From contig NC_042997.1 of the NCBI RefSeq assembly GCF_006345805.1, positions 95,294,001 to 95,358,000 on the forward strand: 64,000 nucleotides of DNA. The letters are read 5' to 3'. Within the stretch, counting starts at the first letter, position 1. Each line of letters begins with the position of its first letter. Positions 1 to 64,000 of this stretch are shown piece by piece. Below the pieces are notes generated by a model. The model was not told the origin of the DNA and ran no database searches. It saw only the letters and a program-made list of their open reading frames with translations. The DNA comes from Octopus sinensis. Taxonomy: Eukaryota. The position numbers and the translations under genes were made by a program.

Positions 1-618
1 ATAATGAAAAAATATATAATATAGTGATGATACAATAAGCAGTGACAAAGAAATATATAAATACTATATAAATATGTAAATACTATAGATAAAAGCGGAC
101 GTAAACAATTACGAATGAATGACAAAATAAAAAAAAGTATAAAAGGATATATAACGAAATCTACGGAGAAAAATTTTTAAATGATAAAATAAAATAATCT
201 TAATTTAAGAAGTAAATGTTAGAGCGTAATAATTACGAAAAAATATAACGTTAAAAAATAGCGTAAAACAAATGTAAAAATATATATGTTCAGTCTACCG
301 TTGTATAACATGGTCATAATTCGGACTAATTTCAAATTAACACCGCAAGGCTCAGCAAAAATATGTACTTTCCCACATACTTGAATGCTTCTTTTAAACT
401 ATGGCTTAATAAGTATATTATCTTAATAGTAACAATAGTGCAGGAAATAAATAAGTACATTGTGGGGGCTTTACTTTCTTTTATTACCACCCTTTGTTCA
501 CACTCACCACACTAATATAACTCCCCACATCGAATGGTAAATTAATGTAAACTAAAACGTTCATATTAAATAATACTAGTAGCAGCTTTACGTACGAATT
601 AAATTTATTTCTTTATTT

Positions 619-1308
619 TAGTGTTGGACGTTATTTATTAAACACTTCAGTTGATGTTTACATTATACTTTCATTTCCTCCTGAGCGTTAAGTAGTCCTG
701 TTTTCGCCCATAATATCTCCATGAATTTATGGGTACATAACAGACATAAACTATTCCCAATTCTATACGATTTAGTTTTACTTATTATATCCCACTATAA
801 TTCATATTTAACCTCCAAATGTATTTACTTAATCCTAACGATTTCATTAGTTTCTTATTTTTCAATGAATTCATATGCTGTGCTATTTGTTGTTTAATTT
901 CATTGGATGTGGACCTAATATACATTCTATCTGGATAACTTTCAGTATCCGTATTATTTATTTCGTTTTTGCATTTCCATATACATTTACTGAAACCACA
1001 TATTTATATACTACATCCATTACATCTACCGTGGTTTTTATCCCTACAATTGCAACGTTTAAGGTCTCCAGCCTTCCTATTAGGATGCTTATTTAATTTA
1101 TCGTAGTAATATTTATTCAACCAATGCTTATTTAATGATGAGATGATGTTCCCTACATTGAATAGGATTGGGAATAGGTTATGCCCATTATGTACCCATG
1201 AATTCATGGAGATATTATGGGCCAAACGGAACTACTTAACGCTCAGGAGGAAAGGAAAATAAAATGTAAGCATAAACTGAAGTCTTTAATTAATAATGGC
1301 CAACCCTA
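619..1308 (-). mobile_element. Penelope-like element fragment (GIY-YIG endonuclease C-terminus) with an inverted copy of its 3' end
   Basis: Minus-strand translation across frameshifts gives CNCRDKN...DVVYKYVV...MYIRSTSNEIKQQIAQH...LSKYIWRL...SYRIGNSLCLLCTHKF...LLNAQEE...CKH, typical of a PLE GIY-YIG region. Bases 619-770 and ~1160-1308 are inverted copies of each other. Confidence 0.8.
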
Positions 1309-1309
1309 A

Positions 1310-1520
<211 letters not shown>

Positions 1521-1683
1521 TACAGAATTGTATGATTGTGTATAGAAGAATATATTAATGAAAGAAATTCCAACCTACTCTAATTTTAGTTTTTGCACTT
1601 TTACTATATAAATAATAGAATATTACATATTTACTGTGATTAAATTAATACCTTCATGCGTTATACAATCATCAAGTTTATAA

Positions 1684-1714
<31 letters not shown>

Positions 1715-3171
1715 GTAGTAATAGTGACAGTTGTGTTCCAGTGTGTGTATGTGTGCGTGTACGCGCGTGTAGGCATGTGTGTATTTTTATGTCTATGTGT
1801 GTATAGTTCCAATAAACACATCCCAAATTCTGACATATCATCTATCATTTTCTCATGTGCTTTTTGTGTCTCGCTGTATCAGACACCTTCACCTGGAGGT
1901 TCCAGCATGGATCTTTGTCGCAGTAAACTGTCATCTGCCATTTTCTACCTTATTTGCAGTGGCCTTATTTGCAGAATCGGTGTTGTGCATTATGATCATC
2001 CTCTTTCTTGCTCAAGAACTTCGCAACCTATCCGCCAGGTCTGCACTAATGTGGCATTTCTTGGTCTTTGGTAACCTTTCCTTCATGATCCCTCTCAATG
2101 TGTTCTCCCTACAATCGAATCACTTCCCTCACGGTTACATTTGAGAGTTATTTTGAGAAACTAATTGTCTAGATGAAGTGTGGCCGATAAAATGTGGTTT
2201 GGAAACCTTAGATGTTCAATGGTATCTTCTCCAGATATACACTAATGGGGTATGGAAAGTCGTTGACTTTTCAATACACTGGGCTTCTCTCTCTCCAGTT
2301 CTGAAACACATACACACAAACACACTTACACACACGCACACACACATTCCTTATTTGCCATGGAAGTGTTATTGGTTCACAGTAGCATTCTGTATATCTT
2401 ATTTAACGTGGATAAAGAGAAAACTACGACACGGTCGTATTCGTCTTGACAAGTTATGTCGTAGAAGACATAGGGATGGAGATCATAGGAATGCAATAGT
2501 AGGAGAAGGAAAAGCGTAGAAAGAATGAAGGTAATTTAAAGCACTTATATATTGGTTTGTTTGCAGTTGGTCACCCTCTATCTGTCGATCTGAGTGTAAA
2601 TCAAAATGCATTCATCGAAAGATCTACATAATATTTTCGAATCTGAAAACGAAGTACACATGTTAACTACTGTATATATGTGTTACGCTCCCAGTGCATA
2701 GAGGCTGTATCCATATATAATGGAATATTCTATTACATATAACTCAAATATTGCCAAAATATCAAGTGATAGCACTGAGGTTTAACACAGTTATATTCTC
2801 AAAATCGTTTGTGCTGTGCTTAAGTATAAATTTAAATAGTATACATGTAAGTGTTTTATAGCATTGTATTTATGAATATTCACCCTATTTAATATAAGAT
2901 TGTGTTCACATTTACATCACAGCTGGAGTAATATACATGCAAATATACGCACGAGCAAATATGTATATAAATATGTTACTATTGCCATGAAAGTGGCAGT
3001 TGAATTTTATTTTTAGCGATACTTCTATACTATATAAAGGGTGCAGTACTTACACCAGAAAAAGGTTGGCGGAGAATGTGCCTGGGGTTAAACCAGTAGT
3101 AACATTCAACTGCCACTTTGATGTCGCTACTCGCTACTACTCTTCTTTAGATTTTATATCTAGCTATTTTG

Positions 3172-3238
<67 letters not shown>

Positions 3239-3382
3239 AATATATGTATGTGTATGTATGTATGTGTGTAGGGGCTTGAGTATATGAATATATACATGTA
3301 TATATATATATAGTTATATATATACATATCTATATCTATATCTATATATATAATATATATATATGTACACACACACACACAT

Positions 3383-3443
<61 letters not shown>

Positions 3444-5929
3444 TTTATGAATGTATATATACATGTATATATTCATACAAATGCAGGCATGCATACGTGC
3501 ACTCACGCACATAATGAAAATTGAAAATTATGCAAAAAGCAGAATATAAAGGAAATAAATATGTTGTATAAAGTGAGACATAATTATACAAGTCAACCAT
3601 TATCCTTGGGAAAATTGCAGCATTTATCGTTATGTGGCGACATGAGATAGCTTTTCTCATACACAAATGGCGACATTCTTCAGTAATTTTTATTCCTTAA
3701 TATTTAATTTGGTTTTGACATAGCATAATCTCTATAGAAATCGTGAATATCAATTTCTTAAAGTCGATATCACCGAAGTTATAAACGTTCTAAGATTTCT
3801 TATCCTTACACTAGACAAGAAAGCAAACAAATACTATGTTCAAAATCAGATATTAGTCATATTCATTTATGTATTAATGCGAAATGGCTTCATATCCTTG
3901 TTATATGTCTTGAGTTCAGTATATATCAGTAACATGCTTTCCTGCAATTTCTCACCTCGAACAATTTCAGAGAAGGTAAAATTAGATTACTTATATTACA
4001 ATTTTATTCACATGTGTTCCACGCTGAATTAGTATGCATTCTACTTTAAACAGATAAACATTTATTGAAATAATGCAACGTAACAGATGACATACTGAAT
4101 GTGGTTTATTTTCTTAAAATACGGATGAGAGAAGAGAAAATGAGTTTGGCTAATTTCAATTAACATATGTTTATGTACATTCGAGAAATATGCTAGCGGG
4201 AGCGGGGATTTTCGTTGATCGAACTACTTGCGGGGTTCCAAAAATGATGGACGTCACGTCTTGTTTAAATCACCATACTCTAAGATACACTTTTGCTTCC
4301 AGTTTTTCACTCTCTCTCTCTCTCTCTTTCTCTTGTTCATATATTTCTGGCTTCTTCCTATTCCTCCTTCACCTCATCATCTCTCTCACGTTCACTTAAT
4401 TGTTCTTACGAGTAATGTATATTACATATTAATTGTTCGTAAACCATGTCAATTCATTGTTTTAACTCTTCAACAAATTTATCAGGTATATATTTAAATA
4501 TCTCTAAAGTAGTATACAGAAACACAATTCATATTTCTACAGAATTTTACAATCGAACCTGCAATAAATATAAGGAGAGCTATTCAATGCATAAGTATAA
4601 AATTTATGTATATATGTATTGATATATGTATGTATGAATGTACGTATGTATGCATGCATACATGTATGTATGAATGAATGTAAATGTATGTGTGTATGTA
4701 TCTATGTGTGTATGCACACATGTATGTCATTGTATGAGTGTATATGTGTTTATGTGGGAAGGCATATCTAAGTTGATAAGTATGTGTCTGGTGGGAAATG
4801 TAATTAGATAAAAAATCTTGAATTAATAACAAATTCCAACACTTCGATACGCAGTTGCTATGATACTGGGATACGCCACGATAGCTAAATCACCTTTCTG
4901 ACCTGAGGCAATACTATTCTCAGTGCACTAGGTTAGAATACAAAACAGAAACCTTACCATAAAACGTTTCTACGTATGCAAAATTCATTTTCTTTTTCAT
5001 TCATTTCATTTCATACTTTTCTACTTACCTTCAATCAGTGATTTCTTTTTATAACTTTGCTGCCGCAGTCTGTGATTCGCTGTACTACAACTCAGGCCTC
5101 AAATAAAACTGTTAATTCATTTACACGCGTGCATGTGTGCTTCAAACTCGATATAATGTGAACATATGATTAATTCTGCACTATATAAATCTTTTTTGTT
5201 CACAAATATTTTTTAGTCTAGATCTAACAAATACAACTTTAAATAGGTGTATTTATTAGAACCTAACGACTACAACTAATGCCTGTCTCGCCTAAAATTA
5301 ATTCCCCTCCTGTTCATTTAAAAACTTCTTTCTACCTATTAAAACGTAATGAAAACTTATCATAATAACATGTATTTTTAATATTATCTCTAGAGCAACT
5401 GCCCTGAAACTAATCACTGATGGTGGCTCTGTTGGCTGGAGGTGCTTATCTTCCCTGTTTGAAAATTTAAGGACACAGAACGATTGTGCGACGTAGCCAA
5501 CAAGAAACGGTGCTTCTTGGGGCTAAATAGCCGCAGCATTCTTCACTTTCGAGGGACTACAACATTAATTTGGCAACAAACCATCACTTTATCGTGCTGC
5601 TACTACATAACTCTTTCTGAGAGATTTAGAAAAGTAATATTTCTTATACTTCAATATTAAAATATCAGAAACCGGTGTATTACCTAAATATTATATTTCA
5701 TAAAATTTTATGTATATGGATATATATATATTTATGTATATGTATGTCTGTATGTATATATAAGTATATCTAGGTTGGTTTTTATCTATGCATGTATGTA
5801 AGCATTTATATATGCATGTATGTAAGTATGAATGTAAGTGTGTATATGTAGATGTATTGAAGAATATTTTTGTATGTATATATACATGCATACACATACA
5901 CACATATATACATATCTATCTACCTATAC

Positions 5930-5978
<49 letters not shown>

Positions 5979-6239
5979 TATATATATATATATATATTAA
6001 ATTAGAGATAAAACCACTATTAGGCAAATCAAACAGTGAAAATCATAAGCCAATACATAGAAATAAAATTAATAAAAAAATATATAAAAAATATAAAATA
6101 TAAAATTATATTTAATCCTAAATCTAATTTTTCCCTGTAAGTTTGGATTTACTCCCTAATATTATATATATATATATATATATATTCATACATACATTCA
6201 TATATATATGTGCATATACACATATATGTTCATGTCTGT

Positions 6240-7300
6240 AATTTATGGATTCTTTATATATGCATTTATGAATAAAACGATTGTTTGTGTAAATTATGTA
6301 AATATATTATTGTAATCACTATCATTGCATGCATTTTTGTTGTAAATAACCTCACATTCGTGTGCTGTACATCACACATCTATTCATCTCTGTGTGCACG
6401 TGTGTGTGATCCCTTTCTGCTAATGTTTGTCATATCAGAGTGCATATATTCCATATGCAAATATAGCTGAATCCAGGATCATCGAGCGAAGAGACCCTGG
6501 TGTGTCTTACACTTTCTCTGTATGTCGCTAATCGACGGTATCTGGGTTTTTGAAATGTTGCACTCTTCTCTTTAAATGACACACCATAGCTAGGCTTTTC
6601 TTCATACTGCTGCTACATAGCGCGTCTCCTCTACGATATATGCAAATGAAAATTGAAACAATGTGTATAAGAGCTGCAATTTTCTCATATTGCCTCTATA
6701 AGAACTGTTTTCTTCAATGGAGATGTTCTCCACAACAATGTATAAACTTTACACCCAGGCATACAGAACAGACCCGGGACGTTGTGTTTACATTAGAGTT
6801 CTGATTGTATTACATTTTACTAACAATATTGTTAATTTTTTAAATGTGTAAATAAGTCTGATATTTTCTTTGTCTGATATGTTTTTGGTATTTTCATCGG
6901 ATAATTCTTTTTCCGTTTAGCATTCTTCATACTTTTAGCGATAATATTATGCCTGCCTAAGTTTTCTGTTAGACATTTGTGGACAGTAACTACTGACGTT
7001 GTTAATATCTTCACATCTAATATAACAAAACAGCCAGTCGTTGTAACATTGCGAAAATTTTGAAGTCTCTTATTGATCAGGTTTTATATGTCTTCTGTTC
7101 TTGAAAATTAAATTTTTAGACTTCTTGTTGAAATGTGATATAATTGTGAAAGATCGCAGACTTTCCTCAGAGTATATATTTAAGTATCATTCACGTGATC
7201 TAATTTTGCTATTGCTCTTGGGAAATATTGATTTCTCTGTTGACTGTTCAGTTGCTGCCGTTGAGATGATATGCATCGCTCAGATACTGTCCACATTGAA
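6240..7300 (-). mobile_element. possible highly decayed Penelope-like retroelement remnant
   Basis: A-rich minus strand with fragmentary motifs (RVCSVC, AYIVEET, KPRYRRL, FIHKC) loosely like a PLE endonuclease region; many stops and frameshifts. Confidence 0.3.
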
Positions 7301-7764
7301 TTATCTCTACACAATACTTTAACATATTTCCTGTCAATAATCTATGATAACAAAACTTTTAACCAAAACATATACACAAATGCTCACACATGGAATATGA
7401 GCCCTAATGGAGACTTAAGCGCTCGTGTACCCACCCGGCACCGCATCCACTACACATTGTTCATGAAGACAGGACAAACAACACCCCAGATATTGTACGG
7501 CGCAAATGGCCATAACTCATGGTATAAACATTTCTCCTTTCCGTCTTTCCCACAGTATCCATGAAACAGATGGTTTTTCACCTTCAATACATACATTTTC
7601 CATTATATTTGTCCATAACGGCTAGCACTAACGAGCACGTAGTGCTATATAACTAGGTTTTCATCTAATATTCGGTTGAATATCTACTGCGAAACGCACC
7701 ATTAAGGAGAGCCGTAATAGATATATAATGGTGTAACTTTGATTATTGTATATATATATATATA

Positions 7765-8572
7765 TCTCAAGAAAACAAAAAATGGAACAATAACGAAACA
7801 GGAGACAACAAACATCCGGAGAGTTACACGATACAAAAAAGGACGGAAAAAAATAAGGACGGGTCATTCAGAGCTTCCTATCCTCAGTCGAGTCACAGAT
7901 CATCATTTCAGTTTCGGCCGGTTACACTTGAGGCTGCTCCAATTTGTTCGGTCACAAGAAAATCTAAGTTAAGAGTATTAGACTCCCTGGAAGAATGCAA
8001 GCGAATGTATAAGAAGACAAGGACAGAAACAAAAACGGAGATATGGTGCACAATTACAAATACAACCAACAGGACATTACCCAAAGACGTCTTTCGAATA
8101 AGGAAGAATTAAATGAAGCTGGCGTGTGGGGACGTGACGCCTTACGGCAGGAACATGGGAGCGTTGAGAGTTATGGGAAGGAATATGAGAAATGCTACAT
8201 GGATGGTGGTCGAACCAAGAAAGAGAGGTCAGGCTTGGCGGAACAACGGTCACGTAGAAGAAGATGAGAGAGGTAGGGGCAGAAGGATTGAAGAATAAGG
8301 GAGGGATGAGAAAGAAAAAAAGAAATGAAAGGAACAGAGTGAGGTAAAAGTGAAGGGAAAGTGAGAATGATGTGGAAGGTCAAGAAATGTGAGAGAGAGA
8401 GAGAGAGAGAGTGCGAGAAAAAGAAAAGTGGGAAGAGTCGTACAGAATTTAGATATATATATGTGCTTAAATACAGCAGACTAAAAGTGTACCTATGCAG
8501 CTATATGTATATATAAAAAAGAAAACAAAAAATGGAAAAAGAACGTAGCAGGCGACAATAAAACATCTGGAC

Positions 8573-8580
<8 letters not shown>
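7765..8580 (+). repeat. dispersed repeat with a partial direct duplication (agaaaacaaaaaatggaa...aaacatc(c/t)gga at ~7769 and ~8520)
   Basis: Two diverged direct copies of a ~55-bp purine-rich motif; family not identified. Confidence 0.5.
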
Positions 8581-8613
<33 letters not shown>

Positions 8614-8714
8614 CGTATACGTATATATGCAAATATATATATATATTATGTGTATACATATATATATGCACATGTATACATATTTATGCATATATAGATA
8701 TGATCATGTGTACG

Positions 8715-8761
<47 letters not shown>

Positions 8762-10947
8762 ATATATGGATATATTCAGAGATTCACGTACAAACACACT
8801 CACACACACGCACACATGTATGTTGCTCTCAAAAATTTTGACTCAATTAATTTTACATGTAGTTATGCAAGGATGATCTGATCGAGGACAACCTTTTGTG
8901 TATTACAATTTATTATTCTGGTGCTTCTTATGAGACTTTATGCTCCTCCATACTAATGTGTTTGAAAATATTCCTTGATTAGGTTATTTAAGTAATGACT
9001 GCTAAATTTCCCTTAGGACTTTCAGCATGTGGAACATATAATGTTGTGCAACTGAACATTCTTAATGAGATGAAACGAAATAAATGCTTAATCAATATAA
9101 ATTTTACCGTAATGAGAAGAATATTCATTAGCGGAAATGCAAATCGCGCTCAGATGGCGAGAGAGAAAAAAATTCTTGTTAACGCGAATATATTTTCATC
9201 TTACGGGTATGATTTTACTTGGTTAAATATTATCTCAGATCACCATATTAGATATGGTAGACTGTACGTAACTTAAAATGTTCCACTCATGGTTATACAA
9301 CAGTATCACGGGATTTGGCGGCGCTTTGTGTCCATATGCAAAGAATTTCATTTCTTGTTCTACTCTTTTCTGATGGAATTAGTATAATCCAGTTTATGGC
9401 GCAAATCTTCTTCAGTTAAGGTTAAAGCAAGTATATATTATTAACATATATAATGGTTGTACTGTCCAATATATTCAGGTTAAAATTATACCGAATAATT
9501 TGTTATTTGTTTTTAAAGACTCCACTTTCAAACTTGAAGTATGTTCGATAGCTAGCTTTAGTAGCAACACAAACTTAACACCAGCGCTAATAACACTAGC
9601 TCTAACATTTCTTAAATGTTCACATAACACACAATATACGTCGTTCAAGAAACAAAAATATAACACTCATCTCTAACAGAGTTAAATACTAAGAAAGTAC
9701 AAAGTTTCAACAAACTGAAAATATATACAGGCCTAGAAACACCTACACCCCCAATATGAATTCTGACTAATTTGCTAGTGTGCGTTCGTCACTATTTAGC
9801 ACGTTATAATAACAACAGCTTTCACTCGCTGATGGAATCCATTTTGTTACTCTCTTTTGTAGCAACGACTAAAATATATAGTCATACAGATAGGCTAGAG
9901 AGTGAAGAGACTATATACTTCAGTCCATGTAAATAGTTACCTCTTTTCAGAATTTAGTCATCTATGTGCAACCTCGGTGTATCTGGAAACAATATATCTA
10001 TGAGAACAGATATGTTACACTGAAATCTTCATGACATAGAATTCCTTCATCAAGACTACTCTTGTAAAATGAAGTACAATATTCAATTGAAAACAAATTG
10101 AAAATTAATTTTTAAAATCTTCGTCATATTTAATATAACGTTTAAAGTAAAATTTCGTAAGGTAGAATAACTAGTCCAGATTTGAACGAGCAAGCAACTT
10201 CATTTTAGTTTAGTGATTTTTTCCCATACTATTTTAGTATTTTCTCGTTTGCATTTTCAAGATGTGCATATATATATATATATATACAATATTCTTTCCT
10301 TTGCGTTTTTTTTCAGTTGATTTAACTTATAATGTTCGAGATAATTAAAAACATTGAACGAAACATATAAGATTTATTTTATTTCGTTTATTTTGAAGTG
10401 GTTTGCGCACCTGGCAATTCGTAGCTTTAATTAGATGTGTTTAATCGCTTAAAACTTATTTGGTTTACAATTCGATAAAAATAAGTTACGTGTGAGAATT
10501 AGAATTATGAGAGGTTAAACTATTGATTATTTTCATACCGAAAAAATCGCGTGGATATATCAACCTATTAGGTCGTCTTTTTCACACCGATTTTAACATG
10601 GAATACACATCCAAGGATAATGAGACATGAATGCAGTGACGTCAAAATTATTGACGTATAATTAATCAAAATGGTTTAATAGTGATAGGGTATTGAAGAC
10701 AGACATAAAATTTTGCAATAATAATTAGTAATATTAGTTATAGTGGAAGAAAGATTTGCACTTCTGTTCAAAGATATATAATTTTGACAGTGTACATACA
10801 CTTCAGTGTATTTCCTATTGGTCTTTTACACTTTGATCATTGACACGATGTCCCCGTGATACACTGGGTGATGGTGTGTATTGGTGTATGCAAGTGTACA
10901 TTCTATGTGTGTATGAACTCATATGGATATATATATATATATATATA

Positions 10948-11130
10948 GTTAATCTAAATATGAAAGCACAAAGAGAAAACACAACAAGGCGAGGACGTGG
11001 AACAAGTAGAGCGTTATTGGACGCTCAGGAAAGGAACGAAAGAAGGAGGATTTCACGTTTCGAGCGGAGCTCTTCGTCAGAAACAGAAAAAGGAAGGATC
11101 CAAGGAAGGGAAGACGGAGGAAAACATTGA
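10948..11130 (-). mobile_element. hammerhead-bearing dispersed repeat, family H1 (PLE pLTR-like), copy 1
   Basis: Shares gttaat.caaa...gcgaggacgtggaacaa...gacgctcagga...acgtttcgagcggagctcttcgtc.gaaac with 54397-54570. The minus strand carries an HHR fold at 11050-11084. Confidence 0.75.
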
Positions 11131-11228
11131 CAACGTTACACACGCAGAGGAGAATAACCAATTTGAATATTCAAGCATTTTGTTTATTTTCAGTTAAAAT
11201 AAAGACCCAACACGTGCTTCTATCAAAC

Positions 11229-11455
11229 CAATCGCATATTGTTGCATATTCATATGCAGTGATTCATGCATTATTGGTGCGATCTATTTAGGCCAAATAT
11301 ATTTGACATGGAGAAAAACATCTCATTGTGGAATGTTCCATGTTTACTACTGTTACCAAATCTAATTCAAATTTATTTCAAACGATGTCAAATTTATTTG
11401 CCTTGAGAGGTCGCACCAATAATGCATGAATCGCTGCACATGATTGGTGCGATTG
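11229..11455. mobile_element. MITE-like foldback element
   Basis: ~58-bp inverted arms at 11251-11309 and 11385-11442, plus an outer 8-bp inverted repeat caatcgca/tgcgattg. Confidence 0.7.
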
Positions 11456-11687
11456 AAACACATGACATACTTTTATGCTAACTGGAACCATTTTGATATT
11501 GCTCTTTACACTCTAAGTAGCCAAGAAATGAACTGCAACATCTGACGAGAGCTTAAGGTAGATTATCAAAAAAAAGAAAAAAAAGAAAAGGAATAAAAGA
11601 AAAAACGAACAAGCGGAAGGAACCAGAAAGTTAATATCTGCCTCTATATCATATCCCTCCTCATGCGATATACATGCATATATATAT

Positions 11688-11740
<53 letters not shown>

Positions 11741-11950
11741 TATATGTATGTGTGTGTGTGTGTGTATACATACATACATATATATATATACAGCAAGAAG
11801 ATGGAACATTAAAACTGAAACACTCTTTAATAACATAACAGATTATAATTTCTGTGTCTGTGCAGTGTTAACTGTTTTAAGTTGCTGAGTTTTAATTCTC
11901 GTTCATTACAAAATTTATTTCATAAATAATTACGTCAATAGGTATGATTC

Positions 11951-12038
11951 AGTAACAGTTTTGTGCCAGTACTTCGTCGCGCAGACTGCGCTATGAGGAG
12001 TATGTTGCCCGATGAAGTGCTGGCACAGAGCTTTTGCT
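11951..12038 (+). ncRNA. candidate pri/pre-miRNA hairpin
   Basis: Bulge-free 34-position stem (11951-11984 with 12005-12038): 32 paired, 6 of them G-U on the + strand, no A-C mismatches; ~20-nt apical region. Confidence 0.6.
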
Positions 12039-14819
12039 AGAACATGTATTTGTGTAATTATTTATGAAATAATTTTATGTAATGCCTGAAAATGAAAGCT
12101 CAGTATAGCTGATGCTCGTTGCACAGAAACAAATATGCTAATTTGTTATTAAACCCGTTATTTCCATCTTCGTGCATAAATTTTTCACATAAATCCCGTA
12201 TACTGATGTAGTGTGACATGTTTATCCAGCTCAGAAAATAAACTTGCTGTATGATGGCTTATGGTAGTCGATACCAATATAGGAGCTTTTAAATGCAGGT
12301 TGCTAGGTTATAAGTGAGATAATATTGAATGTATTTGAGCACGTTATTTTGAATTCTTTTCCTGCGTATATATAAACGTCTACTAGGTTTCATTAGCATG
12401 AACAATAGATGTATGAGAGTTGCGGTGTGGGTAACAGAAGAAAGAAATGAATTTTATATAGGAATCAACATTATTACAGTTGTAGCATTGTTAATTGAGA
12501 TGTCATTGTTCTTGCTTTAAAGACAAGAATGTAATACTTATGCGTGTCTCTTTACAATTCATACGAAATAAACATATTCCTATATATTTCCTGTTCGCTT
12601 CTACGCTTTTTCACTCCATTTATGTTCGTATATCTATTATTGAATAGTTTCAAATGTATTTTATATCATAATAATGATTTGATCTAAAATTAATGTAATG
12701 CATTTCCGAGAGGGTTCCAGGAGAGAAAACGTGGAAGTATTTATTTTTAAAATATATATTTAAAGAAACTGCATCTAAAAGGCATTGTGTATTGTATTAT
12801 TATTTATGAATCAATAACTAGTTTTGGTACTTTCATTTGTTAGACAAGCAACTCCATGTAAAAGAATTCGAAAATTCTGTTTATGGTATATTATCAATAC
12901 ATATATATCATATAAGTACTTCTAAAGAAAACCATTGAATAAATACTGATGAATAGTAATTACCAACATCCTGCTGACTTTCGAATTCGATATATATTTC
13001 ACTATTTCAACGCTCAAAATCTTTTCTTAAAAATAATGTTGTATATAGAATAACATTAGGTGAGGTACTTGCTAAAATTTTGTGATGTTTTGCATAACTC
13101 AATTTTCACTGCAAGCACTTTTTACAGTGGTGTGCATATTAACATATACTGCATCGAGGCTTTATTATTTTGTGATTTTATTCCTAACATCGAATTGGCA
13201 GCAAATATCTAGGAACGCTACTAGTGTACATTTAAGAAACAACAGTGATGTTGAAGATCAACATGTCCCGGAAATCATATTGGTGTAAAAAAAATACTAT
13301 TGGTGTAAAGAATCCTTCTTTAAATTATTAAATGTTCTATAATTGCCTTCAATTTCAGAGGCTTTTATATAAAAGAAGGCGTCATTGCCAGTTCAAATCT
13401 AACATATTCATACGTAAAAATGATACGGAATGAACATCACATGGGAATAAACCGCATTTAACAATTGGCTTTCCGGCTGGTGGGTTACTGTAAGATATCA
13501 CAGGAAAAATATAGTTTGACCCGCTAAATATATGACATCGATGCTAAAGTAAGGGAGTTAGCAGAATTGTATTTCAGGTAATCAGTATCGATTTAGAAGT
13601 GCTTGAACGCTTTTCTGATAACTTTTAAAATATTATTTTAGATGCCTATATTATCAGTTTTGTGAAGTATAAAGGGTTCGCAGTCTTAATTCCACATGGT
13701 TGTATGAACTCCATTCCATATTATATGTGACATATGGTAATGTGAGCAATAAAAGTTCTTTCGGAAACCTGAAAAATCGTATTTCGCTGCTCCCTGTAGC
13801 ACCTTGTACATGTATCTGTTATCAAACATACGGGTCAACGAAAGATACAGGAGTGGAATTTGGGAAAGATTTTCAGAGAGGAATTTTACTGTGGCAATTG
13901 TCCCACATCTTCAGGCCTATATATGCTTTTGTGAAAGCCCACTAGTTTGCAATTGCTCAGACTATATTCCAATCTAATAACTTCTCTTTCTGCGACTAGT
14001 TCGTAGATCCAAAATGTCATAGGTGAAAATCGACATCATAACGACCGACAGTCAAAAGAGATAGTCGATGAAATAATTTGATTCTTTCTTAAGAATCCTT
14101 TTTCCTCTCTTCGGGTTTAATGCTATAACCTGTCATCTCACAATTCCTAACGTTTGGAAATTGAATCTAAACATATTTGCAGAATAATTGCGACTCTGTT
14201 ACGATAATATAAACAAATATTTCCACAGTAATACTTTCCAATCAATTCATTTACAGCTAGATTTCATAAAATTTACCTCATTTTGCAAGTGTTAATTAAG
14301 AAAGATGTCTAGGTTTATAATCGAATAATATTCAATCACACCTTAACTCGAAGTTGTCATTACGATTAGCATAAAATATCGTAGATTTAAACAACTTCCC
14401 TTCAGTGTTGTATTCTAACTACAGGTATTGCAGGTTTACCTCTCAATTCATAAAATAGTATTTAAAGCATACGAATATCTGCAACAGCATATAATCTAGG
14501 TTCAATAATTTTTTGTCGAGAAAACTCTGCATTTTCTCTACTTTGCTGAACTGTATTCTGTACAAGAAGATGGCATTTTAAATAAATATAAACAACTTGC
14601 TCAAAGCGTTTTCTTTCTCTGACTACACCAAACTCCTTAGCATATAAGACATAAAGACAATACAGATTGATTTGTGATGGTAGGATTTAACACGGAGGAA
14701 ATACAGACATGTAAGAGCATTTCAATGGTCAGTATTAGAAGACCTCGACTGGATATTATTTAGAATAAAGGATTAGATGAAATATTGCGTAACGAAACCT
14801 ATTCACTTGAAACAGCCAT

Positions 14820-15013
14820 GTTCTATATTTTGGAGATGAAGAATTATGTACACTGTTTACGTTATTTATATGTGTCCTCATCTTTATTGTTACCACAACG
14901 CTTCGGCTGATTTACTCTCTCGCCTCCATCAAATGCCCTGGTAGAATTGTGAACCCAACCCTGGGTTCTCATTCGCAATGTCTATTTATTGCTGATATTA
15001 TTATTATTATTAC

Positions 15014-15107
<94 letters not shown>

Positions 15108-15215
15108 TATTATTATTATTATTATTATATTATTATTATTATTTATTCAAGGTTCTGCCTGGAATTGAGCTCGCAATCCTGCGGTTAGTAGACCGCACTC
15201 TTAACGACGGGCATA
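14820..15215 (-). mobile_element. tRNA-head/(AAT)n/hammerhead SINE-like element (family H2), copy 1
   Basis: Reverse complement shows a tRNA-like head (15148-15215), an (AAT)n tract, then aatgagaacccagg and a degenerate HHR (14893-14938). Confidence 0.75.
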
Positions 15216-15216
15216 C

Positions 15217-15455
15217 AGCGTACTGGATAATAGCGTGGGCTACTAACCCCAAGATTGTGAGTTCAATAATAATCATAATAATAATAATAATAATGATGAT
15301 GATAATAATAATAATATCAGTAAAAAAATAACTTAGCAATGAGAACCCAGGTATGGGTTCAAATGTCTACCAGGACACCTGATCAAACGTGGAGAGTAAA
15401 TCAGTCGAAACGTGATAAGAACAAACAAGATGAAGACACATATCCGTCCAATGTA
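15217..15455 (+). mobile_element. family H2 element, copy 2 (head-to-head with copy 1)
   Basis: ggataatagcgtgggctactaaccccaagattgtgagttc, then (AAT)n, then cttagcaatgagaacccagg...cacctgatca...cagtcgaaacg...caaacaagatgaagacacatatccg. Confidence 0.75.
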
Positions 15456-16185
15456 TGTTGCTAGAGATGACCCAATTTCAACATCTGTATTTGAGATGAA
15501 AACGCAGGGCAAGCAAGTCTTCTCCGAACATTCATGTGAGACTATCTTCCCGTTCAATGTGAACAATGCCTTTTGTGAAAAATCTCAGAATTGAATTTGA
15601 ATTTGAAGCGTTGCCACAAGAAATTTATGTAGGCGCAATGTTTCAGCGAGTACTTGTACGTTGTTGAATATTTCAGTTAGAGAGACTTAAAGCAAACAAT
15701 TAATGCCATTGCTGGCGATGACTGAAGGAGTTTTAAGATGCTATTTAACTATTTTTCCCTTTGGGAAACACTCCATCCTTGACATTCTAAATTCCATTCA
15801 TACAATTTCCTACAATTTCTAGAAGCATTTCGGAAATTATTCTGAAATGCTTTCCTAATAAATTTAACAAAAGAAAAAAACAAGCTACTAACTTCAAATG
15901 AACTTCAGAACAGTTTAATTTTAATTTATCTGTACATCAAAAGGAAACAAGAACATTACACTTGATAGAATAATGGACGACGTGCTATTGAGAACATTGA
16001 ATGTCAGAATCTAATTGAGAGAAAGGAAACATTAAAAATACATGCTGAGGTTGACCGGCTCCTACTAACGCAATAAAAGAGAATTTAAATAAAAATATCG
16101 GTAAAGGTTTCCACCTAGTAAAAAGCATAGGACAAAACTTAATCCGCATTACTATATTCAAAATTACTGCTATATATTGGTCCTA

Positions 16186-16580
16186 TGGGCGCAGCGGTGG
16201 CTAAGTCGTAAGAAGTTTGCCTCCTAGCTACATGGTTCCTGGTTCAGTCTCACTGCATTGCATCTTGGGCAAGTGCCTTCTACTATAGCCCCTGCCGATC
16301 AAATCCTTGTGAGTAGGTTTGCTAGACGTTAACTAAAAGAAGACTGTCGCACATACTTACATGTATATATATATATGCGCGCGCAGGAGTGTGCATGCGA
16401 TTGTGTCTGTGTTTGTCTCTCACCATCGCCTGACAACCACCGTTGGTTTGTTTAATGTCTATAACTTAGCGGCACAGCAACAGTGGAAATAAAATACTTT
16501 CAAGGCTGAAAATGAATTTTAAAATATATTGGGATCGATTTAGTCGACCAAAACCTGTTGCAGGCTTTGCCCCAGATCGG
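16186..16580 (+). mobile_element. tRNA-derived SINE family A; other pieces at ~20580-21040, 21510-21710, 27280-27390, 56690-56920(-), 58785-59035, 60200-60380(-)
   Basis: A/B-box-like head (ggtggctaagtcgtaag...ggttcagtc). The body cttgggcaagtg.cttctactatagcc...cttgtgagt and the tail tttgtcccc...gtaacttagcggttcggc...gcggtgctccagcatg recur at the listed sites. Confidence 0.8.
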
Positions 16581-16729
16581 AACTGACTATATCAAGCCTA
16601 CAAGTTTTGTCGTTGTTTATTTAACACTTTTGATACGGAATGTATCCAGGACATCGAGGCAATGATGGTGTAACGAGAAAGGTGGCCGGCAGACTTTGCT
16701 GCTGCGGCGCAGGTTGGATCAAATTCTGA

Positions 16730-16830
16730 GATCAAATTCCACGGAGTTCAACTTTGCTCTTCATCATTCCTGGGTCGATAGAATAGGTACTAGCAGGGCT
16801 ATTGTGTCGATGTAATCGACTTACCTACTA
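16730..16830 (+). mobile_element. tRNA-derived SINE family B fragment; further copies at ~23450-23650(-), 29490-29690(-), 29716-29880, 30340-30520(-), 30550-30660, 56370-56530, 59160-59260
   Basis: Shared body ttctgag.tcaaattcc...gtcgactttgcctttcatcc...ggggtcgata...aagtaccag...gggtcgat.taatcgact matches the full copy at 52877-53101. Confidence 0.75.
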
Positions 16831-18278
16831 CCACTAAAAATGCCAAAATTCGGAAGCAGCATTATGAATAATAGTCGTTTCCAGATGTCGAATATCTGGA
16901 GGATATAAGAAACTAATAAACGGGAAATTACTGAATGCAAACGCTTTGAAATGTTAATGTTACTAGTGTAAATTACTTTTCTCCTATTCAACATTAAAAG
17001 TATGCAGGTTTTCTTCCGAAAAGCATTCTCAATACTTAAAAGTGATTGCATCTATGTTTCGTGGATTAATTGCGAACACTAGAAAGAGATATATGTATGC
17101 ACGAAATAGTTCGTTTTTAAAGTAAAACTCAGTTTCAAGAGGTGGAATCACTGATCGTTGCAATTATCATAATTGATCGTCCTATTTAAATAGAAATCAT
17201 CCAAATTTGTATTGCAAATATAATACACCACTTAAAAAGTAGTGCTTCATCTTCTGTCCGGTTGCTATAGCTCACTGCCGTATATGGGCGGGTAGATGAC
17301 GAGGTTCTCCATTACATGAATTAGTTCAAATTTAAACGAATAAAACCGACAGGTTAATAAATCTCCTTTTTATCACGACTACCTAAGTACTATTAAAGGT
17401 TCGTTACGGATTTGCTGACGGATATCTTGTATACTCGATGGGCTGAATTGTTAAGTCTGTTGACAGTACTCAATTGACAGTACTCAATTAAGAAATGAAA
17501 TAAATCCTTTTGAATTACGCTCAGTAAAAAGCAACAAAACAGTGAAAATAAAGAGAAATAATTCAGTGATGGATTGCACATTGCATCCGTAAAATTGATA
17601 TTGATTTCAATTTCAAAAAATCTCCAAAATTAAATATATTGAATTTGTGCAAAACTTTTCAAAAGAAAATCTCATGAATGGCGACATTTATCGAGTATTG
17701 TTTGTAGATGAAAGATAGATTTCACTTAAAATAGTTTGTTATTCTTGTGATTCGAATTATATATGTGTTCGTATACTTGATATGTATTGCTCTGTCAATA
17801 AAAAATATTTTGACGCAAAAATGAATTTACCTCCATTTACATGTGGATGTACTATTGGAACGAACTAAAATGCGGTCGGTATCATGAGAGGGAAACTCTC
17901 ATATTGGCTTGTGGTGCAAAATGCACTTATTTTCGCTAGCGAGGAGATAAATCCCCTCCACCTTCAGCGCCGTGACCACCAAACCACATGATTTCGACCT
18001 TCCTTATTCTCGTCCATCATGAACACTGGAATTCGAGGAAACAAGTTTTATTTATTGGAATATAGCATCAAAAAAGTCTAGCTCAATAAAGTTTTGGTGA
18101 GAACCTCAAGTGGTATTAAGCTTATTTGAAGAACTTATCAGTCTGGTATTTTACATTTCAAAAACGTTTTTACTTTTTATAACGGAAACTTTAACTTGTA
18201 AATATATATAAAAGTTGTCTCTTTCGTAGTACCCGATACTGACAATAGCGAAGTCGCTAGAAATGCCTTTAATTTATC

Positions 18279-18296
18279 GGTCTACTAGATGGCGCT
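18279..18296 (+). promoter_or_regulatory. CTCF-like motif (ggtctactagatggcgct)
   Basis: One mismatch to the CCACYAGRKGGCRC core, in non-repeat sequence; motif match only. Confidence 0.3.
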
Positions 18297-18540
18297 TCAA
18301 AATGAGTGTTGTGGTTCCAATACTTGTTGCTCTGTAAAAAAAAAATAAACATTTTAACGTATGAAATATGCCACAAGTTTATTCTAACTATAAAACATTA
18401 CTTATTTGACAACACTTCTTGTTAATTTGACAAAATTACTTCGACTTCCCACGCATACTGAACATACATACCCACACATATACATAATATACATGCATAC
18501 GTACATACATACATACGTACATACATACATACATAAAAGG

Positions 18541-19110
18541 ATGGTAAAATGTGGGCTGTACGACACCAAGATTGAACACGTCAACCATATTATTGCCAAC
18601 TGTAAGAGAATGTCTTCCAGAAATCATCTTCCCATGAGGCATGACGCAGTGAGAAGAACGGTCTAGAAAAGGATAGCAAAAATGAAAAGATGTACAGATG
18701 AAGTTGACTACATGGAGTTTGATGGATCAAAAGAGTATTGCTGTAACTTGATAATTAAAACTGCCATCATATTCGAACAGAATCGAACAGATATTTTCTG
18801 AGCCCACAAGGGAAAGTTATATTTTATTGTAGAAATCAGCTGCTCTCTGGGTACTTATGTAGCTCGGCAAATACGAGAGAAAGCGAACATCTATGGACCA
18901 TTTTAAGGAGTTTGCTAATGCGGTGCCCAAGATATAATTTCAGCTTCATACTTATTATTATTGAAGCAACCGTATATATACGAACCCGTCTGGATTAAAG
19001 TATGGCTGAAATTGTGTTCTTAGGGAGAGAAGGTAAATCCTTAATTCATACACTACAAATTCCCAATATATTTGGACTAAAATCATCTGCAATATGTTCT
19101 TAAGTCTTGA
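18541..19110 (+). mobile_element. R2/R4-superfamily (REL-endonuclease) LINE 3' remnant
   Basis: CGLYDTKIEHVNHIIANC...PMRHDAV (zinc knuckle plus RHD), then NRTDIF...FIVEISC...EKANIYGP (PD-(D/E)xK nuclease); contains stops. Confidence 0.75.
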
Positions 19111-19254
19111 ATACTGATTAACAAAACTAGACGCTTTCTTTCACCACCTAGCCTCCAAGTAGGTACCCAACCAAAGTTTATTCCTTATTAAAGAGAGAAA
19201 GAGAAGATACATACATACATACATACATACATCATACATACATACATACATACA

Positions 19255-19288
<34 letters not shown>

Positions 19289-19565
19289 CATACATATATA
19301 CACAGTGCACAGAAAAAAAAAACACGCAAACATATACAGACACACACACGCACATATATAGTCATAAGGCAGTTATTGCGGGATGAAACATCTCAAGTTA
19401 CATTGCCGTGTAATAGAAACTATACCACATAGATTCGAGTCGAACTTCTAACAAAGATAAACATGTATTCACGTGCATTTATTTTTCTCTATTTTTAGTG
19501 TTTGTTTTAATGATTATCAATCTATCTAATCTATCTATCACTGTCTCTGTCTGTCTGTCTGCCTA

Positions 19566-19663
<98 letters not shown>

Positions 19664-19709
19664 CACATATATATACACATATATATACATATATATATAT
19701 GTGTGTGTG

Positions 19710-19758
<49 letters not shown>

Positions 19759-20796
19759 ATTCATATATGTGTGTGCGTGCGTGATTGTATGCGCGCGTGT
19801 ATTCTTTTATTGTTTCATTCTATAACTTGCTCTGGGGCCCCACCTCGAAGGATTTTTAACACATCGACCTCATTACTCATCTTTTGCCTTTCTTAAAGTC
19901 AGCTACTTGCAATACCGTTCTCCTATACCGAGCTTTTCCGTTACGGTCACGTAAAGAAACCAACGCCGGGTCTCAGGCGGTAGAAGAGGAAGTAAGAGAG
20001 AAAAAATAAAAAAAGTGAAAGCGACACTGAGTGGTGATGGCGTTTGTATTGTGTTTTTAAATGTTTATCACATCGCAAGTAGATACATAGATCGAAAGAA
20101 AAGTCGATACATAGATACATACACACATTGCGAAATTAAAAGCAGGAAAGAGGAGAAACACAGAGGATGTGAGTGAGAAAGAGAGAAAGTGAAGCGATAG
20201 TAATGAATAGAGGGTAAGTCTTTCAGGTGTTTACGTTTTTATTCTGGGAGTTCTAGAACGATCGACTGTTAGTTCTCCCTTCGTTCCCCCATATCCGGTA
20301 CTTATTCGCTTTCTTTCATTGATATTCATGTCTTTTAGTTGCGCGGGGAAGACCATGATTTTTTTTTCAGGCACACTTAACGTTTTCTCTACAAATTATG
20401 AACAAGCCCCACCTCGCTTCCTTTTTTGTTTTCATACAAATTCTAGGTCAAGTTTCGAACGTTATATAGCTGTGAAAATAGCCCAGAAAATGTGTAATAC
20501 CCCCTACAAAGTGGGTGGAGGAGAAAAGTTGCCAACAGGTGGCTACACAAACTTCCACAGTATACTTTAAAGAGTATCTTCTACTATCGCCTTAGGCCGA
20601 CAAAAACTCGTGAGTGAATTTGGTAGACGTAAATTGAAAGTAGATCGTCATTATTTACCGCACGCTGGACGGATCCCTGGATTTCGGACTGAACTTGGAG
20701 TACCTAATTGGCGGAATTTTTTCTACCATCGGATTAGATTACCGTATACATTCGACATACGCCATTCTGCACCTTGATTGGGAGTCATATATACAC

Positions 20797-20850
<54 letters not shown>

Positions 20851-21199
20851 TCATATTTTTAATTTGTCTCTGTTTGTCCCCAACCCCATTGTTTGACAAC
20901 CAATATTGGTCTGTTTGTGTCCTCGTAACTTAGTTGTTCAGAAAAAGAGACAGTTAAAATAAGTACCAGGCTTACAGAGAATAAGTTCAGGGGTCAATAT
21001 CTTCCACTAAACGACGGTGCTCCAGCATGGCACCGGCACACAAGTTACAGATGTTTTCATTTTTTATATTTTCTGTCCGTTAATTTTTCACGGATCTAGC
21101 TAGTATATATTAACACACACACACACACTCACACACACTCACACAAACAAATACGCACACACACACACACACACACACAAATACACACATATCACGTAA

Positions 21200-21425
21200 C
21201 CGTCCAGACTATCTTCTGACGTTGCTACACATGGCTATCCACCATGAGTTTTGCATTGCTTCGGCCTTCAAATAACGCTACCCCGCTGGCTAAGCTGATC
21301 GAAAGGGGAACTGGAGAACGTGAAATGAAGTGTTTGCTCAGGAACAACAACGCAGCGCCATCTAATCAGGGAATCGAATCTACGATAGGGCTATAGTGAG
21401 AGCAACCCCCGCACCACTAGGCTAT
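21200..21425 (-). mobile_element. tRNA-derived SINE-like element (family C-type)
   Basis: Reverse complement begins ggtgcatagcctagtggtgcgggg...gtagattcgattccc (A and B boxes), followed by ttcctgagcaaacacttcatttcacgtt, similar to the body at 53525-53580. Confidence 0.6.
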
Positions 21426-21428
21426 GCA

Positions 21429-21485
<57 letters not shown>

Positions 21486-21778
21486 ATATGTATGTATGTT
21501 TTATGTGTGTATATGTTTGTGTATCTGTGTTTGTCCCCCAACACACCGATGCTGGCGTGTTTACATCCCCGTAACTTAGCGGTTCGGCAAAGAAAATCTG
21601 ATAGAATAAGTACAAGGTTTACAAAGAATATACAAAGATACATAGAGAGTAAAGCGGTGCTCCAGCATGGCCACAGTCAAATGACTAAAACAAGTGAAAG
21701 AGTAAAAAGAAATATATATATATATATATATATACATATGTATTTATGTACATACATATATATATATTTATATACATA

Positions 21779-22142
21779 AACGAGCAAAACGCCGCCACGT
21801 CCAATGGACGTTAAACATTTAAACCAGATTTTCTCAAAACAACCTAGTCCGACCGTCCCATAGGCCTCCCCTTTGAGAAACACTGATTTAACCTAAATTT
21901 GAGACACCAGCAAAAGAAGAAATAAAGATAGACTTTTTTCTATTCCAAAGAAAAACGCTTTCCCACGACTTTATCGATCGCATTCTCGCCTGGAATCGAT
22001 TTTTGTAATTTTTTCATGACTTATACACGCCCTGATACCGTCGGTATCTACATATCAAATTTGAGAGCAATCGGATGGCGGATGCCCGAGATCCTTGAAG
22101 CCAAACTCACACACACACACAGATCGGATTTTATATAAGCGA
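21779..22142 (-). mobile_element. non-autonomous Helitron-like element, partial copy of 62850-63533
   Basis: Aligns along its length, in inverted orientation, with 62850-63210; the minus-strand end reads A|TC at 22142. Confidence 0.65.
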
Positions 22143-22177
22143 TATACATATATAGTTATATACATAAATATACATAT

Positions 22178-22257
<80 letters not shown>

Positions 22258-24089
22258 GTGTGTGTGTGTGTGTATGCTTGTGTGTATGTATATCCATATA
22301 CATGTATATTCATGTAGTAAATACATTTGCAATTAATGTTTTAAAATCATATGATTAAATTTTCTGTGTAAAAAGAACCTTATCAATACAAAGCAGAGTT
22401 CCGATCGCCTAGCGATTGCAAGTATATCTCGGTTGGTTAATGCTTCCTCATAACATTGCTTAAAAGTAAGAGATAAGGCCTTTCAGCACGTCATGAGAGA
22501 GGTAGCTCTAAAATCTTACTAGTCACACAGATGCACACATATGAATGGATATAAGTAAGCACTGATAGATGGATTGATGGATTGACTTGTGGATGTCATG
22601 CAATTTTCTTTCTATATGTATAACATTTTCCGCGCATCAGAAATTCGACCATATATATATATGTGTGTCTCTGTGTGTGTGGTTGTGTGCGCGCGTGGGG
22701 TTCTATGAAGCATCCGCTTCATTATATCTATTTCTATTTCAACTTGAATTATTTTCATCTTTTCGGTAATAAACAACCTTGAATATCTGTTTTTATAAGT
22801 AATATCGAAAATAAATGCCCGTTATGCGGAATAGAAATGCAGAAAGTGCATTCTCTAATATAAAGTTTATTAGATACAAAAATAAAACACTTCTTCATTC
22901 ATACTAACGAAATGATGGCGATTGATGTTGGAAATATATTTCCTTAAAATGACACACCGGAATATTTATTGAATTTGAATATATTACCTTTTCCCAAAAT
23001 TAGGTTTCCAGCGAATATATTTAGTGTAGTTTAAATAAATAACGTGAAGGTAATAAAATCATTTCCTGTATTTCTGAAAATATATATATGCCTTACCCTT
23101 TAACATTAGCACATGCATTTCAAATAAAAGTTATATGCAATATAAGAGCAAAAAAGAGCATTAAATGTATATATAGTATAACATGATATGATATAATATA
23201 ATATAATATAATATAATATAATATAATATAATATAATATTATATAATATAATATTATATAATATTATATTATATAATATATATTATATATACATACATAT
23301 ATACACACACACATTTATATATTGGGAGAAAAATTAAGATCATTCCGAATTCAAAATTTTGAAGTTCCAATTGCGTAATTATTGGGAAACGAAATATTTT
23401 CCAGAAAGAAATAATCGATATATTTTGTAATATACAGGTGAATCTTGAAATCATGACTGCTTGAACGTAGAATGCATACTAGTCGAAATACCGCTGAACA
23501 TTTCGCCCAGTGTTATAATGATTCCGTCAGCTCACCGCCTTCTATACATACAAAAATAACCCTTTCGCTTATAGTCATAAAGACTGAAATTTGGAGAAGT
23601 GGTATATCCAATCACATCGCCTCCAGTACACAAATGGTACTTAACTTAACAACCCCGATATATATATATATATATTGTTGTATTTAGGAATGGTCATTTT
23701 GCCAGTTTAGCAAAAAAAAACACACGCACTATATATTTGCTGCTAGTTTGTTTCAGCGTTATTTATTTTTTACATTAATATTAATCTTATTTCGGCCAGA
23801 GTTCTTTCGTCACACTCCTGTGACCGCATCAGTGTTCCTTTGCTTTCTTCTCCCTTATTTGTGTGTCTTTCCTTATCCAACGGTCAGCTATTTTGCATTT
23901 TGTATTTCTACTGTGTCTTCATTTGCGCATGCGTATATCTCTATGTACGTCTATGTTTAGTTATAGTGTGTGTGGGGGGGGGGCGGAAATACTTGTAATA
24001 TTTGTACCTCCTGTTTATATACGTTCGTGTAATTCGTTTTGTTTTTTTTTTATTTTGTTCATATGTTTACACCCACTTATTATTATTAT

Positions 24090-24650
24090 CATTGAGTAAG
24101 AGAGCAGTTCATGCCATCAAAGTGACACTGGGGTAAAATATACGAAGCCCAATATACCCATCATGACTACCCGTCTGATAAAGATACACCAGGCACATGC
24201 ATCACAACCATATGTGCGCGACATGGTGATCTCATATCAAGATAAACAGCACATGACCTTGCACGTGGGGCCCAGTTAGAATTTTCTTCAGGTTGAGTAG
24301 CCCATCCCGCTCAAACGGTCCCTGAATAAGGGTTGTTTAAGGATGTTGAAAGAACCACACATGTTTCCAGAGGTGAACTATTCAAACCCCAAAGAATCCC
24401 TCTCAACACATGGCTATGATGCTCCCCCACTACTTCTGCTCGTGATCTGAGATGCACATATCGTCAGCCACTAAGGGACATGCTCAACTGGTTAAGGTCA
24501 AACAACTGACAAGCAATTCTGTGGTATTGAGCAGAATATTTGCTGTAGCCCATCTTTTATTCCAAGACAAAACAATGTACATGATAACACTTCCAATCAG
24601 TTAAGATCAGGAGCCATGAGAGCCACTGCCTGGTACTGCATCAGGGCATT
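24090..24650. mobile_element. ~560-bp non-coding element flanked on both sides by (ATT)n
   Basis: Sharp complexity and GC boundaries; ttattattatc on the left and atttattattatt on the right; no long ORF. Confidence 0.55.
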
Positions 24651-24667
24651 TATTATTATTATTGTTG

Positions 24668-24726
<59 letters not shown>

Positions 24727-24797
24727 ATTATTATTATTATTATTATTATGATTATTAGCATTATTATTGTTATTATGTATGTATACATAATAATAAC

Positions 24798-24862
<65 letters not shown>

Positions 24863-24880
24863 TAATAACAATAATAATAA
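24651..24880. repeat. back-to-back (ATT)n / (AAT)n palindromic microsatellite
   Basis: (ATT)n, then the centre ttatgtat-gt-atacataa, then (AAT)n. Confidence 0.9.
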
Positions 24881-26227
24881 GAAGAAGAATAAACTAAATA
24901 CAACAATATATGTTTCAACACACAATTTCACATAAAAAATCTTGCAAAACAAATATATCTATATATAACGCTACAAGTTGAGTTAAAATTGTTTGTCCCT
25001 CTACTGTGTATAATTTCTGTAATTTTGAATTTCTACCCTGTTAAGCTGGATTTACGAGCTTGCGGAGTGACTAATTACTGTCCATGAACATAGCAGATAC
25101 TTACAGCTCTAACATATCTTAATTATGATGTTTAAGGTTCAAATTTTCCGTAGTACGTTGCACGCGACTACACTATCCCTATGTTACTATTATGTCGTAA
25201 CAAACTTAACATTTTATTGGTAATCCGTATTGATAACTTAGATAACTCATATATGTTTCAACCAAAGATTGGCCCAGGCGATGTGTAATTTAATAGCACC
25301 ACCTGATTAGGATAGGATATAGAGATCCTAACGATAAATATGATTTTTGTGTATATGTAATCTATGAATCAATGAAATGTAAATTAAATCTCCTTAACAT
25401 ATAAGATAATATAATTGTCCAAAATCAAGCTGTATTCCAAAAGTCCTTCCTATATTATATTAACGATTAAACGTGTGTACAATGTTAATACTACCAGTTG
25501 ACCGTAAGAAATCCAGCCCCTTTAATTAGCAAAATTGTTATTATTCCTGTATCTTTACCTTCTTTGAATATCTCTAGCTAAGCTATTACCATTTACATAA
25601 TATCTAATACTTTGTATAATACTTTCTAATTCTTAGTATAACGTAGAGATTACTAGATGGAGTACGGACGTATGCATGTGAAAATATCTGAAGGTTGTAT
25701 CCTCCCCGATGGTCTTGGAAGAAAATATATGTTGTTCAAAATTAGCCGTACGTGACATTCCGACCAAAAACAGAGACTACGCTCTTATTGTACGTAATTC
25801 CCATTACAATAACAAATGCAATTTCTTTTACAACTTGTTTACATCCTCTACATTTTAGTTCTTATCTCTTATTCATTTTTTCTATAGATCACGTTCTTGT
25901 TATTTTATTGTCTTTTTATCATGTATTTTTGATTTAACATCTACGGATATATTCAGTCAAAACTTTGGTCGACAAATCTTTATGATTAATTTTTTTTCAT
26001 TTTTATATTTAATTTTACTTTTCTGAAACAGTTTTATATATATTCATATATTTATCCTCCTTTTTAGTATGTTCCAAATGTGGTCATTCTTGTATCTATA
26101 AAGGGCGGGTTTGTGCCCAAATAATTTATCACCTGCTATTAGTTCTGGCAGATGTTTGCTGTGTGACCTGCCACAACCCGTTTTAATGTGTAGTTTGTCC
26201 ATTATTTACAGCACATTTATATTTATA

Positions 26228-27045
26228 CTAGTGGGACCCGTGAATATTTCACGGAATTAATAATAAATCTATTAAATTATTTCTGGATACTTTATCCAAA
26301 AAACCTGAAAGCGTAGCATATGTTGTGTCTGTATGGAAAGATAGTCGCTCATCAGCTACTCATTGAAAAATGAAAGAAATTTCTATATGATAATTACTTA
26401 ATGCCTTTATATATACCCTTTATATAGCTTATGCACAATTTTATAGACTGGATATACAGTGCTCATGTAATAAATATTCACTCATATTTTTCCATTTATC
26501 CCATAAAGAAAAAAATATTTCACGGAATTATACTTATGCGCATGCGTTAAGTGATTGGCGATATCGAAAACTTAGTTCAATTTTTAAAAAAGCTCACTTT
26601 TCATTATCCCAAAACCTCCAGTACCACTTCTATCTCCACCAGCATAACCCCACCACCAACACCATCACCACCACCAAAATCCCATTCTCTCCCCTTTCTC
26701 TCTGCCTTTCTCTAGCCTCACCATCATTATATCACCACCCCTCTGTTAAAATTATTACTGTCCGCCTTCTACCACCCTCATTGACTCTATCCGTCTTTCC
26801 CTCCACTCTCTTTGTTTTTCTGTCTCCCTCTTTCTGTCTCCGTCTTCATCTGATCCTCTTTTCCCTTTCCTTTTTCTTTCTCCTCCTCCCCTTCAACTAA
26901 TCACGTAAAATCGTTTCTCTACCTCACGTCATGGACATATCTCTCTCCCACCTCTTTTCTTTCTCCCTCTTTTTTTTTAATCACATGAAAGTGTTACCGA
27001 CGGGCTAAATAACCCAATGACAAGCAGAATTATTATGTGTATTTA
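26228..27045 (-). mobile_element. Helitron-like element with hairpin+CTAG 3' end (distal end uncertain); same terminus at 56289-56315
   Basis: actagtgggacCCGTGAA-tat-TTCACGG at 26227-26254 and actagcttaacCCGTGAA-aat-TTCACGG at 56288-56315. On the minus strand both read hairpin...CTAG|T. Confidence 0.55.
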
Positions 27046-27489
27046 GTACCTAGACGTATATTTATTTATGTGTAGTTTTATATTTAAAATATATTGGTTA
27101 GAATCGATGATGTAATCTGCCACAAATTAAAAAAATATGTAAAAATCTGAAACAAATATTTATTTTCTTACATCCTTTATTTGGTTAATTTATATACACA
27201 CATTACCATTGTGATGCTTCGATTTTCAGAACAAAAGGGTGGTTAAACCTAGACTGAACCACTATTGGTGTGTTAATTTCCCTGTCCATTAGCGGTTCGG
27301 CAAAAAAAAACCGATAGAATAAGTACTACGCTTAGAAAGAATAAGTCCTGGGTCGATTTGTTCGACGACTGAAACAAGTAAAAGAAAAAAAGAATATATT
27401 TGAGTGTGTGTGTGTGTGTGTGTGTGAGGATTTTCAAAGATGAGAAGGGAGAAGCATACTGACTACTCCATATGTTATCCGTTTTTTTG

Positions 27490-27775
27490 TAGACTGAATA
27501 TCTGAATAACATGAAGGCTTTATATTTCATTTTTGGATTTGGTTTGCAAGATTCTTTATTTGAGTTCGTGTGTTGAAGCATATTCTGTTGTGTCTGGGAA
27601 GAGTAATTTTCTTCTTGTACCGTTCGGACAGAGTCAAGGCTATTGAAAAGGTTGCAAGACGCAACGAAAATTTTAGGAAAATAAAAATGAGAAATAAGTG
27701 GACATTTTACCGGTGAGTGTATAACATTACAAGACACAAAAAGAAAATAACTCTCCCCAGACACAACAAAATGAA
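27490..27775 (+). mobile_element. inverted-arm repeat (family H4) with a central degenerate hammerhead-like motif
   Basis: Arms ~27578-27618 and ~27737-27772 are inverted; HHR-like topology at 27640-27676; a related fragment lies at ~24895-24950. Confidence 0.55.
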
Positions 27776-30700
27776 GGCTTTAATTTTCCTTTAGACCTTG
27801 AGAACGAAAGAATACCCGTATCCAAAAAGAACTTATCAGCCTATAGTCATCTATAATATATACTCGCAAAGTTAGTGAGTGTAACTGTGGATACACTAAC
27901 CTCGTGGATTTATTGATTGATTCATTCATTAATTATTACACTGCAGAGTTTAGATTAAAATTTCGTCAAGTGAATATTTAATGTATCTCGATAATAGACT
28001 CTATTAATCTATTTTTGTCAGTGCACAGAGTTCCGTGCAAGACAAACATGCGAGTTCAAACCCGAACGCATTTCTATACAAAGTAATTATCTGATAATCT
28101 CTTTAGAACAAGATTAGCAATAGGTCACTGACGAAAGTCCAAGAAACAAGTAGCTTTTCGGTTAATCTCTGCATTGATAAAACGTGGAGTGTATTTACTT
28201 TCTCTTCTAAAGTTTTACAAGGATGCCGACTGAAAGGTTTATTTGTAAAAACATGCATACGGCCTCGAAAACAAAACTGTCTATTGCACTATTAACTTAT
28301 CTGATAATTTACTTTGTTAACGCAGGCACTATCACAAGGAAGGAAGAGACTACTACAGCTCTTTCCGTGTATGGATATAAAATATATAGCTCAAACTACG
28401 TGAAGATTCTTTCCATTGTAAAGATCTAACAAGACTAAAATTAATTCACGTTATTTCTTTCAATCCTTAGACATCAAATTCTAGAAGTAGAAAATGGCCT
28501 TGAAACGCGATATATAATGTAGGAATTTTTCTTATTAAAGAAAAGATAAGATACAGTTCCCTCAAAGTTATAGACTTTCTTCCAGCATCACTTAACTAAT
28601 TTACCCGCGTGTATAAATATCTCTACACACCATTATTGCTATCAAATCCACCACGTAAGATAATCATATAGACGACATTATTTGTACTAAAAGTGTTGAA
28701 CAAATTTTCTTGAGATATGTGCTTCGAATAATAGTCAATTTCGGCTCTTAATTTTTTCATAGTATTTAGAGATGTATAGTACACTTTTAGTTGTTATTTC
28801 TACTATAGTTCACTTCGTATTTATAGTGCCAATAGATTAATTTTTATCATACTTTATTATCCAAAGATAATTAAATTGTAGTGAATTTTTAGATCATTAA
28901 TAGGAAACAGAATTGCTGAATATAAAGAATTATATATGATCAAATTATTTGCGTTTTCAATTTGCCTGTTGCTGACACAGTATAAACCCAATCATTTGAC
29001 AATTAACCTAAATTATGTGCTGAAATTATTTTATGACGTTAACTGTCATATATGGCCGGCTGGGAGAAATGAACATTAGATTTAATTAGTCCAGCCATCC
29101 TACATGCTTAATTCGGTAATAAGATGAAGGAACACTAGAAAATTCTACGTGTGCAATAAAAAACTACAAATCAGTTGATGTGACGAGACGAAAACGACGG
29201 ATCCTATTAGAACCCATGAATCATAATTTTACACTAAAAACCCTATTTCCGCCGATTAGATACACACGGTAGTTCATAATGATACTTCTCATTTTTTGTA
29301 ATAAGTGTAATTTATTTGTAATAAACACGCTTGTTCCAATCCAAGATACTTGTGTCTAAAAAGTGTTCCAATCCTAGTTACACTTGTCTAAAAGGAGTCC
29401 TAACTTTATGCTTTAATTTTTCATCAATAATAATGTCTTTGTCAGTATATAACATTATTAATTTAAGATAGATATTTATTTCAAATATTGGCACAAAGTC
29501 AGCAATTTCGTGTGAGGGGCTCAGTCGGTTACAATGGCCTCAAAGTTCTACTGGTACTTATTCTATCGACGCCGAAGGGATGAAAGGCAAAGTTGACCTC
29601 GGGAGATTTTAAACTCAGAACGTAAAGACGGACGAAATGATGCTATGCGTTTTTGATATGGTGCTAACGATTCTGCTAGTTCCCCGTCTATTTTAAGTTT
29701 AATATTAACAGATAGTAAGACGGCGAGCTGGCAGAATCGTTACCGCACCGGACAAAATGCTTCGCATCATTTCTTCCGACTTTACAAATGCGACCGGTGC
29801 ATGTAATATACTATCGGGTCCTATAATATACGTACCGTATGTGCACTGGGGTCGATGTAGTTGACTTACACTCTCCATTGAAATTGCAAGACTTATTTCA
29901 AAATTTGGAATCAATATTAACTTATGTTATCGTAAGTAAATATCATATGCAAATACAAGCTTAAATAATTAATTGTTGTCGGCGAACCATGCAGCATTAT
30001 TTAACCATAATACACTACCAAATATGTTAAAGCCTGATAAGTCGATAGCGTATCCTACATGTGTTAGCAGTGCAATTTAATCACTTTTAAATATCTTCTC
30101 TACAAATTTTCGTAGCTTTTAGTGCTGACTAATTTATATCGAAAATCTGTAGCGATAACTTTAAAAAGTGATTAAATCGCACCATTATCAGCCATTATCA
30201 CTGGTAGTATATAATATCCACTTATCAGCCTTGAACATATTTGGCTGAATATTAAGGTTGCATAATGAAGTACAGTTCCCCGACCAGCAATAAGTTACTT
30301 AAGTTAGTATTTACTTATGATAAAGTATGTTAATATTCGTTTAAAATTTTGACACAAGTCCTGTAATTTCGGGGAAAGGTGTAAGTCGATTACTTTGACC
30401 CGAGTGCAAAACTGGTTCTTATTTTATGGGACCTAAAAGGATGAAACGCAAAGTCGACCCCGGCCACTAGGTATTTTGTCTGACCCGGTAACGATAATGC
30501 CAGCTTGCCGCCTTAATCGCTGTTGATATCAAGGCAAAAAATAAAAAAAAGTAAGAAATTCCACAGAGGTTGACTTTGTCTTTCATCCCTCAGGCTAGAC
30601 CAAGTAAGTACCAGTTAGCATTGGAGTCGATATAATCGACTTCTCCTTACTGCAAAGTTTGAAAACAATAATCACTATTTATCTTACATTATCGAGTGGA

Positions 30701-30990
30701 ATATATTTCTATAAGATATAAACAGATTATTTATTTCGAAAATTAAAATGCGACATCGGTTCTACACAACCGAATTGAACATAGATTCTCTAACTGAAGT
30801 CGTCCTTTAATAATGTCTTTATGTATGTCATGTCTGATATATGATCTTCGTTATAATACGTTATTCTATCAAAGTCTGTGTCTGTTAACCGACGTTCTTT
30901 TATAATTACAGTAGTCGACCTAGAATAAGTGGCTAAAAACGGTCTTCAGTGAGCATGCCTTCCAGTAGCTAGGATATAACGTATCTTATG

Positions 30991-31031
<41 letters not shown>

Positions 31032-31032
31032 T

Positions 31033-31095
<63 letters not shown>

Positions 31096-31764
31096 GTGTG
31101 TGAGTATGTGTGTGTGTGTGTGAGTGTGTGTGCGTGCGTGTATGTAAGTGTGCTATTCTGAAATTTACCACCTTCACCATTTATAAACGATACTTAACAC
31201 TTGATTTCTAAAATGTTGGCAAAAAAGAGTCAGGTGTGTTGAAAATATTTCCAGCTTCTGAAGTGTATTTGGAAGCTAAATTTACACAGTTTCTTGTTAA
31301 ATATATTCCTTGTCACGTTGACAATTACAATTGATTGGGAAATTTTCTTTCAGAAAAAATCGAAACCAAAACCAGTAGGTCGTGCTGAACTTTTGTAGTA
31401 GCGATTTCCTTTGAAATGAAAGAACGTATGCTGCATATATTAAGATGTTCTTTAATAAGTTGACTTGATATTATTAAAAGTTCTACGTCATAATATTGGT
31501 TTTTATACATAACGTAACTTTAATATTAGCAGTAATAAGGTTTTTTTTTAATAAAAGAACGTCTATATAACTGTTTTTTCTTTTGTTAGTGAAGCATGTA
31601 ATTACATTACCATCAACAGTAGCACAGGTGTAACAGTCTATATGTAGAACACTGTATGGTGCAAAGGCATGAATGATATATGATTACACGTGCATGTGTG
31701 TGTGTTCCACTGCTTATGCACAGTTTATATTTGGTAGGTTTTAATTCATCACATATATTTGCGG

Positions 31765-31950
31765 ATCCGTGGAATAAGCTGCCGGACGAGATAGTGAAGA
31801 TGACGACGACCGCTCGGTTCAAAGTCTCCCTTGACCACAAATGGCCTGAACTCTTTACATGAACACCACCCTGTAATTAACTCCATGGTCCCCTACATGG
31901 CCTTGCTTTTTGCTTTTTGAGCCAAAAAATTAATTAACTAACTAACTTAA
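31765..31950 (+). mobile_element. CR1/L2-clade LINE 3' end
   Basis: DPWNKLPDEIVKMTTTARFKVSLDHKW matches the WNxLPxEVV...FKxxLD C-terminus; short (TAAC)n tail. Confidence 0.75.
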
Positions 31951-32169
31951 TTAGAAACCGAAATATTTGAAAACGTGTTGTATTGTTTGATTTAAAATAT
32001 TCAAAGACGTAGCTAAAAATGTATCTTTCTCAAATCAAATATGTAGGATGTTCTGGCTAAATTTGGCTTTTTGCGTAAAAGGGAGAAAAATCATATTATC
32101 CCACCCAAAAGAAAATTATTTCAAAAACTCAAAAAGTAACTACTAAATTATAGCTGGGAGATAACAGTT

Positions 32170-32750
32170 TATTCAAAGTAGCCACCTCAGCGACCACAGC
32201 GGTGTCAAGACGCTTGCATTCCTTACTGAAGACCTGGGAATATCTTCATTTTACTCAACTGCTCGGTCTTGGTGCTGCAGGCAGAGCAGCTGATATCTTT
32301 CTCAACCGCTCCCTACTCATAGTAATTCATTGGAATACAATCGGAAAAATTGTTAGGTCACAAATTGGAACTGGTGAAGTCGTAGGGCATTATTTGACAA
32401 AGCTTTCTGTCCCTCTTTGGAGTTGTAGGAAGGAGCCGAATTCTACTGCCACACACATACATCCAGCAGCTAAACATATCCATCTGAATTGAGCCTAATT
32501 GCCCTGTTAAAAGTTGCGGGGATCGATTCCAGCGTGTAGACGCAGCACAACGCCTGCTATGTCCCTTCCTGTTGGCTGCAGATTTGTAGACTACGTTACG
32601 ATTATCCATGGCATGACTTACGGTTCGTGTACAGAGGCCTTTGAGAAGTAGTTATGATGTTGGCATTTTGAAATACGTCGCGAATAATCATGATTCAGAT
32701 TACTCTTTTCCAATACTCAGACACCTTCCAGTCATCCATGCCAGCTAACG
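32170..32750 (-). pseudogene. decayed Tc1/mariner-superfamily transposase, maT/DD37D-like
   Basis: Minus-strand pieces RLNSDGY, YVWQ*NSAP, YDFTSSNL*PNNFSDCIPMNYYE*GAVEKD and GGYFE* correspond to the catalytic C-terminal half. Confidence 0.75.
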
Positions 32751-33329
32751 ATTTTTCTCCACTAAAACTTTAATCTTTATGCCACCGAACGTCGTTCACT
32801 GTTTGTTCACCAATACAAGAAATTGTTTCTGAGAAAAGGAGACATGAAATATTGTCAATTTTAACCCGATTAGCCTTTAAGAAATACGAGTGATAACGAT
32901 TCTTTAATATATTTCGGTCAATTTAATGGCAAAGGTGTCGTTATCAACAAAGGTAAAGCCACACAGTTTTAGTGGAGATCTCTTTAATCTATACCCCTCT
33001 TTCAAAATTAGTAATGACTGGGGAGTAGATTCATCGGTGTCCTAATTAGCTTCTGCAATCGAAAACGTTGCAATTTACTTCGCTAATTCAAAAATGCCAA
33101 ACATTGATAGAGTGGAAACAAAGTTCGGCTGATTTTGTTTCCTCAAGCCAGAAAGCATTTGCGTCGCTTTTGTGATATATTCAGAGATTCATATATCGTC
33201 AGCCAATAAGGGATATGCTCATCTTGGTAAATTCAAGCAATTGAGAAGCAAATCTATGGCATTGAACAGAATATCTGCCGCAGTTCATCTTATTGAAACT
33301 ATAATATGTTGTATTATATAAAATAGATG

Positions 33330-33580
33330 TTGTCCTGAGGTTTCGTGACATGAGTCTCCTCAAATTTCTTGCAGAATACTTGATGGCGTTTCTCCAGGTC
33401 GTCAACGTGACAGTCAATTCTAGTATCATTCAGCCTGTTAGGTATCGGTTTTGTTGCTCCAAACGCACCCATTACCTTAGGAATAATTATCGTTTTATTG
33501 TTCCACAGTCTCTTCATATCTTTGGCTGATTTTGACATTCTGTAGGCATTCACTCTGTTATCATATGGCATTGAAAAATT
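33330..33580 (-). mobile_element. R4/Dong-like LINE endonuclease C-terminal remnant
   Basis: AKDMKRLWNNKTIIIPKVMGAFG...DLEK resembles EVTRMWNLKTETIPIIVGALG of the copy at 46400-46460. Confidence 0.6.
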
Positions 33581-33939
33581 TATGATCTAAATATGTTTTA
33601 TATTTTATATTTTCTCTCCTCTACATTCATATCTGATACTCCTGCTTCAAATTATCGTCAGCTTTTCTAGGAGAGATTCCCCATAGAATCTTGAAATTAT
33701 CATTCTCTATTACGACTTCTAGGTCGGAGATTTTCCACTGTTACCTAATTTACGTCTACATACACCGCTAACAAAGCAAAGCATGTTTTTACCTGCACCC
33801 TCATTCCTGGATTTATGCTGTTTTTTATTGCGGTAGCTCACTACTTCACTCAAGCTGCTAGCTTATGGCAATTAATTATCATTCATTGTTTTTGTTTTTT
33901 GTTATTGTTCGTTTATGAATTTATAGAATGTGCGTTATC

Positions 33940-34370
33940 GGTGAAAAGGTCTCGATTGTGTGACTAATAAATTGCCCGATATTATTAGGTCTTGGTAGTA
34001 AAGGAAGTTGTTGCCTATGTTGGTGATAGCTGGTGTTGATGACATCATGTGAATTATTTTTGTTTATTGGGGGTGTTTGTATATAGTAGTGGTTGCTTTA
34101 TTTAATTAGTAGCGATTGTATTGTATATTTTCTGTTTGATATGCGAAAATTTTGTTTCTTCTAAGATGACCATCATGCGTAAATATGGGAGTCGTATGAT
34201 ATTTTGCTTATGTTGCTATTATGTGCACGTGCAACATCGCAAATCAAAAGAATATGTTTATACATTCTTAAACATATTCCGGTTGATATTGACACGAACA
34301 TTCTAATCGCGTTTGTATATCCTTTTCCTAGTATAACTTCTCCCTTTATGCGATGAGTATCGGTAAATCA
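33940..34370 (-). mobile_element. possible decayed PLE reverse-transcriptase thumb region
   Basis: Weak resemblance only (YKHILL...AHNSNISKISYDS); A-rich strand with stops. Confidence 0.25.
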
Positions 34371-35585
34371 CACGATTAGATCCTGAGATTCTGTTAATTA
34401 AGACACTCAGCCATGTCCATACTGTCAAACTATTCGTCTTTAAACGTAGCTCAATTCTTTTGTTTGTATGTTAACCTTGGCGACGCAAAGTTTCACTGGC
34501 ATTGAAGCAGTGATTTTTACGAATAACATGAATTTTCACCATGTGGCCGCTATCCATTGTTAATGAATTTCGTCCAGTTTGGGCCCACATTCAACAGATG
34601 ATTTCCCTGACTATAATCGACTATATCACAAGTAACAATGAATACAACTGCATATATTCCCTCCAAATCGTTGTTGCAACATTAGACAAATGTTTATAAT
34701 AAATACTTACCTGTTTTCTATTAGAATTTTATATCCATGGGCCTCATTGATGAGTTTGCGATGAAATACACATGTAGAGTCAAAATGTGTTCAGTTTAGT
34801 TCACTCTAAATATGCCATTGAATAATGAGTAGCTAACATGCTATGGAAATGAATATCGTGGCAAACAATAGAGGTAACTAAACTTGTGAGAACGTTGTAC
34901 CACTTTACTGAGAAGCTATTTTAAAAGCGTATACATTCCTACATTCAGAAGAAAAAGAAACTATTCGAATTGTAGCCGCAGGATTGTTAATTTATATTTA
35001 CTATCAATCGAAATTATGCATTAGGTAAGTATTTTGAAGATGAGGCGTGTGTTGTTGGGTTATATTTTTAAATATATTACTGATATTTAGTTCTGTTTGT
35101 AACAGAAACATTAAATACACAATTGATACGAGATAGAAATTTACAATATTACCGAAATAGATGTAGTAAGAAATTCAACATTTTGACCATTCATACCATT
35201 TCAAGAAAGATTATCGATTCATGTTAGCATTGAATGTAAAGATATTTCGTATTTGAGATACGTAAGAGTATTTGAATAAATATGGTAAAGGAGAAATAAA
35301 AGGTATAGTGATAACCTTTGAAATTTTCTTTGAATTCATTGAAATGTTTAGATAGAAATAGTTAGAAATGTAAAAAAAAGAGTCAATTCGTTTCTTAAAT
35401 CTTATATATATCTAAACTTATGTCCTTCATTATATGACATTGTGATATTAATATAAATACTTTTCCCTGACTATGTTGTGCTGGATAGTCACTGGGAATA
35501 ATAACTATATTATTTCTAAGATGCATTGCTACTTGTAGATAATACAATAGTTTGTACTTCGTAGCATACTGGCATTACTTATTTA

Positions 35586-36798
35586 TCAGGTCATCCCATA
35601 AGTTCTGTCCGATTTTACCTTTTTAAAAATTGAATGACTTTTAATAGTATTTTAGAATGTCTAATGTAATTAAAACTTATTTTCATGCATTTGTGTACAT
35701 TTAAACTAATTAGATATTATTTTACAGAATAATAGAATTAAAATTTCTTTGATTAAATCCCTTTCTAAAATGGAAGTATCCAAAGAGCATTTGAGGCACA
35801 TAATGCTTTATGAGTACGAAAAAGTAAACTCTGCAGCCGAAGCGACTCGAAACGTACACTCAGTTTATGGAAAAGGATACATGAATGAAATAACTTGCAG
35901 AAGATGGTTTGCAAAATTCAGGAGTGGAGATTTCAGCCTTGAAGATGAAGATCGAACAGGACGTCCAGTTGAGTTTGATGATAAGCTCCTTGAGGCATTA
36001 CTTGAAGAAAATTCTGCATTATCAGTTGAAGAATTAGCAATAAAGCTTAGTTCAAACCATACAACTGTTTATCGTCATCTTCAACAACATGGAAAGTTTC
36101 CTAAACTTGAAAATAGGTGAATTGTCCGAAAGCAACTGCAAATGCCGAGTTGCATCTGCTCTTCTCTCCATTCTCGCGAACGCAGTTCACCATTTTTGGA
36201 TAGACTTGTGACTGCTGACGAAAAATGGATCTTCTATCGAAATGTTAAACGTCGTAAGCAGTGGCTTGGTAAAAGGAAAAAAGCTCAACCACAACCGTGA
36301 AGGGAACTTCATGGAAAAAAAGGTTCTTCTCCCTATCTGGTGGGATTGCAAAGGAGTAATTTATTATGAATTTTTACCACGTAATACAACAATCAAAGCT
36401 CAAGTCTACAGTCAGCAATTCGAGCATTTGAACCAAACCTTGAAGAAAAAATATTCGCTTTAGTGAATCGAAAAGGAGTGATGTTTCATCAGGACAATGA
36501 GCGACCCCACACTGCACAGATCATCCAGCTTATTCTCCCGACCTTGACCCTTCAGACTACCGTTTGTTTCGTAGTTTACATTTGTGGCACATAACTTTCG
36601 CAAGCCAGAAGGAAGTCGAAACTAACATTTCAGAGTTCTTCGCTTTGAAACCAAAAGAGTTTTACATTGTAAATAGATTGAAGGAAGTAATAGATAATCA
36701 GGGATAGTACGTTGATGATTAATTTTCTATTAAATATAAGATTTGACCACTTGTTTTTCTTTATTCAAAATTCGGACAGAACTAATGGGATGAATTGT
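35586..36798 (+). mobile_element. mariner element with TIRs; transposase pseudogene at ~35770-36722
   Basis: TIRs tcaggtcatcccataagttctgtccg and cggacagaactaatgggatgaattg, TA on the left flank. Translation: MEVSKEHLRHIMLYE...RRWFAKFRSGDFSLEDEDRTGRP, LVTADEKWIFYRN, VLLPIWWDCKG, HQDNERPH, YSPDLDPSDY. Deletion in the WVPHEL linker plus other frameshifts. Confidence 0.95.
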
Positions 36799-39700
36799 AA
36801 CATACATTTAAAATACATTCTACTTCATTCAAACATTAACTAATATTTGATAGAGAACTTAATACACTGGATAGCGCTGATACATATGGTTATTATATGA
36901 AATGTTGACTCACTCCTTAGAATTACACAGCGGGTCGGGCTGGGCTGGGCTATTTATAATTGTCGTCAATATATAGACATATAACAATATTTCACTTTAA
37001 TATGTGTTAACACGTCAATTAATGTCATGTTGGTAAAGGCGTATAATTTATGAGATATATAAGTGCACGTGTGTGGCTGACTATTGTAACACTAAATTGC
37101 TCAATTGTGTGTGCATAAACAAGACTGAGTATAGGTATCTTAAAACATCTTAAAATTATACAATATTTTTCGTTTCTCTCTACGAATGAAATGTTTGGCA
37201 AACTGAACGTTCCCTCACAGACGTTACAGGATATGAAGGATGCTGGGAAATTTGCTTAAAATGAACAATGAATTTGAATCTGTATTGCATGGAATGACAA
37301 ACAAAAGCATAATCATGAATGATCAACAAGGGATTGGAACATTCGCATGTGTGTGTATGTGTTGATATATAGAAATATAGAAATATATACATATATGTGT
37401 CTATGTATGTAAGAGTGTGTATAAATGTATGTGTGTGTGTGTCTATGTGTGTGTGTGTGTGTGTGTTTGTGTGTGTGCTTGTATGTGTGCGCGTCAGATT
37501 TTCTCCCGCACCCATTTCTACGTTAAAGTACGCATCAGTTTCATCATCTGCTGCCTTACTGAATTACAGCACTCCGTAGTCACGTGTAAACGTAATGCAA
37601 TTCTCAAGTATAATCTCTATGACATAGTATGCGACAGGGTCAAGCATTTTTATTACAGACATTATCCACTCGACGGTCTCATACTGTATTTCCTTCAACC
37701 CATAATCGCCCATAATATTTCGTTCGAGGCGATGGTAGGCAAAGTCATTCGCACAAGATGAATTTTACATAACCCTGCCACTGCCTTGTTGCGCAGCGAA
37801 ATTCTTAACTGGAAACCAAGGATGGAAGATTGTATGGCTGAATGGTTTAGTAATTCGGTACACAACCATTTGGGATCTTGTTTAAGTGCATGTCCAGAGG
37901 CAACTGCAGAGTTTGTCGCAAGTGAAATCTATTTCTTGTCATGTTCTGTCGGTTGGTGGAGTAGTTACACAAGTGCGCACACACGAACTGTTACACACCC
38001 TGTCATATAGCAGCGAGCCGAAATCTACGGAAGAGATAGAGAGAGACATGGAATGAAAGTTGTACGGAAAGGGATGATCTATTGGCCTAACAACAATATT
38101 CCAGAAGTGTTCGTGAACCTTTTAGCGTAAAATTCCTGGCTGAGAGATTAAATATAGAATACAAGGGTTGAATGCTAACTTATAAAGATCGGTAAAAAAA
38201 ATATGAGTACTAAATATTAAAGTGAATAAGAAGATGTGAACGAAAGTTTTAATTTATTTCAGAAATAGCAGAGATGTGTGCCTCCAATGCCACAATACGA
38301 ATTTCCTTTATTTTAAGCAGATTGTGGTTATCTTCACATAAGTGGTTGGCGAATTTTGGCAATCACTGATCAGAGAATCTATAAAATCTCTAGCATCTTT
38401 GTTAACACTTTGGTCAAATTTTTGAAATTCTCATTTAGTAGAGTTGTGGGCCTAAAATTATCTGTGTGTTACCACTTATTACAATTCTTCCCCAGCAGTA
38501 CCTTCGCTCGTTAATACACAAAACTAAGAATTCTGCTATTTTGCTCATCTATTCGGTAGATATCTGGTCCGGGGCATGCCAACAGATTTGGCGTATTGAA
38601 GTAAATATTGTATGGTTGACCATGGAAACCGGACGATTTATATCCTGTGCAGTCTGTCATTTATTCCCGCTTGTCCACGACTCATATTGGTCTTGCGCAC
38701 CGCAAAGCCACCCTTTCGCCGAGAGATGCAATAGAGAGATGCAACAGGCCATACGGAGAGGTACTACACTTAGTCTTATTCCATTTCTGAGTCAATTTCT
38801 GCTTGGTGTAGCAGATGTCTTTTAATTTGGACAATCTATGCTATCACTCAGAACTCGTAAGCAGAACGCTCGATCTATTTATGATCTGGATGTTCCAATG
38901 TGATTTAATTATCTCCAAATCGCACCCATGGGACACTGTCAATATTAATGAGGCAAATGGCAAAAACTGAGAAGATTTATAAGGCGTTGGACCCCCTCCT
39001 GCAAGCTATTCTCACACAGTCTGTATGTACATTAAAGATCATATGCCAAACATCCACTAATACTAAAGAACGAGACGTTCTCTGGAAAGCCTCCAACAGC
39101 TTGAACAAATCTGGTCACCAAATCCTATCGCGACCGACACGGCTATAGGTTTCAAGATATGACTTTTGCTGATGGTTACATCTATGATTCCGAAAGAAAA
39201 CAGCAGTGCCACCTCTCAAAGACGGTTAATGTACTGATAATTAAATCTCATATCCACCGAAAATATGGAGTTTGTGAAGCCAAAACATTGGTCCTTCTAA
39301 TGGCCACCATATGCATATGTAGTAACCTACTGCTGTTATTGATGTAATTGCTACACTCACCCTTGTTGTTATTACTCCTGATGTTGTTGCTCTTCTTACT
39401 ATTGCAGTTACTGTTATTTTCGCCACTGCTGGATTTTCCCATTTAAGATTCAGCCTTAATTTAATTGCATTTCTTTTTTGTTCTTTTTTTTTCGGTTTGT
39501 GTGTTACATAAAGTCCCAAAGATCTTAATTAGCTCATCTTTTTCTCCCTTCTGGGGCGAAGTATAAAGGAATGTGTTTCTTTCAAATTTGCTCGTTTCTG
39601 TAAAAAAAGTTTTAAATGTACATGATGTCGAATTATTCGGCAATGTTCAGAGATGTGAGATTAGAGATTGGATGACTTTTGTTGATGTTTCCTTTACCAT

Positions 39701-41575
39701 AATAAAGTTAAGCAAAAGTAGGAACAACACTATACCCACTAATGAAAAACCCGTTCGAATGGAAAACCGGTTACGCACAGTAGCAACAGCTGAAGCAATG
39801 ACATGTGAAACAAAGAATCGAGTAGGAGAGATAAGTCATTGCCACCGCTGTCACCAGAATAAAAACAAACTACAATAGAAACAAAACGACTACGACATTC
39901 CAATAATAATCAATGACGGCAGAAATTATGATAAGAGTAACAACAGTGGTAGGTAGTAGCAATAGTAACAGCAATATGATCAAAAGCCACTGGAACTAGA
40001 ACAACATCGCAAAAAGTAACACGGACAGAACATAAATCAAGAAGGTCAGGAACATCAAATTGTAACAAAGGCTACCTTCTGGTATAATATCCAAGAGGGC
40101 AAAATTGAACATCTCCTTAGATCACAAAGGGGGAAAATTATTATAAGACACTGCTTTATTTAAAATTACTGAGAAGACGAGGGCTTTCGCATCCTTCAGA
40201 ATCAGAAGCTGTAACTGCTATGTCTCGACTATATCACTGCGTAACTTTAACAACTCGCCACCACCAAGCGGCAAAGAAGTGGAACGGTCCTTCAAAGATA
40301 TTTAACATGAAATATATATTTCTACGGCAATGTATTTCCGCAGGTCAAAATCCTATTTCACACTGATCCCCTCCCAAGACAGCACTTAGTTTCTGCTCAC
40401 CTTAGCTACGATGCCGGCCTATTCCAAATGAATATACGAAGAAAAGCTATAAATGTAACAATACTGAGTTAGGTCAGTTTTGTTACACACCAAATTTAGC
40501 TCTCTATCGAAAATGTTAGGCCACTTGGTTGGGGCGGATGCCTCGTGGATATTATGTGGTGGAAATGAGAGAGCTGGTTGGGGATGACAATGTAGGTTTT
40601 CTCTAAGAAAAGCGTGATAATCTGGAACAGATGCTAGAATTCATGCTGATTAAATGCTAAGAGAAACTGAATATTGTTTCTGTAGACTTGTATATGCAAG
40701 TAAAATTCTGAACATTGGTGAGTTAATTAATATTTATATGTGTTTACCGGTTCTGTAAGAGCGTGGCTTACAGATAGAAAACTAAAGCCTTCCCTAAGTG
40801 AGAGTAAATGTGTACGGGAAATATTTTACAGACAATTAATCTGCTTTGATCCCGTGCAGTATTATAGCCAGGGTTCTCGAGCCTTGGGGCTAAAACAATT
40901 TTCGCGCCTACCACCTTAATTAAAAGGCTTGCAAATCAAAGGAAGTTCTACGCCTCTTCACATCTGCGAGGCCAAAGGCGGTTGGCTTCTTTGTCTCCAT
41001 TTATTTTAAGCATGTGAGTCCTTGAGTATTGTGATGATGTTTCTGCAATGTAACATATATAAACTGCTTGAAACTTACAAACACACTGTAGTTATTCACG
41101 ATTATTCATGACTCCCCGTGCCGTACAGGTTAAATAAACATAATAGAGTCAGACCGTATGAGTTCTCTTAAAATCGAAACAGAATTAATTATTTCAAACT
41201 CGAGTAATTTAGAATATGAGACATTCTGTTTCTCAAAGTATCTAGTGCATAATTGGATATCTGTAAGTATATCTATTGCATTACGAATATACAAGCATAA
41301 AAGAGTGCTAGAGGACTCCACCACGAGACTCACACATGTGTATGCAATAATGTGAGTGTGCGGAAATGTATTCAATATATATATATATATAAATATTTAT
41401 GTCGTCTTATCAATAAGTATCCGGATTATTGCCATAGTAACGAAGCTAAAGCACACAAGAGTGAAGCCACTTGGCAAAGATTGAACTTGAACTGTGGTGT
41501 GCAAGCACACTAGGTTTATCATTCTAGCTCACTTCCACTGTTTACAGCAGTGCTTGGAAGTAACATGTGTAACGT

Positions 41576-41855
41576 GTGATCGTCGCATTGATCAGGACGG
41601 AAAAAGTTGAGCAGAGGAGCTACATCAAATTTTGCCAAAAACTTGGCGATACCTGCTCAGAGGCCTATGCAAAGTTTTCAAAGAGTTTTCATCGTTTTCA
41701 ACACAACCAAGGAGATCTTGTGCCGCTGAAAGCCGAATGTCTTTTTGGTCAGTTGAAAGCAGTTTGGGCATAAATTTAGCAGACACGCCTCTCAAACCCA
41801 AATCTTCAATGATGATAGACTGAACTGAACCGTAACTAATGTGCACATCCGCACG
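41576..41855. pseudogene. rearranged mariner fragment: N-terminal HTH on +, adjacent linker region on -
   Basis: + strand EQRSYIKFCQKLG; - strand ISYGSVQSIIIEDLGLRGVSAKFMPKLLSTDQK...ENSLKT; the two join at ~41673-41676. Confidence 0.85.
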
Positions 41856-41863
41856 GATGTGTG

Positions 41864-41926
<63 letters not shown>

Positions 41927-42429
41927 GTGTGTGTGTATGTGTGTGTGTGTGTGTGTATAAAAGACAAGTATAAGTGAATACAGCGATTAATACATCTGTA
42001 TATTTCCTATCTGTTTGTCATTTCTACTGTCAGTTTCACAGCATATTTGATTTAAGCGCGCCCGATGCACGTTTCCGTTGCAACGTTATCTCGCAAATAG
42101 CATTTTCACCCAGGTACATTCATGTGGCTATTAGTCGATGCAACTTCTTTCAAGTTCCAGCCACTGACGTAGTCTGAAGCGACCGACATGTAATCTAGCA
42201 AAGCGAAACCAGGAGTTAGCCATCGGATGAAATACATTGGGATTATCTACCTCAAGTCTAGGTGATCGCTACCACTTGCTGCTCTTAGCCACAACTTGTA
42301 TTATTACTGAGTCCTCGAACAGTACACGTCTGGATATTTTATCCCTATCTATTTTTCTTCTCTCTCTCTCTTTCTCTGTCTCTGTCTCTGTATGTATATA
42401 TATATATATATTCATACACACTCATTTAT

Positions 42430-42486
<57 letters not shown>

Positions 42487-43862
42487 CATGCATACACACA
42501 TATATGTACATGCACTTGTATGTGTGTATATATGTATATACGTATGTATGTATGTATGCATGCAGGTAGATAGGTATATACATGTCAATATTTATTAAAC
42601 AAACAAAAAACGGATCGAAAGTCCTTCCGGAGTTATACGGTCATAAGCAGATTTACCGGATTATGTACCGTACGTCTCTGCGCCGAAAATCTGTCCTTTC
42701 TACTCACCACCCACACACAGAACACAGAACACACACACATACACACACACACGTGCACATACTCACATACACACACAGATACGCACGAACACAAATACAG
42801 ATACTCACACACACGAACAAATACACAAACATACATGCACACGCTTACACCCGCACCCCCGCACCCATGCACACTAAGAAACACATATATTAAATTACAT
42901 ACGGATATAAATATTTTTTTAATTTAATTTTTCTCTTCCTCGGTTGTGTCATGTGTTACTAAGTGTTTTCGTATATGTTTGAACTTTGTATCTTACACAG
43001 CATGTGGAAATTTCTAGCTGCCTTTAATAATTTTAAAACTACGATCACAGTCGTTACCTCGATTCACTACGTGTGTTTGACGTCAATGTTTCCAAGGTAA
43101 CATTTCAGACAGCAACACCATCTTGCAGCAAATCACATCAAAGAAATACTGATTTTCTATGAGTTGTATCTGTATGAATGTATGTGTATGTATTTGTATG
43201 TGTGCATATATGTATGAGTGTGTGTTTGTATGTGTGCTTGTACTTGAGAATAAGTGTGCCTGTGCGATTCGTCTTCGTGCATATGTTCGTCTACATATTA
43301 ATATGTATGCGACTGCCTGTCGATGTGTGAGTATTTTATTTATTTATTGTTCGAAAGGTAGAGAAAGAGAAGGAAATATAACGGTAAAGAAGAAGAGAAT
43401 AAAAAAAGAAACGGAAAATGGATAAGAATGACAGAGAAACTTAGAAATTAACATAAATACATTTGACACTTGCAAATTTCTATATAATGATTGAGATTAA
43501 CAATACAATAATTGTAAACATTGGCTTACAAAGCAAGCATCGATTTTTGTGCCTGTGCAAACACACAGGCATGGACAGTATCTATCCCCTAGATATACAC
43601 ACACATCTTATTGTCTAAGAAATTCCCAGTTCAATTTTAAATTTCATAATTAAATTCGTATAGGGGCTTATTACATATACACACACATGTTATCAATTTA
43701 TATAAGGCATTATTCTCCAGATACTTTTCCTAGATAATTTATGCGCTTATATGTATGTATGCATGCATGCATGTATGTATGTATGTATGTATGTATGTAT
43801 GTATGTATGTATGTATGTATGTATGTATGTATGTATGTATCTATCTATCTATCTATCTATCT

Positions 43863-44040
43863 ATGTCTACGAAGAGAACGTGAAACAGTAACAGACAAAA
43901 CTGTCTGACGAACGAGTACATGACATTTTGAGTAAAAGTTTTTGGGACGTCTTTGCAGTCCTATTAATAAAGCTTATTATTATACTCCGGTATTGGAGTA
44001 TTATTTTTTTCCACCTTGTTTCACATTTATGTGCTTATTC
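43863..44040 (+). mobile_element. dispersed repeat (family H3) with two tandem degenerate hammerhead motifs
   Basis: tgt-ct-acga...cgt-gaaa-cagta-acag (43864-43894) followed by ctgt-ctgacga-acg-agta-cat-gaca...gagta-aaag (43901-43938). Confidence 0.5.
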
Positions 44041-45300
44041 TGGTATATATATATATATATATGCATGTATCCATTTGTTTCTGCGTCTATATTCATACGA
44101 GTGTATGAGAACCATATATTTATCAACAGGGCCAGAAGATATTGAACCCCATTAAAATATTCACATTCTCTATAACTCATATGATTTGTGCAACCAAATA
44201 TAATATTCTTTCTTCTCTAGACAAAAGGGCCCGAAATTTTTGAGGAGGGGTCTAGTCGATTATAATATAATATAATATTGATCCTACGTTTGGAACGGTA
44301 CTGGTGATGAACACAAAGCTTCCCAGACTCCAGTAAAGTGTCACATATGGACATGGTGCAACCTCTGGCACGCTGTTTCGGTTCTTACCTCCATATGCGT
44401 TTGTACGTCTACATTTATAGTCCCTGCACCACTGTGAGTGCTGCTTGATACTGTTTCAGCCATTACCTACCAACTCTTCTTGCTTCCTTTTAACTCCCTT
44501 TACATTATTAATCCTCGTATTGAATCGTTAAGCTTGCTGTTTTATTTCTCGCAGAATCTCGGTTGTAATTGTTGAAGAAAAGTAACATAATTAGTTTTCA
44601 ATCTCGCCAGTCTAAGAGAGCCTGCAAAACTATGAACATTACGCTTTCATCTAAACCCAGAACAATATATGTTATGTGCTATTATAACATAATAACCACG
44701 TATATACAAAATCAATTGGGTAAATTTTTTCTGATTATTTTTTAATACAGTTGAAAAGAAATGGTAGAGATTGTGCAGTGGAATCGTTTGCATTAAGCAC
44801 TGTATGTAAATACTTCACATTTGATCCAGCATGAAGTGATGTTTACTTAATTCGTCACTATACACATATCGCTTTAAGAGAAAACTTTGCATTGGAAATT
44901 GTGATAAAAGTTCACGTTTTCTGATTAACTCTTAGTTATAACAGAATGGCCTTCACCACCAAGAGATACGCTTTCTAATTAAGTAGTCATCTTTTTGTGT
45001 ACAATTTAAATGATAAACATGTTTTATGTTCGTATGTATCATGTTTAACTCTATTTGAAGGCAGACAGGAACCTCTGCCCGAGCTGTTCCTTTTATGCTA
45101 TCCTTTCCATTAGTATGTAAATTCATTTCAGAATTGTTTCTAAATGTTTCGAGATTATCTTCTCTTTGATTATTGCCAATATTAGATGCAGTTTACTTCT
45201 TTTTTCTTTCTTTTCCTTTTGATTCACTAGAGCATTAAAGAAATACTAATAAATTAGACATTTGTGTGCATTTGTCCTTAACCACTACGCACTATACCCG

Positions 45301-46975
<1,675 letters not shown>

Positions 46976-46989
46976 GTTTTTTGTTATTC

Positions 46990-49900
46990 TTCTTGAAACG
47001 GATACGCCCTAATGAAATCTCTAGTTGGTACTTTCAATGGTTTTTTTCACTGTTGTTGGGACCAATTTGGTTCTAGATATCGTTAACGATAACTTTAAGA
47101 ACCAGGTTGTGTCGCCATGTATAGCTGTTCAATGCTAAGGAAGAGTTAGAAAGAATATATTTCAGTATTCCAACCTTTCCACATTTTCATATATCATTCC
47201 CTGAGACTTTCCATCTTACTAGCTTCTTAGCTGATGGCAAAACATCATAGGATGAACGAATCGGAAATCTTAGCCGAGGTGTGGACCACCTCCATATCTC
47301 ATTCCAACTTATTTTCCACTCAACAACATGTTCTTCCCATCTCGTCATCTGTCCTTGTTGAATGCATCGGATCAAGTGACATTCTCTTCTCTCTGTTTCC
47401 CTAGTTTTGATGCTTTTGCTAACAGATCTGCGTTCGCTCCGCATCATACTTGCAAACTGTCTGAACTGATCTGCGCCAAAACAATCTCCCTTCAGATGAG
47501 TTTTGCATTGCACCTACCATATCACGGTGTGTAAGAGTAGACAAGATATCATCAGCCACCGCTTCTGTTTTCCACTTCCTTGCTGTTTTCGCCACTGGTG
47601 GATTACACTTGAGTTCTATGTCTTTCGATTCTCTCAGGATCATCACTGTTCGTACCTTCCCAAGTTCAGATATTTCGACTATTGACGCCTGTTGTAACTG
47701 CAACGAGCCTCTTTTACGATAAAGAGCTGAACTGTTCAACATCCGAGGTCGGCCTAGCCACTTTCTAATGAACACATTACATTTTTGTTCAATGATCTGA
47801 ACTCGTGACAATGCTACCTCGTATATTAAATGTGACAACGAAAGTTGCGGATACAAGCCGAACTGCAAGCACTAAATTTGATATTTACCTGGTAACTTTG
47901 ATATATCAACGGCTGATAATCCAACATCAGCTTGTTTCATAATTTCCATTTCGTGACTCCTTTCTGACAATGTTCCAGCATATACTCGCCCAGAGCTTTT
48001 GACGGGTTCTTCTTTGACTCTTGGAATGCTTTCTTCAGCTATTGAAACTTAAATTATTTCTGCACTCACTTAACAATTATCAGACAACGCGACTTTTTTG
48101 CCCTAAACCGCATCCTTGGCCACCAAACAAGCTCGTCTAATCTCAAGAGGGCACTCTGCATGCTTTGTTTATCTGTAGATACATGTGACATATCATCCAT
48201 GGAGACTTTCTTAGGCGATTGTATATTTGTTCGAAAAATGCATGGCTTTCAAAATCATCTCCATGACTAAGATAAACTATGTGACAGATATTGTACAGCC
48301 AGCAGCAATGCCAATTTTCAATCGGTACCATCCTGTTGTAAAATCTCCAGCTGTAAACCTCATCTTGAAGCTGTCATAACATATTCTCATTATTTTCGTT
48401 ACTTTGGAATGTAGAAGTGGTCCATGGCTCTCACCAGTAATTCGTGTGGCACTCAGCCATATGCATTAGCGACGTGAAGCTATACTACGTTCAGACTTCT
48501 CTTGTTCGGTTTGACATCCTAGATCGCTTTATAGATCAGAAAAAAGTGTTGAACGCATCCAGGGATCCCAGTGATTCCGGCCTTTTGAACAGATTCGTCA
48601 ACATATCCATTACTCTGTAAATATCTCACTGCTTTCCTTGAAAGAATTCTCATAAAGATCTTGACTTCCACATTCAATAAGGATATCAGCCTAAACTGTT
48701 TTATAGTCTCTGCATTGGCCTCCTGTGGCAGGTATATGCCTTTGCCTTACACCAATACTTTGCTACAATCTCTTCGCGCCACAGCTGTTGGAGTAGAACA
48801 AAGAGCTTTTGCAGACGATTGCAGTATGAGTAAACTTTATACGAGACACCATCACCTCCTGGGGCATTCTTTGCTCTAGTGTTTCATTCACCTCTGTCTT
48901 CCTGATGTTCCGTATTTGAAATTTGATATCAGGTTCTAAGAGATGATTTAGCTCCTGTAGAGGAGGCAGTGGATGGTTATGGTACGGATCTTTGTAGGTT
49001 TCTTTGATATGAGCGTCCAATTCTTCTTTTGTGCACGATAAAGTACCACACGTCGGTTCAGTGACCAGCTTCAGAGTAAACCCGTGCGGGTCTTTCAGAA
49101 ACTGCCTCCGAGTCAATTTACTCTCCTTTCGTTGCTCTTATTGGCGGATATATCGTTGCACATGACGGCATTCGTGTTCAAATCGTCGTACAACAGCGCG
49201 AGGCCAGATTCTTCATCTTCGGTAGCATATTTCCATCGATTTCTTAGGCTGGTCTTTTCCTTCCTCAACTGTTTTATTTTCCTGATTCTCCTGCTTGGTC
49301 CACACTTTCCTTTCGCTAATCGGATACTATCTTTCACTCCAAATAAGTCCTTTCCTGTATCGTAAATTGAACTTGTTAACTTTCCCGGTCTCTCCATTGT
49401 AGAGCCTGTAATTTTATAAAGAGCTCAATATACCTTGTTTTGAAACACTTTATATTTTCCTTTCTCATTATCAGCAGGCCCAAAAATCCTCGGTTTCTTC
49501 CGAGTACTATCTGATGCACCAGTTTCATAACCTGCAGTTTCCTGTCAGGTAGAGGTCTTTGCTGTAGCATTTATCGATTTGCTATGTTTTGAGTCCGGGG
49601 ATGATTTGCCACGTGCTTTACGATCAGCTGATCTATACTACTCTGTCCTCTTCTTACAAGTCTTTCCCTGTTGTATCTTCAAGCCTCTCTCGGTTGCAAA
49701 GATCCTACAGCACAGCTTGCATCCAAAGTTGCTGGTACTCGTTCGCTGTTCGAATGAATAGCCGTACTCGTGTACATGTTTCTTTCCGTGTTAACTGGGT
49801 TTGATTGATTCTCGACTCCCCACTCTCGGTCAATCGTGGGATTGTCATTCTCATTGGTATCTGTTACAACATATTACAAAGGCGAGGATCGTACGTCTGC

Positions 49901-49990
49901 AGCCTCCGCCAGCCTTTCCTGGTGTCGATAGTCTTTCCCATTGTCCGCCCGTCTTTCCGAATATATTTAGATTAACTATGATGCTAGAGT
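46990..49990 (-). mobile_element. HERO-like non-LTR retrotransposon, degenerate, lacking the 3' endonuclease
   Basis: N-terminal zinc finger (LCCRIFATE/RGLKIQQGKTC); FLKDPHGF...KEELDAHIKETY; RT motifs (RLISLLNVEVKIF, GIAAGCTISV, SMDD, KKSR); RKWLG; YDVLPSAKKLVRW; CGKVGILKYILSN...YTWRHN. Many frameshifts. Confidence 0.88.
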
Positions 49991-50799
49991 TTTTTTTTTC
50001 CTACCTGAACATGGCAGGTGCAAACTTTATTCATATACTTAGAGTAAAGTTTTCTGTTAATTAATGTTTTTTTTTTTAAATTCCAAGATCAAATATCTTT
50101 CGATATTTGCTAATCATTATTGAATCAGAATAATCAAAACAGATTTGAATCTTCGAAATACGATGTAAAGTAGCAAATCAAATTTTAGTGTCTCCAAAAT
50201 ATCCTTAGATAAACGTTTTTGAATAAAATATAATTCTCTATAATTTAATTTTCCTGATCTGTTTCATCAAAATTACACGGTAAAGTATTCATTCATAAAA
50301 TATTTATAAGTGAAATCTTAAATATTATTGATTTCTGTTATTTACTTTCTATTAGAGTTTCTAAGTTTCTTATAATTATTATTTGCTTCCAGAGCAAAAT
50401 ATCGTGCAGATTTATGTGCTTTTTTTACCTGAAAGAATTTTCAGTATTCTTATATTATATTGAAATAAATAATATTTTAATTGCGATTTAAAGTTAAAAC
50501 TACTATATTCGTTGTCTACAAATATTCAAGCGATTTGATAACATAATTCTCAGAAATAATTTGGAACATTCTCAAGGCACTTGCTATGTGGATTTATTCA
50601 GTTTTCAGTTTTATTCGTTTTGTTTTTTATGAACTTTTCTTATATTTCAATATTTTATATTTGCACAGTTTGCAAATAATGTTTAGGAACAGATTACTAT
50701 ATGTTGCAACGTATACTTTTACAATAGGCGGTGAAGGGAATATATGTCTAAAACTTGGATATTGTAGCCTTTAGACATAATTAAACCATAAGAGAAATA

Positions 50800-51320
50800 T
50801 TAAACATTACTTCTAACCTCAAGAAAATTATTATTGGTGTTTCTGAACTTTGTACCTTGAAAAACAGCCGCAAGAGTGTTAAGTCCTGTTCGTTGCGCAG
50901 CGACATGTGTCAAGTCAATTACATCTTGAATCATATGAGGAATGTTATGATTTATTCGGAAGATGGAACATGTAAAGCTACCCATTTGGTGTACGCCGCA
51001 GAATGCACCATACACAACTTGATTTATATTTGTTGTACAGCAGAACAATTAAACAAAATTTTCAATGGGTATCGGTATGATATTAGGCACAATAGCAGTA
51101 GTTCGACAGCACTTGCCAAATATTTTACATCAAATGGCTGCAATTTTGAGGAACATGTGAAAGCGCACATTCTCAGAAAATATTCAGAATCTACTACCCA
51201 TTCAGTCCTCAAAATGCATGACGACCGATATATTTGCGAATTACTAAAATCACCTCCTAGAGAATGAATAAAATGAAAGGTGAATTTCATCACATATACA
51301 CAAAACTGTTGGATTAAATA
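50800..51320 (+). mobile_element. Penelope-like GIY-YIG endonuclease fragment
   Basis: ORF 50857-51267: TCKATHLVYAAECTIHNLIYICCTAEQLNKIFNGYRYDI...ALAKYF...YICEL, a GIY-YIG pattern (VY...YI...R..H-like). Confidence 0.8.
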
Positions 51321-51574
51321 TTCTTTTTTCTTTTTTTCTGTATTTTTCCTGTCACCAGTTACAAAACAGAAACCTTATGATGTCATTCTATCAAAATACG
51401 AACACGGGATTTCCTCGTTTATATTTTGAATTTCTGTGTTTCTGCAGTTGTTTTCTTTCTAAATTTTGAACTTGAAGATAGACGATCTGTCGATATATCG
51501 TTCAAACCGTTAAAAACACAATCTATTACAAATTGCATCGCACTCTTCTTATTGTGTATACAGGAGATGTGCTT

Positions 51575-51830
51575 ACAAGTAGTTGGGGATTTGGGAAATG
51601 GATAAATTGATGGAGAAAGAAATGACAGAAAAATTTAAGGTGGAGTACTTGCGCAGACTCAGGCTGATCCTTAAGTCGAAATTAAACGGACGGAATAAGA
51701 TTGAAGCTATCAAAATCTGGGCATTTTCACTCCTTAGATACGGAGCAGGGGTAATCGCATGAACAGTAAACGAACTAAACAACTTAGATAGAAAGACAAG
51801 GAAGTTGCTAACTAGACATGGGACACTTTC
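51575..51830 (+). mobile_element. R4/Dong-like LINE RT domain 7/thumb fragment
   Basis: YK*LGIWE...EYLRRLRLILKSKLNGRNKIEAIKIW...LRYGAGVIA*TVNELNNLDRKTRKLLTRHG. Confidence 0.85.
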
Positions 51831-51924
51831 AACAATATGAGTACGCCATGATGTTTCCAGACATGAGTTCTACTCATGTGTCAAGTTTCATCAAAATTGA
51901 TAAAGCGATGTAGGAGGACATTAT

Positions 51925-52092
51925 TTACATTATTTACATAAATTACATTCGACGGCTATTTGTCTTCATCTTGTTTGTTGTTAACACAATGTTTCGGCTG
52001 ATATACGCTCCAGCCTTCTTCAGATGTCTTCGGCAAATTTCGAACCTGGGTTCTCATTCCTAAGGTATTTTTCGATGATGTTGTTGTTGTTG

Positions 52093-52129
<37 letters not shown>

Positions 52130-52252
52130 CATTATTATTATTATTATTATTATTGTTTTCTTTTGCTGTTATTGTTCAGGTCACTGCTTGGAATAGAACT
52201 CGGAATCTTAGGGTTAGTAGCCCGCACTCTTAACCAATGCGCCATATGCCCG
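51925..52252 (-). mobile_element. family H2 element, copy 4
   Basis: Reverse complement: gggcatatggcgcattggttaagagtgcgggctactaaccctaagattccgagttctattccaagcagtgacctg, (AAT/AAC)n, tail with an HHR at 51983-52028. Confidence 0.85.
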
Positions 52253-52353
52253 TAGGAGGAGATAGATAACAACTCCGCAAACAAACACACCTACACACAG
52301 AATTTCCCACATATGTAGTAAAGTGCGTGTATCTATACATGCACGTATACACG

Positions 52354-52398
<45 letters not shown>

Positions 52399-52429
52399 AT
52401 GTATATGTGTATACAGGTGTACACACACA

Positions 52430-52486
<57 letters not shown>

Positions 52487-52876
52487 TTATATTCTAAATA
52501 TACGCAGTCTTCTAGTCTTAGATTTTTGTTGATAAAGAGATAGTTAAATTGGAAATCAATTACAAACCTATGAACTCCACCGTAAAAATTTCCTCCCGCT
52601 ATAAAAATTGTAGTCTTGTTCTTCTTTTAGCTGTTCTTGCTACCATAGTGACAACATGAAATTCTTCCATCCTATTGCTTTGTTAGAATATTTAAGATAA
52701 GATTACATGAATATAACTTGGCTGTTGAAAATCAATATTTGTGCAGCAGAAGATGGCGCGTTATTTAAATTGATGTTATTTAAATGACTGCATTGTTCAG
52801 TTAAATAGAGTTGCTTGAAACGGTTGTACTGCATTACTATTTGAAATCCTCTTACTTATGTTTGTTATATATATAT

Positions 52877-53101
52877 AGGCGAGCTGGCAGAATCGTTAGC
52901 ACGCCGGGCGAAATGCGTAGCCGTATTTCGTATGTCGTTACGTTCTGAGTTCAAATTCCGCCGACGTCGACTTTGCCTTTCATCCTCTCGGGGTCGATAA
53001 ATAAAGTACCAGTTTCGCACTGGGTCGATGTAATCGACTTAATCCCATTTCTGTCCTTGTTTGTCCCCTCTATGTTTAGCCCCTTGTGGGTAGTACAGAA
53101 A
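52877..53101 (+). mobile_element. tRNA-derived SINE family B, near full length
   Basis: ggcgagctggcagaatcgttagcacgccgggcgaaatg...gttctgagttcaaattccgcc (A and B boxes) plus the shared body. Confidence 0.85.
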
Positions 53102-53158
53102 TATATATATATATATACATACATATATACATATACATATACATATATATATATATAC

Positions 53159-53189
<31 letters not shown>

Positions 53190-53196
53190 CATACAT

Positions 53197-53306
<110 letters not shown>

Positions 53307-53477
53307 GTGGTGTGTGAAAGTACGTGGTCGGATATATAGAAAATTGAAAAGAGTGAAAAAAATACAGAAGGCTTGTTTTATAAGGTTAAAGAATATATTT
53401 AAGTCGTTATGATAGAAGAATGTTATAAAAGTTTTCATATAGTAACATAGTTTTTGAATTCGTATTCCTATGTGAAA

Positions 53478-53775
53478 GCACATGGCTCAGTGGTTAGAGC
53501 GTTAAGCTTCCGATTTTGAGGCTGTGTGTTGTGTTCTTGAGCAAGACACTTTATTTTACGTTGCTACAGTTCACTCAGCTGTAGAAATGATTTGCGACGT
53601 CACAGGTGCCAAGCTGTATCGGCCTTTGCCTTTCGCTTGGATAACACTGGTGGCGTGGAGAGGGGAGGCCGGTATGCATGGACTTCCATAAACAACCTTG
53701 CCCGGATTTGTACTTGGTAGGTTAACATTCTAGGTGCAATCCTACGGTCAGTCATGACCGAAGGGGGTCTCAGCG
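53478..53775 (+). mobile_element. tRNA-derived SINE family C
   Basis: Head gcacatggctcagtggttagagcg (A box); body cttgagcaagacactttattttacgttgct.cagttcactcagctg. Confidence 0.7.
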
Positions 53776-53924
53776 TATTCATATATTTCTATATGTGTAT
53801 CTATATTGTGTGTAGATGTGTTTATTTTTGAATGTATATGCACAGACATACACAAATATATATATATATATGGGTGTGTGTGTGTGTATGTGTGTGTATG
53901 TGTGTGTGTATGTGTGTGTGTGCG

Positions 53925-54283
53925 AGTGGCGCAATGGCCCAGTGGTTAGAGCAGCGGACTCGCGGTCATGGGTCCCAGTTTTGATTCCCAGACCGGGCGT
54001 TGTGCGTGTTAAATGAGCGAAAATCCCTAAAGCTCTACTATGCTCCTGCGCGGGGTTGTGGTGAACCCTTTTGTACTCTATCACCACAACTTTCTCTCAC
54101 TCTTTCTTCCTTCAAAGTGTCAGCTTTATCACGCTCTGTGTCACGCTGAATCCTCCCGAAAACTACGTTAAGCGTGCACGTGTCTGTGGAGTGCTCAGTC
54201 AGTTGGACGTTAATTTCACGAGCAGGCTATTCCATTGACCAGATCAACTGGAACCCTCTTCGTCGTAACCGACGGAATGCCAC
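53925..54283 (+). mobile_element. tRNA-derived SINE family D; tail fragment also at ~57965-58060
   Basis: ggcgcaatggcccagtggttagagcagcggactcgcggtc...ttttgattccc; the tail gctgaatc...gtctgtggagt.ctcag is shared with 57985-58050. Confidence 0.75.
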
Positions 54284-54357
54284 GATATATATATATATAT
54301 ATATGATTAATGAAATAGCCTGCTCGCTGCTCGTGATCAATGGAATAGCCTGCTAGT

Positions 54358-54396
<39 letters not shown>

Positions 54397-54397
<1 letters not shown>

Positions 54398-54600
54398 TTA
54401 ATCCAAACAAGAAAACACAGAAAAAAACACAGCAACGCGAGGACGTGGAACAATTAAAGTATTATTTGACGCTCAGGAAAGAAGGGAAGGAGGATTTAAC
54501 GTTTCGAGCGGAGCTCTTCGTCGGAAACAAAGGAGAAGGAAAGATCCCGAGAAGGGAAGACAGACGAAAATGTTTTTTTTGCTGGTGGTGCTCAAGAGAT
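54397..54600 (-). mobile_element. family H1 repeat, copy 2
   Basis: Aligns with 10948-11130; HHR fold at 54494-54528 on the minus strand. Confidence 0.75.
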
Positions 54601-54659
54601 CACATGTATATATGATTAATGTATATATGATTAATGAAATAGCCTGCTCGTATATATAT

Positions 54660-54704
<45 letters not shown>

Positions 54705-55208
54705 TATATATATAAATACACATATATATACATATGTATATATATACATATCAATAAATGCATACATATATATTCATGTGTATTCTTTAGTATATTAGTT
54801 GCTTATGTGCATAAGATTTTATGTGACGTGAAGCCATTTTCAAAATTACTTTACAATATTTTCTCTTGGTTTAATCTTTAGATATTCCTTATCACTCCAA
54901 TATCAAATTTAAAGAAATATTACACTGTGCCCTTGAAGTGAGCCACCACATGAACAATATCAACTCTGTAGTAATTCTTGGAATTTAGTTGCTCTGGGGA
55001 TGTATATATCCTTTTATATTTTCAACGTTTCATTAACTTCATGAATTACAGTATCTCTCTTGTTAAGGATATCGATTGTGTTTGTAAATTGCCTGTTTGT
55101 TCTGGGTTCTTTTTGTGATTGCAAGGGTTTTCAGTATAATCTAAACGCCAACACCCTTAGTAATTGTGTGTAAATTCCTGTTGTACCGTATTTAGGTTTT
55201 ATTCTAAA

Positions 55209-55600
55209 CTAGCAATATCGCCAGGCGTTTCTCAGGTTTGTTTCGACCCTTTAGAATTGGACTCTTTGATAAGTAAAAATTGTGCAATATGCAGCTTGTT
55301 GTTCTCTTTAAGTGAACATTTTTTTAGATGAAATACACCGAAAAATGGCGACACAGCAGTCAAAAAATCGTAAAAAAATTGGGATTTTCATAGAAAAAAA
55401 GCACCTTTTTGATATGAATAATTTTTGGTGTTAACATGGTCCGATTTAAATTTTTCTTCTACAAAAAGGAGAACAAGCCTTCTTCAATCATACCCTCAAT
55501 TTTGGTCTACTTGCGCTGCAGGTTCTCGGAGGGGATAGTGTTAGTTGAAGGCTACCAAGCCTGCCATACACAGACAACTTCAGCTTTATATATAGAGAGA
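55209..55600 (-). mobile_element. complete non-autonomous Helitron (392 bp)
   Basis: Minus strand begins A|TC (55601|55600) and ends with an imperfect hairpin plus CTAG|T (55212-55209|55208); no target-site duplication. Confidence 0.75.
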
Positions 55601-56044
55601 TTATCCTCTTGATAACTGAGTATAATATGTTAATAAGGTCACGGAACAATATGCCAGTTTGCTTAGGAACGAAGAGCGATCTAAAGTTTCAGAATCAATC
55701 TTTCATTTACAGAAGGGTGTCTCTGCATGAAATTTCAGGTCGCTAATTGCTAACAGCAATGTTTTAAACATGATCTACGTACAGTGCATACTATTATTCT
55801 TCTTTCCTGATATTTCTTCTTATTTTCGTTTACTCCTGCGCGATGTGATCCCGTATTACATGGATGTTTGTATTAATTTAATATGACCAATGTCTTATTC
55901 TCTTTCTATATTTTTCTAATTTTCTCCCTCTATCGAATTTGGATGGTATATTTGCCTCCTCATACAAATGCTTATATTTTTTCATTATTGACGCTTCAGT
56001 TTCAAGGCTCATACGCTGTATTATTATTATTGTTGTTGTTGTTG

Positions 56045-56086
<42 letters not shown>

Positions 56087-56956
56087 CATTTTAGTGCTTC
56101 AGAGATTCTTAATTTCAGTGTATTACGAATTATATATTCAGCTTTTACTGAAGCCTGAGCAGCTGTGTTCTTTATGCATTGTTGCTTCACTTATGTATTT
56201 ATTTGCTTTTATCAATTTATTCCAACCTCTATATTTTTTGCTTTGTTTTACAATAAATCCTCATATATGGTAATATAATCTTTTTTTACTAGCTTAACCC
56301 GTGAAAATTTCACGGAAAATGTAAAAAAATTAAGCATCTATAAACAGTGTATTGGCGCCAAACGCATGTTCGCATATTGTGACCGTCTGCCTTTATGTTC
56401 TGAGTTCAAATTCTGCCGAGGTCGACTTTAGCTTTCGTTCCTTCGGGGTCGATAAATTTAGTACTTGTTGTATACTGGGGTAGATCTAATCAACTCTCCT
56501 CCCGACAAAAGTTCCAGGCCTAGAAAAGTATATTGTGACAGTTACAAATATAGAAAGTAATGTAACACCAATGACTATATATAATCCAACCAAAATATAT
56601 CAGTTACACAAACGTAAACATAATTACTATTTAACCTTAAAATAGATCGTACATATCCAAAGAACCTTCTTTGGATATGGAACATTCTTCTGGTATTCTT
56701 TTATTCTTTTACTTGTTTCAGTTATTTGACAGTGGCCATGCTGGAGCACCACCCTTTAGTCGAAGAAAATTTTCCCTGGACTTATTCCCTGTAAGCCTAG
56801 TACTCATTCTATCAGTGTATTCTGCTGAACAGCTAAATTGCGGGGACGCAAACGTACCATCATCAGTTGTCAAGTAATGGTGGTGGTGGTGGTGGGACAA
56901 ACCCAGACACACAGGCACAGACAGACAGACTCACACACACACAAACACACACACAC

Positions 56957-56991
<35 letters not shown>

Positions 56992-57165
56992 TGGGCTTGG
57001 AGGTAGTGGTGATGCTGGCTTGTGCGATTTTGTGGTTTGCTAGTATGCCGTGAAAGATCCAGCGGCAGACCCCTAACTGGTTCCCTGATCATAATGGTAT
57101 AACGTTGATGTGTAATGATGGAGTGGCTGCTGGGGTGGGGATGCTAGCTGATGCGGTGGTCTTCC

Positions 57166-57700
57166 TCACAGTACTTTATGGTAAACAATATTTTGTGCGT
57201 ACGTCACACCACGTTTTGGCCTTGACTGTTATCCCTATTGAGTGTCATAACTCTTACTTTGATATTGTTCATAGCTCGTACTCTTGAAAATGCCATGAGA
57301 AATACCGGTTGAGGCAAATATATTCAAAATTTTTCAAATTGATTATGTATTAATTGGCATTGAATATGTAAGTCGAAGTAGAAACTGAAGTCTGTTTAGT
57401 GTGAAGGGAATATTCGCATTACTTGGGATAAATTTAATTCTGGAATTAAACTGTACGACCTCTGTTGGAGCCTGTTACCAATGATGCCTCTACACAATGT
57501 TCAGGAATTCTTTGCACTTTCATGCGAGTTTCTTAGCAGCATTACAATAGGCCCTACTTTTAAGTTGCGGCGATGAGGATGCATATCGGATAGACTGAGT
57601 GAGTTTATGAATTCAAATGGATAGTTAAGAACCTCCTCTTCATTATTGCTGGACACTGAATCTGTGCTTAGGTACGTTTTAAGTGCCTCTGGCACTTAAC
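57166..57700 (-). pseudogene. Helitron RepHel PIF1-like helicase C-terminal fragment
   Basis: KTYLSTDSV...NYPFEFINSL...HPHRRNLKVGPIVMLLRN...RIKFIPSNANIPFTL...IYLPQPVF...AFSRV...TQNIVYHKVL*, with frameshifts. Confidence 0.9.
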
Positions 57701-59031
57701 AACATTTTCATTTATTGCAAGACAGTCAGAATTTCTAGGAGATAAAATTACTCGCGTTTCCATTTTTTCTGGCATGCACTCGTTGAAAAGTTCTGGGTAC
57801 AAATGTACAAATAGAAATGCAAAAGAACGAAATAATAAATGAATTTATGAATGAAAGTTTGGTAACTGAGCATACAAATAAATACATACAAACACACACC
57901 CACACAAACAGGCACATACACACATATACATATATATGTCTCGAGTTGTAGCTGTAATTCAAATGGGCCAGCCTTCTCATATTCTGTGTGAGGCTGAATC
58001 TCCGTGAGAACTATGATAGTGTTATGCATGTCTGTGGAGTACTCAGCCTCTTGCGAGTTAAGTTTATCCTCGTGTGATAATGAAAAGTGAAATTGATAGC
58101 AAATATTTGCTATGATTAGCTACAAATCTTCTTTGCCTATGATTAACTTCTGGTTTTATTTTAAGAGATTTCTTTCATATGGGATATATTGCTGATTATC
58201 TGAAAAGAACTTTTAATAACAAAGCTATAAACGACGGTTTGAAATACCTATATTATTGCAATAGTTTAATGAAGCTTGCCGGGGAAGGGATTATACCTGA
58301 CACTGTGCGTTGAAACGAAAACAATTGTAATGTGAATGACACATTAGACACCCAGAAACATATTAGCAATTTAGAAACGCAGACGCTGTTAATTTTAATT
58401 AAACAATTATTATTTGGTGTCAAGATTTTAGACGCCAATATAATACCTTCAGTGACATCTTGTAAGGAACTAGGTTGTAGATGGTGTGGCAAGTATTTTG
58501 GCAACAAATGATGTTATGTTTACACGAAGCCCTGCTGTGATTTTCTGAGTGTCTTCCACGTCGTAATCGTCGAATGAAATTGTTTTTAGAAAAAGCAGCA
58601 ATGTAAACTTTTAAAACTGAAATTTCATTTTTCACTATGACTATAAATTCAGCTAAAAATCTTGCCTGATTCGAAGAACTAGCTGCTGTAAAATTTAGTT
58701 CGTTCGTCTTTAGTTTTACTTGTACCCACTCAAATATATTTGACTTCATTAAAATTTATTCCTTGGGCATGTGTTTTCTAATATAGCCCCAAGTCGACTA
58801 AAGCCCTGTGAGTGGATTTAGTAAATGGAAACAAAAAAGCACCCCACTATCGCTTGACAGCCGATGTTGGTGTATTGACGTTCCCGTAACTTAACGGATT
58901 GACAAAATAGATCGATAGAATAAGTTACTAGGCTTACAAAGAATAAATCCTGGGGTCAATTTGCTCGACTAAAGGCGGTGCTCCAACATGACCGCAGTTA
59001 AATGACTGAAACAAGTAAAAAGAAATAAATA

Positions 59032-59127
<96 letters not shown>

Positions 59128-61937
59128 ACCTATATATATATACATATTGATTACGTACATGGTATTTTACATCCGTCGAGATCGATGTTTCTTTATTCTT
59201 TTCAAGGTTGAAAAATAAGTACCAGTTGTGTATAATGAACGACGTGGTCGACTAGCCCGTTCCTCTAGTATTTATATGACACCAAGCAATATGATTTTGC
59301 CAACATTATTACTTCGTGCCGTATGTATTTATCTGAAATCTAGCAATATGATTTTGCCATCATATTGCTTGGTTTAACATTTTATTGTGTGGATTTGATA
59401 CTGTACATAAGTAGTCGTTTTATACCGCCAAACGGTAGTTGAAATTATTGATCGATTAATGGTAATGTCATGGAGACAAATTTGGATTACCATTTTGGAT
59501 GTTATTTGCAATGCCAATCTACATGCAATTAATTTCATTATAACACCTCATATAACGCCTCAGAGAAATTTTCCATTTGAATATAGAAAATTATTGCCGT
59601 AAGATTACACAGAGAAAGTAAGTTATCCGCTTAACAATTCCAATAATACAATAAATTATACTTTACCAGAATAGTGCTGTAACTACTGAGGTAATTTGTT
59701 GTGAATCTTCATCCAATTAAATGCACTGTTGTTTGACGCAATACACAGCATTATTTAAATCAGGATGATTATTTACATTGGTGAGATTTTATAAATCTAG
59801 AATAAAAACGTTACACACGTCTAAGATTTCCTGAAAATATTTTATAATAATTATTTGATAGAAAAAATGGAAATAAATGTTCATCTGAAGTTTTCCATTA
59901 TACTTTAATGACAGAACTCTGTATGTATAATTGCATGAATCTTTTTAGAGTTTAGAAGCATTTCAAATGCACACAGACTTATTGCAACCTCATTCTAAAA
60001 AGTGCAACACAAATTTCAGGAGTTAATAACTTGAAATACGCACTACCACAAGATTTCTCAAATCTATGAGTAAATTATAACCACATAATCGTCCGCCATA
60101 TGTTAAGACAATAGCTAAATTAACTTTTTAATTGATACAAACCTTTAGTTTTTTCATATCATCTTTCATATAGGAGTTTTCTTTATAAATATATATACTC
60201 TTACTCTCTCTTTTACTCTTTTACTTGTTTCAGTTTCCGTCCACCAAATCCACTCACAAGGCTTTAGTCGGCCCGAGGCTATAGTAGAAGACACTTGCCC
60301 GAGTTGCCAGGCAGTAGGACTGAACCCGTAACCATGTGGTTCGTAAGCAAGCTTCTTACCACACAGCCGCTCCTGCGCCTATTTCATAATTTTTATGAGA
60401 AAATTGCCATTAGTTAAATATGCACTTTTCTAAGATATTTATACACTTAAAGCAAGTTGCCTATGACCTCTAAATGCTACCTAACCGCTTTTAAAGTGTT
60501 AGTTCAGTAATTTAAATAAAAAGGAAAATGCATTTATTTACTATTAGCTTACATCTACATGAAACCTTTCTTCTCAAATTCTTACATATTTCGGTTAAGT
60601 ATCTTATGTAGTCACTACAAATGCATTTATCAACTGCATAAATTCTATCAACTATTTTTAAAAGTATGCTTTTTTATTTCGTGCCAGTAGGTGTGTGCTT
60701 CACTTTTTCTAGCCCCCCCCCCCAATCCCCCCCTATCAGTCAGTTTCTTACTACACGTCTGTGTATTTGATCATAAAGATCCAAGTGCAATGTTGTATTT
60801 CACTTTGGTTTATATGAATGTGCAACACACAGTTTAGAGCAATTATCAACCGCAGTTTACAAGGGACTTTTAAAAAATGGCCTTAAACCATCGAACTCCA
60901 TTATGAAAATAAATGTTCTTTAATTAATTTCGATAGTCTTCTTATAGTAAATCATATAGGTATTTTGACACAACTCTTTATCTGAATCACCCACATAGTA
61001 AAACACAAACTCACATTTTGAATTATTTTACATAATGCTTTCATTTAAAAAGATGGTTCCGAAATCGATAGCGATTTTCCCATCCTACGTTACTTAACAT
61101 AACTGGCATTTTGAGAGCATGTTTTGCTCATTAGATATACAGTAATTGTTAAGTTCGTACTCCTGAAAAATATGCCGCTTAACCTTTCTCAAAGAAATGT
61201 ATGAAATGGTCATTAATTGACGATCAGCATATTCATTAGATGACATGACACTCGAAGAACAAAACGTCACTATATAGTTCTGGCTTAAATGATTGTCTCT
61301 TGCTGGCAACAAATTGATTTCTGTTGACAAAATTGGATATAAATGCATTCAGCTCAACATCATCTTTCATAAATCAATATATCGATTTCATTTTAAATTA
61401 GGATGGACTTGATGGATGAATCATTATTTGTGGGACTTAACTGATGTTCAAATATAATTAGCTACGAAAGCTTGTACGTTCTTCATCCAAATGTAACCAA
61501 CAGCATATGTAAACCGATTGATGCAAGAGTAATTAATACAGTTCACTCTAGCTCGTTTTCAGTAGATACAAGATTCGAATTGCTTATATATAATGCTTGA
61601 ATAAAATTCAGAATGACAGACAGAATAATGCCCACATTATTTTAACACGGTAAAGAACGATTTTGTGAGGTAACATATTTCTTGCCAGACTAAATGCAAA
61701 AAAACGCACCTGCAGATGAAAATGAGGATATTATACAACCGAAGACTTTAATAAAAAATATTTTGGCATAAGACAGTCATTTGTGTAACAAACAAAATTA
61801 TCCATAGATATCACAACTAGCCGGACAAAATTATTTAACAGCAAGGAATTGCAACAAGCAAAAGTGCTAGTTGTAAAATGTACTTCAGAGATCAACGCAG
61901 CAGTTGTACTGACAAGTAATATTAGTAGCCACGTTAA

Positions 61938-62221
61938 TATGGCTGTACGTTCGAACGTACTCTACTTCAATTTTTTAACCCCAAAGAAACATCTCCTGTA
62001 GCTGGTACCGTCTGCTAGACGAGGTGCCCACAATTGAGGAGTAGCAGAAATAGCCCCAAACCAGAACTGGTCTGCTGGTCCCGTCGCTAGAAAGTGGTAG
62101 GTGTTCGCTCCCCTGCTCGCAATACATCGGATGCACCTGTGCATTGTTATCCAGTTTAAAGAGATGTCCTTTTGGGGTAAAAAAAAATCGCAGTAGACTC
62201 CGTTCGAATGGACCACCAGTA
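61938..62221. mobile_element. MITE with ~55-60-bp imperfect TIRs
   Basis: 61938-61995 (gttcgaacgtactctac...ttttaaccccaaagaaacatctc) is the inverse of 62161-62221; GC-richer core; TA-containing flanks. Confidence 0.75.
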
Positions 62222-62849
62222 GATATTTATATTAAATTTTTTTTAGAACGGAATGGGTGTTTGGTATAAAATTCCATTATTAACTTACAAGATCATTTGT
62301 TAAAGTTAATTCCACATAGATGTTCAGACTAAATGTATGAGCAACTGTTTTTAATTAAGCACTGTAGACCTGATTCAACGCAGCGTCGTTCTTAAAGTGC
62401 ACATTAATAAACATGTTCGTGTGCGAATACGATAAAATTTACGTAAAAGTATTTATAAAATAAAATCCACTGAAATCGGCTTTGTATTAGGTTGTTTGTA
62501 ATTATATATACGTATTAGTGTTTGAAATAGATATCATATACACATGTAGACAATTCAATTATTTCTAGTCCTGCCAAACCTCACAAAAAACAAAGTCACG
62601 AGAATTCGAATCTGGAGCTAGAAAAAGTAGTCAGATACCCTTACATTTCCTAGCAGAGTCGGTTTTATTATCAGCGCAATTATGATTTCATGTCAGTAAT
62701 GAACATACTACAGTCCTTAAGGTTGTTTATTAATACTCTTTTTTCGTGATAGGAAAGAAAAATTGTATACTTTTCACATCAGCGTGTCCTTGATGAAACC
62801 AGGGTCACTTTGTGGAACAAGAAATTCAGGAGGAGTGGTGAGAGCCACA

Positions 62850-63533
62850 TTTTATATCTTTTCTGTGTGTGTATGTGACTTCTAGGGTCTCGGGCATTCT
62901 CCATCCAATTGCGCTCAAATGTGATATGTAGATACCGACGGTATCAGTGCGTGTATAAGTCTTGAAAAAAATACAAAAATCGATTCCAGGTGAGAATGCG
63001 ATCGATAAAGCCATGGGAAGTCGTTTTTTTGGAATAGAAAAAAGTCTATCTTTGATTCTTCTTTTGCTGGAGTCTCAAATTTAGGTTAAATCAGTGTTTC
63101 TCAAGAGGCAGGCCTATGGGACGGTCGGGCAAGTTGTTTTGAGAAAATATGGTTTAAATGTTTTACATCTCAGCACCGTCCATTGGACGGAGGTCGTTTT
63201 GCTCGTCTTTCCATAATTTCTCTTCCAGCCGTTTTTTGAAAATACTCTTATAAGTTGCAGCGCCAGATTTTGTTGTGTAGAAGACATTATTTTCTCAGCC
63301 ATTATTTTCTTCACCGCTGCTTGGAAGTTGTATTAAAATAGTCTTTTGGTTTATTTTCGCAATTTCTGGCCTATATATCGTGTAGTAGATTGGAAGCCTA
63401 AATCTGCTATCCTGCGCCTAATGGCAGTCCTCCGCAATTGCAGGCCGCACACGTAGAAAATATTTCCCAACTGTATAATGATGCGAGCTGCAGATGCCGC
63501 TGCCGCGTGAAGGGTGGTATACGGGTAGACTAA
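62850..63533 (+). mobile_element. non-autonomous Helitron-like element
   Basis: Shares ~360 bp with 21779-22142; the distal end has a GC-rich imperfect hairpin followed by CTAA (CTAG-like). Confidence 0.6.
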
Positions 63534-63859
63534 AAACGCACCTCGAGACTATGAAAAGTCTTTAAACTATTTAACTTGTTTTTAAACTTTGGAAAAAGCT
63601 TGAGAAATTGCTTGTGGAAACGTGAGTGGGTGAGGTTATGAGTAAAACACAGACTCCCTATGCCAGTCTGCATTCCGATTGCCATCGACTACAACTATTA
63701 GTAGGTAAACTAATTTGGTTTCCGTTTCACCTTTATACTATTTTTACTTACTCTGTCATAGAAGAAAACTTGGAGAGCTTCAAGAATTAATAACTTCAAA
63801 GAAGAGTATCTACCGGTTTATGACCACACATATGTAATAAGAAAACTTCACATATGAAG

Positions 63860-63928
63860 AGTAGGAGTAGTAGCAGTTTTAACAGTAATAGCCATAAAAG
63901 TAGTAGTAGTAGCAACAGCAGCAGCAGC

Positions 63929-63974
<46 letters not shown>

Positions 63975-64000
63975 GTAGTAGTAGTAGTAGTAGTAGTAGT
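63860..64000. repeat. compound (AGT)n/(AGC)n/(ATT)n microsatellite
   Basis: Directly visible. Confidence 0.95.

What the first reader, a model, noticed from the sequence alone, without database searches (positions are those of the whole stretch)
11951..12038. Candidate microRNA gene with canonical Microprocessor geometry
Seen: a 34-position stem with no bulges, only two mismatches (C-U, C-C) and six G-U wobbles. All wobbles favour the + strand and there are no A-C mismatches; decay of a DNA inverted repeat should give both types. Arms of ~22 nt (5p ~11964-11986 UGCCAGUACUUCGUCGCGCAGAC; 3p ~12006-12027 UGCCCGAUGAAGUGCUGGCACA) leave a ~11-13-bp basal stem and a ~60-nt pre-miRNA. Known: coleoids have a large expansion of novel miRNA families. 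From memory only, the 3p arm resembles MIR-22/miR-745 (GCUGCCUGAUGAAGAGCUG) with a changed seed; this needs checking. I found no CNNC or basal UG motif.
Basis: partly seen in the sequence, partly recalled or inferred. Interest (0 to 1): 0.8.

Follow-up and report, generated by a model that had tools for sequence, protein, structure and literature searches.

The report
Hairpin at tip of decayed foldback
The microRNA-like hairpin is real and favours one strand, but it is only the best-kept tip of a much longer, older inverted repeat, so it is at most a young, unconfirmed microRNA candidate and not a member of the MIR-22 family.

Summary
There is a 34-position stem (11951-11984 / 12005-12038) with C-U and C-C mismatches, six G-U wobbles and no A-C. 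The + strand folds at -50.6 kcal/mol against -30.2 for the - strand. There is no CNNC, basal UG or apical UGU.

The helix continues below 11951/12038, so there is no single-stranded basal junction where Drosha would need one.

The arms are equally diverged at the DNA level in tip and outer parts (79% vs 80% Watson-Crick). Given the foldback-wide decay rate, a clean 34-column run occurs somewhere in 57% of simulations, and at the apex in 5.6%.

The best evidence for function is the wobble bias: 15 G-U to 2 A-C across the foldback, against 47:47 in the window's other inverted repeats (p = 0.003). The tip is also GC-rich (51% vs 28-30%).

The MIR-22/miR-745 resemblance fails both the Rfam models and the seed comparison.

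I could obtain no small-RNA reads, no orthologues and no genome-wide copy number, and I could not identify the organism.

Verdict: a plausible young, foldback-derived miRNA-like locus (about 0.4), nearly tied with inert foldback DNA.

The parts
11793..12176 (+). Whole foldback: a ~190-nt left arm, a ~20-nt centre and a ~190-nt right arm
   Evidence: RNA fold of 11780-12190: MFE -145.2 kcal/mol, z = -11.5; - strand -116.1. Inverted self-match 11885-12103 at 72%. Arm alignment: 141 Watson-Crick, 15 G-U, 2 A-C, 19 other mismatches, about 12 indel events.
11793..11950 (+). Outer left arm, AT-rich (28% GC), decayed by indels
11915..11934 (+). 5' strand of a 20-bp perfect A/U-rich helix (partner 12053-12072) lying below the putative pri-miRNA
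   Evidence: Pair probabilities 0.85-1.0
11939..11942 (+). 5' side of a 4x3 internal loop (3' side 12047-12049). This is the first real interruption below the stem, about 21 positions below the proposed Drosha cut
11951..11984 (+).
11964..11986 (+). Putative 5p product UGCCAGUACUUCGUCGCGCAGAC (prediction only)
   Evidence: Sequence confirmed. The register is inferred from the distance to the loop; no reads are available.
11985..12004 (+). Apical loop of ~20 nt, with only weak internal pairs (P about 0.23)
12005..12038 (+). 3' strand of the 34-position stem
12006..12027 (+). Putative 3p product UGCCCGAUGAAGUGCUGGCACA. It is the predicted guide because its 5' end is U and sits at the weaker duplex end, next to the C-C mismatch (inference)
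12039..12176 (+). Outer right arm, AT-rich (30% GC)
11660..11792 (.). (TA)n(TG)n(TACA)n microsatellite abutting the left end of the foldback. It is context, not part of the hairpin, and it obscures any target-site duplication

Best explanation
An old inverted duplication of about 190 bp produced a ~380-bp foldback at 11793-12176. This much is shown. The origin is either a local duplication or template-switch event, or a palindromic insertion. The outer, AT-rich arms have since decayed through indels and non-pairing substitutions. The GC-rich apex has accumulated the same number of substitutions, but almost only ones that keep RNA pairing on the + strand. I infer that the locus is transcribed on the + strand, probably inside a longer intronic or non-coding transcript, and folds into a long hairpin. 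Its apical 34-41 bp plus ~20-nt loop can be measured by Microprocessor from the loop side and then diced, giving a ~22-nt duplex (5p from about 11964, 3p from about 12006, with 3p the likelier guide). On this reading it is a young, lineage-restricted, foldback-derived miRNA-like locus (a proto-miRNA). It is not a canonical conserved miRNA and not a MIR-22 member. The extended basal helix and the absence of UG/UGU/CNNC motifs predict inefficient or imprecise Drosha cleavage.
For: The hairpin is real and is the most stable fold in the window. There is a strong strand difference: -50.6 vs -30.2 for the tip and -145.2 vs -116.1 for the foldback. G-U:A-C is 15:2 over the foldback and 6:0 in the tip, against 47:47 for all other non-repetitive inverted repeats in the window. 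That gives binomial p = 0.0023 and Fisher p = 0.0033. The arms are equally diverged at the DNA level in tip and outer parts (79% vs 80% Watson-Crick), but G-U makes up 6 of 8 substitutions in the tip against 9 of 28 outside (p = 0.046), and the tip has no indels. The tip is 51% GC, in the top 1.9% of 88-nt windows, against 28-30% in the outer arms. The loop is ~20 nt, and the stem of 34 positions fits the ~35-bp, >=10-nt-loop preference quoted in PMC10710096. No second copy is found in the window, although a genuine dispersed repeat is easily detected there. Inverted-repeat and template-switch origins of new miRNAs are documented (PMC10710096). The published octopus miRNA count is stated to be an underestimate that omits lineage-specific genes (PMC9699675).
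Against: There is no expression, processing or conservation evidence of any kind. There is no single-stranded basal junction, because the helix continues. None of the three Microprocessor sequence motifs is present at any register. A 34-column run with <=2 disruptions is expected somewhere in 57% of permutations at the foldback's own decay rate, and at the apex in 5.6%. The wobble bias extends into the outer arms (9:2), which a 35-bp miRNA alone would not explain. After allowing for about 10 inverted repeats examined, its significance is only about 0.02-0.03. The window holds at least four long foldbacks in 64 kb, so the prior that any one of them is a gene is low. No seed match was found to any O. 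vulgaris miRNA in the held target table, though that table is truncated and the species is unknown.
Confidence: 0.4

Rival explanations
1. Inert foldback DNA. This would be a neutral inverted duplication or a decayed palindromic transposon that makes no processed RNA. The clean apex would be the luckiest stretch of a decaying palindrome, and the wobble bias would be chance or a local strand-biased mutation process.
For: The hairpin is the tip of a 380-nt inverted repeat. A clean 34-column run somewhere is expected 57% of the time. Foldbacks are common here: H2 at 29622-29785, H3 at 15120-15310, H4 at 11250-11443 and a 640-nt one at 29817-30433. H2 is demonstrably built from two inverted copies of a dispersed repeat. 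The transition-to-transversion mismatch ratio in the foldback (17:19) matches the background (94:109). That is what a strand-biased mutation process would leave, rather than general purging of disruptive changes. There are no Microprocessor motifs and no basal junction.
Against: The 15:2 wobble bias against a 47:47 background has p = 0.003. The neighbourhood shows no consistent G+T excess on the + strand that would indicate transcription-coupled mutation bias. The clean run sits exactly at the apex (5.6%), where the GC-rich island also lies.
Confidence: 0.35
2. A long double-stranded RNA element within a + strand transcript that acts as, or is tolerated as, a structured region. One example would be an ADAR hyper-editing substrate of the kind abundant in coleoid transcripts, without discrete miRNA output.
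For: The wobble bias is not confined to the tip (9:2 in the outer arms). About 125 bp of each arm stays well paired, including a 20-bp perfect A/U helix. Coleoids have elevated A-to-I editing in nervous tissue (PMC9699675 abstract).
Against: The outer arms carry 19 non-pairing mismatches and about 12 indels, so constraint there is weak at best. No coding exon or editing target was identified nearby. The organism is unverified.
Confidence: 0.12
3. One copy of a palindromic MITE or foldback transposon family. This concerns origin and is compatible with either function above, as with human mir-548 from MADE1 elements (from my own knowledge).
For: It has a full-length palindromic architecture with ~14-nt matching termini (GCAAGAAGATGGAA / TTCCATCTTCGTGC). 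The genome is TE-rich.
Against: There is no second copy in 64 kb at blastn word 7, E <= 10, while a real dispersed repeat shows at least 6 copies in the same window. No target-site duplication is recognisable, though the left flank is a microsatellite. Genome-wide copy number could not be measured.
Confidence: 0.25
4. An already catalogued, conserved cephalopod miRNA (a MirGeneDB 'Novel' family), or a diverged MIR-22/miR-745 paralogue.
For: Octopus has Mir-22-P1 and Mir-22-P2.
Against: Rfam mir-745 scores 13.3 bits against a gathering score of 62, on the - strand only, and there is no mir-22 hit. The seeds differ at 2 of 7 positions. None of ten seed-site 8-mers (five registers per arm) occurs in the O. 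vulgaris conserved-target table, whereas let-7 and miR-124 controls occur 12 and 8 times. Nothing in the window reaches a gathering score.
Confidence: 0.06
5. A hairpin-RNA (hpRNA) locus that yields endogenous siRNAs along the whole stem, as in Drosophila.
For: It is a long inverted repeat with a strand-specific pairing bias.
Against: If the animal is a mollusc, DICER2 and siAGO are absent and no endo-siRNA signature was found (PMC11114477; PMC12479628, which covers 32 molluscs including O. bimaculoides). At ~190 bp with many interruptions, the stem is short and imperfect for an hpRNA.
Confidence: 0.03

Closest known systems
Canonical animal miRNA genes (MirGeneDB criteria; Microprocessor model)
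   Same: It is a single hairpin with a 34-position stem and a ~20-nt loop. Both arms are ~22 nt and start with U. The geometry allows 2-nt overhangs, and the hairpin is GC-richer than its surroundings.
   Different: The stem does not end in single-stranded flanks but continues for about 150 more nucleotides on each side. There are no UG, UGU or CNNC motifs. No reads and no second-species evidence are available.
New miRNAs born from inverted repeats, by template-switch mutation (PMC10710096) or from palindromic MITEs (human mir-548/MADE1, from my own knowledge)
   Same: The hairpin was created in one step by an inverted copy, and later substitutions are tolerated if they preserve pairing.
   Different: Template-switch events described in primates make short hairpins. 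Here the inverted repeat is ~380 nt and old (arms about 20% diverged). No evidence of multiple copies was found for a MITE.
MIR-22 / miR-745 family
   Different: The seed differs. The Rfam covariance models do not recognise it. The 5p similarity is not independent evidence, because it follows from complementarity to the 3p arm.
Giant miRNA hairpins of invertebrates (PMC12553114)
   Same: The precursor helix is far longer than 35 bp.
   Different: In those cases the extra length lies between miRNA and star, on the Dicer side, and the ~10-bp basal stem is kept. Here the extension is basal. That paper notes that molluscs appear to lack highly extended hairpins.
Drosophila hpRNA / endo-siRNA loci
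   Same: It is a long inverted repeat transcribed from one strand.
   Different: It is much shorter and less perfect. No similarity to a parental gene was found. The pathway is reported absent in molluscs.

Membership tests
Animal miRNA gene (MirGeneDB criteria) | Hairpin with at least 16 complementary positions between two ~22-nt arms | tested here: met
   32 of 34 positions are paired
Animal miRNA gene (MirGeneDB criteria) | Reads of 20-26 nt from both arms with 2-nt 3' offsets and homogeneous 5' ends | not testable with these tools
   No small-RNA data are accessible
Animal miRNA gene (MirGeneDB criteria) | About 35-bp stem bounded by a single-stranded basal junction, with an ~10-13-bp basal stem | tested here: not met
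   The predicted helix continues below 11951/12038 with P = 0.8-1.0. The first internal loop lies about 21 positions below the proposed cut
Animal miRNA gene (MirGeneDB criteria) | Unstructured apical loop of at least ~10 nt | tested here: met
   11985-12004 is ~20 nt with only weak internal pairs
Animal miRNA gene (MirGeneDB criteria) | Helper motifs: basal UG, apical UGU/GUG, downstream CNNC (not obligatory) | tested here: not met
   None is present at eight registers, and there is no CNNC within 38 nt
Animal miRNA gene (MirGeneDB criteria) | Presence and arm conservation in a second species (the rule used for octopus in PMC9699675) | not testable with these tools
   Two metagenome scans were empty. 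ORF look-ups were not on record. HMMER hits were spurious
MIR-22 / miR-745 | Seed identity with family members | tested here: not met
   Ovu-Mir-22-P1 GCUGCCU and P2 AGCUGCC, deduced from the site 8-mers, against GUUGCCC at the aligned position
MIR-22 / miR-745 | Covariance-model score at or above the Rfam gathering threshold | tested here: not met
   RF03471 mir-745 scores 13.3 bits against 62, on the - strand. mir-22 is not reported at E <= 10
MITE / foldback transposon | Many dispersed copies | tested here: inconclusive
   No second copy in 64 kb, while a true repeat shows at least 6 copies. The whole genome is not available
MITE / foldback transposon | Terminal inverted repeats flanked by a target-site duplication | tested here: inconclusive
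   The termini match at 13 of 14 positions, but no duplication is recognisable and the left flank is a microsatellite
hpRNA / endo-siRNA locus | Phased ~21-nt siRNA duplexes along a long near-perfect stem; Dicer-2/AGO2 dependence | not testable with these tools
   The literature reports the pathway absent in Mollusca. The organism is unverified

The most novel reading that the evidence does not exclude
The whole ~250-380-nt hairpin, not just its tip, is kept paired by selection on the + strand RNA. It would then be a long-stem small-RNA gene in an animal thought to lack a dedicated siRNA pathway. One possibility is a miRNA whose precursor is extended on the basal side, processed with an internal loop serving as the junction, somewhat as in plants. 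The other is a mollusc analogue of hpRNAs handled by the miRNA Dicer.
Probability: 0.08. Interest if true: 0.6.

Novelty: new member of a known kind. Interest (0 to 1): 0.28.

Why it matters
If small-RNA reads confirm it, this would be a snapshot of miRNA birth. It would show an old inverted duplication whose outer arms are rotting while the apex is held as an RNA helix, with substitutions filtered to G-U wobbles on the transcribed strand. That bears on how lineages with large miRNA expansions acquire new families. If reads are absent, it becomes a caution. A hairpin that looks textbook in isolation can be the luckiest stretch of a decaying palindrome, and hairpin candidates should always be folded together with several hundred nucleotides of context.

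Tried and rejected
1. Rfam. Nothing in the window reaches a gathering score. Permissive scans give only generic-hairpin or microsatellite matches.

2. Literature full-text search for both arms returned only a chance hit in a Salmonella paper.

3. Supplements of PMC9699675. Neither arm sequence was found, but let-7, miR-71 and miR-1 are also absent. That negative is therefore worthless. Only the seed-site table is usable.

4. The MirGeneDB 3.0 and MirMachine supplements are not held.

5. Exact-protein look-ups of three window ORFs were not on record.

6. Two metagenome scans, one for the exact 3p arm and one for a gapped two-arm pattern, were both empty.

7. X-joined composite pseudo-proteins in the search for homologous proteins returned nothing. 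The second composite contained a mariner HTH that scores 5e-21 against Pfam. The method evidently fails on such composites, so I draw no conclusion from either search.

The permitted single frame gave only spurious tandem-repeat ORFs.

9. Organism identification failed. The best TE relatives are anonymous ENA contigs at 84-88% identity, and named hits reach only about 60-69% (cnidarian, shrimp, brachiopod).

10. My first small control suggested a regional + strand G-U bias (16:6). The full control (47:47) overturned it.

11. I rejected CpG decay as the source of the wobbles: from the sequence, only one of the six (U12013 in AUG) sits in a CpG-to-TpG context.

Full report
THE OBSERVATION

The hairpin is exactly as described. 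The + strand RNA of 11951-12038 folds into one stem-loop with MFE -50.6 kcal/mol. That is z = -7.55 against 200 dinucleotide-preserving shuffles, none of which fold as well. The reverse complement reaches only -30.2, z = -3.7.

The pair map shows the following:
- 34 stacked positions, 11951-11984 against 12005-12038, with no bulges.
- Two mismatches: C11956-U12033 and C11980-C12009.
- Six G-U pairs, and no A-C opposition.
- An apical loop of ~20 nt.

They imply 2-nt 3' overhangs, a 13-position lower stem and a 64-nt precursor. There is no basal UG, apical UGU/GUG or CNNC at any of eight cleavage registers.

In a sliding 90-nt fold of both strands of the window (25,566 folds, mean -13.1, sd 6.3), this is the single most stable one. 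All but two of the other top 25 are (TA)n or (CA)n microsatellites.

The stem is only the apex of a much longer inverted repeat.
- Folding 11780-12190 gives one long hairpin from about 11793 to 12176: MFE -145.2, z = -11.5. The - strand gives -116.1.
- blastn finds the inverted self-match.
- Below 11951/12038 the helix goes on with pair probabilities of 0.8-1.0. In order, there is a 1-nt bulge (A12039), 3 bp, a 1-nt bulge (A11947), 4 bp, and a 4x3 internal loop (11939-11942 / 12047-12049). These are followed by 3 bp, a bulge, a 20-bp perfect A/U helix (11915-11934 / 12053-12072), and further helices out to the ends.

Drosha recognises the junction between a ~10-bp basal stem and single-stranded flanks (as stated in PMC12553114). 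That junction is not predicted here. The geometry fits the ruler measured from the loop, but not the ruler measured from the base. 'Canonical' is therefore too strong.

IS THE TIP SPECIAL WITHIN THE FOLDBACK?

I aligned the left arm to the reverse complement of the right arm with a scoring scheme that rewards only Watson-Crick matches. G-U and A-C are therefore treated alike.

| Region | Watson-Crick | G-U | A-C | Other mismatch | Gap columns |
|---|---|---|---|---|---|
| Tip | 30 | 6 | 0 | 2 | 3 (all in the loop) |
| Outer arms | 111 | 9 | 2 | 17 | 30 (about 12 events) |

At the DNA level the arms are equally diverged in both regions, at 79% and 80% Watson-Crick. So the tip is not a younger patch. 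What differs is the kind of change:
- G-U accounts for 6 of 8 substitutions in the tip, against 9 of 28 outside (Fisher p = 0.046).
- The tip has no indels.

However, the tip's boundaries were chosen by RNA pairing, which biases such tests. A permutation at the foldback-wide disruption rate (33 in 189 columns) gives a 34-column run with at most two disruptions somewhere in 57% of trials, and abutting the apex in 5.6%. The clean stem alone is therefore weak evidence.

The tip is compositionally distinct. It is 51% GC, in the top 1.9% of 88-nt windows, against 28-30% for the outer arms and 34% for the window.

THE WOBBLE ARGUMENT

- A first look at three other foldbacks suggested a shared + strand bias (16:6).
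- A full census of non-repetitive inverted repeats in the window gives 47 G-U to 47 A-C. There is no background bias.
- The candidate's 15:2 differs from 1:1 (binomial p = 0.0023) and from the background (Fisher p = 0.0033).
- Allowing for about ten repeats examined, this is roughly p = 0.02-0.03. That is suggestive rather than conclusive.

Three cautions apply:
- The bias extends into the outer arms (9:2), which a 35-bp miRNA would not require.
- The ratio of transition-type to transversion-type mismatches in the foldback (17:19) equals the background (94:109). That is what a strand-biased mutation process would also produce.
- Against that second point, the neighbourhood shows no consistent G+T excess on the + strand.

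Either reading implies that the + strand is the sense strand of a transcript. That is an inference, not an observation.

KNOWN FAMILIES

- Nothing in the window reaches an Rfam gathering score.
- On the hairpin alone, the best matches are 27-29 bits to unrelated families with gathering scores of 90. These are generic-hairpin similarity.
- The mir-745 model scores 13.3 bits against 62, and only on the - strand. Its consensus 3p arm does not align to the candidate's 3p arm. mir-22 is not reported at E <= 10 in a 111-nt search.
- The target table of PMC9699675 gives the O. vulgaris seeds: Mir-22-P1 GCUGCCU and Mir-22-P2 AGCUGCC. The candidate has GUUGCCC at the aligned place.
- I therefore do not file it under MIR-22.
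- None of ten seed-site 8-mers (five registers for each arm) occurs in that table, whereas let-7 and miR-124 sites occur 12 and 8 times. If the animal is an octopus, the hairpin is probably not one of the catalogued miRNAs with conserved targets. The table is truncated and lists only dominant arms, so this is moderate evidence.

COPY NUMBER AND ORIGIN

- The foldback has no second copy in the window at blastn word size 7, E <= 10.
- That test is meaningful for high-copy repeats. An ENA contig that shares a LINE with this window also carries a ~200-bp repeat with at least six copies in the window. Two inverted copies of it form the window's second-best hairpin, at 29622-29785.
- The candidate's termini match at 13 of 14 positions, but no target-site duplication is recognisable, and the left flank is a microsatellite.
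- The origin therefore remains open between a local inverted duplication, a template-switch event and a low- or moderate-copy palindromic element.

WHAT COULD NOT BE DONE

- No small-RNA data are accessible.
- No orthologous DNA was obtained. Both metagenome scans were empty, three exact-ORF look-ups were not on record, and the exhaustive HMMER search of the hairpin-spanning frame returned only spurious tandem-repeat ORFs.
- Two composite-query protein searches returned nothing. The second should have found mariner relatives, so the method evidently failed and I draw nothing from them.
- The organism was not identified. The TE content (mariner HTH_48 and zf-RVT by Pfam; other TE-like ORFs unmatched) and the microsatellite load say metazoan. 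The closest TE copies are on anonymous ENA contigs.

MECHANISM AND VERDICT

Shown: the locus is a decayed ~380-bp foldback with a GC-rich, strand-asymmetric apex.

Inferred: + strand transcription, folding into a long hairpin, and possible Drosha/Dicer release of a ~22-nt duplex from the apex. The 3p arm would be the likelier guide.

The extended basal helix and the missing motifs predict poor or imprecise cropping. If the animal is a mollusc, an siRNA-type reading is disfavoured, because DICER2 and siAGO are absent and no endo-siRNA signature is seen (PMC11114477; PMC12479628).

My estimates are below. The first four concern function and are alternatives to each other. The MITE origin is a separate question and is compatible with any of them.

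| Explanation | Probability |
|---|---|
| Young, foldback-derived miRNA-like locus | about 0.4 |
| Inert foldback | about 0.35 |
| Structured dsRNA or ADAR substrate without discrete products | about 0.12 |
| Catalogued conserved miRNA, or MIR-22 paralogue | about 0.06 |
| MITE origin (separate question) | about 0.25 |

This is an ordinary kind of candidate with one good hint of function. Read mapping and a genome BLAST would settle it quickly.

Noticed in passing
window 29622-29785 (+): The second-best non-repetitive hairpin (90-nt MFE -44.1; 164-nt foldback -87.7 on the + strand vs -78.7 on the - strand; G-U:A-C 5:0). It is built from two inverted copies of a dispersed ~200-bp repeat, so it is a TE-derived foldback.
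   Followed up: partly
window 16724-16821, 29479-29686, 29713-29785, 30332-30464, 52878-53039, 56384-56521; L001:97-304: A dispersed ~200-bp repeat family (SINE- or MITE-like) at 74-90% identity to an anonymous ENA metagenome contig that also carries the 3' end of the window's LINE. That sample therefore contains DNA of the same or a closely related animal.
   Followed up: partly
window 29817-30433: A large self-complementary region (~640 nt, 69% identity, G-U:A-C 19:14) immediately next to the 29.6-kb hairpin. Together they form a complex nest of inverted repeats.
   Followed up: no
window 11250-11443: Another foldback 500 bp upstream of the candidate, with 47-nt arms at 85% complementarity and a 100-nt spacer. 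It folds at -88.8 on the + strand and -84.1 on the - strand. It has a weak sub-threshold Rfam match to plant MIR2606. It is unrelated in sequence to the candidate.
   Followed up: partly
window 15120-15310 and 14868-15047 / 15265-15443: A hairpin flanked by (TAA)n runs and nested in a 180-nt inverted repeat (79% identity, G-U:A-C 6:12). It is possibly a foldback element with microsatellite tails.
   Followed up: no
window 614-775 / 1153-1313 and 58762-58832 / 60233-60303: Two further inverted-repeat pairs (162-nt arms at 85%; 71-nt arms at 82%, 1.4 kb apart) that could be terminal inverted repeats of DNA transposons.
   Followed up: no
window 35710-36704 (+): A mariner/Mos1-type transposase pseudogene. 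The HTH_48 domain scores E = 5e-21. The DDE region, recognised by eye only, is split over three frames.
   Followed up: partly
window 45340-46650 (+), 47190-49424 (-), 50785-51264 (+): A pile of retrotransposon-like fragments. The first has a zf-RVT domain (Pfam) and a C-terminal ORF with 700 homologues at E <= 1e-10, spread across cnidarians, crustaceans and brachiopods. The ORFs tested from the other two have no Pfam match and are called TE-like by eye only.
   Followed up: partly
window-wide, e.g. 11734-11792, 8701-8767, 53243-53327: (TA)n/(TG)n microsatellites give dozens of sub-threshold Rfam matches to mir-297, mir-3149, mir-1277 and mir-466 (up to 53 bits, against gathering scores of 81-100). 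These are low-complexity artefacts, not miRNA genes.
   Followed up: yes
tool behaviour: X-joined composite protein queries return no hits in the search for homologous proteins, even when they contain a domain with abundant homologues. Negatives from such queries are not evidence.
   Followed up: yes
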